NCBI GenBank assembly: GCA_010909165.1
Contig: MU008162.1
Location: 2,108,001 to 2,172,000 of the forward strand
Origin: Anthoceros angustus
Taxonomy: Eukaryota > Plantae > Anthocerotophyta
Reading direction: 5' to 3'
Length of the DNA stretch: 64,000 nt
How positions within the stretch are numbered: the first letter of the stretch is position 1; every line of letters starts with the position of its first letter. The notes beneath the pieces are model-generated. The model was not told where the DNA came from, did no database searches, and worked only from the letters and a program-made list of their open reading frames with translations. A program made the position numbers and the translations under genes. Of this stretch, positions 1 through 64,000 are shown piece by piece.

Positions 1-3000
1 ATGATGGGAAAGTCTACTGCCTTTTGCCCAACAGCTCATTTCAACGGAATCCACCGATATTGCGCAGACATTATTGGTCCACCTCTGGCTCCAAGTCTCC
101 AATCCTGCCCTACAGGAGTCCATTCCTCTCCTCCACCACCAGAAGCCACAATTCTAGGGTCTCCTGCTCTGCTTCCCTTAGCTGCCGAGCCTCCTCCGCC
201 CTTTGGAGCTGCGCCCAGAGTTCCACCAACTCCCCAAGCCACTCCTGATCTCATTTCCATGGGCAGCCCGGGCTTGCTCCCATGATATATGCCTGGTCTC
301 TCCTCAGGTCAGCAACCTCCTGCTCTCGCTTCTTCAGCCCGGTTGTGGTTACTCCGGCCGCCTCCCTCAACCGGTTCCGATCCCGGCGGTAGTGTTCTCG
401 GTTCTTCCTGGCTCTCTCCTCCCTGTCCTTCACTTCCTTAAGTTAGGACTCTAGGGCTTCTCGCTCCTCATGCCGGGCGGACTCCACCGCCTCTTGGGCT
501 TCCTTCACTACTCACTTCGTGACCTCCTCCGTCGCCCGTGCCTTCTCCGTCGCGCGCTGTGCCTTCTCTAGCTCCTCGCTTAAGGCCTCTGCCTGGGCTT
601 GGGCCTCTTGCGCCTGCTTCAGCCGTTCGCATAGCTGCAGAACCCTGGCTCGATCCTGTAGGGCGAACTGAGCCTTCCGTTATGCTGTTCGGCGCTTCTC
701 CTCCTGGATTCTTGCTAGGGTTTTCCGCTCCGGGCTGCCACTGCTTGGCCTTGGAGCTTGACCATGCGCTGCCGAGTGGCCTCAACCTCCTGTGTCTTCT
801 GGGAGGCTCAATAGACCCCCAGCTGCCAGTCGCTCTGGCCACGGCCAAGACCCATCGGGCTCCTTCTTCGGCCGAGGTAGGTGAGCTTCCTTCAAACTCC
901 TCCGAAGGTGCGGGCATCTCTCGGCCCACCAAGGTTTGCCAGACCGCTCGTCGGAGTTGGTCCGGTTTGGGTACTCCGGCCTCGATCAGGAGGCCTAGGT
1001 CCTGTCCATCGGGCACCGGACCCTTCACCTCCTTGGCCCTCTTGGCGGCCAACTCCTTTTCCGCCCTTCTACGCTTAGGGTCCGGTGGTGGCAACAGAGT
1101 CCGGGAGCTGGCCCTTTTTCCTCTCCTGGTGGGAGAAAGCAACCGCTCGGTGCGACTGCTGCTAGTGTCCACCTTCCCCTTGGGCCGCATCTCGTTTCGC
1201 CCGTCGGACAGCGTGTTTCGCCTTAGCCCATTCGTCATTCATCGATAGTGTAGCGATGCCGTAGTTCTGGTGGCTACCTCTAGCGCTCTTCTTTCGGCCC
1301 TCCATCCTGGTCCGGCATGGCTCTGCTTGGCGGCCGGGGTTGGTCTTGCCGCCGCCGGGGCTGCCCCCACTGGCGCGACTCTTGGCTCCACCGGCACAGC
1401 CACTGGGGCCTGCTCCTCGGGTGCCCCGACTAGCAATAGAGAAGCGGGGACTTCTTCCCAAATTCCCTTGGTGGTGAAGGGATCCGTTTCAGTCGAATAT
1501 TAATGGCATCCGAAATGCCCTCCAAATCTTCCTCGGCCTGGTTACGCCGCTCCGTGGCTCAGCAGCCTTTTGTCGTGGCCTGCTCCTCCTCGTCCTTCAC
1601 TTCCTTAAGTTAGGACTCTAGGGCTTCGCTCCTCATGCCGGGCGGACTCCACCGCCTCTTGGGCTTCCTTCACTACTCACTTCGTGACCTCCTCCGCCTG
1701 TGTTTTCTCCGCCTGTGCCTTCTAGCTCCTCGCTTAAGGCCTCTGCACTGGGCTTGGGCCTCTTGCGCCTGCTTCGCCTGCTCAGATAGCCGCAGAACTC
1801 AGCTCGATCCTCAGGGCGAACCGAGCCAGGCCGTCTCCTCCTGGATTCTTGCTAGGGTTTTCCGCTTTCCGCCTGGCAGCCTGGGCCACTTCTGCTTGGC
1901 CTTGGAGCTTGACCATGCGCTGCCGAGTGGCCTCAACCTCCTGTGTCTTCTGGGAGGCTCAATAGACCCCTGTGCCTGCCGTGTCGCCACGGCGGCCAAG
2001 ACCCATCGGGCTCCTTCTTCGGCCGAGGTAGGTGAGCTTCCTTCAAACTCCTCCGGTGCGGGCATCTCGGCCCACTGGTTTGCTGCATCAGCGCCTGAGT
2101 TGGTCCGGTTTGGGTACTCCTACCGATCGAGGCCTAGGTCCCGTCATCGGCACCGGACCCTTCACCTCCTTGGCCCTCTTGGCCAACTCCTTTCCGCCCT
2201 TCTACGCTTAGGGTCCGGTGGTGGCAGTCAGGGCTGGCCCTTTTCCTCTCCGGTGGGAGAAAGCAACCACGGCGATCATTGCTAGTGTCCACCTTCCCTT
2301 GGGCGCATCTCGTTTCGCCCGTCGGACAGCGTGTTTCGCCTTAGCCCATTCGTCATTCATCGATAGTGTAGCGATGCCGTAGTTCTGGTGGCTACCTCTA
2401 GCGCTCTTCTTTCGGCCCTCCATCACAGTCCGGCATGGCTCGCTTGGCGGGGTTGGTCTTGCCGCCGGGCTGCCCCCAGGCGCGACTCTTGGCTCCAGCC
2501 ATCGGGCTGCTCCTGTGCCCCGACTAGCAATAGAGAAGCGGGGACTTCTTCCCAAATTCCCTTGGTGGTGAAGGGATCCGTTTCAGTCGAATATTAATGG
2601 CATCCGAAATGCCCTCCAAATCTTCCTCGGCCTGGTTACGCCTGCTCCGTGGCTCCGCTGCAGGCCTTTTGTCAGGGCCCTGCTCCTCCTCGTCCCTCCC
2701 TGCAATCAGCAAGTGAGTTAACCCCCGGCAAAGCGCGTGTTTCTCCTCACCCTCCTTAAGGAAGTTGTGGTGCCCCCAGACATGCAGGATGAAGGGGGAC
2801 AACACCGACGGAGGAGGCCGTTAATGACGCAACTTCCTCGCCTCTTGCTCTATCCGGGCGAAAATGATCCACCCTCGGTCCGCTCGCTTCTCTCTCATGA
2901 GAGCATGCAGGAACACCAGGAGATTGTCCCCTACGTGATTTACCTTCGTGAGCATGTTCCAGTGGACAATAATTTTGGCCACCGCTCTCACCCATTGGTC

Positions 3001-4151
3001 CTTCAGATCCGACGTCAACCACTCATTAGAGGACCTATGGGCGTCCGTCCTCAAGAGCACCGCCTTGGCAGCCTCCAACTTTCCCTTCCCCTTCAGCGGC
3101 TCCGGCGCCACTCCTCCGGTCTCCTCCACGGGTCGATTGTACACCGCCCGAAGCGCCTCCACTGTCCAGCGCCTGGGGTCCTCCCTCAAACTCTTCGAGC
3201 GGACAAACTTGTTCGCTGCCGTTAGTAGCTTCCGGGCGTATTCGCAAACAAGAGTCACGCTCTCATAGGTCCAAACCGCCTGGAATACGTCTAAGTGCCA
3301 ATTCTGAACAAGCTCGCCTGTCTCCTCCAGCCACGGGCAAAAATCTGGGTAGCACTTGGTGGTGATATTCTTCTCCACCGGCGTCCAAGCCTCTAGAGAC
3401 TCCCTTGCTTTCTTGGGTACCATGCCGTTGCGTTGGTCGCCTCCCTTGCAGAATAGCTCTGGCGTCATTGCAACTCCCGTCGTCCTTAACCCGAAAGGAG
3501 AAAGGTGCACTGAGACCCGAGCCCTTGAAGACGAAGCGTTCGAACGTTGCAAGAGCAACCGCCAGAGGGCCAGGTGACGAAGCGTGAGAGACTAAGAGAA
3601 CCGCCAAGACACCGAGTCTGGGAGTCTCCTTCTCCTCTCAACCGCGGTGCGGCGGGCGTAATTGTCGTGCTGGAAGGTGTCCTTTCGTTGTCAATAACTG
3701 CCACCCTTCTGCATCTTGTATCGCACTTTCACGCTCACCGCCTTCTTGGGCGCATGTCCTCAAATCGTGACTACCTACCTATAACGGCTTCTGGCAAGTT
3801 TGTGGCCCTTGCCTCCTGCATGTCAGACGGGCTCTATGCCACTGTCCACGTGTCAACCTTCCATAATTACAACCCACTCCTTCGGACTTGCCTTTTCCAT
3901 CTACACAGGACCTCCTCCGAACCTTCTCTAGAGCTGCTTCGGACCCTGCCTTCCTTGATACCTGCGGACATCCTCCTGAGCTCCTTCGGACCTTGCTTAC
4001 AGTGGAGTTGCCGCCACATCTACGTAACTGGCCAGATATGCCTTATTATCCACGCGTATCCCTTATTTCTCACACAAATCCTCACAAAAAAAAAAAGAAA
4101 CCCTTACTAATCGACCTGTAGGGGGGTCAAAGCATCCGTCCCTTATCCACA
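1..4151 (-). mobile_element. Unclassified TG..CA-ended transposable element (probably LTR-retrotransposon related) with a long decayed minus-strand ORF; runs off the left edge of the window
   Basis: The minus-strand ORF 2821-3558 continues in frame through one stop into 2524-2805 (…RGWIIFARIEQEARKLRH*RPPPSVLSPFILHVWG…) and then into low-complexity, charged sequence. It resembles accessory 'plant transposon protein' ORFs of retroelements. The element ends at …CCCTTATCCACA (4151), exactly where the CRE RT homology breaks. A homologous end lies at 51107-51964. Confidence 0.55.
425..2690. repeat. Direct tandem duplication (~1.1-1.17 kb x2)
   Basis: GTCCTTCACTTC(C)TTAAGTTAGGACTCTAGGGCTTC occurs at ~425 and ~1592 and the copies are colinear. 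They differ mostly by small deletions. Confidence 0.95.
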
Positions 4152-5110
4152 GCACAGTAATGTCTTCATTAGATGGTCCGTGCTGAAAGTAGAGGGTAGA
4201 CGCGGAACCATAGAAAGAGCAGATGAAAGGAATAAGACTTGCCAGGTGCCCGCCTGCATCCCTGAGCTCTGTAAAAATTGTCTTCCTAGAGACCGTGTTG
4301 AAAGTGTTCTCGACATCTACCTGCAAGGCAACCAATCTTGATGTGACTCTAGAACCACCGTAATACCAAACGCGGCCAACTCACAACCCCAAATTAGTGG
4401 GGGCAAAGATGCGCATGGAACTGCTCCCGAAGTTGGATAGCAATGATGCGACCTATGAGGCGTAAAAATGCCTCCCCAATGGTAATAGGGTGCACCCCAA
4501 GTGTGGGCTTCTCCATAGCCAGTAACCTGCTGGCCCCCAACACCCGAGAGATCCGGCGAGGAGTCCCACCCCTAGCCACTATCGGCACTTAATCCCGGAT
4601 ATCTTGTGGAATGAGGTCATCTGGGGTCGGATGCAGGGCACAGAGCGCAGAGATGGTATCCTCAAAGGCTGGTGCCACCGGCTCTGGGGGGAAGTGCCCG
4701 GGCAGCCCTAGCATATTCCCAAGAACAGCCTAGCACGAGACCTCTTAGGCCACGCCTTGGCGAGGTCCTGACAGACCCAACCCACCTTGGCAGCCTCTAG
4801 CCTGGATCTTGTTGCGCGCCCCCCTCCTCTTGCAGAGGTTCCCAGTACCCGGCCCGGAACCGACGGAGACGAGACGCCACCTCCATATGGCCGGAAGAAC
4901 CAACCCTGAAGCGACGAAGACACCACCGGAGGAGAAAAAGGAACACAGTCCCAGTCGCCTCCTCCCCAGGGTCAAGCGCAAGGTGATCCAAAGGAAGCTC
5001 GTAGGCAAGGCGAACGTCGTCATGCAAGAGCCTCGGGAGACGCCGAAAAAGGCGGGGTCCTGGAATGCGCGCTTCGAACAGGGTGAGTAGATGATCCAAT
5101 TGCATTTGGA

Positions 5111-6372
5111 ACCACTGCCATAACTCTGGGGGCGAGCCGAGGGGAGCATCCAAACTCAGAGCCACATGTATAGCCCCACTAGAAGAAGCAAGCCTCACAT
5201 GCGCGTCGCATGTGGTTCGATCGAAATCCTTGTGTTTGTGCCCAATGACATTTCACTCCTTGACCCCACGACAAAGCGCGCGAGACTTGGGTATCTTTGA
5301 CCGCCACTAAAGAGTGGATCGCACCATAGTGAGGGCGGGAACAAATGAGAACGGCACGATTTAGGAAACAAACTATGGACGACTAGCCAAGGGTGTCAAG
5401 GTCGAGGGGGCACCGAGTGCCAAGGACAAAGCATCTCCGGCATTTCTAGACATACGAGTGTACACTCATATGGCGAGCCCCACCGGCTGGTTGAACTCCC
5501 GCCCAAAGGGCTCGCAAGCCACCCAAACACTTGACAACCCACCGTGCACTCGCCATCGAAATCCTAATCAGAAACCCTAAAAGCCCGCGGCCGACCGGAA
5601 CATGACGGCCCGCCAAAGCCGGCTAGAACCGAAAAGTCGAGCCCCGCCACCGCAAACCTCCATCCTCACTGAAAACCTCAAGCCAGGAGAACCCTAAACC
5701 TGAAACCTTAGCTAAACTCGAAGACCACCGCATAACTCCGGGGCGAGCCGAGGGGAGCATCCAAACTCAGAGCCACATGTATAGCCCCACTAGAAGAAGC
5801 AAGCCTCACATGCGCGTCGCATGTGGTTCGATCGAAATCCTTGTGTTTGTGCCCAATGTGACATTTCACTCCCTTGACCCCACAGCACAGCTAAGCGCAG
5901 ACTTGACGGGGGGTATCTTTGACTGCCACTAAAGAGTGGACTGCACCATAGTGAGGGCGGGAACAAATGAGAACGGCACGATTTAGGAAACAAACTATGG
6001 ACGACTAGCCAAGGGTGTCAAGGTCGAGGGGGCACCGAGTGCCAAGGACAAAGCATCTCCGGCATTTTCTAGACATACGGAGTGTACACTCCGTATGGCG
6101 AGCCCCACCGGGCTGGTTGAACTCCCCCGCCCAAAGGGCTCGCAAGCCACCCAAACACTTGACAACCCACCGTGCAGACCCCCGCTATCGAAATCCTAAT
6201 CAGAAACCCTAAAAGCCCGCGGCCGACCGGAACATGACGGCCCCGCCAAAGCCGGCTAGAACCGAAAAGTCGAGCCCCGCCACTGCAAACCTCCATCCTC
6301 TGCCTGAAAACCCTGAAGCCGGCGCCGGAGAACCCTAAACCTGTGAAACCTTAGCTAAACCTGGAAGACCAG
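5111..6372. repeat. Direct tandem duplication (~615-645 bp x2) inside the CRE-like element
   Basis: GGCGAGCCGAGGGGAGCATCCAAACTCAGAGCC at ~5130 and ~5741. The first copy carries many 1-3 nt deletions. Confidence 0.95.
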
Positions 6373-6635
6373 CTGCTGCAAAACCCTATACTTATGAAAC
6401 CCTAAACTTGGAAGTCGGCTCACCGCTGGGCCCTACCACTGCAAGACTCCACCCCCTGCCTGAAAACCTAAAAGCTTAAACCTTAAACCTATGAAACCCT
6501 AAACCTAGAAGATCAGTTTGCGCAAAACCCTAAACCTATGGAACCCTAAAGTAGTGAAACCCTAAACCTAGAAGGTCAACTACCGTAATACCCTAAACCT
6601 GTGAACCCCTATACTTGTAAAACCCTAAACCTAGA
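6330..6635. repeat. Cluster of interspersed plant telomere motifs (CCCTAAA / telo-box AAACCCTAA)
   Basis: Eight perfect CCCTAAA (~6333, 6400, 6497, 6528, 6544, 6560, 6591, 6623) plus variants, 16-100 bp apart. The motifs are not contiguous. Confidence 0.85.
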
Positions 6636-7212
6636 ACTGCTCGGCTGTTGGGCCGCCATGACCTCCACCGGCCATTTAACAACGCCAGTATGTGACAAAT
6701 CGAAATGTGAGTGTCTCGAGGTTTGTCTCGAAATAGCAATATAATTTAAACCTGCGTTTATCTCGGATATAGCTTTGTCTAAAATAGCAATATAATTCAA
6801 ACATGCGTTCATCTCGTATATAACATCTCCAAATGAGTTGTCTCAAGGTATTTGTCTTTCCAAATGGATGTAATGTCACTCTAAGGTCCAACTCGCGCAT
6901 ATATTACATTTTACAGGGTGGAGGGTCACGATGGTGGAGAAAGGAGAGCTTGGGTTCACGTCATCTATGCATATGTACTAGTTATGGTCATCATAAAGTT
7001 ATAAAAAAGCTATATGGTTACATTGGTAAAATTGACAGGCAGTGCACACTATCTTGGTCACAACAATATACGAGCAGCAATGAGGATTAATTTTTCATAA
7101 TTGAGCTTTTGCTTTTTCAAACACCATCTCGTACACCAAACTGAAAACGTGCAATAAGGAAATTCTAATTTCAAAGAATTTGCACTTATGAACATCCACA
7201 ATGAACACCAAA

Positions 7213-7559
7213 GTTGTTGTAGTATAATAATATAATTACATAAGCTGGATAGTATGGTGGTATGATTACATAGGCTTGATTGTCCACAATCCGCAGACTG
7301 GCCTAGATCCGGGTATTATTACATAGGCTTGATTGTCCACAACCCGGAGACTGGCATAGATCCGGGTATTATTACATAGGCTTGATTGTCCACAACCCGA
7401 GACTGCCCTAGATCCGGGTATGATTACATAGGCTTGATTGTCCACCCGAAGATTGGCCTAGATCCGGGTATGATTACAGAGACTTGATTGTCCACAACCC
7501 GGAGACTGGCCTAGATCCGGGTTCGATTCCGGGCAACAAATTGATTCCCGGCAACGAGA
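7213..7559 (+). pseudogene. tRNA-like copy whose central (anticodon-arm) segment is tandemly amplified ~5x (~54-bp unit)
   Basis: Starts GTTGTTGTAGTATA, then five copies of ATTACATAGGCTTGATTGTCCACAACCCGGAGACTGGCCTAGATCCGGGT, and ends GGTTCGATTCC…CCCGGCAACGAGA. Confidence 0.8.
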
Positions 7560-7685
7560 ATAATTTTAATTTTCATGATTTAGCTTTTGCATTTTCAAAC
7601 ATCATTTCGTACACCAAACTCAAACAATAAAGAAATCCTACCTTCAATGAATTTATACTCATGAACATCCGCAACGAACACTAAA

Positions 7686-7776
7686 CTCGTTGTAGTATAG
7701 TGGTATAAGTACATAGGCCGGATCGTCCACGACCCGGAGACTGACCTAGACCCGGGTTCGATTCCCGGCAACGAGA
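7686..7776 (+). ncRNA. tRNA-like gene (tRNA-Asp-related body, expanded anticodon domain)
   Basis: CTCGTTG/CAACGAG acceptor stem + A73; A-box TAGTATAGTGG; D stem GTAT/GTAC; B-box GGTTCGATTCC within the CCGGG/CCCGG T stem; TTTTT at 7781-7785. The central domain is 35 nt instead of 17. Confidence 0.7.
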
Positions 7777-8040
7777 ATAATTTTTCATGGTTTAGCTTTT
7801 GCTTTTTCAAACATCGCCTCATGGACCACACTCAAACGTATAATAGTCTTCTACAACGAGTTTGGTGTTGGTAATGCATATTGTTGAGTACGATATACTT
7901 CTTCTTCTACAACGAGTTTGCTGTTGGCAATGCATATTGATGAGTACGATTCATTAAAGTAAGGGCTTTCCTATTATACGTTTGGGTTTGGTTTAAGAGG
8001 TGATGTTTGAAAAAGCAAAAGCTAAACCATGAAAAATTAT

Positions 8041-8130
8041 TCTCGTTGCCGGGAATCGAACCCGGTCTAGGCCGGTCTCCGTGTAGTGGACAATCCGGGC
8101 TATGTACTTATACCACTATACTCCAACGAG
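8041..8130 (-). ncRNA. tRNA-like gene, minus-strand copy
   Basis: Reverse complement CTCGTTGGAGTATAGTGGTATAAGTACATAGCCCGGATTGTCCACTACACGGAGACCGGCCTAGACCGGGTTCGATTCCCGGCAACGAGA, followed by ATAATTTTT. Confidence 0.65.
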
Positions 8131-8243
8131 TTTGATATTGGTTGTGGATGTTCATGAGTACAAATTCATTGAAGTTGGGATGTCCTTATTGCACGTTTGA
8201 GTTTGGTGTCTGAGATGATGTTTGAAAAAGCAAAAGCTAAACC

Positions 8244-8314
8244 ACCCGGTCTAGGCCGGTCTCCGTGTAGTGGACAATCTGGGCTATGTACTTATACCAC
8301 TATACTCCAACGAG
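8244..8314 (-). pseudogene. 3'-truncated tRNA-like copy
   Basis: Same 5' and central sequence as 8041-8130; the T loop, 3' acceptor strand and terminator are deleted. Confidence 0.75.
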
Positions 8315-8439
8315 TTTGATATTGGTTGTGGATGTTTATGAGTGCAAATTCATTGAAGTTGGGATGTCCTTATTGCACGTTTGAGTTTGATGTTTGAGAT
8401 GATGTTTGAAAAAGCAAAAGCTAAACCATGAAAAATTAT

Positions 8440-8529
8440 TCTCGTTGCCGGGAATCGAACCCAGGTCTAGGCCTGTCTCCGGGTCGTGGAGGATCGGCCC
8501 ATGTACTTATACCACTATACTACAACGAG
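8440..8529 (-). ncRNA. tRNA-like gene, minus-strand copy
   Basis: Reverse complement CTCGTTGTAGTATAGTGGTATAAGTACATGGGCCGATCCTCCACGACCCGGAGACAGGCCTAGACCTGGGTTCGATTCCCGGCAACGAGA + ATAATTTTT. Confidence 0.7.
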
Positions 8530-8653
8530 TTTGGTGTTCGTTGTGGATGTTCATGAGTACAAATTCATTGAAGGTTGGATTTTCTTATTGCACGTTTCAG
8601 TTTGGTGTATGAGATGATGTTTGTCAAAGCAAAAGCTAAACCATGAAAATTAT

Positions 8654-8740
8654 TCTCATACCCGGGAATGGAGCCCAGGTCTAGGCCGGTCTCCGTGTCG
8701 TGGACGATCGGCGTATGTATTTATACTACTATACTATAAC
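8654..8740 (-). pseudogene. Degenerate tRNA-like copy split by a LINE after its third nucleotide
   Basis: The body 8654-8740 has a mutated B-box (GGCTCCATTCC). The missing first 3 nt (CTC) and the leader resume at 9774. Confidence 0.75.
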
Positions 8741-9773
8741 AACAACAACAACAACAACTTTATTTATGTCCACTAGGGTGGAAAAACCACCATGGGATAT
8801 AACTTGTACAACCATAACTTGGATGAAGGAGGGTGTACACATACGTACATCTGAACTAGAGAAACAAAAACAGGGAAAATAAAAGGCGGAGTATTGACAA
8901 GAAAGTTACAGTGTGCCAAGCAAGGACAGCCTGTGATCAAGCATCTCAGAAAGACATAGAGCAGAGAGCTTGGGAATATGAAAGGAAAAAAATCACCGCA
9001 GGAAAAAACCTTCACACTAAAACAGGAGAGAGTATTTGGCCCGGATGTTGTTAAATGCAGGGCAATAAAAGAGAAAGTGCATTTCGCATTCCGTAGTGGA
9101 AGAACAGAGCCTGCAAATGTGATCTTCGAGAGGAAGGGCTAGCGCTAGCCGGCGGTCAGTCTCAACCCGGAGCTGATGGGTGATACAAAATTGACCAGTT
9201 AAAGAGCGAAGCTTGAAAGACGTGGGGGAACTAAGGTAACGTGGCAGTTTTGGGAAGCTAGAGAGAGAAATCACACGAAAGTGCTCCTTATAGTAAAGAA
9301 GCTTGGTGGAAAGAGGAGCTGCAGAGGGAATAGGGTACCAAGTAAGGCGGAGGTATCGAAATTTGATTGCCTTACGGATAAGGTGGTTAGAGCGAGGGTG
9401 TGGAGGGGGGGATCGGGTAATTGAAGAGTGGCCAAACAGGGAGAGTAGAAGGACTAAAGTGGTATCGCTTCAACCACATGGAGGCTTTGGCATTCCAACA
9501 AGAAATAGAGCCATCAACCCAGAGAAATCTAGACGATCGAAAAGCAAGGAGAAGGTAAGGAGGGAGGTGAGGGTTTTGTTGGTCAAGAAGGTGGAGGCGG
9601 TAAAAGAAAGAGGAGAGACGGAAGAGGCCATCAAGTTCTAAGGGAAAGATGGCAAATTCAGAGAGAAGGGCATGAAGAGGGGTAGAGCGCTTCCAGGCGA
9701 TGTGAGCACGAAGGAAAGAAGCTTGTACTTTGTCCACCTTAGGCCAGGAAGAAGGCAAAAGATCAAGGCCCCA
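8738..9773 (-). mobile_element. 5'-truncated LINE (RTEX/CR1-L2-Daphne-like ORF2 C-terminus) with AATAAA and a (GTT)7 tail
   Basis: Minus-strand WGLDLLPSSWPKVDKVQASFLRAHIAWKRSTPLHALLSEF and HQLRVETDR…ICRLCSSTTECEMHFLFYCP (C-terminal CCHC finger of the H.L.IETGR…C..C…E.HF…C type). Plus strand shows TTTATT at 8759-8764 and (AAC)7 at 8738-8758. Confidence 0.85.
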
Positions 9774-10364
9774 GAGTTTGGTATCTGTTGTGGATGTTCA
9801 TGAGTACAAATTCATTGAAGGTAGGATTTTCTTATTGTAAGTTTGAGTTTGGTGTATAAGGCGATTCCCAACAACGAGAATAATTTTATATGGTTTTAGT
9901 TTTTATTTTTTCAAATATTTTTGCATGGAAAATAATAGTTAGCTTCTGTTTTTTCAAACATCATCTCGTAGATAGTTTAGCTTTTGCTTTTTCAAACATC
10001 ATACACCCCTTAAAGAATAATATCTATGGTTTAGTTTTTGTTTTTTCAAATATAAACCTGGGTTCAATTTTGGGAAGGAAAATAATCTCTAGGTTCGATT
10101 TCGGTAAGGAGAATAATTTCTATGATTTAGTTTTTATATTATTAAGTACGATAAATCAAATCTAGTACATTAAGTTTGACTTATTATGAACAGAACAAAC
10201 GTACATCATACAAATATACATTACTTAGCATCATACTTATATAAATTTTTATATATAATAGTAAATATATAAATATATAAATATAGGTCTACTTTATGGA
10301 AAGCATAGCTCTCCACATCATTTGTATGTTGCCCAGGGTAGAAGAAAAAGAAGAATTTTATTTA

Positions 10365-10530
10365 AGTCCACTAAGGACGGATTTCCATCATGAAACTTGG
10401 TATTTAACAACTTATACGATGGTGTGCCTAAGCTACTTGCACCAAAGGCATCCACTCCCTTTAAACACCCCATCTAAGTACCGATCCAAGCTTAGGATGC
10501 TTAATCACAACGTTCTTATAAATGTGTGTC
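10365..10530 (+). repeat. Dispersed repeat fragment (copy 1 of 2)
   Basis: GTCCAC…TTAACAACTT…CTACTTGCAC…GGCATCCACTCCC…TAAGTACCGAT…ATGCTTAAT…CGTTCTTATAAATGTGTGT is shared with 15847-16011. Confidence 0.75.
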
Positions 10531-10611
10531 CCTTTGGCATGGTTTATCCCCATGTCATTGTATTCAATCCACGTCGTATACATGTGTATACATAGGTAGT
10601 CGTTGAAACGT

Positions 10612-12587
10612 ATGAGAGTTAGGAGTCATCCTGGCAAGTTTGTTCAGTTGGGTGCCAGCCGAAAGGCCAGCCTGGTGCTAACCTTCGAAGCATGCACCGG
10701 GCTATCTCCTCCTACGTGCGGGGCTCTGTACGTCGAAGGCTATTCTGCACACTGGCACAAGGTATTGCGCAGTTTGATTTCTTGCTTGCTTCTGGCCAAT
10801 GTCACTTCTTACACCACTTGGTGCATGCTGGTTTCTGTAGCTACAGCAAACATGTCAAATCGTGATGCTGGATTACTGTTAGCTTGAAGCTTGCTGTGAT
10901 GATCGAATTGTAACAGCAGGACCAGATGGTGAAAGCACGAGAGATGGAGCCCCGATTTTTATCGGTCGCACGGACAAGGCAGGACGAGGATTGTTTGCCA
11001 CCCGGGATCTAGCTGCGTCGCATTTGATTCACTCTTTAGACCCTATTCTTGCTCATCCCAGTCTGGAAGCACTTAGGAAGGTCTGGTACTTGAGGAACTT
11101 TGCTGGTGGCCTGGAGAAGTAGTCTCTTTGTCGTTCCTTATGCGTCCTGGCCTTGATGTTCCTTGCTGGAAAATGGCAGGTTTGCTATTTTTGTTTGCGG
11201 CATGGGAGTGGTGAGAGGCCGTTGAAACCATTTTCAGAGTTGCTGGGATTGGTTGACAGGACGGTGAAGCATGTGGGAACACATGAAGGCCGATCCATGG
11301 ACGAGGTTGCTACCTTCTGCAGCCGAGAGTGTGCAATGGCTGCAAAGGTATCCCTTGCTTGTTGCCCAGGAGTTTGACATGGTAGAAATTGAGCTTCGTC
11401 CTAATAGTGCTCAAGCTGTGACAAATGTGCCAGGGCTTCTTTTCTGTCGAGAGGAGAGCTAACTGGTCGAACTTGTTAGAGCACTGCAGGTATTCAGTTG
11501 TGAGAATTCTGTGTAGGTCTAGGTGACTGCGATTCTTTTCTAAGTGGCTTGGCCTGTGGCAGTGAACATCAGTTGAAGTTCCCACTGATGGGAAGGCGAC
11601 TGGCTTGCATGGTTGTGTCGAAGGAGGTTTCTCCGGATGTGCTGAACATGTTGTGTTATGCTAGACTCCCGCATGGCATACCTCAGTCGGTAAGCAGCCT
11701 CACCCGCATACCTTCGTTATGTCATGCCTTAAGTTGCAATCGGTGTGTGTTTCTGTGCTGTTTAAGACTTCATGCTTTCAGTGCAGAGGCTTATTCTGTT
11801 TCGGCCGCTGTTTGGCCGCAGTGGCAGCATGAAAGTCAACTGCTGCGTGGAGCTTTATCTGCTGCAGGCTTTTCTGAAGCTGTCAGCTGTATCCCTTGAA
11901 TGCAGTTTGCATTGTGAAGAGTTTTACAGCTCGTGGGACGACGGAATACTGGAACTGCTTGTGCATCCTTAATGGGATGCAGTCTTGACAGATGAGTGGT
12001 ATGCTGGCATTGTCTCACGACTGCATCTGAACTGTTTCCGGGTGGAACCCCTACATGCCACTGACCTATCACTGGAAGAAGCCGCTGCAGCATCCATAAT
12101 GCGAGACGGTGGGGTTGGGTCTGCAGTTTACCTCTTGCCCTCACTCTATAATCACGACTGTGGTAGGCCTTATAACCTCGTACCAAGCTCTCTGTTTCAA
12201 CATTTTATAAAGCCTCTTCGTTTCTCTCCTATCCATTTTCACTTTGACCGTTAACTGCTGCTTCCACTTTGTGCAGAGCCCAATGTCAATGTCACGTGGA
12301 TAGACAACGCTACAGCACACTTCCAAACTGTATGTCCAGTCAAAGCAGGTATCCATGGTCTGTTGTTCAAGGATGTCAGAGACTCCTGCTTCTGCTCTGT
12401 AGTAGGAACCAGAGATGTTGCGATACCGTTGATCATGTTCAGAGACATTTCTGCCATCTCAGGCGAGGAACTACGCATCTGCTACATGGACGCAAGCTGG
12501 TCGCATGATGCGCGTCAACACTTTCTGTTCGAATCATACGGTTTTATCTGCGAGTGCTCCCGTTGTTTGCGGGGAGATGATTTATGA
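10612..12587 (+). CDS. ATXR4: SET-domain (SMYD-type) lysine methyltransferase, ATXR4/SDG38-like; multi-exon
   Basis: Exon peptides AGRGLFATRDL…HPSLEALRKV/CYFCLR, FCSREC, KFPLMGRRLACMVVS, LTDEWYAGIVSRLHLNCFRVE, GSAVYLLPSLYNHDC, PNVNVTWIDNATA and GEELRICYMDASWSHDARQHFLFESYGFICECSRC follow Arabidopsis ATXR4 in order. Introns are GT-AG. The start ATG at 10612 is tentative. Confidence 0.85.
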
Positions 12588-13135
12588 TTTCAAATAATTA
12601 CACATCCCATCAAGGATGACCCAGTTACTTCACAGTACAAACTGGAAGTTCTGTGCAACCTAGAGAGGTGCACTCTCGCCTCTCCCCCGATCGTTTCGCA
12701 TGGTTTGCTTCTCGCTTGGGCTGGCATTGCTGTATTTCTTATGCATTGTGGCTTGCAATGCTTAATCTGGCCGTAGCTTCGCTTCCCTTTATTTGGATAG
12801 CGTAGAATACATTATCACATGCCAAGCTTGAAACCTGTTTTCGCTTCCGTGAATGAGGTGGTGAGCACATCGACATGGTCGTAGACCAAGAACCATCAGA
12901 AGACGTGCTTACAACGGCATGCCTGCACCTCAAGGGCTTTCAGCAGGAAGTTGAAAAATATGGAAAGGTACATGATAGGTGAAAATATTCAAATTACAAA
13001 TCAAAAACACAATAATCCGATTCCAGCGTCACTCGCTCAGCAGCAGCGGAAGACGCGCTAGCGCATCTATTATACAAGGGAAACAGATAAAACTCCAGTC
13101 TGTGAACTCGACAAATGGAGAAGGAGCGAGCCCAC

Positions 13136-14249
13136 TTAAGCGCCGGGGGTGAAGTTGGTGGCGTAGGCCCAGGCGTTGTTGACGGTGGGGTCGGCCAAGT
13201 GATCAGACAGGTTCTCGATGGGGCCCTTGCCGGTGACAATGGCCTGGAAGTAGAAGCCGAACATTGAGAACATGGCGAGTCTGCCATTCTTGAGCTCCTT
13301 CACCTTCAACTCAGCGAAGGTGTCGGGGTCGTCAGCCAGACCCAAGGGGTCGAACGACCCGCCGGGGTACAGGGGGTCGGACACCTCGCCCAACGGTCCT
13401 CCGGCCACACGGTAGGCCTCCACGGCTCCCATGAGAATCACCTGGGAGGCCCAGATGGCCAGGATGCTCTGCGCGTGGATGAGGCTGGGGTTGCCGAGGT
13501 AGTCCAGGCCTCCCTCAGAGAAGATCTGCGAGCCGGCCTTGAACCACACCGACTCCCCGAAGCTCACGCCGTTCTTGGCCAGCAGCTCGGGTGTAACGCA
13601 CCCGAGAGTTCCAAGCATGGCCCAGCGGGCATGGATCACCTCCAGCTCCCGGTTCTTGGCGAAAGTCTCGGGGTCCGCGGACAGGCCCGCGCTGTCCCAG
13701 CCGTAGTCGCCGGGGAATTCTCCCTTCAGGTATGAGGGAGTGTCGGCGGAGAAGGGGCCGAGCCACTTGGGACGGTCAGGGCCGTACCTGAACGCAGCAA
13801 CATCATCAACAACCTGATATCAGCAAGGTGCGGTAAGCTTCTACACTTCCCTCCACATTTCAATCCAGCTTAGACACGGGGAAATTCGGAATGCATCCTC
13901 GTAATTCCGATCCCGAATACAACGAGGGATCTGCTGTGCATCCTCCAGACTACAATCCAGGTTAGAAAGAGGAGGATTTTGCTGTGCATTCTGAACTCGT
14001 CGAGATTTCAACCCGGCAGCTTAGGAACACGAGGGATTTGCTTTCCATTCCATTGCAGGCAATTTGCATCAAGAATTGCAGGGAGTGATGGAAAGAAGGA
14101 TACCAGATGCTGGATGGCGCGGATGCGGTCTTCCTCATCTGAAGCTTGGAGTCGCTGCTGCCCGCAGCGCTGAGGATCTCGCTGCGCTGGCGGAAGACGC
14201 TCTGCCCGGCCAGGGCAGCGCTGGAGGCGCATGCTGTGGCGGCCGCCAT
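13136..14249 (-). CDS. LHCB: Major LHCII chlorophyll a/b-binding protein (Lhcb1/2/LhcbM type); exons 14249-14104 and 13787-13136, 265 aa
   Basis: Transit peptide [17 protein letters not shown]…, then [11 protein letters not shown]|[13 protein letters not shown]…[13 protein letters not shown]…[19 protein letters not shown]…[12 protein letters not shown]. The 316-nt GT-AG intron splits the Trp codon and the frame closes correctly. Confidence 0.97.
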
Positions 14250-14377
14250 GGCTAGCGCTGCGGAGCTGGTCGGGCAGGGGAAGAGCGGGGTGTGCGAGGG
14301 AGATGGTGAGGGGCGGGAGCTGCGGACGATTCTGGCAAGGCAAATGCGACTGCTTTGTAGAGGCGCCGGGGCTTGGG

Positions 14378-14410
14378 GAGCAGCAGGGCAACATTGGACC
14401 CGGCCTATAG
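14378..14410 (-). promoter_or_regulatory. Conserved promoter block of the LHCB paralogues (CCAAT-containing)
   Basis: CTATAGGCCGGGTCCAAT(G/A)TTGCCCTGCTGCTCC lies upstream of both LHCB genes (other copy ~45381-45415). TATCCA/GATA-type light motifs lie just upstream in both. Confidence 0.65.
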
Positions 14411-14874
14411 GGGTCTCGCACCGGATGCCGTGGGATCGTGCTATCCCAATTGGATAACGCGTCAGCTGATGCCAGGAGTAAAATTTATCGCTTCCCCTTC
14501 TCCGTTTACACATAACACCTCGCTTCGACCACTCCCCACCACATCATAGGTATGTACATTCATCACCGTAATAAAATGAAAAAGTAGACTGCAACAACAG
14601 CCGAGTGTCGTCCTTTACCATTAACCAAATAGGTAGTGCTTTCTCACGGTTGAACTCGCAATGGGGAGTCCGCGAGCCAAATAAATAGGACGGATATTGT
14701 ACCTACATATATCTCTATTAAATTATTTATTTAAGATAATATTATATAATCACAGACTTGTCTTTGAACCAATACGATATGCTCATGAGACTTATACCTC
14801 GGTGCAAGCCTACTTGCAACTTTGATTACACATTTTGTGAAACCTGGCACCTTATAGTAGGAATATTCTATGTG

Positions 14875-15478
14875 GGTGATAAAGGTTATGCTTGATCATC
14901 ACAAGCAAGCAAGGATGCTACTGCCATATAAAAGTTATGAAGGCTATGCTTGACCATCAAAAGCAAGGATGTTATCTTCATGTAAAAGTTATGAAGGCTA
15001 GATTTGACCATCAAAAGCAAGGATGTTATCTTCATGTAAAAGTTATGAAGGCTAGATTTGACCATCAAAAGCAAGGATGTTATCTTTATGGAAAAGTGAT
15101 GAAAGTTAGGCTTGGACCATGAAAAGCAAGAAAATTATTATCATCATTTTAAAAGTTATGAAGGTCAGGCTTGACCATCAAAAGCAAGGATCTTATCATC
15201 ATGATTGTAATAATGAGGAAGGTTAGACTCGACCCTAAAAAACAAGGACGCTATCATCATGATTGTAGAAGGTACATAAAAATCAAGGATGCTATCATCA
15301 TAATTGTAAAAGGTATGATAGTTAGGCTAGATCATAGAAAGCAAGGATACTATCATCATAAATATAAAACTTAGGAAGGTTGGGCTCCACCATCAACAAC
15401 AAGGATGTTATCATCATGATTGTAAAAGTTAAGAAAAGTTAGGAAGGTTAGATTTGACCATCAAAAACAAGGATGTTA
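14875..15478. repeat. Minisatellite, ~54-57-bp unit, ~11 copies
   Basis: AAAGTTATGAAGGCTAGATTTGACCATCAAAAGCAAGGATGTTATCTTCATGTA repeated, decaying to the right. Confidence 0.95.
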
Positions 15479-15480
15479 CA

Positions 15481-15775
15481 CTAGAGTCTTAAGTGTGATA
15501 GAAGACTCCTAAGCTTAGCTTTTTCGTTTATGATAGGCAGATGTTTTTTAATGTCTCTTAGAAAGAGTGCTAGCTTTGAAGCATATAGGTAGAGAAGTAG
15601 TAAAAAATATTTTTAGTAAAATCTATCAATTAAAATTTTTTTTCTTATTTTTTGGGAATATTTAAATTTTAAAATAGTTTTTTACTTTTCAAATTAGAAA
15701 ATCTAATTGGGACACCTCTCTTATTGGGACCTCTAAAGCCACTCCCATATAGTCCCAACTAGAGAAGGCCGATTG
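15481..15775 (-). mobile_element. Old truncated copy of the pogo/mariner-type MITE (inverted)
   Basis: Reverse-complement similarity to ~26795-27100 (GGGACCTCTAAAG, CTAAGC…GAAGACTC, TGCTAGCTTT). Ends …GGCCGATTG|TA. Confidence 0.75.
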
Positions 15776-15846
15776 TATAAGTTAGACAGGGTACTATGAT
15801 CAAAGAAAGCAAGGATACTTGGAAAGCAAGGAATAGTGGTAGTATT

Positions 15847-16011
15847 GTCCACTTGGACGGGATTTGCCTATCATGGGACTGGGTACTTAACAACTTGTAC
15901 CATGATGTGTCTAAACTACTTGCACACGGGCATCCACTCCCATCAGGCACCCCATGTAAGTACCGATGGAAGCACAGAATGCTTAATAACGGCGTTCTTA
16001 TAAATGTGTGT
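15847..16011 (+). repeat. Dispersed repeat fragment (copy 2 of 2)
   Basis: Homologous to 10365-10530. Confidence 0.75.
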
Positions 16012-16802
16012 AGGCCAAAATGGACCACACGTGCCCTCACGGACAGGACTTGGGGAACGGGACGGCACGGTGAGGAAGACGCGCGTTGTTGGGCATGGGG
16101 CATGTTGCATGCATGTGGATGTCCAATTGAATGCCAAACCCACGGATGTTCCGTCTCCGTGACGACGTGGCCATACCGGCCGTACTCTTACTCTTCTAGT
16201 ATCGATGCGTGCAGGCGCTCGAGGAAGCCGCATTACGTATATCGAAGATTGTCGAACGCAGAAGCACGTTAACTACTGTATGCCGGGTCTTCACTCTTGA
16301 TACAACGGGTAATAACAGAACAGCAAACTTTTTTTTGTCGCGACGAAATCGAGGACTTCGTAAATATGTAGGTATCACGTTTACAAGCGAAGCCTCCCGC
16401 GAGCAGAAACCAGAGAAACCTAACACATGGAGATGAGGAGAGCAACTCCAGAAACAAACAGAGCACATGCCTCTGTGCCAGCCACAACAACAGACAGCAA
16501 TCTTGATGCACTATGAGGAATACCAAACCAGCCGCTTGGAAGCAAAATCCATGGAGCAATACGATGCTTCAGAAAAACCAGAGACAGTTGAGAACACTTA
16601 GAACATAAAAACCCTGACGTGAACCAGTCTGATAAACTTCCAAAGGACCGGCCACCATTGCCGGACTACGTGCAATGGACAATTAACTATACCGTTGACG
16701 GGTTGGGATCATTGCTGGGGCCCCGCCCCGGTGCTGAGATCATTGCCAGACTACTGCCGCTGACATCCTTTTTCGAATTACTTTGGGTCCCCTGGCGGGG
16801 GG

Positions 16803-17000
16803 TGGGGTGCGCCAGGCAATGGAAGTAGTGCAATACCAGAGCGACGCGCGTGGAGCCGAGGTAGCAAGCTACCTCATATGGCTCCACCCCCTGAAAGAAA
16901 TAAGATTAATATCATGTGGGCCGATGACCCACGTATCAGATATTAAACTGATAAGAACAGATACTACACTTGATCTTAGCCAAAAGGCCGAGAAAGGTAT
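16803..17000 (-). ncRNA. U2: U2 spliceosomal snRNA
   Basis: Minus strand reads ATACCTTTCTCGGCCTTTTGGCTAAGATCAAGTGTAGTATCTGTTCTTATCAGTTTAATATCTGATA… with the branch-point pairing GTAGTA, an Sm-site-like ATTTCTTTC and the loop IV ATTGCACTAC. Confidence 0.97.
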
Positions 17001-17061
17001 ACTTCATAGTCGTCTGCACCGACTACTTCTATCGTCCAGGAGGCGCCTTATGTTCCTCACT

Positions 17062-17072
17062 CAATATGGGTT
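17062..17072 (-). promoter_or_regulatory. Putative USE of the U2 promoter
   Basis: AACCCATATTG at -72..-62 resembles the plant USE RTCCCACATCG at Pol II-type spacing. Only a weak TATA (ATAGAAGTA) lies near -30. Confidence 0.5.
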
Positions 17073-17616
17073 ATATATCTATGAACTTGAAGCGAACCAA
17101 GGAGACCAACAAATTCTGCCATCTGTGAACTTTTCTCTCTTCTTCTTCTTCTTCTCCCACTTGAACCAGTCATGATTTGATCCCGTTCAAGAAGCTGTTT
17201 ACGAACACGGTTGTCAGCTCCTCGTCCTGGTGGTATCCCTTTGAACGCCGCTACAGAGTTTGTTCCAAAGTTTGGGACACTCTCTTGGTGGACAAAGCCT
17301 GGCCAGCATAAACTCAGATATGTTTCCCGGATGCGTATTCAGATCAAGAGAAACCACTCGTGATGACAGGCACGATGCTCTGAGCGTCCGATGACACATG
17401 TATTGCCTGACCAACAAGAAGGCCTCGGAGAAAGGCTTGAGTGGAAGCACAGTTGTGGTGTGACCTGCGTCGACCTTGCATCCGCCGACTGACCCAGCCT
17501 GCCATGGCTGTCTGGAGTGTATTAATCTGCCTCCTCGGAAGAGCTCCTGCTCACCTGACTTTAAGGAGCCCACCGAGTTGGAGGACCTTGGCAAGAAAGC
17601 CAGCTCCTCCAAGAGA

Positions 17617-20600
17617 ATGTCCGGCTGGAGACGAATCTTCCAGCGACGGTGGTGGGCACGGCCCCACGAGGGTGTCAGGCTGAACGACTTGTACGAGCCA
17701 ACAGGAGCGGATGTGCCGGTTGCTGCTGTTGGTAGGGAGATGGGTGAAACCGTGAGGAAGCTATGTCATGAGGGCCATGTCCACGAGGCTGTTGAGGCTT
17801 TGGGAGTTCTGGTGGAGGCAGAATTTTGTATATCCAAATCTCTCCTGTATGCTGTTCTGAAGAAATGTGTAGCCGAGAAGGATCTTGTTTTGGGTCGCCG
17901 CGTCCATGCCTTGATGGTCAAACAGGGGTATCAGTCGGACACGTTCCTGGGCACCCATATCCTGCGGATGTATTGTTCGCATGGCAGGTTGCAAGACGCG
18001 ATGGATGTGCTGGCACTGGTAGCAAAACCAGATGCCTTCATGTGGTGTGCCATAATTTCTGCGCATGTCAGACATGGGCAAGGCAAGGTCGCTATAGAGC
18101 TGTATCATCGGATGCGCAGTTCAAATGTGAAGGCAGATGGCCATGTGTTTGCGGCAGCCCTTCAGGCTTGTGCAAGGGGATCAGACTTCAAAACTGGGCA
18201 GCAGGTCCATGCTGATGTGTTGGCCAACGGTGTTGAGTCTGATTCGTTCGTTTGTAGTTGCTTGGTGGACATGTATGCAAAGTGTGGTAGCTTACAGCAT
18301 GCCCAGGTTCTGTTTGATGGACTTGAGCAAAAGAATGTGGTGACGTGGAATACCATGATAGCAGGATATTCTCAGCAGGGCAAGGGACAGGAAGCCCTTC
18401 GTCTCCATAAGGCTATGCAAGATGACGGCATGGTCACACCTGACTCTGTGACATTTGTGTGCCTTCTGCAGGCATGTGCAAGTGTGGGCTCCCCAGCTTT
18501 GGAGAAGGGGAAGGAGCTTCATGCACAAGTAAAAGAACAAGGACGTGAAACTGATTTATTTGTAGCAAACAGTTTGGTGAACATGTACGCAAAGTGTGGC
18601 AGCTTGCACGAGGCTCGTGGTGTTTTTGACGTACTTGGTCAAAAGGATGTGGTGACATGGAATGCCATGATAGCAGCATATTCTCGTCAGGGCATGGCCC
18701 TCGAAGCCCTTCATCTGTACACAGTGATGCAAGAGACTGGCATCAGCGTACCTAATTCTGTTACATTTGTGTGTCTGCTGCAAGCATGTGCAAGTCTCGG
18801 CTTGACAGGTTTGGGGAAGGGACAGCAGCTTCATGCACAAATCAGAGAACGAAGACTTGATTCTGATGGGTTGGTTGCCAACGGTTTGGTAGACATGTAT
18901 GCAAAGTGTGGCAGCTTGGAAGCCGCCCAGAGAGTGTTTGACGCACTTGGTCACAAAGATGTGGTGAAGTGGAATACCATGATAGCAGGATATTCCCACC
19001 AGGGAATGGGCCAGGAAGCCCTTCATCTCTACAGTGCTATGCAAGAAGAAGGCATGGTTGTACCCGATTCAGTGACATTTGTGTGTCTCCTTCAGGCATG
19101 TGCAAGCATGGGCCGCCCAGCTTTGGAGAAGGGGAAGCATCTTCATGCACAAATTGAAGAGCAAGGACATGAAACAGTTGTAGCTGTGGCCAATAGTTTG
19201 GTGAATATGTATGCAAAGTGTGGCAGCTTGGAAGATGCACACAGAGTGTTTGATGAACTAGTTCACAAGAATGTGGTGACGTGGAATGCCATGATAGCAG
19301 GCTATTCCCAGCAGGGCATGGGCCACGAAGCCCTTGTACTCTATAGGGCTATGCAGGATGAAGTCATCACGGCACCCGATTCTGTGACATTTGTATGTCT
19401 TCTGCAGGCGTGTGCAAGCGTGGGCCACTCAGCTTTGGAGAACGGGAAGGAGCTTCATGCGCAAATTAGAGAAGGTGGACATCAAACTGACGTGTCTGTA
19501 GCCAACAGTTTAGTGAACATGTATGCAAAGTGCGGCAGCGTGCAGGATGCTGAGAGAGTGTTTAATGGACTTAGTCAAAAGAATGTGGTGACCTGGAATG
19601 CCATGATAGCGGGGTGTTCCCAGCAGGGCAAGGGTCAGGAAGCCCTTCATCTCTACAGTATGATGCAAGAAGAGGGTCTGGCGCAACCCAATTCTGTGAC
19701 ATTTGTGTGCCTCCTGCAGTCTTGTGCAAGTGTGGGGACCCTAGCTTTGGAGAAGGGAAAGCAGCTTCATAAGGAAATCAGAGAACAAGGACATGAGGCT
19801 GATGTGTTTGTAGCCAACAGTTTGGTGAACATGTATGCGAAGTGTGGCAGCCTAGAAGATGCGCAGAGGGTGTTTGATGACCTTAGTCAAAAGGATGTGG
19901 TGACTTGGACTGCTCTAATTGCAGGGTATTCCCAACAGGAAAGGGGCCAGGAAGCCCTTGATCTGTACAGTGCTATGCAAGAACGCGGCACTGCTGCACC
20001 CAATTCTCTCACATTTGCGCACCTCCTGCAGGCATGTGCAACTGTGGGCACCCCAGCATTAGAGATGGGGAAGCAGCTTCATGTGCAGATTAGGGAACAG
20101 GGATACCAAGCTGAGATGTTTGTAGCCAACAGTTTGGTGAATATGTATGCAAAATGTGGGAGCTTAGACGATGCACAGAGTGTATTTGACGGACTTGGTG
20201 AAAAAGATGTTGTGACTTGGACTTCTCTAATCTCAGGGTATTCCCAGCAGGGCATGGGGCAGGAAGCCCTTCGCCTTTACAGTGCCATGCAAGAAATTGG
20301 CATCGCTGTACCAAACAGTGTGACATTTGTGTGCCTTCTCCATGCATGTGCGAATGTTGCAGCGTTGCATCTTGGAAGGCAACTACATGCACAGATTGAA
20401 GAACAAGGACTTCAAGCTGATTCATTTGTAGCCAGCAGCCTGATAAACATGTATGGAAAGTCTGGGAGCCTGGTCGATGCACAGGAGTTGTTTGATGTGT
20501 TTGCCGAAAGAGATGTTGTCGCTTGGAGTGCACTGATTGCGGGCTACGCCTGTCAAGGAGACAGTGAAGTGGTCTTCGACTTGGTCCAGAGAATGGAAGA

Positions 20601-21105
20601 GGATGGCATACAGCCTACTGACCTGACGTTTCTCAGTGTGCTAGCAGTATGTAGTCATGCAGGTCTGGTGAACAAGGGGAAAGAGCACTTTCAATCTATG
20701 AGCCACCACTATGGCATTGCTCCCAAAGTGGAGCACTACACATGCATGGTGGATCTCCTGGGCCGGGCTGGTCAACTGGAAGAGGCAATAGCTTTGGTGA
20801 GGACAATGCCGGTCCTGCCTACTGCTGCAGTATGGCACACTGTATTGGGTGCTTGTCGTAAGTGGAGCAACGTGGAGTTGGGACTCCATGCTTTCTACCA
20901 AGCAGTGAAGCTAGACAACAGAGATGCCGCAGCTTATGTGTTGATGTCAAACATATACACGAGTGCCCAGATGTGGGAGCAAGCACAGCAGATGCAGGCG
21001 AGGAGATTAACAATGCGGGCCTGGAAGCAAGCAGGTCAGAGCTGGTGGACAGACAGGGACGGACAGGTGCATAGTTTTCTGGTTGGGGATGAGAAGCATT
21101 TCTAG
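17617..21105 (+). CDS. PLS-class pentatricopeptide repeat protein (organellar RNA-editing factor) with E1-E2 and a WW-type PG box, no DYW catalytic domain; intronless
   Basis: L-S + 8 P-L-S triplets (…VVTWNAMIAGYSQQG…/SVTFVCLLQACAS…/…ANSLVNMYAKCGSL…) + P2-L2-S2 + E1/E2 + KQAGQSWWTDRDGQVHSFLVGDEKHF*. First ATG at 17617; the open frame begins at 17476. Confidence 0.95.
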   Translation: MSGWRRIFQRRWWARPHEGVRLNDLYEPTGADVPVAAVGREMGETVRKLCHEGHVHEAVEALGVLVEAEFCISKSLLYAVLKKCVAEKDLVLGRRVHALMVKQGYQSDTFLGTHILRMYCSHGRLQDAMDVLALVAKPDAFMWCAIISAHVRHGQGKVAIELYHRMRSSNVKADGHVFAAALQACARGSDFKTGQQVHADVLANGVESDSFVCSCLVDMYAKCGSLQHAQVLFDGLEQKNVVTWNTMIAGYSQQGKGQEALRLHKAMQDDGMVTPDSVTFVCLLQACASVGSPALEKGKELHAQVKEQGRETDLFVANSLVNMYAKCGSLHEARGVFDVLGQKDVVTWNAMIAAYSRQGMALEALHLYTVMQETGISVPNSVTFVCLLQACASLGLTGLGKGQQLHAQIRERRLDSDGLVANGLVDMYAKCGSLEAAQRVFDALGHKDVVKWNTMIAGYSHQGMGQEALHLYSAMQEEGMVVPDSVTFVCLLQACASMGRPALEKGKHLHAQIEEQGHETVVAVANSLVNMYAKCGSLEDAHRVFDELVHKNVVTWNAMIAGYSQQGMGHEALVLYRAMQDEVITAPDSVTFVCLLQACASVGHSALENGKELHAQIREGGHQTDVSVANSLVNMYAKCGSVQDAERVFNGLSQKNVVTWNAMIAGCSQQGKGQEALHLYSMMQEEGLAQPNSVTFVCLLQSCASVGTLALEKGKQLHKEIREQGHEADVFVANSLVNMYAKCGSLEDAQRVFDDLSQKDVVTWTALIAGYSQQERGQEALDLYSAMQERGTAAPNSLTFAHLLQACATVGTPALEMGKQLHVQIREQGYQAEMFVANSLVNMYAKCGSLDDAQSVFDGLGEKDVVTWTSLISGYSQQGMGQEALRLYSAMQEIGIAVPNSVTFVCLLHACANVAALHLGRQLHAQIEEQGLQADSFVASSLINMYGKSGSLVDAQELFDVFAERDVVAWSALIAGYACQGDSEVVFDLVQRMEEDGIQPTDLTFLSVLAVCSHAGLVNKGKEHFQSMSHHYGIAPKVEHYTCMVDLLGRAGQLEEAIALVRTMPVLPTAAVWHTVLGACRKWSNVELGLHAFYQAVKLDNRDAAAYVLMSNIYTSAQMWEQAQQMQARRLTMRAWKQAGQSWWTDRDGQVHSFLVGDEKHF

Positions 21106-21519
21106 CGTGAAAGGATGGATTGGTGCCACGTCTGGACTAGTCCGGAAGACAAGATGATCGGGTTACTTGGGTGGTGGGGCACAAGAGGCGTTTCGGGGGC
21201 CCGTTGGGCGCTATACACATGGAGCGGAGCTAGCCTGGTCCAGCCTTCCCACCAAAAGCCAAGTGGCGAATTTGCGCGCCGGGGGTTCTGCGAGACTCTC
21301 CGCGCGCTAGTTTACCCATGACCGTGAGGTGCTTCAGGACAAGTGAGTCTCAGGATGGTGTTGGGGATTGTTCTCATTCAGCGAAGTGTTCACGGCCGGA
21401 CAAGAGCAAGCGCTTAAAGGTATCAATCATCCATTCTACGCTACAAGCTTTGTGCTGAGAGAGCTGTGGACAGCCTAGCTAGTCAGCTTGTCCTTGAGTA
21501 AAGGGTAGCAGGCAGTTGG

Positions 21520-21733
21520 GCGTAGATAGCCAGATTCAAGTGTGTGTAGATAGCCAAATTCAAGTGTGTAGATAGCCAAACTCAAGTGTGTATTCTGTGA
21601 ACAAAGGGCAGTGCCTCGAAGTGGACTGCGAATTGTCAGTGACGACGGACTACTTGGAGCCTAGTGTGTCAGTGACGATGGGCTACTTGGAGCCTAGTGT
21701 GTCAGTGACGACGGGCTACTTGGAGCCTAGTGC
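21520..21733. repeat. Two short tandem repeats (~24 bp x3; 34 bp x3)
   Basis: GTAGATAGCCARATTCAAGTGT x3 and TGTCAGTGACGACGGGCTACTTGGAGCCTAGTG x3. Confidence 0.9.
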
Positions 21734-22189
21734 TGCGACATGAGGTTGAGAGTGTGAGTATGTGCATGTCCCTGATGATCAGAATGAATTGGCGAGGTTG
21801 CAGACAGCTGGGACGTCAGTACTTGTCACTTGTTTATGTATACAGACGGCCTCGTAAGGGGCGTTACTAGTACAGTGAAAAGGGGCCGCAACTGAGGGTT
21901 CCTTGAGACGTAGCTTGGGATGGACTCGGGCGGGGTCCCCATCGGAGCGTGCACTTGATTTGAGCTGCCCGCAGCCATAAGTTTTGTGGAGAGTGATTAA
22001 CGCGCCTTTGCAGTCTCTGGGACAAGCCTTTTTAAAAGATGTAGTAGCCAAAGTTAAAGGTCTTTTGCAAGCTTAGCTGTGCCCCTTTCCTTGCTTTACA
22101 ATGTTGGCCAAATTAGATATAATCTATCATGGGATCAATAGATATGGCGCGTGGCAGGGTGCCACGTGCCATGTTGAGAGAGACGTTTC

Positions 22190-22970
22190 TTCGTGGCAGT
22201 CTCGAAAACTTAGGAGATGCAAAGCTTTTGAGACCAAGTGTGTGAGTTAAGGCAGCTGAGAGATGCCTCCCTGCCATCGGGAGGCAGCCCGAGAAACTCG
22301 AGAGTTGCAAAGCTCTAACAGGGTAGTTGGATTGTTTCCTCGTGGCGGTCTCGAAAACTTGGGAGTTGCAAAGTTTTTGAGACCAAGTCTCTGAGTTAAG
22401 GCAGTGAGAGATGCCTCCCTGCCATCGGGAGGCAGCCCGAGAAACTCGAGAGTTGCAAAGCTCTAAATGGGTAGTTGGAGTGCTTCCTCGTGGCGGTCTC
22501 GAAAACTTGGGAGTTGCAAAGTTTTTGAGACCAAGTCTCTGAGTTAAGGCAGATGAGAGATGCGATCTCGAAAACTTGGGAGTTGCAAAGTTTTTGAGAC
22601 CAAGTCTCTGAGTTAAGGCAGATGAGAGATGCGATCTCGAAAACTTGGGAGTTGCAAAGTTTTTGAGACCAAGTCTCTGAGTTAAGGTAGATGAGAGATG
22701 CCTCCCTGCCATCGAGAGGCAGTCCCATAAACTCGAGAGTTGCAAAGCTCTAACAGGTAGTTGGAGTTGCCTAAAACTCGAGAGTCGCAAAGCTCTAACA
22801 AGGTAGTTGGAGTTGCCTAAAACTCGAGAGTTGCAAAGCTCTAACAAGGTAGTTGGAGTTGCCTAAAACTCGAGAGTTGCAAAGCTCTAACAAGGTAGTT
22901 GGAGTTGGTAGTTGGAGTTGCCTAAAACTCGAGAGTTGCAAAGCTCTAACAAGGTAGTTGGAGTTGCCTG
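22190..22970. repeat. Compound minisatellite (nested ~150-, 69- and 46-bp units sharing the core AAACT(C/T)G(A/G)GAGTTGCAAAG)
   Basis: GAAAACTTGGGAGTTGCAAAGTTTTTGAGACCAAGTCTCTGAGTTAAGGCAG… x5 and AAACTCGAGAGTTGCAAAGCTCTAACAAGGTAGTTGGAGTTGCCTA x5. One more core occurs at ~23458. Confidence 0.95.
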
Positions 22971-22981
22971 GTTGTTCTTGG

Positions 22982-23420
22982 CACTTTTATTGGTTTGGGA
23001 ATTGATGTTATGGGACCACTTTTATTGGTTTGGGAATTTATGTCATGGGACAATTTTTTTGGGTCGGGAATTCATGTTATGAGCCCACTTTTATTGGTTT
23101 GGGAACTCATATTATGACACCACTTTTATTGGCTTGGGAATTCATGTTATGAGACCACTTTTATTGGTTTGAGAATTCGCGTTATGGGACCAACAAATAA
23201 GGAATTCATGTTATAGGAATTCATGTTATGGACCAATGAATAAGGAATTCATGTTATGGGACCAATAAATAAGGAATTCATGTTATGGGGCCAATAAATA
23301 AGGATTTCATGTTATGGACCAATAAATAAGGAATTCATGTTATGGGATCAATAAATAAGGAATTCATGTTAGGGATCAATAAATAAGGAATATGGGACCA
23401 ATAAACAAGATATTTGTTAT
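22982..23420. repeat. Minisatellite switching from a ~34-bp to a ~29-bp unit around the core GGAATTCATGTTATGGGACC
   Basis: CACTTTTATTGGTTTGGGAATTCATGTTATG.. x6, then AATAAATAAGGAATTCATGTTATGGGACC x8. Confidence 0.95.
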
Positions 23421-24896
23421 GGCCTTGTTGAAAGACGCCTCCACGTGGCAGCCCTGGAAACTCGAGAGTTGCAAAGCTTTCGAGGCCAAGCCTTTATGGT
23501 AGGTAGGAAGCCATTTGGTTTGGTGTCCCTGTATTGGCGGAAAAAGCCGTGTGCTGGTGCTTCGAATTGCAATTCCATACGATCGAGGAGTCAAATCCTT
23601 TGCATGCTATGTAATTTTGAGACAAGGTATTGTGGGTGGCAGAGCAGCCTTGCCGTTACGATCCACTGACATTCGGCGATCATGTCCCTTCGATTTGGTT
23701 TGGAGAGGGCGAGCCCGCATGTCACCCTCATTATCATTATCACCATTATCATTATTCACAAGGTGATCTCGCACTTTAGACCTCACACGAGGGAGACCAA
23801 TGTAACTAGAATTTAAGATGATTTACAATTTTTTTTTAAATAATCAAGGGCTCCGACTACTGTGTGGGAGCCCCAAGGTGGAGCTAGGGCTGGAGTGCAG
23901 GAAGAAGGTGATCCATGAGGGTGGCAATACAATACTTTTTGCACCTCATGGACTATAAGTTGATGCATCCTAAGGAATTGTCGTAAATTTTGAAGCCTCT
24001 GGAGCTGGTGCCACAAGATGCCCTGCTGGAGGCATTCTGCTAGCAGGCGTTTGATTTTTCCTATAGGGGGCCAGTGATGTATAAGGGCCCATTTGTGTTG
24101 CAGTGGGAGCCTTTTGCTCGAGACACTTACATGCTGCCCAATGCCGGGGATGGGAAGGAGCTAAGGTGCTATACTACTTGTGGGTTTGCCAGGACTATGT
24201 CTCTAATTGTGGAGAGTAGAAGGAGGAGGAGGAGGTGTATAGACAATGTTACCGTGAGCAAGTTTTAGCAGCCCAGGCTGGGGCAAGTGTATAAGTGGGA
24301 CTTTGCCATCAACCAGATGATGGGAAAGGATGTGGAGTTCGGGATCGGGTTGTGCATTGATGGATCAGAACAACACCTTCCCCTATTCTATGTGGCTGGG
24401 AGACTAGAGGAATGGTTGGATGCTGGATGGACAAGGCAGACCTTGGCACAACGAGACGCACTCCCTTAGCTGGTGGGTGGTGAGTGACCGTTCCGTGGAA
24501 TTTAAAAAAAAACCGTTCCGTGAAATAAGACGGCTGCTCTGATCCCCATCGAGTAACATATCGTCCAATGCAACGGTTTCTTTTTTTTAGTTCTTATCAT
24601 TTGAATTTTTTACCTAGGTATATAAAATGTAGGCCTTTATAATTCAAAATTGTCCACATTCTTGTACAACCCCATGAAAACCTATGCCTCAAAATCTTTC
24701 TTTCTTGTACCTATGTCAATTTGCACTAGGTGAGGATTATCCTTGAAAAGAGAAACTAGGAGATAACTATAGATGACAAAATTAACATCAAGTTTGATTG
24801 TCTAAAGAACTCTGCAGATGAAGGAGCAGTTTTGCAATAATTTATTTCTAAAAAATGAGCCTAGTTTATGATGGATTAATTGATGTAAAAAGTTAT

Positions 24897-25563
24897 TCAA
24901 ATATGCAAAGTCGATTCACAGAGGCGTGTAATTTGGACTTCTTGTTCTTGTTTTATCATCATTAATGATTCCAGCTCTACATGTAATTTCTGCAAAAAGA
25001 TATGTTCACTCTCATTATCTTATACCTCAAAAACTTGATACTTTGTTTATGATCAGAAATATAAACCTAGGTCATTAATTTCATGAAGTTGTACCTCAAG
25101 TTCCTCATGTCTATCTGCTATTTGACATTTTTGATCATGAAGTTTTTGCTTTCTTCTTTCTAATTCTCTGGACAACAAATTTCTAGTACCCATAGCTTGC
25201 ATTTTTGCTGTCTCAATTATCTTCTCTTTCTCGCTTGCTTCTTCCAATAGTTGTGCAATCAGCTGTTATCAAGTATTTCTAAATTAAGTTCACGACATTT
25301 CCATGTATAGTCACCATATATGAATTAAAATAATATTATGTATTTTTATTTTATTTATAATTTAATATGTTCGTATTAAGTCAAACAAGGGATGACATAC
25401 CTACATTGTGAAAGTTAGAGATCTTTGAATGGAAGGCATTACAACATTCTCCAACTTGTTGACAACGTGTATACACTTCTGGGTGTAACAATCTTAATTG
25501 ACCATCATCATCTACTACTACAGTGGTGATTGGTGCATGTGTTTGTCCACTAATTGTCATCAT
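24897..25563 (-). CDS. IFT20: Intraflagellar transport protein 20; exons 25563-25405, 25262-25095 and 24989-24897 (139 aa)
   Basis: Spliced product …VVDDDGQLRLLHPEVYTRCQQVGECCNAFHSKISNFHN|LIAQLLEEASEKEKIIETAKMQAMGTRNLL…EELE|KLHVELESLMMIKQEQEVQITRL aligns without gaps to IFT20 (LRVLDPE…ECKDF..KI..F…KMKAIGARNLL…EYEAL.KVE.EQ). Both GT-AG introns are phase 0. Confidence 0.9.
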
Positions 25564-25839
25564 TGAGTGGAGAAAATTAACTCAAAATTTATAAAAATGA
25601 CTCCCAACAAAATAATTCACAATGGATAATTGATTACAATATAATATTGTATTTCAGTATGAATCTTTATAAAAAAAATACTGAATTTTTATTTCAATTT
25701 TATTATCTATTTATAATTATCTCAAATGATGGATATATTAATTTTAGACAAGTTTTTTGAAAATAAAAGGTTTACATAACCCAAAATTCCATTGTTAGTG
25801 ATGTGCAGTCCTTTGTCATCTTCTTGCAAATAGCAATGA

Positions 25840-26343
25840 ATGACAATCCAAGACGAGGCTCATGATCTGTATCAATCTATTCTTAATCTTCCATTTGACT
25901 TACAAGAATATACGATCTTACAATATATGGAGGATGCGTGGCAAAATTGGAGGTATGTGCCCAAAAATCACACTTTGCACTTGCACATATGGGGATTTCT
26001 CAATGGAGATCCATCTACAGAAATAAAGACTTATCAATTTCTTTTATCATTACCATATCTTGTGGAACACATTGTTCTTTATTGCCTTTTTGAATTCAAC
26101 TTCAGACCCTATCGTAATGAGCTGCTAATTAGTAATAACATTTTGCTTGACCAAGATAGAGTTAATGATATAGTTGAAACTCTAAATGAACTTCCTTTAT
26201 GGTCACATCACTCCAAAGTTCAAGACATTATCACTCTTGAGAAGCAAGTGACATATGAAGAATTTGTATTGGGGCTTAATGGTGTAAGACATGTTCAACA
26301 AAGTTCTAAGGAATCATTGACCTTGAATGTATTACAAGAATGA
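25840..26343 (+). CDS. Orphan ORF (167 aa), diverged member of the family amplified at 47-62 kb; possibly a TE-derived pseudogene
   Basis: About two-thirds identical by manual alignment to ORF 47689-48114, with mostly conservative substitutions. Confidence 0.55.
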   Translation: MTIQDEAHDLYQSILNLPFDLQEYTILQYMEDAWQNWRYVPKNHTLHLHIWGFLNGDPSTEIKTYQFLLSLPYLVEHIVLYCLFEFNFRPYRNELLISNNILLDQDRVNDIVETLNELPLWSHHSKVQDIITLEKQVTYEEFVLGLNGVRHVQQSSKESLTLNVLQE

Positions 26344-26794
26344 TTAAGCCTTAGACCACATACACAATTTGCATGTACTTCCCTTGTAGATATGATTTTG
26401 CTCAAAATGATGTTTCAGTAGGTATTAATAGATCCCTTGAACTTCTATATCAAGAACTTGAATGGTCTTAAATACATACTTCTTCAGTTATTTTAGTTGC
26501 AAGCAAACCCATAAGTATTTGTATAGATCAATCCAAATATAATTGGTAATAAAATAAATTAATTTGAAAATATACACCTAATCATACATAATAGAATAAT
26601 AATGTGATTATTGGAATCATTCTATACTTAACCAACAAACCATATCAAACAAGTCATTTAAAGCTAAACATGCTAATTCAAAGATACCTATCAACCTTAG
26701 GGGGAACTTATAGAGTACCAATTATGGCGGTGCACGCACACCGTCGCCGATGCTGTCATCCGTATGATCCGGTTATCCGGTTCTCCGCAGGGTA

Positions 26795-27336
26795 CAGTCC
26801 ACCCCCCCTAATTGGGACTGGTTCGGAGTGCCTTTAGAGGTCCCATTAAGGGAAGTGTCCCGATTGTATTTTCCCTATTTAAAAATAATAAAAATATTAT
26901 AAAATTTTAAAAAATCAAAAATACCCAAAAACAAAGAAAATTTTAAATTTTGATTGATAAGTTTCACTAAAAATAACTTTTACCACTTCTCTATATAGTT
27001 GTTTGAAAGCTAGCGCTTTCTCTAAGCAGCATCAAAAAACCTCTATCTATCATAAAGGAAAAAGCTTAGCTTAAGAGTCTTCAATCACACCTAAAAGTCT
27101 ATTGTGCTCTCAAATAATGGATTCTTTTTCCTTTCTTTTTTTAAATTTGTTTAGTAAAAAATTAGAAATCCCATTTAGGGAGGTGAAACTAACATGAATG
27201 TATGTTTCAAAAGGTCCCAATTATCATTTAGGGAAAAGTCCCATTTATTACATTGTAAACTAAAGGGAGTAGGATGGGAGGTCCCATTTAGAGAGGAATC
27301 CCATTTATAGAATTCCCAATTAGGGGGGGCCGACTG
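26795..27336 (+). mobile_element. MITE of the Tc1/mariner (pogo-like) type, 542 bp
   Basis: TA|CAGTCCACCCCCCCTAATTGGGA…TCCCAATTAGGGGGGGCCGACTG|TA: ~23-bp imperfect TIRs starting CAGT, TA TSD, non-coding AT-rich core. Confidence 0.92.
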
Positions 27337-29130
27337 TATCTGCATGATAGGCGGTTATACTCACCGCTGTACTACAACGACTTTGCTCCATCTAAAATTT
27401 TAAGTTTTTGATATGAAAAATTGATATTGATTCAAAAATAGATAAAATTGACTATTTGCCGTAAAAAACTGGAGGCTCCTATAATATGTCGGAATTAAAG
27501 ACAAAAAGATTTTAATCACTGTAAGAGTTGATTGAAGCTTCTAGATTGATTGATCAAACCTTGTTTTGGGTTCAAGCTTATAAGTATGCAACTATGCGAA
27601 CTATGTGGTTTGTGAATGGTGGTGTATTGGCAACTTGGAGCTATGTCATGATAATGGGCGTGCAAATGTACAAGCTTAATGAAGCTATGAGTGATTTTTG
27701 TGAATCACTAGATAGTTTGGCTAAGAAACTTCATGATTTGGATACAACTATTGAAGAAGTCAACTAACGTAATCGGGACATACATTTTTGGTGGCACCAA
27801 AGATCAGATGAAAAATATCATAGAAGACTCAAAGATGTTGCCGATCAAGTCGCTATGTACTTGATCGGCAGCAGTAAGAACTAGTACGTAGTGACGAAGG
27901 GCAGCTGCAGGAACTAGTGATGGATTTGGCCTGCTTTATGAGCTTCTGAAAGTAGATATATGAGCCACCAAAGAACATGTAGGAGGAGTCCTTCTAGAGT
28001 CCATCTTTGAGCAGTCCTCCCATGGTCTGTGTTGAGCAGTTTGCACACCAGAAGCGTGGAGACGACCATCTGCTGGGGTTATGCGGTTTGTAAGCTGCAA
28101 TTGGCGTGCAAACTATGTACATTGCGCTCTACACTCTCATATTGGACTGCCGATTTGTCTGCTCCACTGGGAATCGGCTCAAGTCGACGACCTAATCGCT
28201 CACAGCACTTCCATACATCACGGTTGCAATCTCGGAGAACATGGCGGAAGGAAGGGATTTCCGCTCACCTCTCTTGGTGTCTGAGAAGGCTGGCTGGAAG
28301 GAGGCGCTCTGGAAGAACAAATGGAAGGAGATGAAAATGTTGACGACTGAAAGTGTTTCCCCAAAGAACAAATGTGGAGCGCTCATCCGGTGTTTCGTCT
28401 CGGCCGGACCGCCCGCTCGCTCGTCTAAACTATATATGTCGCCATGTCGTTGCATTACTGTGGGAAGCCCGCCAGGCCAGGACCCCGCCAGGGCGCCAAA
28501 GCGCGGAACCGGTGTGGCCCTTTCAAACACCGCGACCCCTTTGCAGCTAACCGCGGTTAGTAGCCAGGCCGCACTGCCGTCCGATTCCGGATCCAACGGC
28601 GCTGCAGCCTAACCCGCATCTGCGTCTCCTCTCTCCCTGTTCTTTTGTCCCTGGCGTGGTCCGGCTCGGGCCCCTCCCCTCCCGTCCCCGCCCTGACCTG
28701 GCTTCCACGAGACGTCGCCTGCACAAGACGCTGGACCTCGGGCCCGTCTCTCCCCCGTGCCTGCTGATGAGCCCGAAAATCCACTAAAATTTGGCCGAAG
28801 AAGCGCAGATTCTCGCGTCGTCTGCTGCCGTGGTTGGGAGACCGTGATCTGCCGGGGAGGTGATCTGCGGTGACTTCTGCTGGTGCTGGTGCTGGCGCGG
28901 GGTAAGAATCGCTCTGCGCTGGCCTGCGATCTTGTTGCAATTAGGTTTGCTGCTGCTCCTGGATTTGGAGAATCTCTTCGTTCGAGGGAGGGGAGCCGAG
29001 GGTTTGCGGACTCTGCCGTGGCTGCTGCTTCGCTCAGGCGGGGGGCGGGGGGTGTCGGAAATTGGCCCGCTTTGTGGTGGAAACCTAGGTGTGGGCCTTT
29101 ATCTGGAATGTGACAAGACTCCCTGCGGGT

Positions 29131-32083
29131 ATGATCAAGCATACTATGGGCAATGGAGGCGATTTCGAGCTGCCTCAGCAGCTCCTGGAGGTATTGCCCT
29201 CGGATCCATACGAGCAGCTGGATGTCGCGAGGAAGATTACGTCCATGGCCATTGCAGCTCGAGTGTCCAAACTCGAGTCTGAGGCCACCAAGCTGCGGCA
29301 AAAACTGGCGGAGAAAGAACAGCTGATATACGGCCTGCAGGAGCGCTTAGTGGAGGCTGAGCAGACGCTTCAAGAGACCACCAACCGCTTATCTCATGCC
29401 CTGGATGACCAGGTGCGTCTTCTTCAGTGTGACTTTTGCATGTTGCTTCACATGAAGGACGGGTGTTCGTTCCGCACGTACACGCTTGTCCAGTTCTGAG
29501 CAAGGCGGGGGGCGTCTTGCTGAAAGATTGCTCATTCTGCCGTGGTTTCATTTTTTCTCCATCCTCTGATCACTTTCTTGATGTTTTGCGTCAAAATACC
29601 TCCTGACAAGCCATGGTTGTGACTCTGTTCGCCAGGCTAAACTCACAAGCGAGAAGAACGTGCTTGTGGCTACTGTGAAGAAGCTTAATCGTGATGTGGC
29701 GAAGGTACGTACAGAGGCGGCTATTCAGATCCTGCGTGCCTAGGAGCAATGCCAGAATGTTGTTACGCTTTGCACAGCTTCAGGAGGAAGCTGGGTCCTT
29801 TCGTGAGATAGTCACCCATGCCGTGACAGTTCTGACTATGAGTTTAAAAGAAATTCTCCACCTTTTTTGCAGTTGGAGACGTTCAAGAGGACTTTAATGC
29901 AATCCCTGCAGGAGGATGAGGACGCTCCTACTGTGAGTTGCATCTTTCTAGTTCACATTCACGTTCAGTCACAGAAGCTTTAGCTTCGCGGTGCATCCAA
30001 TTTGGAAAATGTATCATTTGACACAATTTGGCTCGCTCTTCCTTATGGACAGCCTGTCGATGCTGCTGAGAAGGTTCAGAGGGCAACTGTGCTTAGTGGG
30101 AAAGCTGCAAAGGCTGCAGGTAATGGGGCCCTGCCGCAACTCCTAGGATGTAAGTCTCGTGTGGAACTTGCGGACATATCTTTCTGACTGCAGATTACGA
30201 ATTTTTTCAGAAGCAACAAGGGTGGATGACGAGCCATCCAACGGTGTGCTGGCAATGAGACCAATCATTGTCGGTGGTAGGGGGGTTGCACAAGGTGCTC
30301 CAGATCTTGCCGGCCAGGTGGATGAAACGCATGGTGATGCAGACGGTTTGTCTACTCCCCTACTTCACTACTGCAGTCAATCTTGCTTGAATCTGCATCA
30401 GGCTGTCTGCGGCTGTGAAGTTGAGCTGTTAACAAGCTTCAGGACCTGCTGCACTGGAGTTGGAGAGCATAAAAAGATTCCTCTGTTTTTTTTTTTTTGC
30501 TGGTGTCCACTCATTGAATCGTGGGTTGGTTGTTTACAGTGTCAAGGTCAATCAGTAATCCTCAACGAGCCATCCTGTCATTGACTCCGTCTTTGACACC
30601 ACAGTTAACCCCAACTGGGTCACCTAGGAGAAAGTCTGCAGCTGGCTCACCTAGGCGGGCATCTGCTGCAGGTTCTCCCAGATGGAGTTCAAGTGATGCC
30701 AGACTACCTTTGCCATCCTCACAGCCAGCAAGCAACACGACCACTGCTCCAAACTCTCCGCCTCCTACAGGCTCAATGCCCGGTTTGCACTTTGACATTT
30801 TGTTGACAATGCTTGGAGAGGCTTCATCTCTTATGTTGAGACGATGAGGCTGATTTTGTCTCTGTTGTTTTGACAGCACGTACTCCACGGGTGGATGGCA
30901 AGGAATTTTTCCGCCAAGCTAGGTTTGTTCCTCTGCCTTTTGTCATTGGTTCGCATATTTATTTAGGGTAGTCTGTGATGTTTCTCCGGTCGATGCAACT
31001 GTCTCAGAGCATTGCGTGTGAAACGTGTGTGCTGGCAATGAGACCAATCATTGTCGGTAGGGGTTGTACAAGGTGCTCCAGATCTTGCCGGCCAGGTGGA
31101 TGAAACGCATGGTGATGCAGACGGTTTGTCTACTCCCTACTTCACTACTGCAGTCAATCTTGCTTGAATCTGCATCAGGCTGTCTGGCCTGTGAAGTTGA
31201 GCTGTTAACAAGCTTCAGGACCTGCTGCACTGGAGTTGGAGAGCATAAAAAGATTCCTCTGTTTTTTTTTTTTTTTGCTGGTGTCCACTCATTGAATCGT
31301 GGGTTGGTTGTTTACAGTGTCAAGGTCAATCAGTAATCCTCAACGAGCCATCCTGTCATTGACTCCGTCTTTGACACCACAGTTAACCCCAACTGGGTCA
31401 CCTAGGAGAAAGTCTGCAGCTGGCTCACCTAGGCGGGCATCTGCTGCAGGTTCTCCCAGATGGAGTTCAAGTGATGCCAGACTACCTTTGCCATCCTCAC
31501 AGCCAGCAAGCAACACGACCACTGCTCCAAACTCTCCGCCTCCTACAGGCTCAATGCCCGGTTTGCACTTTGACATTTTGTTGACAATGCTTGGAGAGGC
31601 TTCATCTCTTATGTTGAGACGATGAGGCTGATTTTGTCTCTGTTGTTTTGACAGCACGTACTCCACGGGTGGATGGCAAGGAATTTTTCCGCCAAGCTAG
31701 GTTTGTTCCTCTGCCTTTTTGTCATTGGTTCGCATATATTTATTTAGGGTAGTCTGTGATGTTTCTCCGGTCGATGCAACTGTCTCAGAGCATTGCGTGT
31801 GAAACGTGTGTAGGAATCGGCTAAGTTATGAGCAGTTCAGCGCATTCCTTGCAAATATTAAGGAGCTCAATGCACACCGTCAAACCCGGGAGGTAAATCC
31901 TAAGAACCCCGTTTTTTGTGACTACCGCACATTCAAGAGAAGCTGGGTGATGGGAGTCAGTATTCTCAAACGCAACTTTCTGTGCAGGAAACGTTACGGA
32001 AGGCCGATGAAACCTTTGGCCCAGAGAACAAGGACCTTTACATTGCGTTCGATGGACTCTTGAGTCGGCACCTCCCCACATGA
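29131..32083 (+). CDS. At4g15545-family coiled-coil protein (NAIP-like); multi-exon, with two exons duplicated in this assembly
   Basis: LPSDPYEQLDVARKITSMAIAARVSKLESE…, VKKLNRDVAK|LETFKRTLMQSLQED, RVDGKEFFRQAR|NRLSYEQFSAFLANIKELNAHRQTRE|ETLRKADETFGPENKDLY..FDGLL. TGA at 32081-32083; start ATG at 29131 or 29146. Confidence 0.9.
30244..31810. repeat. Direct tandem duplication (~778 bp x2) inside the At4g15545-like gene
   Basis: GTGCTGGCAATGAGACCAATCATTGTCGG at ~30246 and ~31029; ORFs 30521-30847 and 31299-31625 are identical. Confidence 0.97.
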
Positions 32084-32174
32084 GAAACCAATTGGCAGAG
32101 TCGTCTAAGATGGGCCCCTCGTAATGTCTGGGATTAGTTTGGAGTTACGTGATGAGATAAATTAATGAAGTTAT

Positions 32175-33780
32175 GTGGTTTGCTTTGGTATAGGTGGTCA
32201 GTGGATAGCACTACTCTCTGCCGGTCAAAAGAAAGCAATCAAGTAGTTGGTTCTTGTGAATAAAGCAGTTCTATGATACCTGTCACATCAACTTCTACAT
32301 TGTTACTCCCTTTTCATAGACTTACTTTCTGTATCAAACTTATTGACACACCTATATTAAATGTATGGGCATTTTATTAGGTAGACTCTATCCAGAGTTT
32401 CCACAACCAGCACTTCCAAGGTTTGCAGGATGACTTTTCCTTAGGCACGGTCTGGGAGTTTGTTGGTTTCCATGAGTGGCCTGATTTTGGCCTAGGCACT
32501 GCATCCCATGAGGGGGTGGGGTTTGTGTTTCGATGAGTGCCTGTTTTGGTCTGGTTTCGTGTTTCGACAAGTGACTGTTTTAGCAGGGTTTCGTGTTTCG
32601 ACGAGCCCTGTTTTGGCCTGGTTTCGTGTTTCGACGAGTGCCTGTTTTGGCCTGGTTTCGTGTTTCGACGAGTGACTGTTTTAGCAGGGTTTCGTGTTTC
32701 GACGAGCCCTGTTTTGGCCTGGTTTCGTGTTTCGACGAGTGCCTGTTTTGGCCTGGTTTCGTGTTTCGACGAGTGCTTGCCTGTTTTGGCCTGGGCGTTT
32801 GCTCTTTTTTGGTGTAAAGCGTTCGGATTTGGTTGCTTGCTCCTACATTTCGTGAGTTTTACTTCCTTTTTCCTATCTAAGTCTGTGCAATATATCTTTT
32901 ATATATTTTCTTGATTCAACTAAGTGGCTTGGTTCTACATTGTCGCTCCTTTGTACATCTCCTTCGGTTCTACGAGTGGCTTCCTATATTTTATTTTCTT
33001 GGTTTCAATGAGTGATATAATTACTTCCATCCTTGCAAGAGGATGTAGGAGGATGCATAGTGAGAGGCATGAGATTAGAGAAGCACAAAAGAATATGATG
33101 GTTTGCTTTGGTGTAGGTGGTCAGTGGATAGCAATATTCTCTACCGGTCGAAAGAAAGCGATCAAGTAGTTGGTTCTTGTGAATAAAGCACTTTTATGAT
33201 ACGTGTCACATCAACTTCTACATTGTTACTCCCTTTTCAAAGACTTACTTTCTGTAACAAACTTATTGACACACCTATATTAAATATATGGGTATTTTAT
33301 TAGATAGTCTCTATCCAAAGTTTCCATTGAGCACTTGCAAAGATTTGCATGATGACGATTCCTTAGGCAAGGTCTGGCAATTTGTTGGTTTCCATGAGTG
33401 GCCTGATTTTGGTCTAGGCACTCATCCCAAGTAGGGTTGGGTCTCAGTGCCTAATTTAGTCTGGTCGTTTGCTCTTTTTTGGTGTAAAGCATTCGGATTT
33501 GGTTGCTTGCTCCTACATTTCGTGAGTTTTACTTCCTTTTTTCTATCTAAGTAATCTTTTATATATTTTCTTGATTCCACTAAGTGGCTTGGTTCTACGT
33601 GGTCGCTTCCTTGTACATCTCCTTCGGTTCTATGAGTGGCTTCCTACATTTTGTTCTCTTGGTTTCAATTTATTTCCTTGGTTTCAATGAGTGGTATAGT
33701 TACTTCCATCCTTGCAAGAGCATGTAGGTGGATGCATGGTGAGGGGCATGAGATTAGAAAAGCACACAAGAATATGATTG
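32175..33780. repeat. Diverged tandem duplication (~650-920 bp) containing a 34-35-bp minisatellite at 32520-32795
   Basis: GGTTTGCTTTGGT.TAGGTGGTCAGTGGATAGCA at ~32178 and ~33101. GTTTCGTGTTTCGACGAGTGCCTGTTTTGGCCTG x8 occurs only in the first copy. Confidence 0.9.
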
Positions 33781-34493
33781 GAGAAGGATAAGACTCACAT
33801 GACATTGGAGGAACATGTGACTATGAAATTGGGGATGGATAAGAATCTTCATAACAAGGATAATAAGTATGTATATGAAACAAAATGAGAGACAACAATC
33901 AATGGTCCCCTCCATGTATACGATAGTAGAAAAGGAACTTGGACTTAAGGGATGAGTCATGTTGCTGGATATTTAACCTTCTTTTTTCTTCTTTTAATTT
34001 TATCTCTCTTATTTTAATTTTTTAAATAATTTTACTTTATTTTATTCTTTTAATATGAAGTTTACAATATTTTAAAAAATAAAAACAAAAAAATTTCTAT
34101 AAAAATTCTGTTACCGTATCTAAAAGATCATTTAGATTGGGGATTAAGTTTGATTCACAATTCAATTAATTTGGATATATTTTAGATAAATTGTCCAGCT
34201 ATTGGTGGACCTTGGGCTGTTGTCCATCCGCTTGGCTAGTTTGAATTGCTCTTGGAGGAGGACTTTGATGTCCTCTCCAATATGGCCACTAACTTGGATT
34301 TTCAAATGAGCTCCTTGCCTTACCAGGCTCATGCAATTGACCTTTTCATATTGGGCCACTTGGCTTTCTAGATGAGCTTCCTACTTTATCGAGCTTTAGG
34401 TCAAACATTTGAACTCTTCTATACTCAATTTATATCGATTACGAGCTGGTGTTCCCACCAAAAATATTTAGGTAAATTTTGGTGAACATAATA

Positions 34494-35042
34494 CAGTCCA
34501 CCCCCCCTAATTGGGACTGGTTCGGAGTGCCTTTAGAGGTCCCATTAAGGGATGTGTCCCGATTGTATTTTTCCTATTTAAAAATAATAAAAATTTTATA
34601 AACTTTAAAACAAATCAAAAAATACCCAAAAAAAGAAAATTTAAATTTTAATTGATGATTGATAGGTTTCACTAAAAATAACTTTTACCAGTTCTTTATA
34701 TAGTTGTTTGAAACCTAGCACTCTCTCTAAGCAGCATCAAAAAACCTCTACCTATCATAAAGGAAAAAGCTTAGCTTAAGAGTCTTCAATCATACCTAAA
34801 AGTCTATAAAGCTCTGAAATAATGGATTCTTTTTTCTTTTTTTTTTAGATTTTTTTAGTAAAAAAAAAGAGAAATCCCATTTAGGGAGGTGAAACTAACA
34901 TGAATGTATGCTTCAAAAGGTCCCATTTATCATTTAGGGAAAAGTCCCATTTGTTACATTATAAACTAAAGGGAGTAGGATGGGAGGTCCCATTTAGAGA
35001 GGAATCCCATTTATAGAATTCCCAATTAGGGAGGGCCGACTG
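34494..35042 (+). mobile_element. MITE of the Tc1/mariner (pogo-like) type, second full copy, 549 bp
   Basis: TA|CAGTCCACCCCCCCTAATTGGGA…TCCCAATTAGGGAGGGCCGACTG|TA; highly similar to 26795-27336. Confidence 0.92.
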
Positions 35043-35583
35043 TATTAGGTCTAGGCAAGGACACAAACCTAAATCAAATAGTTCAAAATCATTGAATGAG
35101 GTGGACCAATAGGATTCTCTTAATTTTCTTTGGAATCTCCCTTTCGAATCACATGAGTGAACCTAGCATGATGAGTGAAAGCCACACCTTATGACTCCCC
35201 CTCCCTCACTTGGATGGAATAACGAGAGCCAACCTAGCAACACGTATCCCATGAATATGGAAAACCAATACTGACATATGAAATACTAAAAACTATTAGA
35301 TAAATAGAACTAATAATAACACATGAAATACTAGATAATACTAGATAAATAGAACCAATAATAAAAAATAAAATACCAGCTAATATTTACTAGATAAATA
35401 GACTATATTCCTGGTAGATAGAATGATGACAGATAAATAGGCTATATTCATAATAAATAGGCTATATTCATAATAAATAGGATAATATCATATAAATAGG
35501 TGGTATTTCTGATAAATATGATAAATCTAGGTAATGAGGATAATACCCACTAAATAGGACAAAGGATGTAAAATAGAATAAAA

Positions 35584-36302
35584 CCCGTGTAAATAAATGG
35601 GTAACCCAACTAACCACAAAAACAAAACGATCTAATGTCTAATAACATAGAACACGTATTAAGGAGTTCGCAGCTAAGCACACCCTTCTTGGCTTGAGCC
35701 ACACCACTGCATATGTACCAAACCTGAAGACTTCAGTAAACCTGTGTAACTAAATGGGTAACCCAACTAACCACAAAAACCAAACGATCTAACGTCTAAT
35801 AACATAGAACACGTAAACAGGAGTTAGCAGCTAAGCACACCTTTCTTGGCTTGAGCCACACCACCGCATATGTACCAAACCTGAAGACTTCAGTATACCT
35901 GTGTAACTGAATGGGTAGCCCAATTAACCACAAAAACAAAACGATCTAACGTCTAACTTAGAACACGTATTAAGGAGTTAGCAGCTAAGCACACCCTTCT
36001 TGGCTTGAGCCACACCACCGCATATGTACCAAACCTGAAGACTTCAGTATACCTGTGTAACTGAATGGGTAGCCCAATTAACCACAAAAACAAAACGATC
36101 TAACGTCTAACTTAGAACACGTATTAAGGAGTTAGCAGCTAAGCACACCCTTCTTGGCTTGAGCCACACCGCCGCATATGTACCAAACATGAAGACGTCA
36201 GTAAACACGGTCCATTCCCTGTACCAAACATGAAGACGTCAGTAAACACGGTCCATTCCCTGTACCAAACATGAAGACGTCAGTAAACACGGTCCATTCC
36301 CT
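35584..36302. repeat. Satellite-like tandem repeat (~155 bp x4) ending in a 41-bp x3 sub-repeat
   Basis: …AATGGGTAACCCAACTAACCACAAAAACAAAACGATCTAACGTCTAA…GCAGCTAAGCACACCCTTCTTGGCTTGAGCCACACC… x4; TGTACCAAACATGAAGACGTCAGTAAACACGGTCCATTCCC x3. Confidence 0.95.
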
Positions 36303-36466
36303 ATACTAGATTTTGAAAATGCGATGTATCAGATGTAGTAGTCCTTTCGTACTTGGGAGTTGTAACACACGACTACATAGTACATGCTCTTGATAAACTA
36401 TTAGGCATGACTAGTTTTTAGATTTCAAAGTATTGTTTAGAGTGTACACAGTTAGATAAGCATAAA

Positions 36467-36667
36467 GCGCCTTAGACCAACTCGGCCATCCTCACATGAG
36501 TAAAATGAAATATGTTATTGTTAACTACTACGGATCATGTAAAGAGTTTTGTGAAGGCGTGAGTTGCAAGTACCTTTGCGTGCACGTACAAATGCTTGGA
36601 ATGAGATTCGAACCCATGAACTCTTGTACCAATGTTAAGTGCTCTAGATAAACTTGGCCATCCTGAC
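36467..36667 (-). pseudogene. Two tandem decayed tRNA-Leu-derived sequences
   Basis: Minus strand GT(G/C)AGGATGGCCGAGTTGGTCTAAGGCGC (36495-36467) matches the plant tRNA-Leu 5' half. The second copy (36667-36593) keeps GTCAGGATGGCC and GGGTTCGAATC but has no valid anticodon arm. Confidence 0.7.
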
Positions 36668-37951
36668 ATGGGTAAGATGGGAGAGGTTATTGTTATTTAC
36701 TAGGAATCATGTAAACAGTCTTGTAGAAAACATAGAATAAGCTATTACGTTCTTTCTCCTTTTCCTTTCTTTTTCGGTGAATCAAGTTGCTAAAGGGGCC
36801 GTTCCGCTTTCTGGGGCCAAACAGAGAAGATGCTTTTGCTTTCTTCTTTTTTGTCCAGCCACGAGAAATTGGATGTGAGAGAGAAGATACTTTTGCTTTC
36901 TCTTTTCTTTTCTTTCCAGCGAATCAAGCTTTCCTCGGCACGTTACATATGCTGGAAGCGTTACCCCTTTACTTTCTAGAATTTATACTAGCACTTGCGA
37001 CAACACTAATAATAATTTTATATCATAAAAAATATTATCCTATAATTATTCACAAAAATTTGATTTACTTATAATAAATATTATAATAAATATAGATACT
37101 AGTTCATCCAAAGTTGACATTTGTTGATAAGTATTATAACAAATATGCTATCTAGATATGGATCTAGGGATAAATAGGTATACGCAGCTGGGATTATATA
37201 TTGATATATCTCTTACGTACGGATAATGGAAGTGAAGTTTGAGATGAGTTTGGTGATGTCGGTCTACCAAAGAGTGCCAGTTTATCACATGCGCAAGGAG
37301 TGCAATCATGGGTGCATTTAACATGTGGGAAGTGCCGAGAAGCTGGTCCGTGGTGGTGGGGAACTGTTCTGTTGTCAGATGACCGGAGATATCTGATCGA
37401 CGTGGATAACTCATCCGCCACATGTACTGCAGAGCTCTCGTGGATATCGCTCGTGTCCTGACTCAACGTGGCCAGATGAAAAGTGAAGGAAGCGCTATGG
37501 TGCCGAGTGCCGAGACGCTGCAATCTTTACTTCCAGACCTGTGTAGTTGTAGCCGGAATGGCGGCACTACAGCACTTGCCACCCGGCACGCAGATCGAGA
37601 GAGCAACTAGGACTGGGATGGATGGGAGGGAGGAGAGTATAACCGAATATTCTGTGTGATACTTTTCATTCATCGGCCGGAAAAGCAAAGCTCAATCATA
37701 TTCCCCTGCAGAGGGCAGGGGCTTGAGGTCTTGCAGGTTTGATGCTAGCCTAGCTAATACAGATTTCTTAGCATGCCTAGTTTTCTCTCCACCAATCTGT
37801 GTCTGTTGCCACTTTTTTCGTTTAGCATAGTCTATAGGTATGTTCGAACAACCTAATGTGGCCACTCAAGCTGATGATACACTCTCCATACCAGCAGCAA
37901 GACCGGGCGGGGAGAGTTCACAAAAAGAAGAAATCGACAGAACCGTCGACG

Positions 37952-39797
37952 TTAAGCCAAAGCAGCCACCCCCGCAGGTTCCTCTTCCCGGGCTGCATCG
38001 ACCTTTTGTTGTTGCAGCTTAGCCTGCTTCAACATGGACGCCAATCCTGCAACTACCTTGCTCCTATCCCGGTGAGGGGACCTAGGCTCAACAGCCGGCG
38101 GTTGCCACTCGCTGTTATCCCGCATTTGCACCTCCGTCCCCAGGCCCGAGAAGGGCTCCGCTTCAGACTTGGTGAAGAGCATCCTGTTGGCCCCTCGCAC
38201 CCGCCCCTCCATCTCCGCCTCCTTGGCAGCCATCACCTTCCACCGGTTCTTCTCCCCATCCTTCTCCGCGGGAGCCTGCTTCTTGTCCAGCACTTGTCTC
38301 CGCACATTAGCTACCTGGGGAGCAACGTTGCGCGGAATCTCCTTCAAAGCCTGCTCCTCCTCCCTCTGGTAATGCACCTCCATGGCGTTCCTGAACCTCT
38401 CGTCAAACCCGTGCCCGCGCACTGCCAGGGACCCGATGTCCCTGCTCAAATTGCTGTCCACCAAACAATGCTGCGGGGGCACGGGGTTCGTCGTCCGCCT
38501 GTACGCGGACAGCCATTTCGCCCGCAGATACTCCGGCTTCCTCCACGGCGGGAGATGCAGGTTCCGCTTCTTCAAAGACCGCCTTGCCGCGTCCGACATG
38601 ATCTTCACCAGCTGGTTGATTCTGTCCGCCTTCCCCACAAAGACGACAGGAAGAAGCCCGAGTATGGCGACGTAGCTGCTCGTGGGCCGTGCAATCTCGA
38701 ATTGTGCTCGAAAATCTATGTCCACCAGCAACCTCTCCTCCTTCCCGCCCGTGCTCGTCTCGTCCACCAGCACGTCTATGTACTCATAGTCACCTGCAAC
38801 CATGAGTGGAGCGTGAAGCCCAGTCAGTCCCACTCCCCAACTTGCACGTCTGAAGAAATCATTCCTGCATCACCCGAAAAGCAACACGCAAAGACGCGGT
38901 TCAAGAGCGTAACGCTCACCTCCAGGATACCCCCCGGCGTGGTCCCATCGCGACTTGCAGATGGCTGCATTGTATCCCCTCCGCCTGAGCTCTCCCATCA
39001 CCAGACGCCGCAGGCAGCCGGTGCAGTTCTCGCCCCCGTCCTGGCACACCCGGTTCGCCTCCTCCTTCACCTTGGCCACGGCCTGCCCAGCGTCCAGCAG
39101 CAGGCTCTCCTCCAGCGCGTTCACGCTCGGGACAAAATTCTGCACACCAGGTCGCAACCGCGGTGAGCAAGGAAGCAAGCATTGGCGAGGAATTAACGAG
39201 GGAAGCGCAAATCCATCAAGCAAGCATCCTCCGCAGCCTACATTGCAGCAACAACCGGAGGCAGCAGTCAAGCAAGGATGAAGGAGCTTCAGGGAAGGGA
39301 AGAGGCCTAGAATTGTTCCTCACCTGGACCATGTCCGCGAGCTCCTTCCCCTGCACGGACTTGGCGTCCTCGTTGTCCCCGGGGGAGGCCAGGCCGTCGC
39401 AGACGCCGTTCTCGCAATTGCAGCGCGGGCGGCCGCACTTGGTGGCAATCTTGCCGCCGTTGGAGTCCTCCAGCATGAACTCGTGCACCATAGCCGCCAG
39501 GCACACCGAGCTCGGCTCATGCTCGCTGCCGCTGCTGCTCATGTAGTGCGCGCGATCCGCCTCCCGCACCTCCTGCGCGATGGTGCGGAACAACCTGTTC
39601 CCCCGGGCCTGCGCATCCTGCTGCTGCAGCCCCTGGTTCGCCCCTCCCGCTTCCCGCATCTGCGCGGCTGCCCGCGCCCCGACCTGCACCGGCACAGTGG
39701 CCGTTGCCGCCCTCTCCGCCTTGCCCTCCGTGCCAGCACTCTGCCTGGCCGCCTTGGAGGCCGAGGCCACCGGCCGCAGCGTGGCAAGCCGCGACAT
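37952..39797 (-). CDS. DUF506 (PDDEXK_6) family plant protein; exons 39797-39324, 39139-38920 and 38793-37952
   Basis: SVCLAAMVHEFMLE, LRRRGYNAAICKSRWDHAGGYPG|GDYEYIDV, LLVDIDFRAQFEIARPT and SLKKRNLHLPPWRKPEYLRAKWLS are DUF506 hallmarks. The GT-AG introns keep frame. Confidence 0.93.
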
Positions 39798-41448
39798 TGT
39801 CCTCCTCAACCAATCCCCCCTCCCTTCTCCCCCACTCCAGGACCCTGCCCAATCCTTCTACGCAACCACCATCACCATCCCCTTCCTCCTTCCCTTCCCT
39901 TCCCTTCCTTTCCCTTCCTTTCCCTTCCTTCCTTCCTTCCTTCAGCTCTTTTCAAAATTCACACACTCCACTCCCACACCACTCCCAGGCAATCAATGAC
40001 GCCGGCTAGCAAGCAAGACTGTGAGTTCACTCTCCTTGCTGGGCCAATTGCCAGCCCGCTTTCCAGGCTTTGTAACACACAGGAGGAGAGAAGAAGAATA
40101 GGAGACGGCACCGACTGGAGTGCACAGTCCAGGACTCCCTCTTTCACTCACTCACTCAACTCACAGGCCTGCATGAAAGAGCAGGGCTGCGGGGCCGGGG
40201 AGCTATATACAAGCCAACACCCACACAGCCAGGGGCTAGAGGCGCAGCAGCAGTGCAATGGAAAACGCCTCAGATAAGCAAAGCCGCTCTTTCTCTCTCT
40301 CGCACTAGCCCACTGAGATTCGACTTGAGCCAAGAAAGCACTGCGCACTCGCGAGGTGAAAACGACACGCCCTTCTCCTCAACCCCTTTGATACTAGGAG
40401 CATATCAGATCTGGGATGCCGCTCCTGGGAACCTTCTCCAGGCACCAAGCACCTGCACCTGCTCCACCTCACCCTCCCTGCCACCTCCTTCGCTTTTATC
40501 CCTCAAATGTACCAGAATATGACAACACCGCGGGGAATCGTATCAGCATATTTCTTTCTACCTTCGCCTTCCCCTTCCCCTCTTCCCCTCTTCCCCTCCT
40601 TCTTCACCTCCGTCACCTCAACAGCAGCTTGGCGCAGAGAGACGCAATTCACCGGCAAACCAATACCAGTACAACACCCACCAGCCTGGCAGCGCTGGCA
40701 AGCCCTGCCACCATGTTTACACTCCCTCCCCCGCGGGGGAGGAGCCCGGCCTATGTCGGGTCGCCCAATCTGGTAATTTTCTCCTCTTACACAGAATATC
40801 CCCATATACCACGGCTTCACCCCGCTCCCCTCGGTCGCCGCCCGCCGGTCACCCCGCACGATACCGGCATCCCGCGTCGATTCGCACCGCGCCCGAATAT
40901 CTTCCTACCGGTCCGCGCCAGTAGCCCCGCTGCCACGTGGCGCGCAAAGTCACCGTGGGTGAAACCCGATTTACCCAATCGCACGCTCGCGACGCCGCGT
41001 CACCGCCTGCTTGCACGCGCCGGTCGCCGCGTAGGCCGTGTCCAGGGTTGGCGCTTCCTTTGACCGTACGCGAGGTCGGCCCCGCTTGGGCACGTTGCGG
41101 CCCGTGCCAGGCCTGGTGCTTATCCGGTTAATATCGACCGGTTCGAGCCAGGCTGACTCATCACGCCGGTCGTCCTCGCCCTCTTTTACCACGTTTCATC
41201 CTCCTTCACCCCACATGTACATACGGATCTCTTACGTACACAGCACTCGTACGGTTACGACATTTATTTATTCTGGCGTGCGACGGCACATGAGGAGGCT
41301 GTAGGTACCAAGTTATGGTGGCAAAATGTCACCACGCTTGAAACGCCGAGCGGCATTGTGTCGTCATCGGCGGTGGACTATCACATACGCGACCTTCCTT
41401 ATCAGTGCCGGATGTTCAATGTACATGGTCTCCCAAAACCAGATGCCT

Positions 41449-42577
41449 GCACCCGGGTGAAAGTCCTTCACCGCGTCCAGGTGCGGGGTACCTTCGTACT
41501 TGGACGGACGGCGGCGGCGGCCGGTCCAGGTGCAGCCCCCCGGGCGGGGACCAGGTGCATGGCCCCGCCCGGTGGGCTGCGACCGCGCGGAGGGGGCTTC
41601 AGCTGAAGGCCGATCTACAACCGCCAACTGACCCCGGGTCGGGCCTGACCCGGGTGCGGTTAGGCGGGGAGGCCGGGACGGAGGTGGCAGGCTTATCCGG
41701 CCCCGTCCAGGACTGCTCCCGCGGAGAGGACGGGCCAACGTGGCCCGCAGCTGCTGGAAGCCCGGGATTGGATGTAGCGAGGGAGATGGAGGAGGTTGGG
41801 ATCGTATGCGCGTGCGCCAGGCTGCACTTGGGGATTTGCATGGCAGTGTGGTAGCACATGGACGGGGTTTGGTGCCACATCTGCGACTGACGTGGTTTAG
41901 GACGCGTGATTAGGTTTCTGCTTTGAGGAGTGAGTATCGTGGCAAGAAGCACGGATTTGCACACGCTGCCGGACAGCATTCGGTGGCTGGCTGTGCTCGG
42001 CATGTGGATGCACCGGGTGAAAGTCCTTCACCGCGTCCAGGTGCGGGGTACCTTCGTACTTGGACGGACGGCGGCGGCGGCCGGTCCAGGTGCAGCCCCG
42101 GGCGGGGACCAGGTGCATGGCCCCGCCCGGTGGGCTGCGACCGCGCGGAGGGGGCTTCAGCTGAAGGCCGATCTACAACCGCCAACTGACCCCGGGTCGG
42201 GCCTGACCCGGGTGCGGTTAGGGCGGGGAGGCCGGGACGGAGGTGGCAGGCTTATCCGGCCCCGTCCAGGACTGCTCCCGCGGAGAGGACGGGCCAACGT
42301 GGCCCGCAGCTGCTGGAAGCCCGGGATTGGATGTAGCGAGGGAGATGGAGGAGGTTGGGATCGTATGCGCGTGCGCCAGGCTGCACTTGGGGATTTGCAT
42401 GGCAGTGTGGTAGCACATGGACGGGGTTTGGTGCCACATCTGCGACTGACGTGGTTTAGGACGCGTGATTAGGTTTCTGCTTTGAGGAGTGAGTATCGTG
42501 GCAAGAAGCACGGATTTGCACACGCTGCCGGACAGCATTCGGTGTGGCCGGCTGTGCTCGGCATGTGGATGCACCGG
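41449..42577. repeat. Direct tandem duplication (~561 bp x2), GC-rich
   Basis: GCACC(C)GGGTGAAAGTCCTTCACCGCGTCCAGG at ~41449 and ~42011; the copies are nearly identical. Confidence 0.97.
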
Positions 42578-42719
42578 GGGCTTGGTACGAGAGCATGCGC
42601 CGGGGAAGGTTACGGGTATGTTGGAGTGGAAGGGAGGTGGAGTCGAGTACACCTGCTGATGCGCCTTGGAGCCCGGTTTTCGCGAGTCTAGCTTCCCTCT
42701 GAATGGCTCACTACCCCTG

Positions 42720-43390
42720 GCTGATAGGGATCATGGCGTGGCCTCGTCGGAGACGGAGGTTGCTGTAGTACAGAGACGGGTTGATAAGGATGCTGCTGGC
42801 TGGTTTCCACTGTACGAGGGTGTGTGCGTGTGCTTCTTCCACTTCCTGCCACTTGTGACTTGGTGGAGGAGCTTTTTATCACTCGAAGCTGCTTCGCGTC
42901 CGTGCATATCACACACCATAGCTGCTTCCTGCCTGAAATGAAGGAGCAAGCAAGTCAGGAGTGCTTTTGCCACTTGTTGCCCGTCAGGTTGGCGGTGGAA
43001 AGGTGCTTCTTCTAGCTAACACCTACTGCCTGTCCCGCGAGCATGTCTGACACTCAGATTCCATGTCCTCCTCGCTTCTTCACTTCTCATCCACATACAG
43101 ATGTACAGTCTTGCACTCGATGTAACCTATGTCGTGTGGTATGGAGCATGTACATGTGGAAAGTATGTAGAGTATGATATGCATTGGGAGTTGGTAGGAA
43201 GCTGCTGCTCTCGTTTTTATGCTACGAGTACTATACATACACAATGCAGTTAACTGGCGCCATTGTCACAGTTCAAGAGCAGTGCATAGCTTGCATGCCA
43301 CTCCGGCCGCTGCACAGCCTGCAACGTTCGTCACTAATTTTGGTAATCGGCCCGGCGGCCGAGAAAGCAAGGGGCATCCCGATTCCCACT
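42720..43390 (+). mobile_element. Possible highly degenerate MULE/MuDR transposase remnant
   Basis: YVVWYGACTCGKYVEYDMH (~43128-43185) resembles a SWIM finger start. It is preceded by a CVCFFH (C..H) motif and followed by YEYYT and GP..K.RG.P-like segments, in MULE order. Many frameshifts. Confidence 0.35.
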
Positions 43391-45543
43391 TCCCACAGCT
43401 CCAGCCGCGAGGCCCCAGGGCGCGGGAGGCTCCAGCCGGGCTCCAGTTAAATCTGTCTGCCAAGGAGACAACCTAGCACGGTGGAAGGAGAACAGGGGGA
43501 CCGACTGTCCAACAAAATTGTCAGCAATTAAAGGAGATCGTCAAATTTATCCTCTCCATATGGACAATGTGTCTGGCAACTTGGCAACGGATGAAGGGCA
43601 CTGCAACCTGACCATCAGCTGTCTGCTGCAGCCGCGTCACCAACAGCACCAGCATCGTGGGGCCTATCCCGAGCTTGCTGCCAAAGCTTTGTCGATTTTT
43701 CCGCAAGTTTAGGCCTGAAAAAGAATCCTGGCCACCTTTCTTCGGAAATCAGACATACTGGTGGTGGTCACCCGCATGTGCTAGATACATCTCTCACCTC
43801 TTGCTAAGTCATAGCATCTCATGTCATAATATGTATGATCTCCTGACATCTGATGTGGAAGGGCTCGTTGTTGTCACCGTCTGGGGTACATGCATTCAAG
43901 ATTGCCCTTATCAACACCCGCTCCCTCCTACCCTCCGTAGGAGTGAGTGGCAATAAGGTGAAGCAGGCGGGACCACAAGGGCACTTTGTGAATGACGTGC
44001 TTTCCAAGTTGGATACCACTTCCTACTGCTCACACCCGGCATCTGACAAGTGACACCTAATGATTTTATCAGACAGCGCCGGGATCAGAATGCTCCAAGC
44101 AGAAGGCGGTCCCATGGTTGAACAGGGGAGAACAGTACGCATATGACAAGACGAAGTTACAAGATTAACAATCTTGTGCTTAAAAGAAGGTTAGACAGTG
44201 CTGCAATGAGATATATGTGAGCACGGTACCGGAGGAGGGTTCTGCCTGGTCCACCTACTGCAGCACACCAGGTGATTGCTGGTGGAGCATCCGAGGGTGC
44301 CTGAAACCTGTTCATCCTAGCATTGGCTTGGCGGTAGCCTGTTGGACAACCAGCCTTAACACGCTGGAGAGATCAAACATCCCAAACATCTTGCGTGCTT
44401 GCAGGTGGCCTGGGCATCATAGTAAGACAAGAGGGGTGTAAGACTGGTGGCGCAATAGGAATATGAGTTTGACACTCCAACAACACCAACCAAACAAAAG
44501 TTTGAGAGCACTGTAAGGCATGCAAGCAACAGCTACAGTTGCACAAGCCCACTGTGTAGATAGCCCCACGTGAACATGCCCATTTCTAGAAACCTGGATG
44601 TGAGGTGGGGGTCCATTGAATCTGCACACAAGAGTCGCCAGCGCTATCCTCTTTTTGCATTATCAAGTCTCAGCAAAACAGTTCTTCTCATACACAAGAC
44701 AACAATGTGTGCGCCGAGCCGAGACTGTGACGGGCCCGTCCACTGTGAAGAACAATGGTATCAGCACAGAAAAGTCACCATCCAGTATTAGGCTGACATG
44801 AGTCAAGCTGCAGCACAGTGATGAACAACACACAGAAAGCTCAGCACATCACCCGGGCTGCCAAGTCCAACTTTGCAACAGCAACTCCACGGCACAGGCG
44901 TCACGGATCATTCATGAACGCTGTTGCGTAGAAGCTGCAAGTTGGATGACACCCGACGCCTCCGTTGAAATCGATGTTCCCCCAACGCAACGTCCGAACA
45001 AACGCTTCCACATCACAACTTCCAAAACCCTAGCAACGTTACCATCACAACGTCTGCTCACCATCTGCCCAAACCACTGGTGTCCATATCCTTCTCGAAT
45101 TCCTCCTCCTCTTCCCACGCGTCTCAACGAGGCTCCGCAAACACACACAGTCATCCCATCCACAGTTGCCTCCTCCATGCTCCCTCCCCCATCATCCCAT
45201 CACTACACTAAAACTAACCCCTCCCCAAATCGAAAATCAAACTTAACACGCGCCGCCGTCAATTTTGAAAAAACAAGAGATAAAGGGATAGAACGTAAAA
45301 GTACAAACAACCTGTCACGAGATCACGACAGGGAAAAGTGAAGCAGCAGCGCTATCCAAGCCTTATCTTTTGCTCGACGCCTATAGGCCGGGTCCAATAT
45401 TGCCCTGCTGCTCCGTGTAGCCATGGCGCCTCGCGCGACCTCTATAGCCGGCCTCGCAACAATGTCGAGTAACAAGCGCCTCGCACCTGCCGCCTCCGAC
45501 TGCCCCCGCTCTTCCCTGCCCGACCAGCCGAGCAGCGTTAGCC

Positions 45544-46924
45544 ATGGCGTCCGCCACAGCATGCGCCTCCAGCGCCGCCCTGGCCGGGCAGAGCGTCTTC
45601 AAGCAGCGCAGCGAGATCCTCAGCGCTGCAGGCAGCAGCGACTCTAAGCTGCAGATGAGGAAGACCGCTTCTGCGCCATCCAGCATCTGGTAATCTTGCT
45701 TCAGATTGCGTGCAAAGCTAACCTCTCCGTGTTTCTAAGGCGGATTGAAATGTGGAGGAGTGAAGAATGCAGAGCAAATCCCGAGTGTTTCTAAGCCGGA
45801 TTGAAATTTGGAGGGGTTTAGAATGCATAGCAAATCCCGATCGTTTCTGAACCGGATTGAAATTTGGAGGAGTTTAGAATGCACAACAGATCCCTAGTGT
45901 CTCCAAGCTGGATTGAAATGCGGAGGAGTGTAGAGTGCTTAGCGAGTCCCTCGTGTTTCCAAGCTACTGGATCGAATTCTGGAGAAGTTTAGAATGCCTA
46001 GCAAATCCTTCGTGTTTCTAAGCTGGATTGAGATGTGGAGTGGTTCAATATGCATAGAAAATCCCTCTGTTTGTTCGCCAGATTGGAATCTCGAGGAGTT
46101 TAGGATGCGTAGCAAATCTTGTATTCTACGCCGGAATGAAACCTGGAGGTCTAGGTAGAATGCATAGCAAACCTGTCGTGTCCGTGAGCTGGAGTGAAAA
46201 CAGGGGAAGTGTTCAGAATTCTTCCGGATCTTGCTGATCTCGCACTGTGGAACTCCTTGTTGCTGCATCCAGGTACGGCCCTGACCGTCCCAAGTGGCTT
46301 GGCCCCTTCTCCGCCGACACTCCATCATACCTGAAGGGAGAATTTCCCGGGGACTACGGCTGGGACAGCGCGGGCCTGTCCGCCGACCCCGAGACGTTCG
46401 CCAAGAACCGGGAGCTGGAGGTGATCCATGCCCGCTGGGCTATGCTTGGAACTCTCGGGTGCGTCACACCCGAGCTGCTGGCCAAGAACGGCGTGAGCTT
46501 CGGGGAGTCGGTGTGGTTCAAGGCCGGCTCGCAGATCTTTGCCGAGGGAGGCCTGGACTACCTCGGCAACCCCAGCCTCATCCACGCGCAGAGCATCCTG
46601 GCCATCTGGGCCTCCCAGGTGATCCTCATGGGAGCCGTGGAGGCCTACCGTGTGGCCGGAGGACCGTTGGGCGAGGTGTCCGACCCCCTGTACCCCGGCG
46701 GGTCGTTCGACCCCTTGGGCCTGGCTGACGACCCCGACACCTTCGCTGAGTTGAAGGTGAAGGAGCTCAAGAATGGCAGACTCGCCATGTTCTCAATGTT
46801 CGGCTTCTACTTCCAGGCCATTGTCACCGGCAAGGGCCCCATCGAGAACCTGTCTGATCACTTGGCCGACCCCACCGTCAACAACGCCTGGGCCTACGCC
46901 ACCAACTTCACCCCCGGAGCCTAG
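45544..46924 (+). CDS. LHCB: Major LHCII chlorophyll a/b-binding protein, second paralogue; exons 45544-45689 and 46273-46924, 265 aa
   Basis: Same exon sizes (146 + 652 nt) and near-identical protein to 13136-14249; 583-nt GT-AG intron. Confidence 0.97.
45728..46180. repeat. ~59-bp minisatellite inside the LHCB intron (~7-8 copies)
   Basis: GTGTTTCTAAGC(C/T)GGATTGAAAT(T/G)TGGAGGAGTTTAGAATGCATAGCAAATCCC repeated. Confidence 0.9.
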
Positions 46925-47688
46925 ACGACTCAGGGCCTCAGGCATTTAGTCCTTCGGCCAGCTCTCTGTATCATACCTGTGTAGCATACTACACGGGGCT
47001 CGCTTAATCTCTCTCTCTTGTCTAGCGATTTTCTCTTGATCTTTCTATGGTCCCGATGTGCTCACTCTTGTCTCGTCATCGTAGCTTTATGGTCTCCATG
47101 TGCTCACTCTGTCTCCTGATTCGCGTTGATAATCGGTGCTACTGCAGAAAGATTGGAATAATTTGACACTCCGTCCAACTAGCCCTGCCTCAAACCTCGT
47201 AAACGTTTTAGAACACAAAAGACGGGCTATCGTAAACGATTTTTCCACAGCCAACCGCTGGGTGTGGAGTGATACTGTGCGTGTCGTGGCCAGGGATGGT
47301 ACAAATCGGTCCAAAAATGGCCATATCCCATCGGAGCTTGGAACATTTCTGGTTCTTCCTCATCTTTCGATTTGAGGAATCCTCGTAGGACATTACTTGA
47401 GACACCGAGATAGGACTTGCTCGGCACATTTGTAACTATTTATTTTACAAAGTGCAGAGTTTATCAAAAACAAAAAAGGCTATATATGTGGTACATGAGT
47501 TCGCTAATTATCGTATTGAAAAGTAATCGTGTGATTACCTATAGATGTTCTGCACTCTTCAAGGCTATAAATCCAACCTTTCATAGAGCTTATTTGGTTG
47601 ATCGGTAAATCATAATAATCCAAGATAAAGTCTTATTCTTTATCTTTCATTTGACTTACGAGGACAAAAGCCAATCCAAGACAAAGTT

Positions 47689-48114
47689 ATGGGTCTTTTT
47701 GAATCTGTTTGTAATCTTCCACTTGACTTACAAGAACAAATTATTATGAAGTATATGAGTAATGTCGAAGCATGGCAAAATTGGAAGTATGTTCCAAAAA
47801 CTCACACTTTGCACATTAACATATGGGGATTTATGAATGGAGATCCAAATATAGAAATCATGGCTTATCAAATATTATTATCACTTCCACATCTTGTGAC
47901 ATCCATTGTTCTCTATTGCCTCTATGAAGTCAACTTTAGACCCTACCATGATGAGATGCTAATTAGTAATAAAGTTTTAGTTGACGAAGATAGAGTCAAA
48001 GATATGGTTGAAAGTCTCAATGAGCTTTATGTATGGTCAAATCTCCTAAAAGTTCAAGACATTATCACCTTTGAAAAGGAAGTCACATATGAAGAATTTG
48101 TGTATCCACTGTAG
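47689..48114 (+). CDS. Orphan ORF (141 aa) carried by the amplified repeat; partial or frameshifted copies at ~51965-52320, 53781-54149, 55621-55895 and 60856-61278
   Basis: The shared peptide AYQILLSLPHLVTSIVLYCLYEVNFRPYHDEMLISNKVLVDEDRV…EKEVTYEEFVYP occurs in five places. Confidence 0.55.
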   Translation: MGLFESVCNLPLDLQEQIIMKYMSNVEAWQNWKYVPKTHTLHINIWGFMNGDPNIEIMAYQILLSLPHLVTSIVLYCLYEVNFRPYHDEMLISNKVLVDEDRVKDMVESLNELYVWSNLLKVQDIITFEKEVTYEEFVYPL

Positions 48115-48369
48115 AATAATGTTTCGTGGTCACATTCAAGCAAGCATGCATGGAAAGGGACGATATATGCCCATTATAACTCTTGGACTAGGAATAATGA
48201 AATCTTGAATCAGCAATGCCCCCCATGAAACCATTCCACAAGCTATGCCATGAAACTCAGATACTTCCTTGCCTAGTCACTGGCTCTAGAGTCCCGAGTC
48301 TGGCGGTGGTCGTGCCATGGATATAACAAATAAGTCCTATATATTTCAGAGCAATATTAATTCCATTGC

Positions 48370-48530
48370 TATGGAGAAGACACTTCGATTCCACCTGTCA
48401 TGTGGAGAAGGCACTTCGATTCTAGACCGTCGTGGAGAAGACAGGATTCTGCGTGGAGAAGATAGCCTCGATTCCACCGTCATGTGGAGAAGACACTTCG
48501 ACTCTAGTCGTCATGTGGAGAAGACGCTTC
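48370..48530. repeat. ~30-bp hairpin-forming minisatellite TGGAGAAGACACTTCGATTCCA (recurs in each unit of the amplified block)
   Basis: 5-7 copies each at ~48370-48530, 52580-52740, 54410-54580, 56162-56340 and 61550-61770; 2 copies at ~57466-57512. Confidence 0.9.
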
Positions 48531-48589
48531 TTGATAGAGTGCATGCCATGGCCATGGATACGATAAATTAGTCCATTAATGTCTAGATC

Positions 48590-51106
48590 CGCACAAGAAT
48601 GAAATGGAATGTCGAGCGGACAAGGAGTTGCGAGCTCTAGGTTTTACAGTAACATAAAGAAATTTTATACGTATACATCAAGAATGATGTAATCACATTT
48701 AGCATTTATGTCGATGACCTCATCCTTGCAACAATTGGACTTTATCTCTTCGATCACGAATCATGGCACAAAAATTCAAGATGTCGACCTTGGACATTTG
48801 CAAAGTTGCTTAGGAATACACATTCAGCGCAACAGAGAAAAAGGATCCTTACCATGACTCATTATATCTGGAAAGTGCAGAGCATTTAGGACTCAAAGAT
48901 GCCAAACTCACGCAACACCTCTTCCAAGTGGTCTCAAGTTGAGCAAAGATATGTCGCCAGCTACATCCGAGAAGGACGATATGAGAAATGCCATAGGCAA
49001 GGTGTGGGCAAACTCATATGTTGCCAATACAACACGACTGTGAGGGCGACTGACAAGTGCTCGTCTCAAGATCTCGAAAACCAAGACACATTGGACTTGT
49101 GTTAAGAGGGTTTTCCAGATCCGAAAGGCACACCAAGGGTATTGTGTATACTCACAAAGATGGTGTGGCAAACTCATATATGTTGCCACACAACACGACT
49201 GAGGTAGCGTACGACAAGTGCTCGTCTCAAGATCTCGAAAACCAAGACACATTGGACTTGTGTTAAGAGGGTTTTCCAGATCCGAAAGGCACCAAGGGTA
49301 TTGTGTATACTCACAAAGATGGTGTGCACCTCGACGTGTACACCGATCCGATGTGACATAGATACGAGGAGGTCGCCAGTTATGTGGTGAGCTATGTCGA
49401 GGACCTATTTGTTGGTCAAGCAAAAAGCAACCAACAGTTGCACTCTCAAGCACAATATCTCCGGAATACAGAGTACTTACACCCATAAGGAGGTTATTTG
49501 GCTAAACCGCTGTTTTGAGCTTGGCATTGAGTTGCTTGCTTGCAAAATCGAACCGACAACCAAGGGTCAATTTCGCTAGCTGAAAATCCCCGCCTTCCAC
49601 TCCTGACAAAGCATGTGGCGTGGAATACCATCGGATTAGAGAGCTACTAGTCAAGCACAATATCTCCGAATACATAGCAACACAAGAAAACCCACCGACA
49701 TTTTCACAAAGGCTTTAGTGGATCTACATGAGAAGCATGTAAAGTTTTTAGGCCTAGGTGACTCCTCAGAGTCCCTAGGTAGTAGTGCATAAAGTCAAGT
49801 CATTCTGGCAGCATTCTAGCTACGGGCACTGAAAAAAGAACATTCATCGTCTGTGTAGTCGTTGAAGTTTGTCTCATCACGAGACTTCAAAGAATAGGAA
49901 TCCCCATCGGATTCCGATTCTCGGCCTGGTGACTCTCCTCCTCATCTTCAAGGATCTGGCTGCTATAGGAGCAAGGTTTTTCCTCCACTCTCCTTGCCGG
50001 CCCAAATCTCTATTGAGGCTCGATTCTTCTTCCAGCGTATGTTGGATCCCCGCCATGATAGTGGGAGCTTAGTGTAGCATCTCACATGCACAACAATAAA
50101 AGATTGCAACGAGTATTGAAGCTGGGATCTTACTATAAGTCGACCACATGAAATGGGTAAGCCCAGAAGCGACCTTGACACGCCTCATCACCTTGGTAAT
50201 CGCCCACATAAACCTGACTACGTAGGGCGCGGATGCTTGATGGAGCCATAAGAGACGATCCGGTCTCCTTGAACAGTCTGCAGCTTAGGAAAGCTAGTCT
50301 CTGGGTTAGTCTCATTTTAAAAGCCGAAATCGGGATTAACAAGATGGGCCTTTACTTGTCGCCGCTTTGGTCCGGATGAGGCGGGCGGCTGCAGCCCGCC
50401 CATGGGCTCACTTGTCCGGGCGGCTCGCCTTGCTAGGACCTCCTTGGTCGTGCCTCCTTCCACGAGGCGACACCTTGTACCCCGCACTGGAGTGCTCACA
50501 TCGTGAGGAACCCGAGCTGTTCTAGTGTGTAAACCCGCCCATGCGGTCCCTAGGCTGATTTCACGCTTGGGTCTGGAGTCTCGAGGAGGCGAAGACATGA
50601 TGCTCCCGCTCGCACTCCTTAGCCACGGACAATGAGAACTACACTCAAGCACAGGCGTATGCTATTGTTGAGTAAGCGCACCTTGGTGCGACCACTTCAC
50701 ACCGGTGTCTCCATGCTTTTATTCGGGGGTCAAGCTCGCCCATGGTACTCCGCTGCAAAGAACTAGGGCGAATACCGCTGCCAGACAAACAGAGTCAAGG
50801 GACACACAAGGAACCCACGAAGAGAAGACAAGTCATGATCAACAAGTGGGAGTGAAGGAATAATTATTGTTTATGTGTTGACTCATGCTAGGGTTATGTT
50901 ACCTTAGTTTAGTTAACCTATCGATGTGTAAACTAGGTCTAGTCACCTAGTACCCTTCGGTAGGGTTGTGACTCTTACGAGTAGACGTAACACTTGGTAT
51001 CTTAATTAGGTTGTTTTAAGCATAAGCAAGTTACTCTTTATTTGATCTTTCAATTCAATCAATAATGTAATTGTGTTTTATTAATTCAATTCACATAAAA
51101 TCTTCA
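48590..51106 (+). mobile_element. Ty1/Copia retrotransposon 3' portion: decayed RT-RNase H, ~1.1-kb extra region, PPT and 3' LTR
   Basis: SIYVDDLILA (~48701-48730), KFKM.DLG, WTCVKR.F…KGT..GIVY, SKKQPTVALSST, KEVIWL, ENPAFH..TKH and ENPTDIFTKAL. Purine tract AAGTGGGAG directly before the LTR. Confidence 0.9.
50853..51106 (+). repeat. Copia 3' LTR (254 bp)
   Basis: Starts TGAAG right after the PPT and ends CTTCA (5-bp inverted termini); AT-rich. Confidence 0.75.
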
Positions 51107-51964
51107 AAACGTCCAGTGCCACTCCTTGACCAGCTCCCCGCCTCCAGCCCGTCAAGTCCGGTAGTGACGATGTTGCGCTCCACCAAGTGCCATGGCTCCC
51201 AAACCTCGCCGCCTTCTTGGGTCCCATCCTCCGCCTCCTCCCCCCGTGGCGTGAAGCTCCACAATCTTTCGCTCGAGCAGGCGTTAGTTGCTTCAGCATC
51301 GTGCCAAAGGGTGCCTGAGCGATCAAAAAGACAACACCAGAGGGCCGGGTGTCTTAGCGCGAGAGAATACGAAGATCGCTGCAAAGTTGCTTGGAAGAAT
51401 GACCTCCGCCTTGCCTCTCACCAAGTGAATGTGAAGTCAAATCCAGGAGGCGGCCGCCATCGCTATCAAGTGAAGCGCCGAGCTCGCATGGCTTACTCCC
51501 GCCTTACGCTTCCGCTTACACACTACGACGGCCTTCGCGCCTCGGCATTATACAGCCTTCGCCCATGCGCGTACTCTAGTCTTACGCCAGTGAGCGTCAA
51601 TACCTACCTATAAACCAGGCAACCACGGTCTGGCTCGTGATGCCCGTCTTCCACTCAGTTCCATCCACGTGGCGCCGCACTGTCTAACTCACGCCCCAAC
51701 TTCTAAGTTACCTTACTGGCGTACTTATCGGTGAGCCAGGTAGTGGGGTCCGGACTTATCCCGACCCTCCGGTCGTGATCCGGGGTCACTGGAAGTGCTG
51801 CATGGAGTGCAGTTGCCTGCACTGCCGAGTCCGCTGATTGTAGTCGAACCGCAGTCCGGGTGCAAGTCGATCTTCGCCCGCCACTTTCCGCCTTATTTTA
51901 CACTCCATACCTCTGAAAAAAATAAGTGACTTGTTCCTAACCCCAAGGAGAGCCGTTGTCCACA
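51107..51964 (-). mobile_element. Terminal fragment of a second, diverged copy of the TG..CA-ended element seen at 1-4151
   Basis: Minus-strand WEPWHLVERNIVTT vs LEAWTPVEKNITTK. Shares TACCTACCTATAA, TCCACGTG, CCTTATTT, an A-run and the terminal TCCACA with the first copy. Confidence 0.6.
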
Positions 51965-54900
51965 ATGAGTAATGTCGAAGCATGGCAAAATTAGAAGTAT
52001 GTTCCAAAAACTCACACTTTGCACATTAACATATGGGGATTTATGAATGGAGATCCAAATACGTAAATCATGGCTTATCAAATATTATTATCACTTCCAC
52101 ATCTTGTGACATCCATTGTTCTCTATTGCCTCTATGAAGTCAACTTTAGACCCTACCATGATGAGATGCTAATTAGTAATAAAGTTTTAGTTGACGAAGA
52201 TAGAGTCAAAGATATGGTTGAAAGTCTCAATGAGCTTTATGTATGGTCAAATCTCCCAAAAGTTCAAGACATCATCACCTTTGAAAAGGAAGTCACATAT
52301 GAAGAATTTGTGTATCCAGAGAATAATGTTTCGTGGTCACATACAAGCAAGCATGCATGGAAAGGGACGATATATGCCCATTATAACTCTTGGACTAGGA
52401 ATAATGAAATCTTGAATCAAGAATGCCCCCATGAAACCATTCCACAAGCTATGCCATGAAACACTATACTTCCTTGCCTCTCTAGCTGGCTCTAGAGTCC
52501 CGAGTCTGGCGTGTCGTGGCCATGGATACAACAAATAAGTCCTATATATTTCGTAGCAATATTAATTCCACCGCTTGCTATGGAGAAGACACTTCTATTC
52601 CATTTTGTATGTGGAGAAGACACTTCGATTCCTTCGTTGTGGAAGACAGATCGATTCCACTACTACATGGAGAAGACACTTCGACTCTAAGCCGTGTGGA
52701 AGACACTTCGACTCTAGTTGCTCGTGAGAAGACGCTTCTTGATAGAGTGCATGCCATGGCCATGGATACGATAAATTAGTCCATTAACGCGTCTAGATCC
52801 GATCGAGCTTGGAGCCCTCTACCGTGGCCATGGATCGACAAATTAGTCAAGTAATGTCTAGATGCGATCAAAGCTTGGAGCCTCTTGGGTTCTTCCGGCC
52901 ATTCGATCTAAGTAATCTTTGTAAGGACATTCTCTTGAGAGACCGAGTAAGGGCGTGTGTTGGGCACGTTTGTAACTTTTATTTTATAAAGCCTTAAATT
53001 TATTAAAACAAAAGAGGATATGTTGTAAATCGATAAGATAATTATTGCAATCGATGTGCATCCTTGTAGAATAATGCTTTGTAGTCACGTATAAGCAAGA
53101 TCGTAAAGGGACCATAAAAATATTCAAGGTGAGGCAATGGAGTCACCATCCAATAGTTTAAGCAAAGAATTTCAAAAGAGACCAGAGTTACCATCAAATG
53201 GTCTAAGATAGGCAGAAGATTGGCTCAAGATAGCGAGATATTTCTAAGGCGAGGGCGATGAAGTCACCATCAAATGTTTTAAGCAAAGAATTTCAAGGCG
53301 TAACCATGAGAGATAGTTACCATTCAATGATGGCTCAAGATAGTGAGACTTTAATGGAAGATCTTCCCACTTGTGATCTCCCAATGCTACGTAGTGGCTC
53401 AATGGGAAGAAAATATTAAAACCAATACCTCAACCTTTTGATACGTAACGTGAAGAAGAAGAAAAGACACTTACTTAACCCTTAAGACACAATCCTACGT
53501 AACCCCGATTGAGAAAATGTATTACTTCATTTACCCATTCGTGGTATTATGTGACTTCATGGCTCCCTCCAAAAATTTGAGAAAGCGTATTACTTCATTT
53601 ACCCATTGGTGGCATCATTGGACTTCATGGAGTGCAGTTGCCTGCACTGCCGAGTCCGCTGATTGTAGTCGAACCGCAGTCCGGGTGCAAGTCGATCTTC
53701 GCCCGCCACTTTCCGCCTTATTTTACACTCCATACCTCTGAAAAAAAATAAGTGACTTGTTCCTAACCCCAAGGAGAGCCGTTGTCCACAATGAGTAATG
53801 TCGAAGCATGGCAAAATTGGAAGTATGTTCCAAAACTCACACTTTGCACATTAACATATGGGGATTTATGAATGGAGATCCAAATACGTAAATCATGGCT
53901 TATCAAATATTATTATCACTTCCACATCTTGTGACATCCATTGTTCTCTATTGCCTCTATGAAGTCAACTTTAGACCCTACCATGATGAGATGCTAATTA
54001 GTAATAAAGTTTTAGTTGACGAAGATAGAGTCAAAGATATGGTTGAAAGTCTCAATGAGCTTTATGTATGGTCAAATCTCCCAAAAGTTCAAGACATCAT
54101 CACCTTTGAAAAGGAAGTCACATATGAAGAATTTGTGTATCCACCGTAGAATAATGTTTCGTGGTCACATACAAGCAAGCATGCATGGAAAGGGACGATA
54201 TATGCCCATTATAACTCTTGGACTAGGAATAATGAAATCTTGAATCGAATGCCCCCATGAAACCATTCCACAAGCTATGCCATGAAACTCAGATACTTCC
54301 TTGCCTCTCTAGGCTCTAGAGTCCCGAGTCCCGGCGCAGTGCGTGTCGTGGCCATGGATACAACAAATAAGTCCTATATATTCGTAGCAATATTAATTCC
54401 ACCGCTTGCTATGGAGAAGACACTTCGATTCCAGCTCACTGATGTGGAGAAGACAGATCTCGATTCCAAATTGTCGTTGTGGAGAAGACAGATCCGATTC
54501 CACTACCGTGAGAAGACACTTCGACTCTAGTCACTGTGAGAAGACACTCGACTCTAGTTGCTCGTTGTGGAGAAGACGCTTGATAGAGTGCATGCCATGG
54601 CCATGGATACGATAAATTAGTCCATTAACGCCTAGATCCGATCGAAGCTTGGAGCCTCTACCGTGGCCATGGATCGACAAATTAGTCAAGTAATGTCTAG
54701 ATGCGATCAAAGCTTGGAGCCTCTTGGGTTCTTCCGGCCATTCGATCTAAGTAAGGACATTCTCTTGAGACCGAGTAAGGACGTGTTGCACGCTTTGTAA
54801 CTTTTATTTTATAAAGCCTTAAATTTATTAAAACAAAAGAGGATATGTTGTAAATCGATAAGATAATTATTGCAATCGATGTGCATCCTTGTAGAATAAT

Positions 54901-57900
54901 GCTTTGTAGTCACGTATAAGCAAGATCGTAAAGGGACCATAAAAATATTTCCAAGGTGAGGGCAATGGAGTCACCATCCAATAGTTTAAGCAAAGAATTT
55001 CAAGGCGTAACGAGTTACCATCAAATGGTCTAAGATAGGCGTAAGATTGGCTCAAGATAGCGAGATATTTCTAAGGCAGATGAAGTCACCATCAAATGTT
55101 TTAAGCAAAGAATTTCAAGGCGTAATCAGAGATAGTTACCATTCAATGATGGCTCAAGATAGTGAGACTTTAATGGAAGATCTTCCCACTTGAGCCTCCC
55201 AATGCTACGTAGTGGCTCAATGTCGGGAAGAAAATATTAAAACCAATACCTCAACCTTTTGATACGATATAGAAGAAGAAGAAAAGACACTTACTTAACC
55301 CTTAAGACACAATCCTACGAAGCCTCCAAGCCATTGAGAAAATGTATTACTTCATTTACCCATTCGTGGTATTATGTGACTTCATGGCTCGCCCAAAAAT
55401 TTGAGAAACGACATTTCATTTACCCATTGGTGGCATCATTGGACTTCATGGAGTGACATCCTCACGTTCCCATCTTTTGTCTTTGCTTCTCATAACATTT
55501 TCCTTTTTGTAAATAGATAAGAATCATTTTACTTTGCTTTTGATACCACTTTCGCTACAAAGCTTGGAAGAGGACATAGTAATATTAAAATATTCAATGA
55601 AACATATAGACGTTATGGAAATGGAGATCCAAATACGTAAATCATGGCTTATCAAATATTATTATCACTTCCACATCTTGTGACATCCATTGTTCTCTAT
55701 TGCCTCTATGAAGTCAACTTTAGACCCTACCATGATGAGATGCTAATTAGTAATAAAGTTTTAGTTGACGAAGATAGAGTCAAAGATATGGTTGAAAGTC
55801 TCAATGAGCTTTATGTATGGTCAAATCTCCCAAAAGTTCAAGACATCATCACCTTTGAAAAGGAAGTCACATATGAAGAATTTGTGTATCCGTAGAATAA
55901 TGTTTCCATTGGTCACATACAAGCAAGCATGCATGGAAAGGGACGATATATGCCCATTATAACTCTTGGACTAGGAATAATGAAATCTTGAATCGAATGC
56001 CCCCATGAAACCATTCCACAAGCTATGCCATGAAACTGTATACTTCCTTGCTCTAATTCTTTGCGCTCTAGAGTCCCGAGTCCCGCAGCAGGGTCGTGGC
56101 CATGGATACAACAAATAAGTCCTATATATTTTACATTAGCAATATTAATTCCATTGCTTGCTATGGAGAAGACACTTCTCGATTCCAGTGCTACATGTTT
56201 GTATGTGGAGAAGACACTTCGATTCCAAATTGTCGTTGTGGAGAAGACAGATCGATTCCACTACCGTGGAGAAGACACTTCGACTCTAGTCACTGTGGAG
56301 AAGACACTTCGACTCTAGTTGCTCGTGGAGAAGACGCTTCTTGATAGAGTGCATGCCATGGCCATGGATACGATAAATTAGTCCATTAACGTCTAGATCC
56401 GATCAAGCTTGGAGCCTCTACCGTGGCCATGGATCGACAAATTAGTCAAGTAATGTCTAGATGCGATCAAAGCTTGGAGCCTCTTGGGTTCTTCCGGCCA
56501 TTCGATCTAAGTAATCTGTAAGGACATTCTCTTGAGAGACCGAGTAAGGACGTGTTGGGCACGTTTGTAACTTTTATTTTATAAAGCCTTAAATTTATTA
56601 AAACAAAAGAGGATATGTTGTAAATCGATAAGATAATTATTGCAATCGATGTGCATCCTTGTAGAATAATGCTTTGTAGTCACGTATAAGCAAGATCGTA
56701 AAGGACCATAAAAATATTCAAGGTGAGGGCAATGGAGTCACCATCCAATAGTTTAAGCAAAGAATTTCAAGACAATGAGTTACCATCAAATGGTCTAAGA
56801 TAGGCGAAGATTGGCTCAAGATAGCGAGATATTTCTAAGGCGAGGACGATGAAGTCACCATCAAATGTTTTAAGCAAAGAATTTCAAGGCAGAACCGCAG
56901 AGATAGTTACCATTCAATGATGGCTCAAGATAGTGAGACTTTAATGGAAGATCTTCCCACTTGACAGTCTCCCAATGCTACGTAGTGGCTCAATGCTGGG
57001 AAGAAAATATTAAAACCAATACCTCAACCTTTTGATACGTAACATAGAAGAAGAAGAAAAGACACTTACTTAACCCTTAAGACACAATCCTACGTAGCTT
57101 CAGTCTCCAAGCCATTGAGAAAATGTATTACTTCATTTACCCATTCGTGGTATTATGTGACTTCATGGCTCGCCTCCAAAAATTTGAGAAACGTATTACT
57201 TCATTTACCCATTGGTGGCATCATTGGACTTCATGGAGTGACATCCTCACGTTCCCATCTTTTGTCTTTGCTTCTCATAACATTTTCCTTTTTGTAAATA
57301 GATAAGAATCATTTTACTTTGCTTTTGATACCACTTTCGCTACAAAGCTTGGAAGAGGACATAGTAATATTAAAATATTCAATGAAACATATAGAATCAA
57401 GAAATTTATGTCTAATGCATCAACATCTATTCATCGGGCATAAGTCTAGTATAGTCTGCTCATTGTGGAGAAGACACTTCACGACTCTAGTTGCTCGGCA
57501 TGGAGAAGGCGCTTGATAGAGTGCATGCCATGGCCATGGATACGATAAATTAGTCCATTAACGTCTAGATCCGATCGAGCTTGGAGCCTCTGGTACAAGT
57601 ACATGGATCGACAAATTAGTCAAGTAATGTCTAGATCACGATCAAAGCTTGGAGCCTCTTGGGTTCTTCCGGCCATTCGATCTAAGTAATCTGTAAGGAC
57701 ATTCTCTTGAGAGGCGAGTAAGGACGTGTTGGGCACGTTTGTAACTTTTATTTTATAAAGCCTTAAATTTATTAAAACAAAAGAGGATATGTTGTAAATC
57801 GATAAGATAATTATTGCAATCGATGTGCATCCTTGTAGAATAATGCTTTGTAGTCACGTATAAGCAAGATCGTAAAGGACCATAAAAATATTTCCAAGGT

Positions 57901-60900
57901 GAGGGCAATGGAGTCACCATCCAATAGTTTAAGCAAAGAATTTCAAGAACCACGGAGTTACCATCAAATGGTCTAAGATAGGCAGAAGATTGGCTCAAGA
58001 TAGCGAGATATTTCTAAGGCGAGGGCGATGAAGTCACCATCAAATGTTTTAAGCAAAGAATTTCAAGGCGAACCCCATGAGATAGTTACCATTCAATGAT
58101 GGCTCAAGATAGTGAGACTTTAATGGAAGATCTTCCACTTGCCAGGTCTCCCAATGCTACGTAGTGGCTCAATCTTTGGGAAGAAAATATTAAAACCAAT
58201 ACCTCAACCTTTTGATCGAATATAGAAGAAGAAGAAAAGACACTTACTTAACCCTTAAGACACAATCCTATTTAGCTTGCCTCTCAAGCCATTGAGAAAA
58301 TGTATTACTTCATTTACCCATTCGTGGTATTATGTGACTTCATGGCTCCTGCCTCCAAAAATTTGAGAAACGTATTACTTCATTTACCCATTGGTGGCAT
58401 CGTTGGACTTCATGGAGTGACATCCTCACTGCTCCATCTTTTGTCTTTGCTTCTCATAACATTTTCCTTTTTGTAAATAGATAAGAATCATTTTACTTTG
58501 CTTTTGATACCACTTTCGCTACAAAGCTTGGAAGAGGACATAGTAATATTAAAATATTCAATGAAACATATAGAATCAAGAAATTTATGTCTAATGCATC
58601 AACATCTATTCATCGGGCATAAGTCTAGTATAGTCTGCTCATTGACCAAAGGTGGTCCTTGGGTCCTATTTTAGATCGTACTAGGACCGTCCCCCAGAAA
58701 GAGGGGCCCGGGCCCGGGACGTGGTCAAAAAATGCCTTGCTTCGTATCATATTTGTGAATGGCAGTGAGTAGTACATATGGGAAGGTGAAAGTGAAGTTA
58801 TCTACTAAAAGCTTTTCCTTTTGCTCCATCCTTATGGATAAACATGTCATGTATGAAGATCATAAGCTTATCTTGTTAGAGAATTTGGAGACTTTATATG
58901 TAGATATTTCAAAGTGTAGAGAATTTGGAGACTTTACATAGATATTTCAAAGTGCAAAGAATTTGGTATTGATATTTCAAAGTGTACATCAAGTCCCTTG
59001 CTTTGGAAGTTTAATGTTTGATATGGAGTAGGCCGTAGGGCACTAACAAGCGGACAAGGGCATGATTTATAATCCACGGGGCCATGGAGCTAGGAATGGA
59101 TGCCACCCACCAGTATCGATCCGTCCCAAGGACGCTTTCAAGACTGTGGAGTTCCAGTGAACTAAGTCTGCATGCCACTCCTTGAAGGGAGGACCACAAG
59201 AAGTATATCACCCATGAAGTGCATGCCACTCCTTGAAGGGAGGACCACAAGAAGTATATCACCCATGAAGTGCATGCCACTCCTTGAAGGGAGGACCACA
59301 AGAAGTATATCACCCATGTCAAAGCGTTGACCCCTAATTGACGGGCTTTTCTAGGATCTTTTAATCGAATAAATCTGAAAATTACCCTACTAAGCTACAC
59401 ATATTTTACGATTATTGAGGACCTCGTTGAATTCTTGAGTTATTGCGTGCTTAACTTACTGATCATGTCTCGACGGGAGTGCACTCCTCCTTCTTGAGTC
59501 CATGCACACATGACAACTATGCCACTATGACCGCCCTCAAGCCCGCAATGAGTGTTCATCCTCGCTGCCTCGCTTATGGAGGAGGCCTTCCCGATCCTTG
59601 ACCGCAAACCTAATAGTACGTTCTAAGAAATTCCCAAAGGCAAACGACTAGCGAGTTGGAAGGGCTAAACTACATGTCGTCTATTTGGCCAGCCCGCAAC
59701 GCCTTAGGGCAACGGAATCCCATCCCACAACATTGCGGCTTCACTCGTTTGTATCCTAGTTCGCAGTAACAGGCCACCGTTACACACATGGGTGTTTCAA
59801 ATTGGCATGGAGTAGTGGAACCACGTCATGAGGATTTATGAAGGTGTCCGCGTATGGCAACATCGAAAATCAAGGTCACCTTTATCGCAAGAAGAAAATC
59901 CAAGGTCACCTTGGAAGAAAATCCAAGGTCACGCGGCAGCAAATCAAGGTCACCTTTGCTGCAACACAAGCTCAAATTGGGCTTCAAGGGTCTTACTAGC
60001 CATTGGCAAGGTCATCCAAACCACCGCCGCAACAAAACCAACAAGTTTCTACCGCACCCAAGTTAAGATTTTGAGTAGAAAATAGGTTGGAGACCCAAGG
60101 AACAATGTTTCTTTTGCCTCTTCACAAATTAGATGCAATTGATAATTTGGGGCTGCAGCTTACTAGTATCTCCACGCCCAGCCCCACCTGTTGTGTTCAT
60201 AAGCTGGAGTGAAAACTGGAGAAGTGTTCAAAATTCTTCCGGATCTTGCTAATCTGGCACTGTAGAACTCCTTCTTGCTGCATCCAGGTATGGCCCTGAC
60301 CATCCCAAGTGGCTAGGCCCCTTCTCCGCCAACACTCCATCATACGAAGGAGAATTCCGCTGGCTACGACTGCGGCCGGGCCTATCCGCGACCGAGACAT
60401 TCGCCAAGAACAGGGAGTTGGAGGTGATCCATGCTGGGCTATGTCGTGGAGTGCCGTGCGTGCGGGGGACACTAAATCGGTCCGAAATGCCCAAATCCGA
60501 TCGGAGCTTGGAACATCTCGGTTCTTCCTCATCTTCGATTTGAGGAATCCTCGTAGGACGTTGACTTGAGACACCGAGATAGGACTTGCTCGGCACATTT
60601 GTAACTATTTATTTTACAAAGCACAGAATTTATTGAAAAAAAAGGTGGCTATATATGTGGTATATGGGTTCACTAATTATCGTATTGAAAAGTAATCGTG
60701 TGATTACCTATAGATGTTATGCACTCTTCAAGGCTATAATTCCAACCTTTCATAGAGCTTATTTGGTTGATCGGAATCATAATAATCCAAGATAAAGTCT
60801 TATTCTTTATCTTTCATTTGACTTCTGAGGACAAAAGCCAATCCAAGACAAAGTTATGGGTCTTTTGAACTGCTTTGTAATCTTCCACTTGACTTACAAG

Positions 60901-63900
60901 AACAAATTATTATGAAGTATATGAGTAATGTCGAGCATGGCAAAATTGGAAGTATGTTCCAAAACTCACACTTTGCACATTAACATATGGGGATTTATGA
61001 ATGGAGATCCAAATACGTAAATCATGGCTTATCAAATATTATTATCACTTCCACATCTTGTGACATCCATTGTTCTCTATTGCCTCTATGAAGTCAACTT
61101 TAGACCCTACCATGATGAGATGCTAATTAGTAATAAAGTTTTAGTTGACGAAGATAGAGTTAAAGATATGGTTGAAAGTCTCAATGAGCTTTATGTATGG
61201 TCAAATCTCCCAAAAGTTCAAGCCATCATCACCTTTGAAAAGGAAGTCACATATGAAGAATTTGTGTATCCACTGTAGAATAATGTTTCGTGGTCACATA
61301 CAAGCAAGCATGCATGGAAAGGGACGATATATGCCCATTATAACTCTTGGACTAGGAATAATGAAATCTTGAATCAACAATGCCCCCCATGAAACCATTC
61401 CACAAGCTATGCCATGAAACCTGTATACTTCCTTGCCTCTCTAGCTGCTGGCTCTAGAGTCCCGAGTCCTGGCAGTGTGCGTGTCGTGGCCATGGATACA
61501 ACAAATAAGTCCTATATATTTCGTAGCAATATTAATTCCAGGTGCTTGCTATGGAGAAGACACTTCATTCAGTCAACATGTGGAGAAGAGCCTCGATTCC
61601 AAATGCTTGCTATGGAGAAGACACTTCTCGATTCCAGTATGTGGAGAAGAGCCTCGATTCCACTGATTCGTTGTGGAGAAGGATCCGATTCCATTCAGGA
61701 GAAGACACTTCGACTCTAGCGTCGTGGAAGACACTTCGACTCTAGTTGCTCGTGGAGAAGGCGCTTCTTGATAGAGTGCATGCCATGGCCATGGATACGA
61801 TAAATTAGTCCATTAACGTCTAGATCCGATCAAGCTTGGAGCCTCTACCGTGGCCATGGATACGACAAATTAGTCAAGTAATGTCTAGATGCGATCAAAG
61901 CTTGGAGCCTCTTGGGTTCTTCCGGCCATTCGATCTAAGTAATCAGTAAGGACATTCTCTTGAGAGACCAGTAAGGACGTGTTGGGCACGTTTGTAACTT
62001 TTATTTTATAAAGCCTTAAATTTATTAAAAACAAAAGAGGATATGTTGTAAATCGATAAGATAATTATTGCAATCGATGTGCATCCTTGTAGAATAATGC
62101 TTTATAGTCACGTATAAGCAAGATCGTAAAGGGACCATAAAAATATTTCAAGGTGAGGGCAATGGAGTCACCATCCAATAGTTTAAGCAAAGAATTTCAA
62201 GGCGTAACCACGAGTTACCATCAAATGGTCTAAGATAGGCGTAAGATTGGCTCAAGATAGCGAGATATTTCTAAGGCGAGGACGATGAAGTCACCATCAA
62301 ATGTTTTAAGCAAAGAATTTCAAGGTAACACAGAGATAGTTACCATTAAATGATGGCTCAAGATAGTGAGACTTTAACGGAAGATCTTCCCACTTGACAG
62401 TCTCCCAATGCTACGTAGTGGCTCAATCTTGGGAAGAAAATATTAAAACCAATACCTCAACCTTTTGATACGTAATAGAGAAGAAGAAAAGACACTTACT
62501 TAACCCTTAAGACACAATCCTACGGTCTCAAGCGATTGAGAAAATGTATTACTTCATTTACCCATTCGTGGTATTATGTGACTTCATGGCTCCCGCCTCC
62601 AAAAATTTGAGAAACGTATTACTTCATTTACCCATTGGTGGCATCATTGGACTTCATGGAGTGACATCTCTCAGTTCCCATCTTTTGTCTTTGCTTCTCA
62701 TATCATTTTCCTTTTTGTAAATAGATAAGAATCATTTTACTTTGCTTTTGATACCACTTTCGCTACAAAGCTTGGAAGAGGACATAGTAATATTAAAATA
62801 TTCAATGAAACATATAGAATCAAGAAATTTATGTCTAATGCATCAACATCTATTCATCGGGCATAAGTCTAGTATAGTCTTCATTGACCGGTGGTCCTTG
62901 GGTCCTATTTTAGATCGGCACTTAACGACTATCGTCCAAAAAGAGGCGGATCACCGACGTGGTCAAAAAAATGCCTTGCTCAGTATCATATTTGTGAATG
63001 GCAGGTTAGTAGTACATATGGGAAGGTGAAAGTGAAGTTATCTACTAAAAGCTTTTCCTTTTGCTCCATCCTTATGGATAAACATGTCATGTATGAAGAT
63101 CATCGAAGCTTATCTTGTTAGAGAATTTGAGACTTTATATGTAGATATTTCAAAGTGTAGAGAATTTGGAGACTTTACATAGATATTTCAAAGTGCAAAG
63201 AATTTGGTATTGATATTTCAAAGTGTACATCAAGTCCCGTGGAAGTTTAATGTTTGATATGGAGTAGGCCGTAGGGCACTAACAATCAAGTGGCGCATAA
63301 GGGCATGATTTATAATCCAGGGCCATGGAGCTAGGAATGGATGCCACCCAGTACTGATCCCCAAGGACGCTTTCAAGACTGTGGAGTTCCAAGAACCAAG
63401 TGCATGCCACTCCTTGAAGGGAGGACCACAAGAAGTATATCACCCATGAAGTGCATGCCACTCCTTGAAGGAGGACCACAAGAAGTATATCACCCATGTC
63501 AAAGCGTTGACCCCTAATTGACGGGCTTTTTCTAGGATCTTTTAATCGAATAAATCTGAAAATTACCCTACTAAGCTACACATATTTTCACTTCTGATTA
63601 TTGAGGACCTTGTTGAATTCTTGAGTTATTGCGTGCTTAACTTGCCTCGATCATGTCTCGTATCGGGAGTGCACTCCTCCTTCTTGAGTCCATGCACACA
63701 TGACAACTATGCCACTAAGGTGTCCTCAAGCCCGCAATGAGTGTTCATCCTCGCTTATGGAGGAGGCCTTCCGATCCTTGACTGCAAACCTAATAGTACG
63801 TTCTAAGAAATTCAAAGGCCCGAACGACTAGCGAGTTGGAAGGGCTAAACTACATCTTTATTTGGCGATCCCGAACGCCTTAGGGCAACGGAATCCCATC

Positions 63901-64000
63901 CCACAACATTGCGGCTTCACTCGTTGTATCCTAGTTCGCAGGTAACAGTGGCCACCATACACATGGGTGTTTCAAATTGGCATCGTGGAGTAGTGGAACC
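51801..64000. repeat. Amplified block of an unclassified AT-rich repeat: ~1.8-kb units in tandem (51.8-58.6 kb), a distal segment (58.6-59.8 kb), and a longer copy from 60.2 kb to the window end
   Basis: Repeated ORF + hairpin minisatellite + GGCCATGGAT…AAATTAGTC motifs + TATTACTTCATTTACCCATT doublets. 58630-59822 recurs at 62880-64000, including the 38-bp and 51-bp sub-repeats. Confidence 0.93.
60202..60443 (+). pseudogene. LHCB fragment (intron end + start of exon 2), frameshifted
   Basis: Matches 46187-46444 (…TTGCTGCATCCAGGTA.GGCCCTGACC.TCCCAAGTGGCT…GGAGGTGATCCATGC…GGGCTATG), then joins sequence homologous to 47264 onward. Confidence 0.9.

Follow-up and report, generated by a model that had tools for sequence, protein, structure and literature searches.

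Near the start of the 64-kb stretch of Anthoceros angustus DNA analysed here (the window), short sequences resembling tRNA genes are repeated in tandem, each with a greatly enlarged anticodon arm. This locus raises the question of whether it encodes a small RNA, unusual decoding tRNAs, or nothing more than a multiplied tRNA fossil. The favoured interpretation, with a probability of approximately 0.55, is that the sequences belong to a lineage-specific Pol III-type tRNA-like family derived from a nuclear tRNA-Asp gene, and that the locus may represent a birth-and-death cluster of this family.

Organization of the tRNA-like array

The array spans positions ~7070-10135 and is a rearranged tandem cluster with about ten gene copies. 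It had previously been placed at 7090-9910; the position was correct and the true extent is slightly wider. The repeating unit of ~215 bp consists of a 125-bp spacer and a tRNA-like gene of ~90 nt, and the start-to-start distances between units are 215, 184 and 215. Exact tRNA-like motifs of 22 nt and 27 nt occur four times each (0 expected). The initial annotation described at least six ~90-nt copies at a period of ~215 bp. The period holds, but six clean copies do not exist: only four units (B, C, E and F) are full-length, three of these (B, C and E) are intact and F is decayed. The others are cut, swollen or, for all copies besides A-F, reduced to stubs. The parts of the array are listed below, with bit scores from a custom covariance model (R1).

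7072-7212, plus strand: left edge, formed by a degenerate stub of a 3' end (GCAATGAGGATTAATTTTT) together with the unit A leader
7213-7559, plus strand: unit A, a decayed tRNA-like copy, 347 nt through an internal repeat
7560-7685, plus strand: spacer and leader of unit B, ~125 bp
7686-7776, plus strand: unit B, an intact tRNA-like gene of 91 nt with perfect acceptor stem and A and B boxes (R1 112 bits)
7847-7960, minus strand: two 56-bp tandem stubs, each containing a leader and the gene's first 10 nt
8041-8130, minus strand: unit C, an intact tRNA-like gene of 90 nt (R1 101 bits)
8244-8314, minus strand: unit D, a copy of C ending after the long arm (R1 54.8 bits)
8440-8529, minus strand: unit E, an intact tRNA-like gene of 90 nt (R1 114 bits), with T5 at 8431-8435
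8654-8743, minus strand: unit F, full-length and decayed, with the core changed at 11/56 positions
8744-9773, minus strand: retroposed LINE-like 3' fragment of ~1 kb, inserted after +3 of unit F
9774-9861, minus strand: displaced unit F leader, which has CTC (the gene's first 3 nt) at its end
9862-10135, plus strand: 3' stub and short degenerate repeats

Unit A starts with GTTGTTG, has a mutated A box and is followed by T4 runs. It is swollen by a 53-bp internal tandem repeat (5.1 copies, 7259-7522) spanning the D loop through the 5' strand of the T stem, and part of the unit's 3' end is duplicated. In the leader of unit B, TTTATAC occurs near -35 and a stretch with CAA precedes +1; the 35-nt arm of unit B occupies 7714-7748 and its T5 run 7781-7785. 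The 56-bp stubs adjoin the plus/minus inversion junction at ~7846. Unit C has a T8 to G change, a variable region shorter by 1 nt and T5 at 8032-8036. Unit D, which lacks the T arm, 3' acceptor strand and terminator, originated in a 184-bp duplication (8060-8243 versus 8244-8427, 97% identical). Unit F has AGTAG as its A box and GGCTCCATTCC as its B box; its acceptor stem is broken and a T4 run lies downstream.

Unit F is separated from its leader by the LINE-like insert, which ends in AATAAA and a (GTT)7 tail that runs into the GTTG of the unit F acceptor stem. The insert has a weak match, below the cut-off, to zf-RVT (the zinc-binding end of LINE reverse transcriptases; E-value: 0.029), and multiple copies of it occur in DNA run X1. 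The 3' stub itself (9862-9887) contains a T-arm remnant, CAACGAG-A and T4; the repeats in 9862-10135 are pieces of terminator and leader start along with T-arm remnants, and include a 31-bp repeat present twice at 10061-10122. Units A and B are on the plus strand, X, C, D, E and F are on the minus strand and the 3' stub is on the plus strand again, giving two strand switches. The majority of units are truncated, expanded, inverted or interrupted, an observation that speaks against the array as a working locus.

A search of the whole 64-kb window with R1 found no family copies outside the array. A match at 44741-44821 (12 bits, E-value: 0.6) was rejected as tRNA-like by inspection. A search for sequencing runs that contain the stretch yielded no RNA run. 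Contigs from the two DNA runs it found, both of the same sample, one of low coverage (13% of words) and one doubtful, are short and near-identical at unique flanks. Many cover the LINE-like insert and none spans the tRNA-like repeats.

tRNA-type gene features and relationship to tRNA-Asp

The initial annotation attributed an acceptor stem, A73, A and B boxes and a T5 terminator to three complete copies, and all of these are present in B, C and E. Each has a perfect 7-bp acceptor stem (CTCGTTG/CAACGAG) with A73, and no acceptor, D or T pair departs from standard pairing, so these arms conform to a cloverleaf. The B box is GGTTCGATTCC, exact in all three units. The A-box region is TAGTATAGTGG in B and E and GAGTATAGTGG in C, where the first A-box base is G. 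Four nucleotides past A73, after ATAA, lies a T5 run. At the sequence level, the units thus combine both features of a type-2 Pol III gene, A and B boxes at tRNA positions and a run of at least four T residues. Units A and F have mutated internal promoter boxes and T4 terminators. Judging from these elements, three copies look fit for transcription.

Units B and E are also accepted as tRNAs by two programs. Their scores against Rfam RF00005 are 41.6 and 40.1 bits, respectively (gathering score 29), reached under relaxed filter settings and with 27 nt treated as a local insert; at default filter settings, Rfam applied to the entire window did not list the tRNA-like copies. ARAGORN reports B as tRNA-??? 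and E as a forced Ile-GAT call. The check proposed earlier with these programs therefore succeeds for recognition of B and E but yields no consistent anticodon.

The first 18 nt of the gene are identical at 17/18 positions to a plant tRNA-Asp primer sequence, printed in PMC6521008 and used as the reference for the 5' end, with G1 to C as the sole difference. The likeness of the 5' half to plant tRNA-Asp, recognized at the outset, is confirmed over these bases, and the putative descent of the family from a nuclear tRNA-Asp gene is supported. The acceptor change was presumably a paired one (G1-C72 to C1-G72). A role as primer for LTR elements was rejected: searching the window for the sequence complementary to the 3' end and CCA gave just the copies within the array, which lack TGG, and chance-level matches with three mismatches.

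Core, arm and spacer in the intact copies

The strongest rival explanation is that the array is a dead tRNA-derived satellite, in which unequal crossing-over and slippage multiplied a mutated pseudogene of tRNA-Asp, none of the copies is transcribed or of use, and those that look intact do so because they are the youngest. This is a serious possibility. It accommodates the truncations, the fivefold 53-bp expansion, the 184-bp duplication that deleted a T arm, the strand flips and the retroelement insertion, and it agrees with an arm that shows no covariation and folds about like shuffled sequence, and with the run search in which no RNA run carried the stretch. For some plants, PlantRNA 2.0 counts such tRNA-like or pseudogene entries in the thousands (10.1101/2021.12.21.473619), consistent with such an origin. 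What it does not readily explain is the distribution of differences among the intact copies, since mere youth should leave spacer and arm just as similar as the core. In a comparison limited to B, C and E, variable columns number just 2/56 in the core (acceptor, D and T parts), 9/35 in the arm and 25/116 in the leader, in three copies that were recognized in part by their intact cores. The core differs from the leader (p=0.0016) and from the arm (p=0.0025), and arm and leader are alike (p=0.65). Leader pairwise identities are 85-89% (differences of 11-16%), and the acceptor stem with A73 is identical at 15/15 positions. Cores do decay in this array, as in F and also in A. These data hint that the core, and not the arm, may be constrained in the intact copies.

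The opposite proposal, in which the long structured arm and its 7-nt loop with an NAC triplet are the working part of a functional noncoding RNA, possibly charged by TyrRS or ValRS, is improbable. In eukaryotes, the acceptor signature of Tyr is C1-G72 with A73, and the units match it. A stem of 13 pairs with two bulges can be drawn for the arm, with 94% of cells paired in the drawing, and the minimum-energy fold of C and E is a cloverleaf with a long arm. The 12-13-bp stem described in the initial annotation can therefore be drawn, but each of the four full-length copies has a mismatch or deletion in it, the arm does not fold clearly better than shuffles (z of -0.8 to -2.0) and the best fold of B is not a cloverleaf. 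Covariation, the test suggested for this arm, was sought among 4 to 10 paralogous arms, a sample of low power, and 0 pairs had changed on both sides. The changes seen are a mixture of wobbles, mismatches and an indel. Neither covariation nor conservation above background was thus found in the arm. The letters of the loop also vary, and the differences among the GAC, TAC and AAC triplets, which the initial annotation had noted, occur amid other neutral-looking changes. Because of the 0 double-sided changes, spacer-like variability and shuffle-like folding, the long arm does not resemble a module conserved for its structure, and that proposal is not supported.

A SINE or other retroposed element, clustered by chance, would share the Pol III head of tRNA origin, but is very improbable. 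The units stop at the acceptor 3' strand and T5, body and tail are absent, one constant 125-bp spacer is common to the units, and there are neither target-site duplications nor dispersed copies in the window. The earlier description of a tRNA-gene rather than a SINE layout was sound.

The usual 17-nt anticodon arm is replaced by ~35 nt in these units. B, C and E lack both U33 and a canonical anticodon loop. It is scarcely credible that the units are ordinary decoding tRNA genes whose intron is misplaced or exceptionally long: Rfam and ARAGORN do take B and E as tRNAs with an insert in the anticodon region, but exhaustive removal of one segment of any position and length from B, C and E produced no 5-bp stem (with up to one mismatch) and 7-nt loop with U33, and the ARAGORN anticodons disagree. 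A 5-bp stem and 7-nt loop with U33 and purine 37 is thus found neither directly nor after subtraction of one intron. The initial annotation had noted the missing U33 and the lack of a restoring canonical intron; the latter result now extends to any single segment, and its view that the RNA probably cannot decode is supported. Because no single-segment removal restores a normal anticodon arm, none of the copies is predicted to be able to work as a normal decoding tRNA. The Asp identity set in yeast comprises G73, the GUC anticodon and G10-U25. As the units have A73, G10-C25 and no GUC in a canonical loop, which removes this set, their product would probably not be an AspRS substrate.

Proposed model and comparison with known systems

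The proposed history and expression of the favoured tRNA-Asp-derived family can be outlined from these features. A 215-bp tandem unit would have been multiplied and later subjected to truncation, slippage expansion, inversion and interruption by a retroelement. Intact copies are predicted to be transcribed by Pol III from the CAA-rich start region into a precursor of ~95-100 nt. RNase P, RNase Z and CCA-adding enzymes read the acceptor/T-arm half, so the precursor could be trimmed and receive CCA, giving a predicted non-decoding product. The maintained part would be the tRNA "top half" together with the promoter, and the long arm would be drifting filler. Plus- and minus-strand units lie head-to-head, and their arms are 86-94% complementary. 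Read-through of such units would generate double-stranded RNA and probably lead to silencing, as with clustered plant tRNA genes.

A bolder version of this model, in which the intact copies encode a working, lineage-specific and possibly hornwort-specific Pol III RNA, processed and CCA-tagged as a tRNA would be, with a "top half" under purifying selection and a freely evolving enlarged arm, is rather doubtful. Such an RNA might compete for, or act as a decoy of, tRNA-binding factors in a non-decoding role; alternatively, the family might offer a Pol III-bound landing site to tRNA-associated LINEs.

Many "tRNA-like" sequences in plant genomes leave curators unable to tell junk from function. 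In this array, the two halves of the molecule diverge in behaviour, with the promoter and acceptor/T/D core kept in the intact copies and the arm drifting like spacer. If this pattern extends genome-wide and the RNA is real, the family would be a plant case in which a tRNA gene has become a Pol III RNA that does not decode, and would offer a simple system for probing what the tRNA top half does alone. If not, it would be another tRNA-derived tandem repeat and mostly a caution for tRNA annotation, as ARAGORN names one copy tRNA-Ile.

Searches of the available literature located neither a description of such an enlarged-arm tRNA-like family nor, by sequence, its C1 variant 5' end and variant 3' end, and metagenome contigs scanned for exact matches to an arm pattern and to a 5'-half pattern yielded no relatives. 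The family can be compared with four kinds of known system. The Ser/Tyr "SYY" cluster of Arabidopsis consists of tandem nuclear tRNA genes (PMC12308677). Its units are likewise short, tandem and of Pol III tRNA type, each with its own leader and T-run, and such tandem plant clusters are located in DNA rich in repeats and are for the most part silenced, as is proposed here. The Arabidopsis units are standard tRNAs that decode, whereas the array has no copy predicted to decode, its anticodon arm being replaced by ~35 nt, and the hornwort array has undergone far more rearrangement.

The "tRNA-like / tRNA pseudogene" class of PlantRNA 2.0 resembles the array in being nuclear, tRNA-derived and partially passed by tRNA detectors, and its authors allow that some members may be divergent tRNAs with roles unknown (10.1101/2021.12.21.473619). 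That class is a catch-all bin, whereas the array family is defined by its architecture, in which an intact top half and promoter accompany an enlarged arm. BC1 RNA is a tRNA-derived small Pol III RNA of rodents; in BC1 and rodent 4.5SI RNA, the full cloverleaf with a perfect acceptor stem has been lost, whereas the intact copies of the array keep it. 4.5SI RNA (PMC10137851) is otherwise similar in its Pol III type, its A and B boxes, its descent from a tRNA or tRNA-SINE and its lineage restriction, and it is a non-decoding small RNA of proven expression, whereas expression of the array is a prediction.

The tRNA-like RNA of Arabidopsis GUT15 (PMC6152437) and mascRNA (PMC9777231) are non-decoding and cloverleaf-like, with a non-canonical anticodon region, and in both the processing enzymes read the acceptor/T half. 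These RNAs are cut from Pol II precursors and have no Pol III promoter of their own, whereas the units of the array have the full Pol III layout.

Organization of the tRNA-like array

The region from ~7070 to 10135 is built from a single repeat unit of ~215 bp, with successive unit starts 215, 184 and 215 bp apart. Each unit consists of a ~125-bp spacer ending in a CAA-containing leader, followed by a ~90-nt tRNA-like sequence and then by ATAA and a T run. A 22-nt 3' motif occurs three times exactly and once with three mismatches, and a 27-nt 5' motif occurs four times at no more than one mismatch (chance expectation 0 for each). When R1, a covariance model of the tRNA-like unit, was run over all 64 kb without filters, its matches were confined to the array; the only other match in the window is weak and on inspection not tRNA-like. 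Metagenome pattern scans for relatives of the unit gave no match. The initial annotation counted at least six ~90-nt copies; three are intact (B, C and E), the others being decayed, truncated, expanded or reduced to stubs:

7213-7559, plus strand: unit A, decayed and expanded
7686-7776, plus strand: unit B, intact
7847-7960: two 56-bp stubs
8041-8130, minus strand: unit C, intact
8244-8314, minus strand: unit D, a truncated C copy
8440-8529, minus strand: unit E, intact
8654-8743, minus strand: unit F, full length, decayed
8744-9773, minus strand: LINE-like retroposed fragment, 5'-truncated (weak zf-RVT match)
9862-9887: 3' stub
to ~10135: shorter terminator and leader pieces, trailing

In units B, C and E the 7-bp acceptor stem is perfect, A73 and an A-box region are present, the B box is exact and a T5 lies 4 bases downstream, all as first described. 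The remaining units are damaged in different ways. Unit F is altered at 11/56 core positions, among them the A box, B box and acceptor stem. Unit D ends after the long arm that replaces the anticodon arm, as a 184-bp duplication (97% identity) took away its T arm and terminator. In unit A the A box is mutated, and 5.1 copies of a 53-bp unit (7259-7522), which stretches from the D loop to the 5' T-stem strand, bring the length to 347 nt. This expansion is the product of slippage on 3-4-base homology inside the gene. At the repeat junction, T-stem GGG-T is joined to D-loop GG-TAT.

The LINE-like fragment sits after the third base of unit F, at the 5' end of its acceptor (junctions 9773/9774 and ~8743). 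The fragment terminates in AATAAA and (GTT)7, and because this tail runs into the acceptor-stem GTTG of unit F, its insertion may have been guided by microhomology. It is present in many copies in X1, a low-coverage DNA sequencing run in which 13% of sampled words from the stretch are present. When contigs from X1 and from a second, doubtful run on that sample were aligned to 7000-10100, short contigs that are nearly identical covered the unique sequence, and the LINE-like insert drew many diverged ones; at this low DNA coverage, no contig crosses a tRNA-like repeat. The array is a cluster in which duplication creates copies and truncation, slippage and insertion kill them. Its strand flips twice, at ~7846 and ~9861, so that plus and minus units, which are inverted repeats with 86-94% complementarity, face each other.

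Several other features lie in the window. Degenerate plant telomere-type (AAACCCT) repeats are found inside 63-bp units at 6478-6636, ~450 bp left of the array. At a distance of 7 kb from the array is a full-length gene for the spliceosomal U2 snRNA (16802-17000, minus strand; 167 bits); a plant upstream sequence element (TCCCACATCG) was not found adjoining it. An intronless, uninterrupted 1209-aa pentatricopeptide-repeat (PPR) ORF of the E class, with an E motif, occupies 17476-21105 (plus strand). PPR genes with this motif are of the RNA-editing factor kind, whose numbers have grown greatly in some lineages of early land plants. Two pairs of identical 16-17-mers (30248-30263 / 31031-31046, minus strand; 13219-13235, plus strand / 46825-46841, minus strand), both of which probably belong to repeated elements, came up as 3-mismatch matches in a search for tRNA 3'-end complements resembling primer-binding sites.

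Descent from tRNA-Asp and decoding capacity

Over its first 18 nt the unit departs at one base (G1 to C) from the forward primer for plant tRNA-Asp given in PMC6521008, upholding the proposed likeness of the 5' half to plant tRNA-Asp. The Rfam general tRNA model gives 41.6 bits for B and 40.1 bits for E (gathering score 29), matching the acceptor, D and T arms and leaving 27 nt of the anticodon region as an insert; a default-filter run over the whole window did not list these two matches. The T arm and 3' acceptor strand presumably match the 3' half of plant tRNA-Asp likewise, the acceptor stem having changed, relative to what we take to be the plant sequence, from G1-C72 to C1-G72 and from U2-G71 to U2-A71. 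The ARAGORN calls, 'tRNA-???' for B and tRNA-Ile(GAT) for E, are forced and contradict each other.

The units carry A73 and G10-C25 and present no GUC, and have thereby lost the aspartate identity elements known from yeast. In an intron test, each possible single segment between the D and T stems was deleted from B, C and E, and a result was accepted if it showed a 5-bp stem (at most 1 mismatch), a loop of 7 nt containing U33 and a variable region of 3-5 nt. No deletion gave such an arm, which extends to all single segments the initial claim, made for a canonical 37/38 intron, that removal does not restore a normal loop. Because no single-segment removal gives a canonical anticodon arm, an ordinary intron-containing tRNA is ruled out at the sequence level for these copies. 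The tandem locus fails the defining test for a decoding tRNA.

Variation in the core and the long arm

Variable columns in the alignment of the three intact copies (B, C and E)
Acceptor/D/T core: 2/56
Long arm: 9/35
Leader: 25/116

By these columns the core differs from both the leader (p=0.0016) and the arm (p=0.0025), and arm and leader are alike (p=0.65). Pairwise identity is 85-89% for the leaders and 91-94% for the whole tRNA-like parts, in which nearly all differences lie in the long arm. None of the 15 acceptor and discriminator positions, all of which fall outside the A and B boxes, has changed. A simple gene-conversion tract does not account for this pattern, since the variable arm divides the conserved core. 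The core in live copies looks to be under purifying selection, with the arm drifting freely. This is a hint and not a demonstration, because the three copies (n=3) were recognised in part through their intact cores and core decay does occur in units F and A. That the array is a wholly dead satellite is a serious possibility, roughly a one-in-three prospect.

The proposed long stem can be drawn, with 13 pairs and two bulges fitting the consensus and 94% of helix 3 cells pairing, but no pair is changed on both sides among the four full-length copies, and arm folding energies are not clearly better than those of shuffles (z -0.8 to -2.0). One-sided changes comprise wobbles, mismatches and a one-base deletion common to E and F, and the five arms within unit A contribute mismatches only. 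The best fold of unit B differs from the cloverleaf. The loop triplets (GAC, TAC and AAC) differ in the same way as the rest of the arm; the suggested CpG decay fits the step from GAC to AAC, which is a CpG transition, but not the one from GAC to TAC. An RNA with a structured arm, an intron-containing tRNA and a SINE together hold the small remaining probability.

Proposed mechanism and known systems

As judged from their sequence, the units show the type-2 Pol III layout in full and contain the tRNA parts read by RNase P, RNase Z and the CCA-adding enzyme. The proposed model is as follows. Units B, C and E would be transcribed and processed to a ~90-nt non-decoding tRNA-like RNA. Unequal crossing-over and slippage, rather than retroposition, would have spread the family. 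Because plus and minus units face each other, read-through would produce double-stranded RNA, and silencing would be expected, of the kind described for clustered Arabidopsis tRNA genes (PMC12308677). A transcribable, processable, non-decoding tRNA-like family multiplied by crossing-over and slippage is given a probability of about 0.55.

No family with such an architecture was found described in the literature, searched by sequence and by words. The array is like a plant tandem tRNA-gene cluster in its working, although its units are not decoding tRNAs, and it falls within the undifferentiated 'tRNA-like' bin of PlantRNA. The closest functional analogues include rodent 4.5SI, a tRNA-derived Pol III small RNA (PMC10137851), and the Arabidopsis GUT15 product, a non-decoding tRNA-like RNA (PMC6152437). 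In contrast to both, the units described here retain a full cloverleaf core plus their own Pol III promoter.
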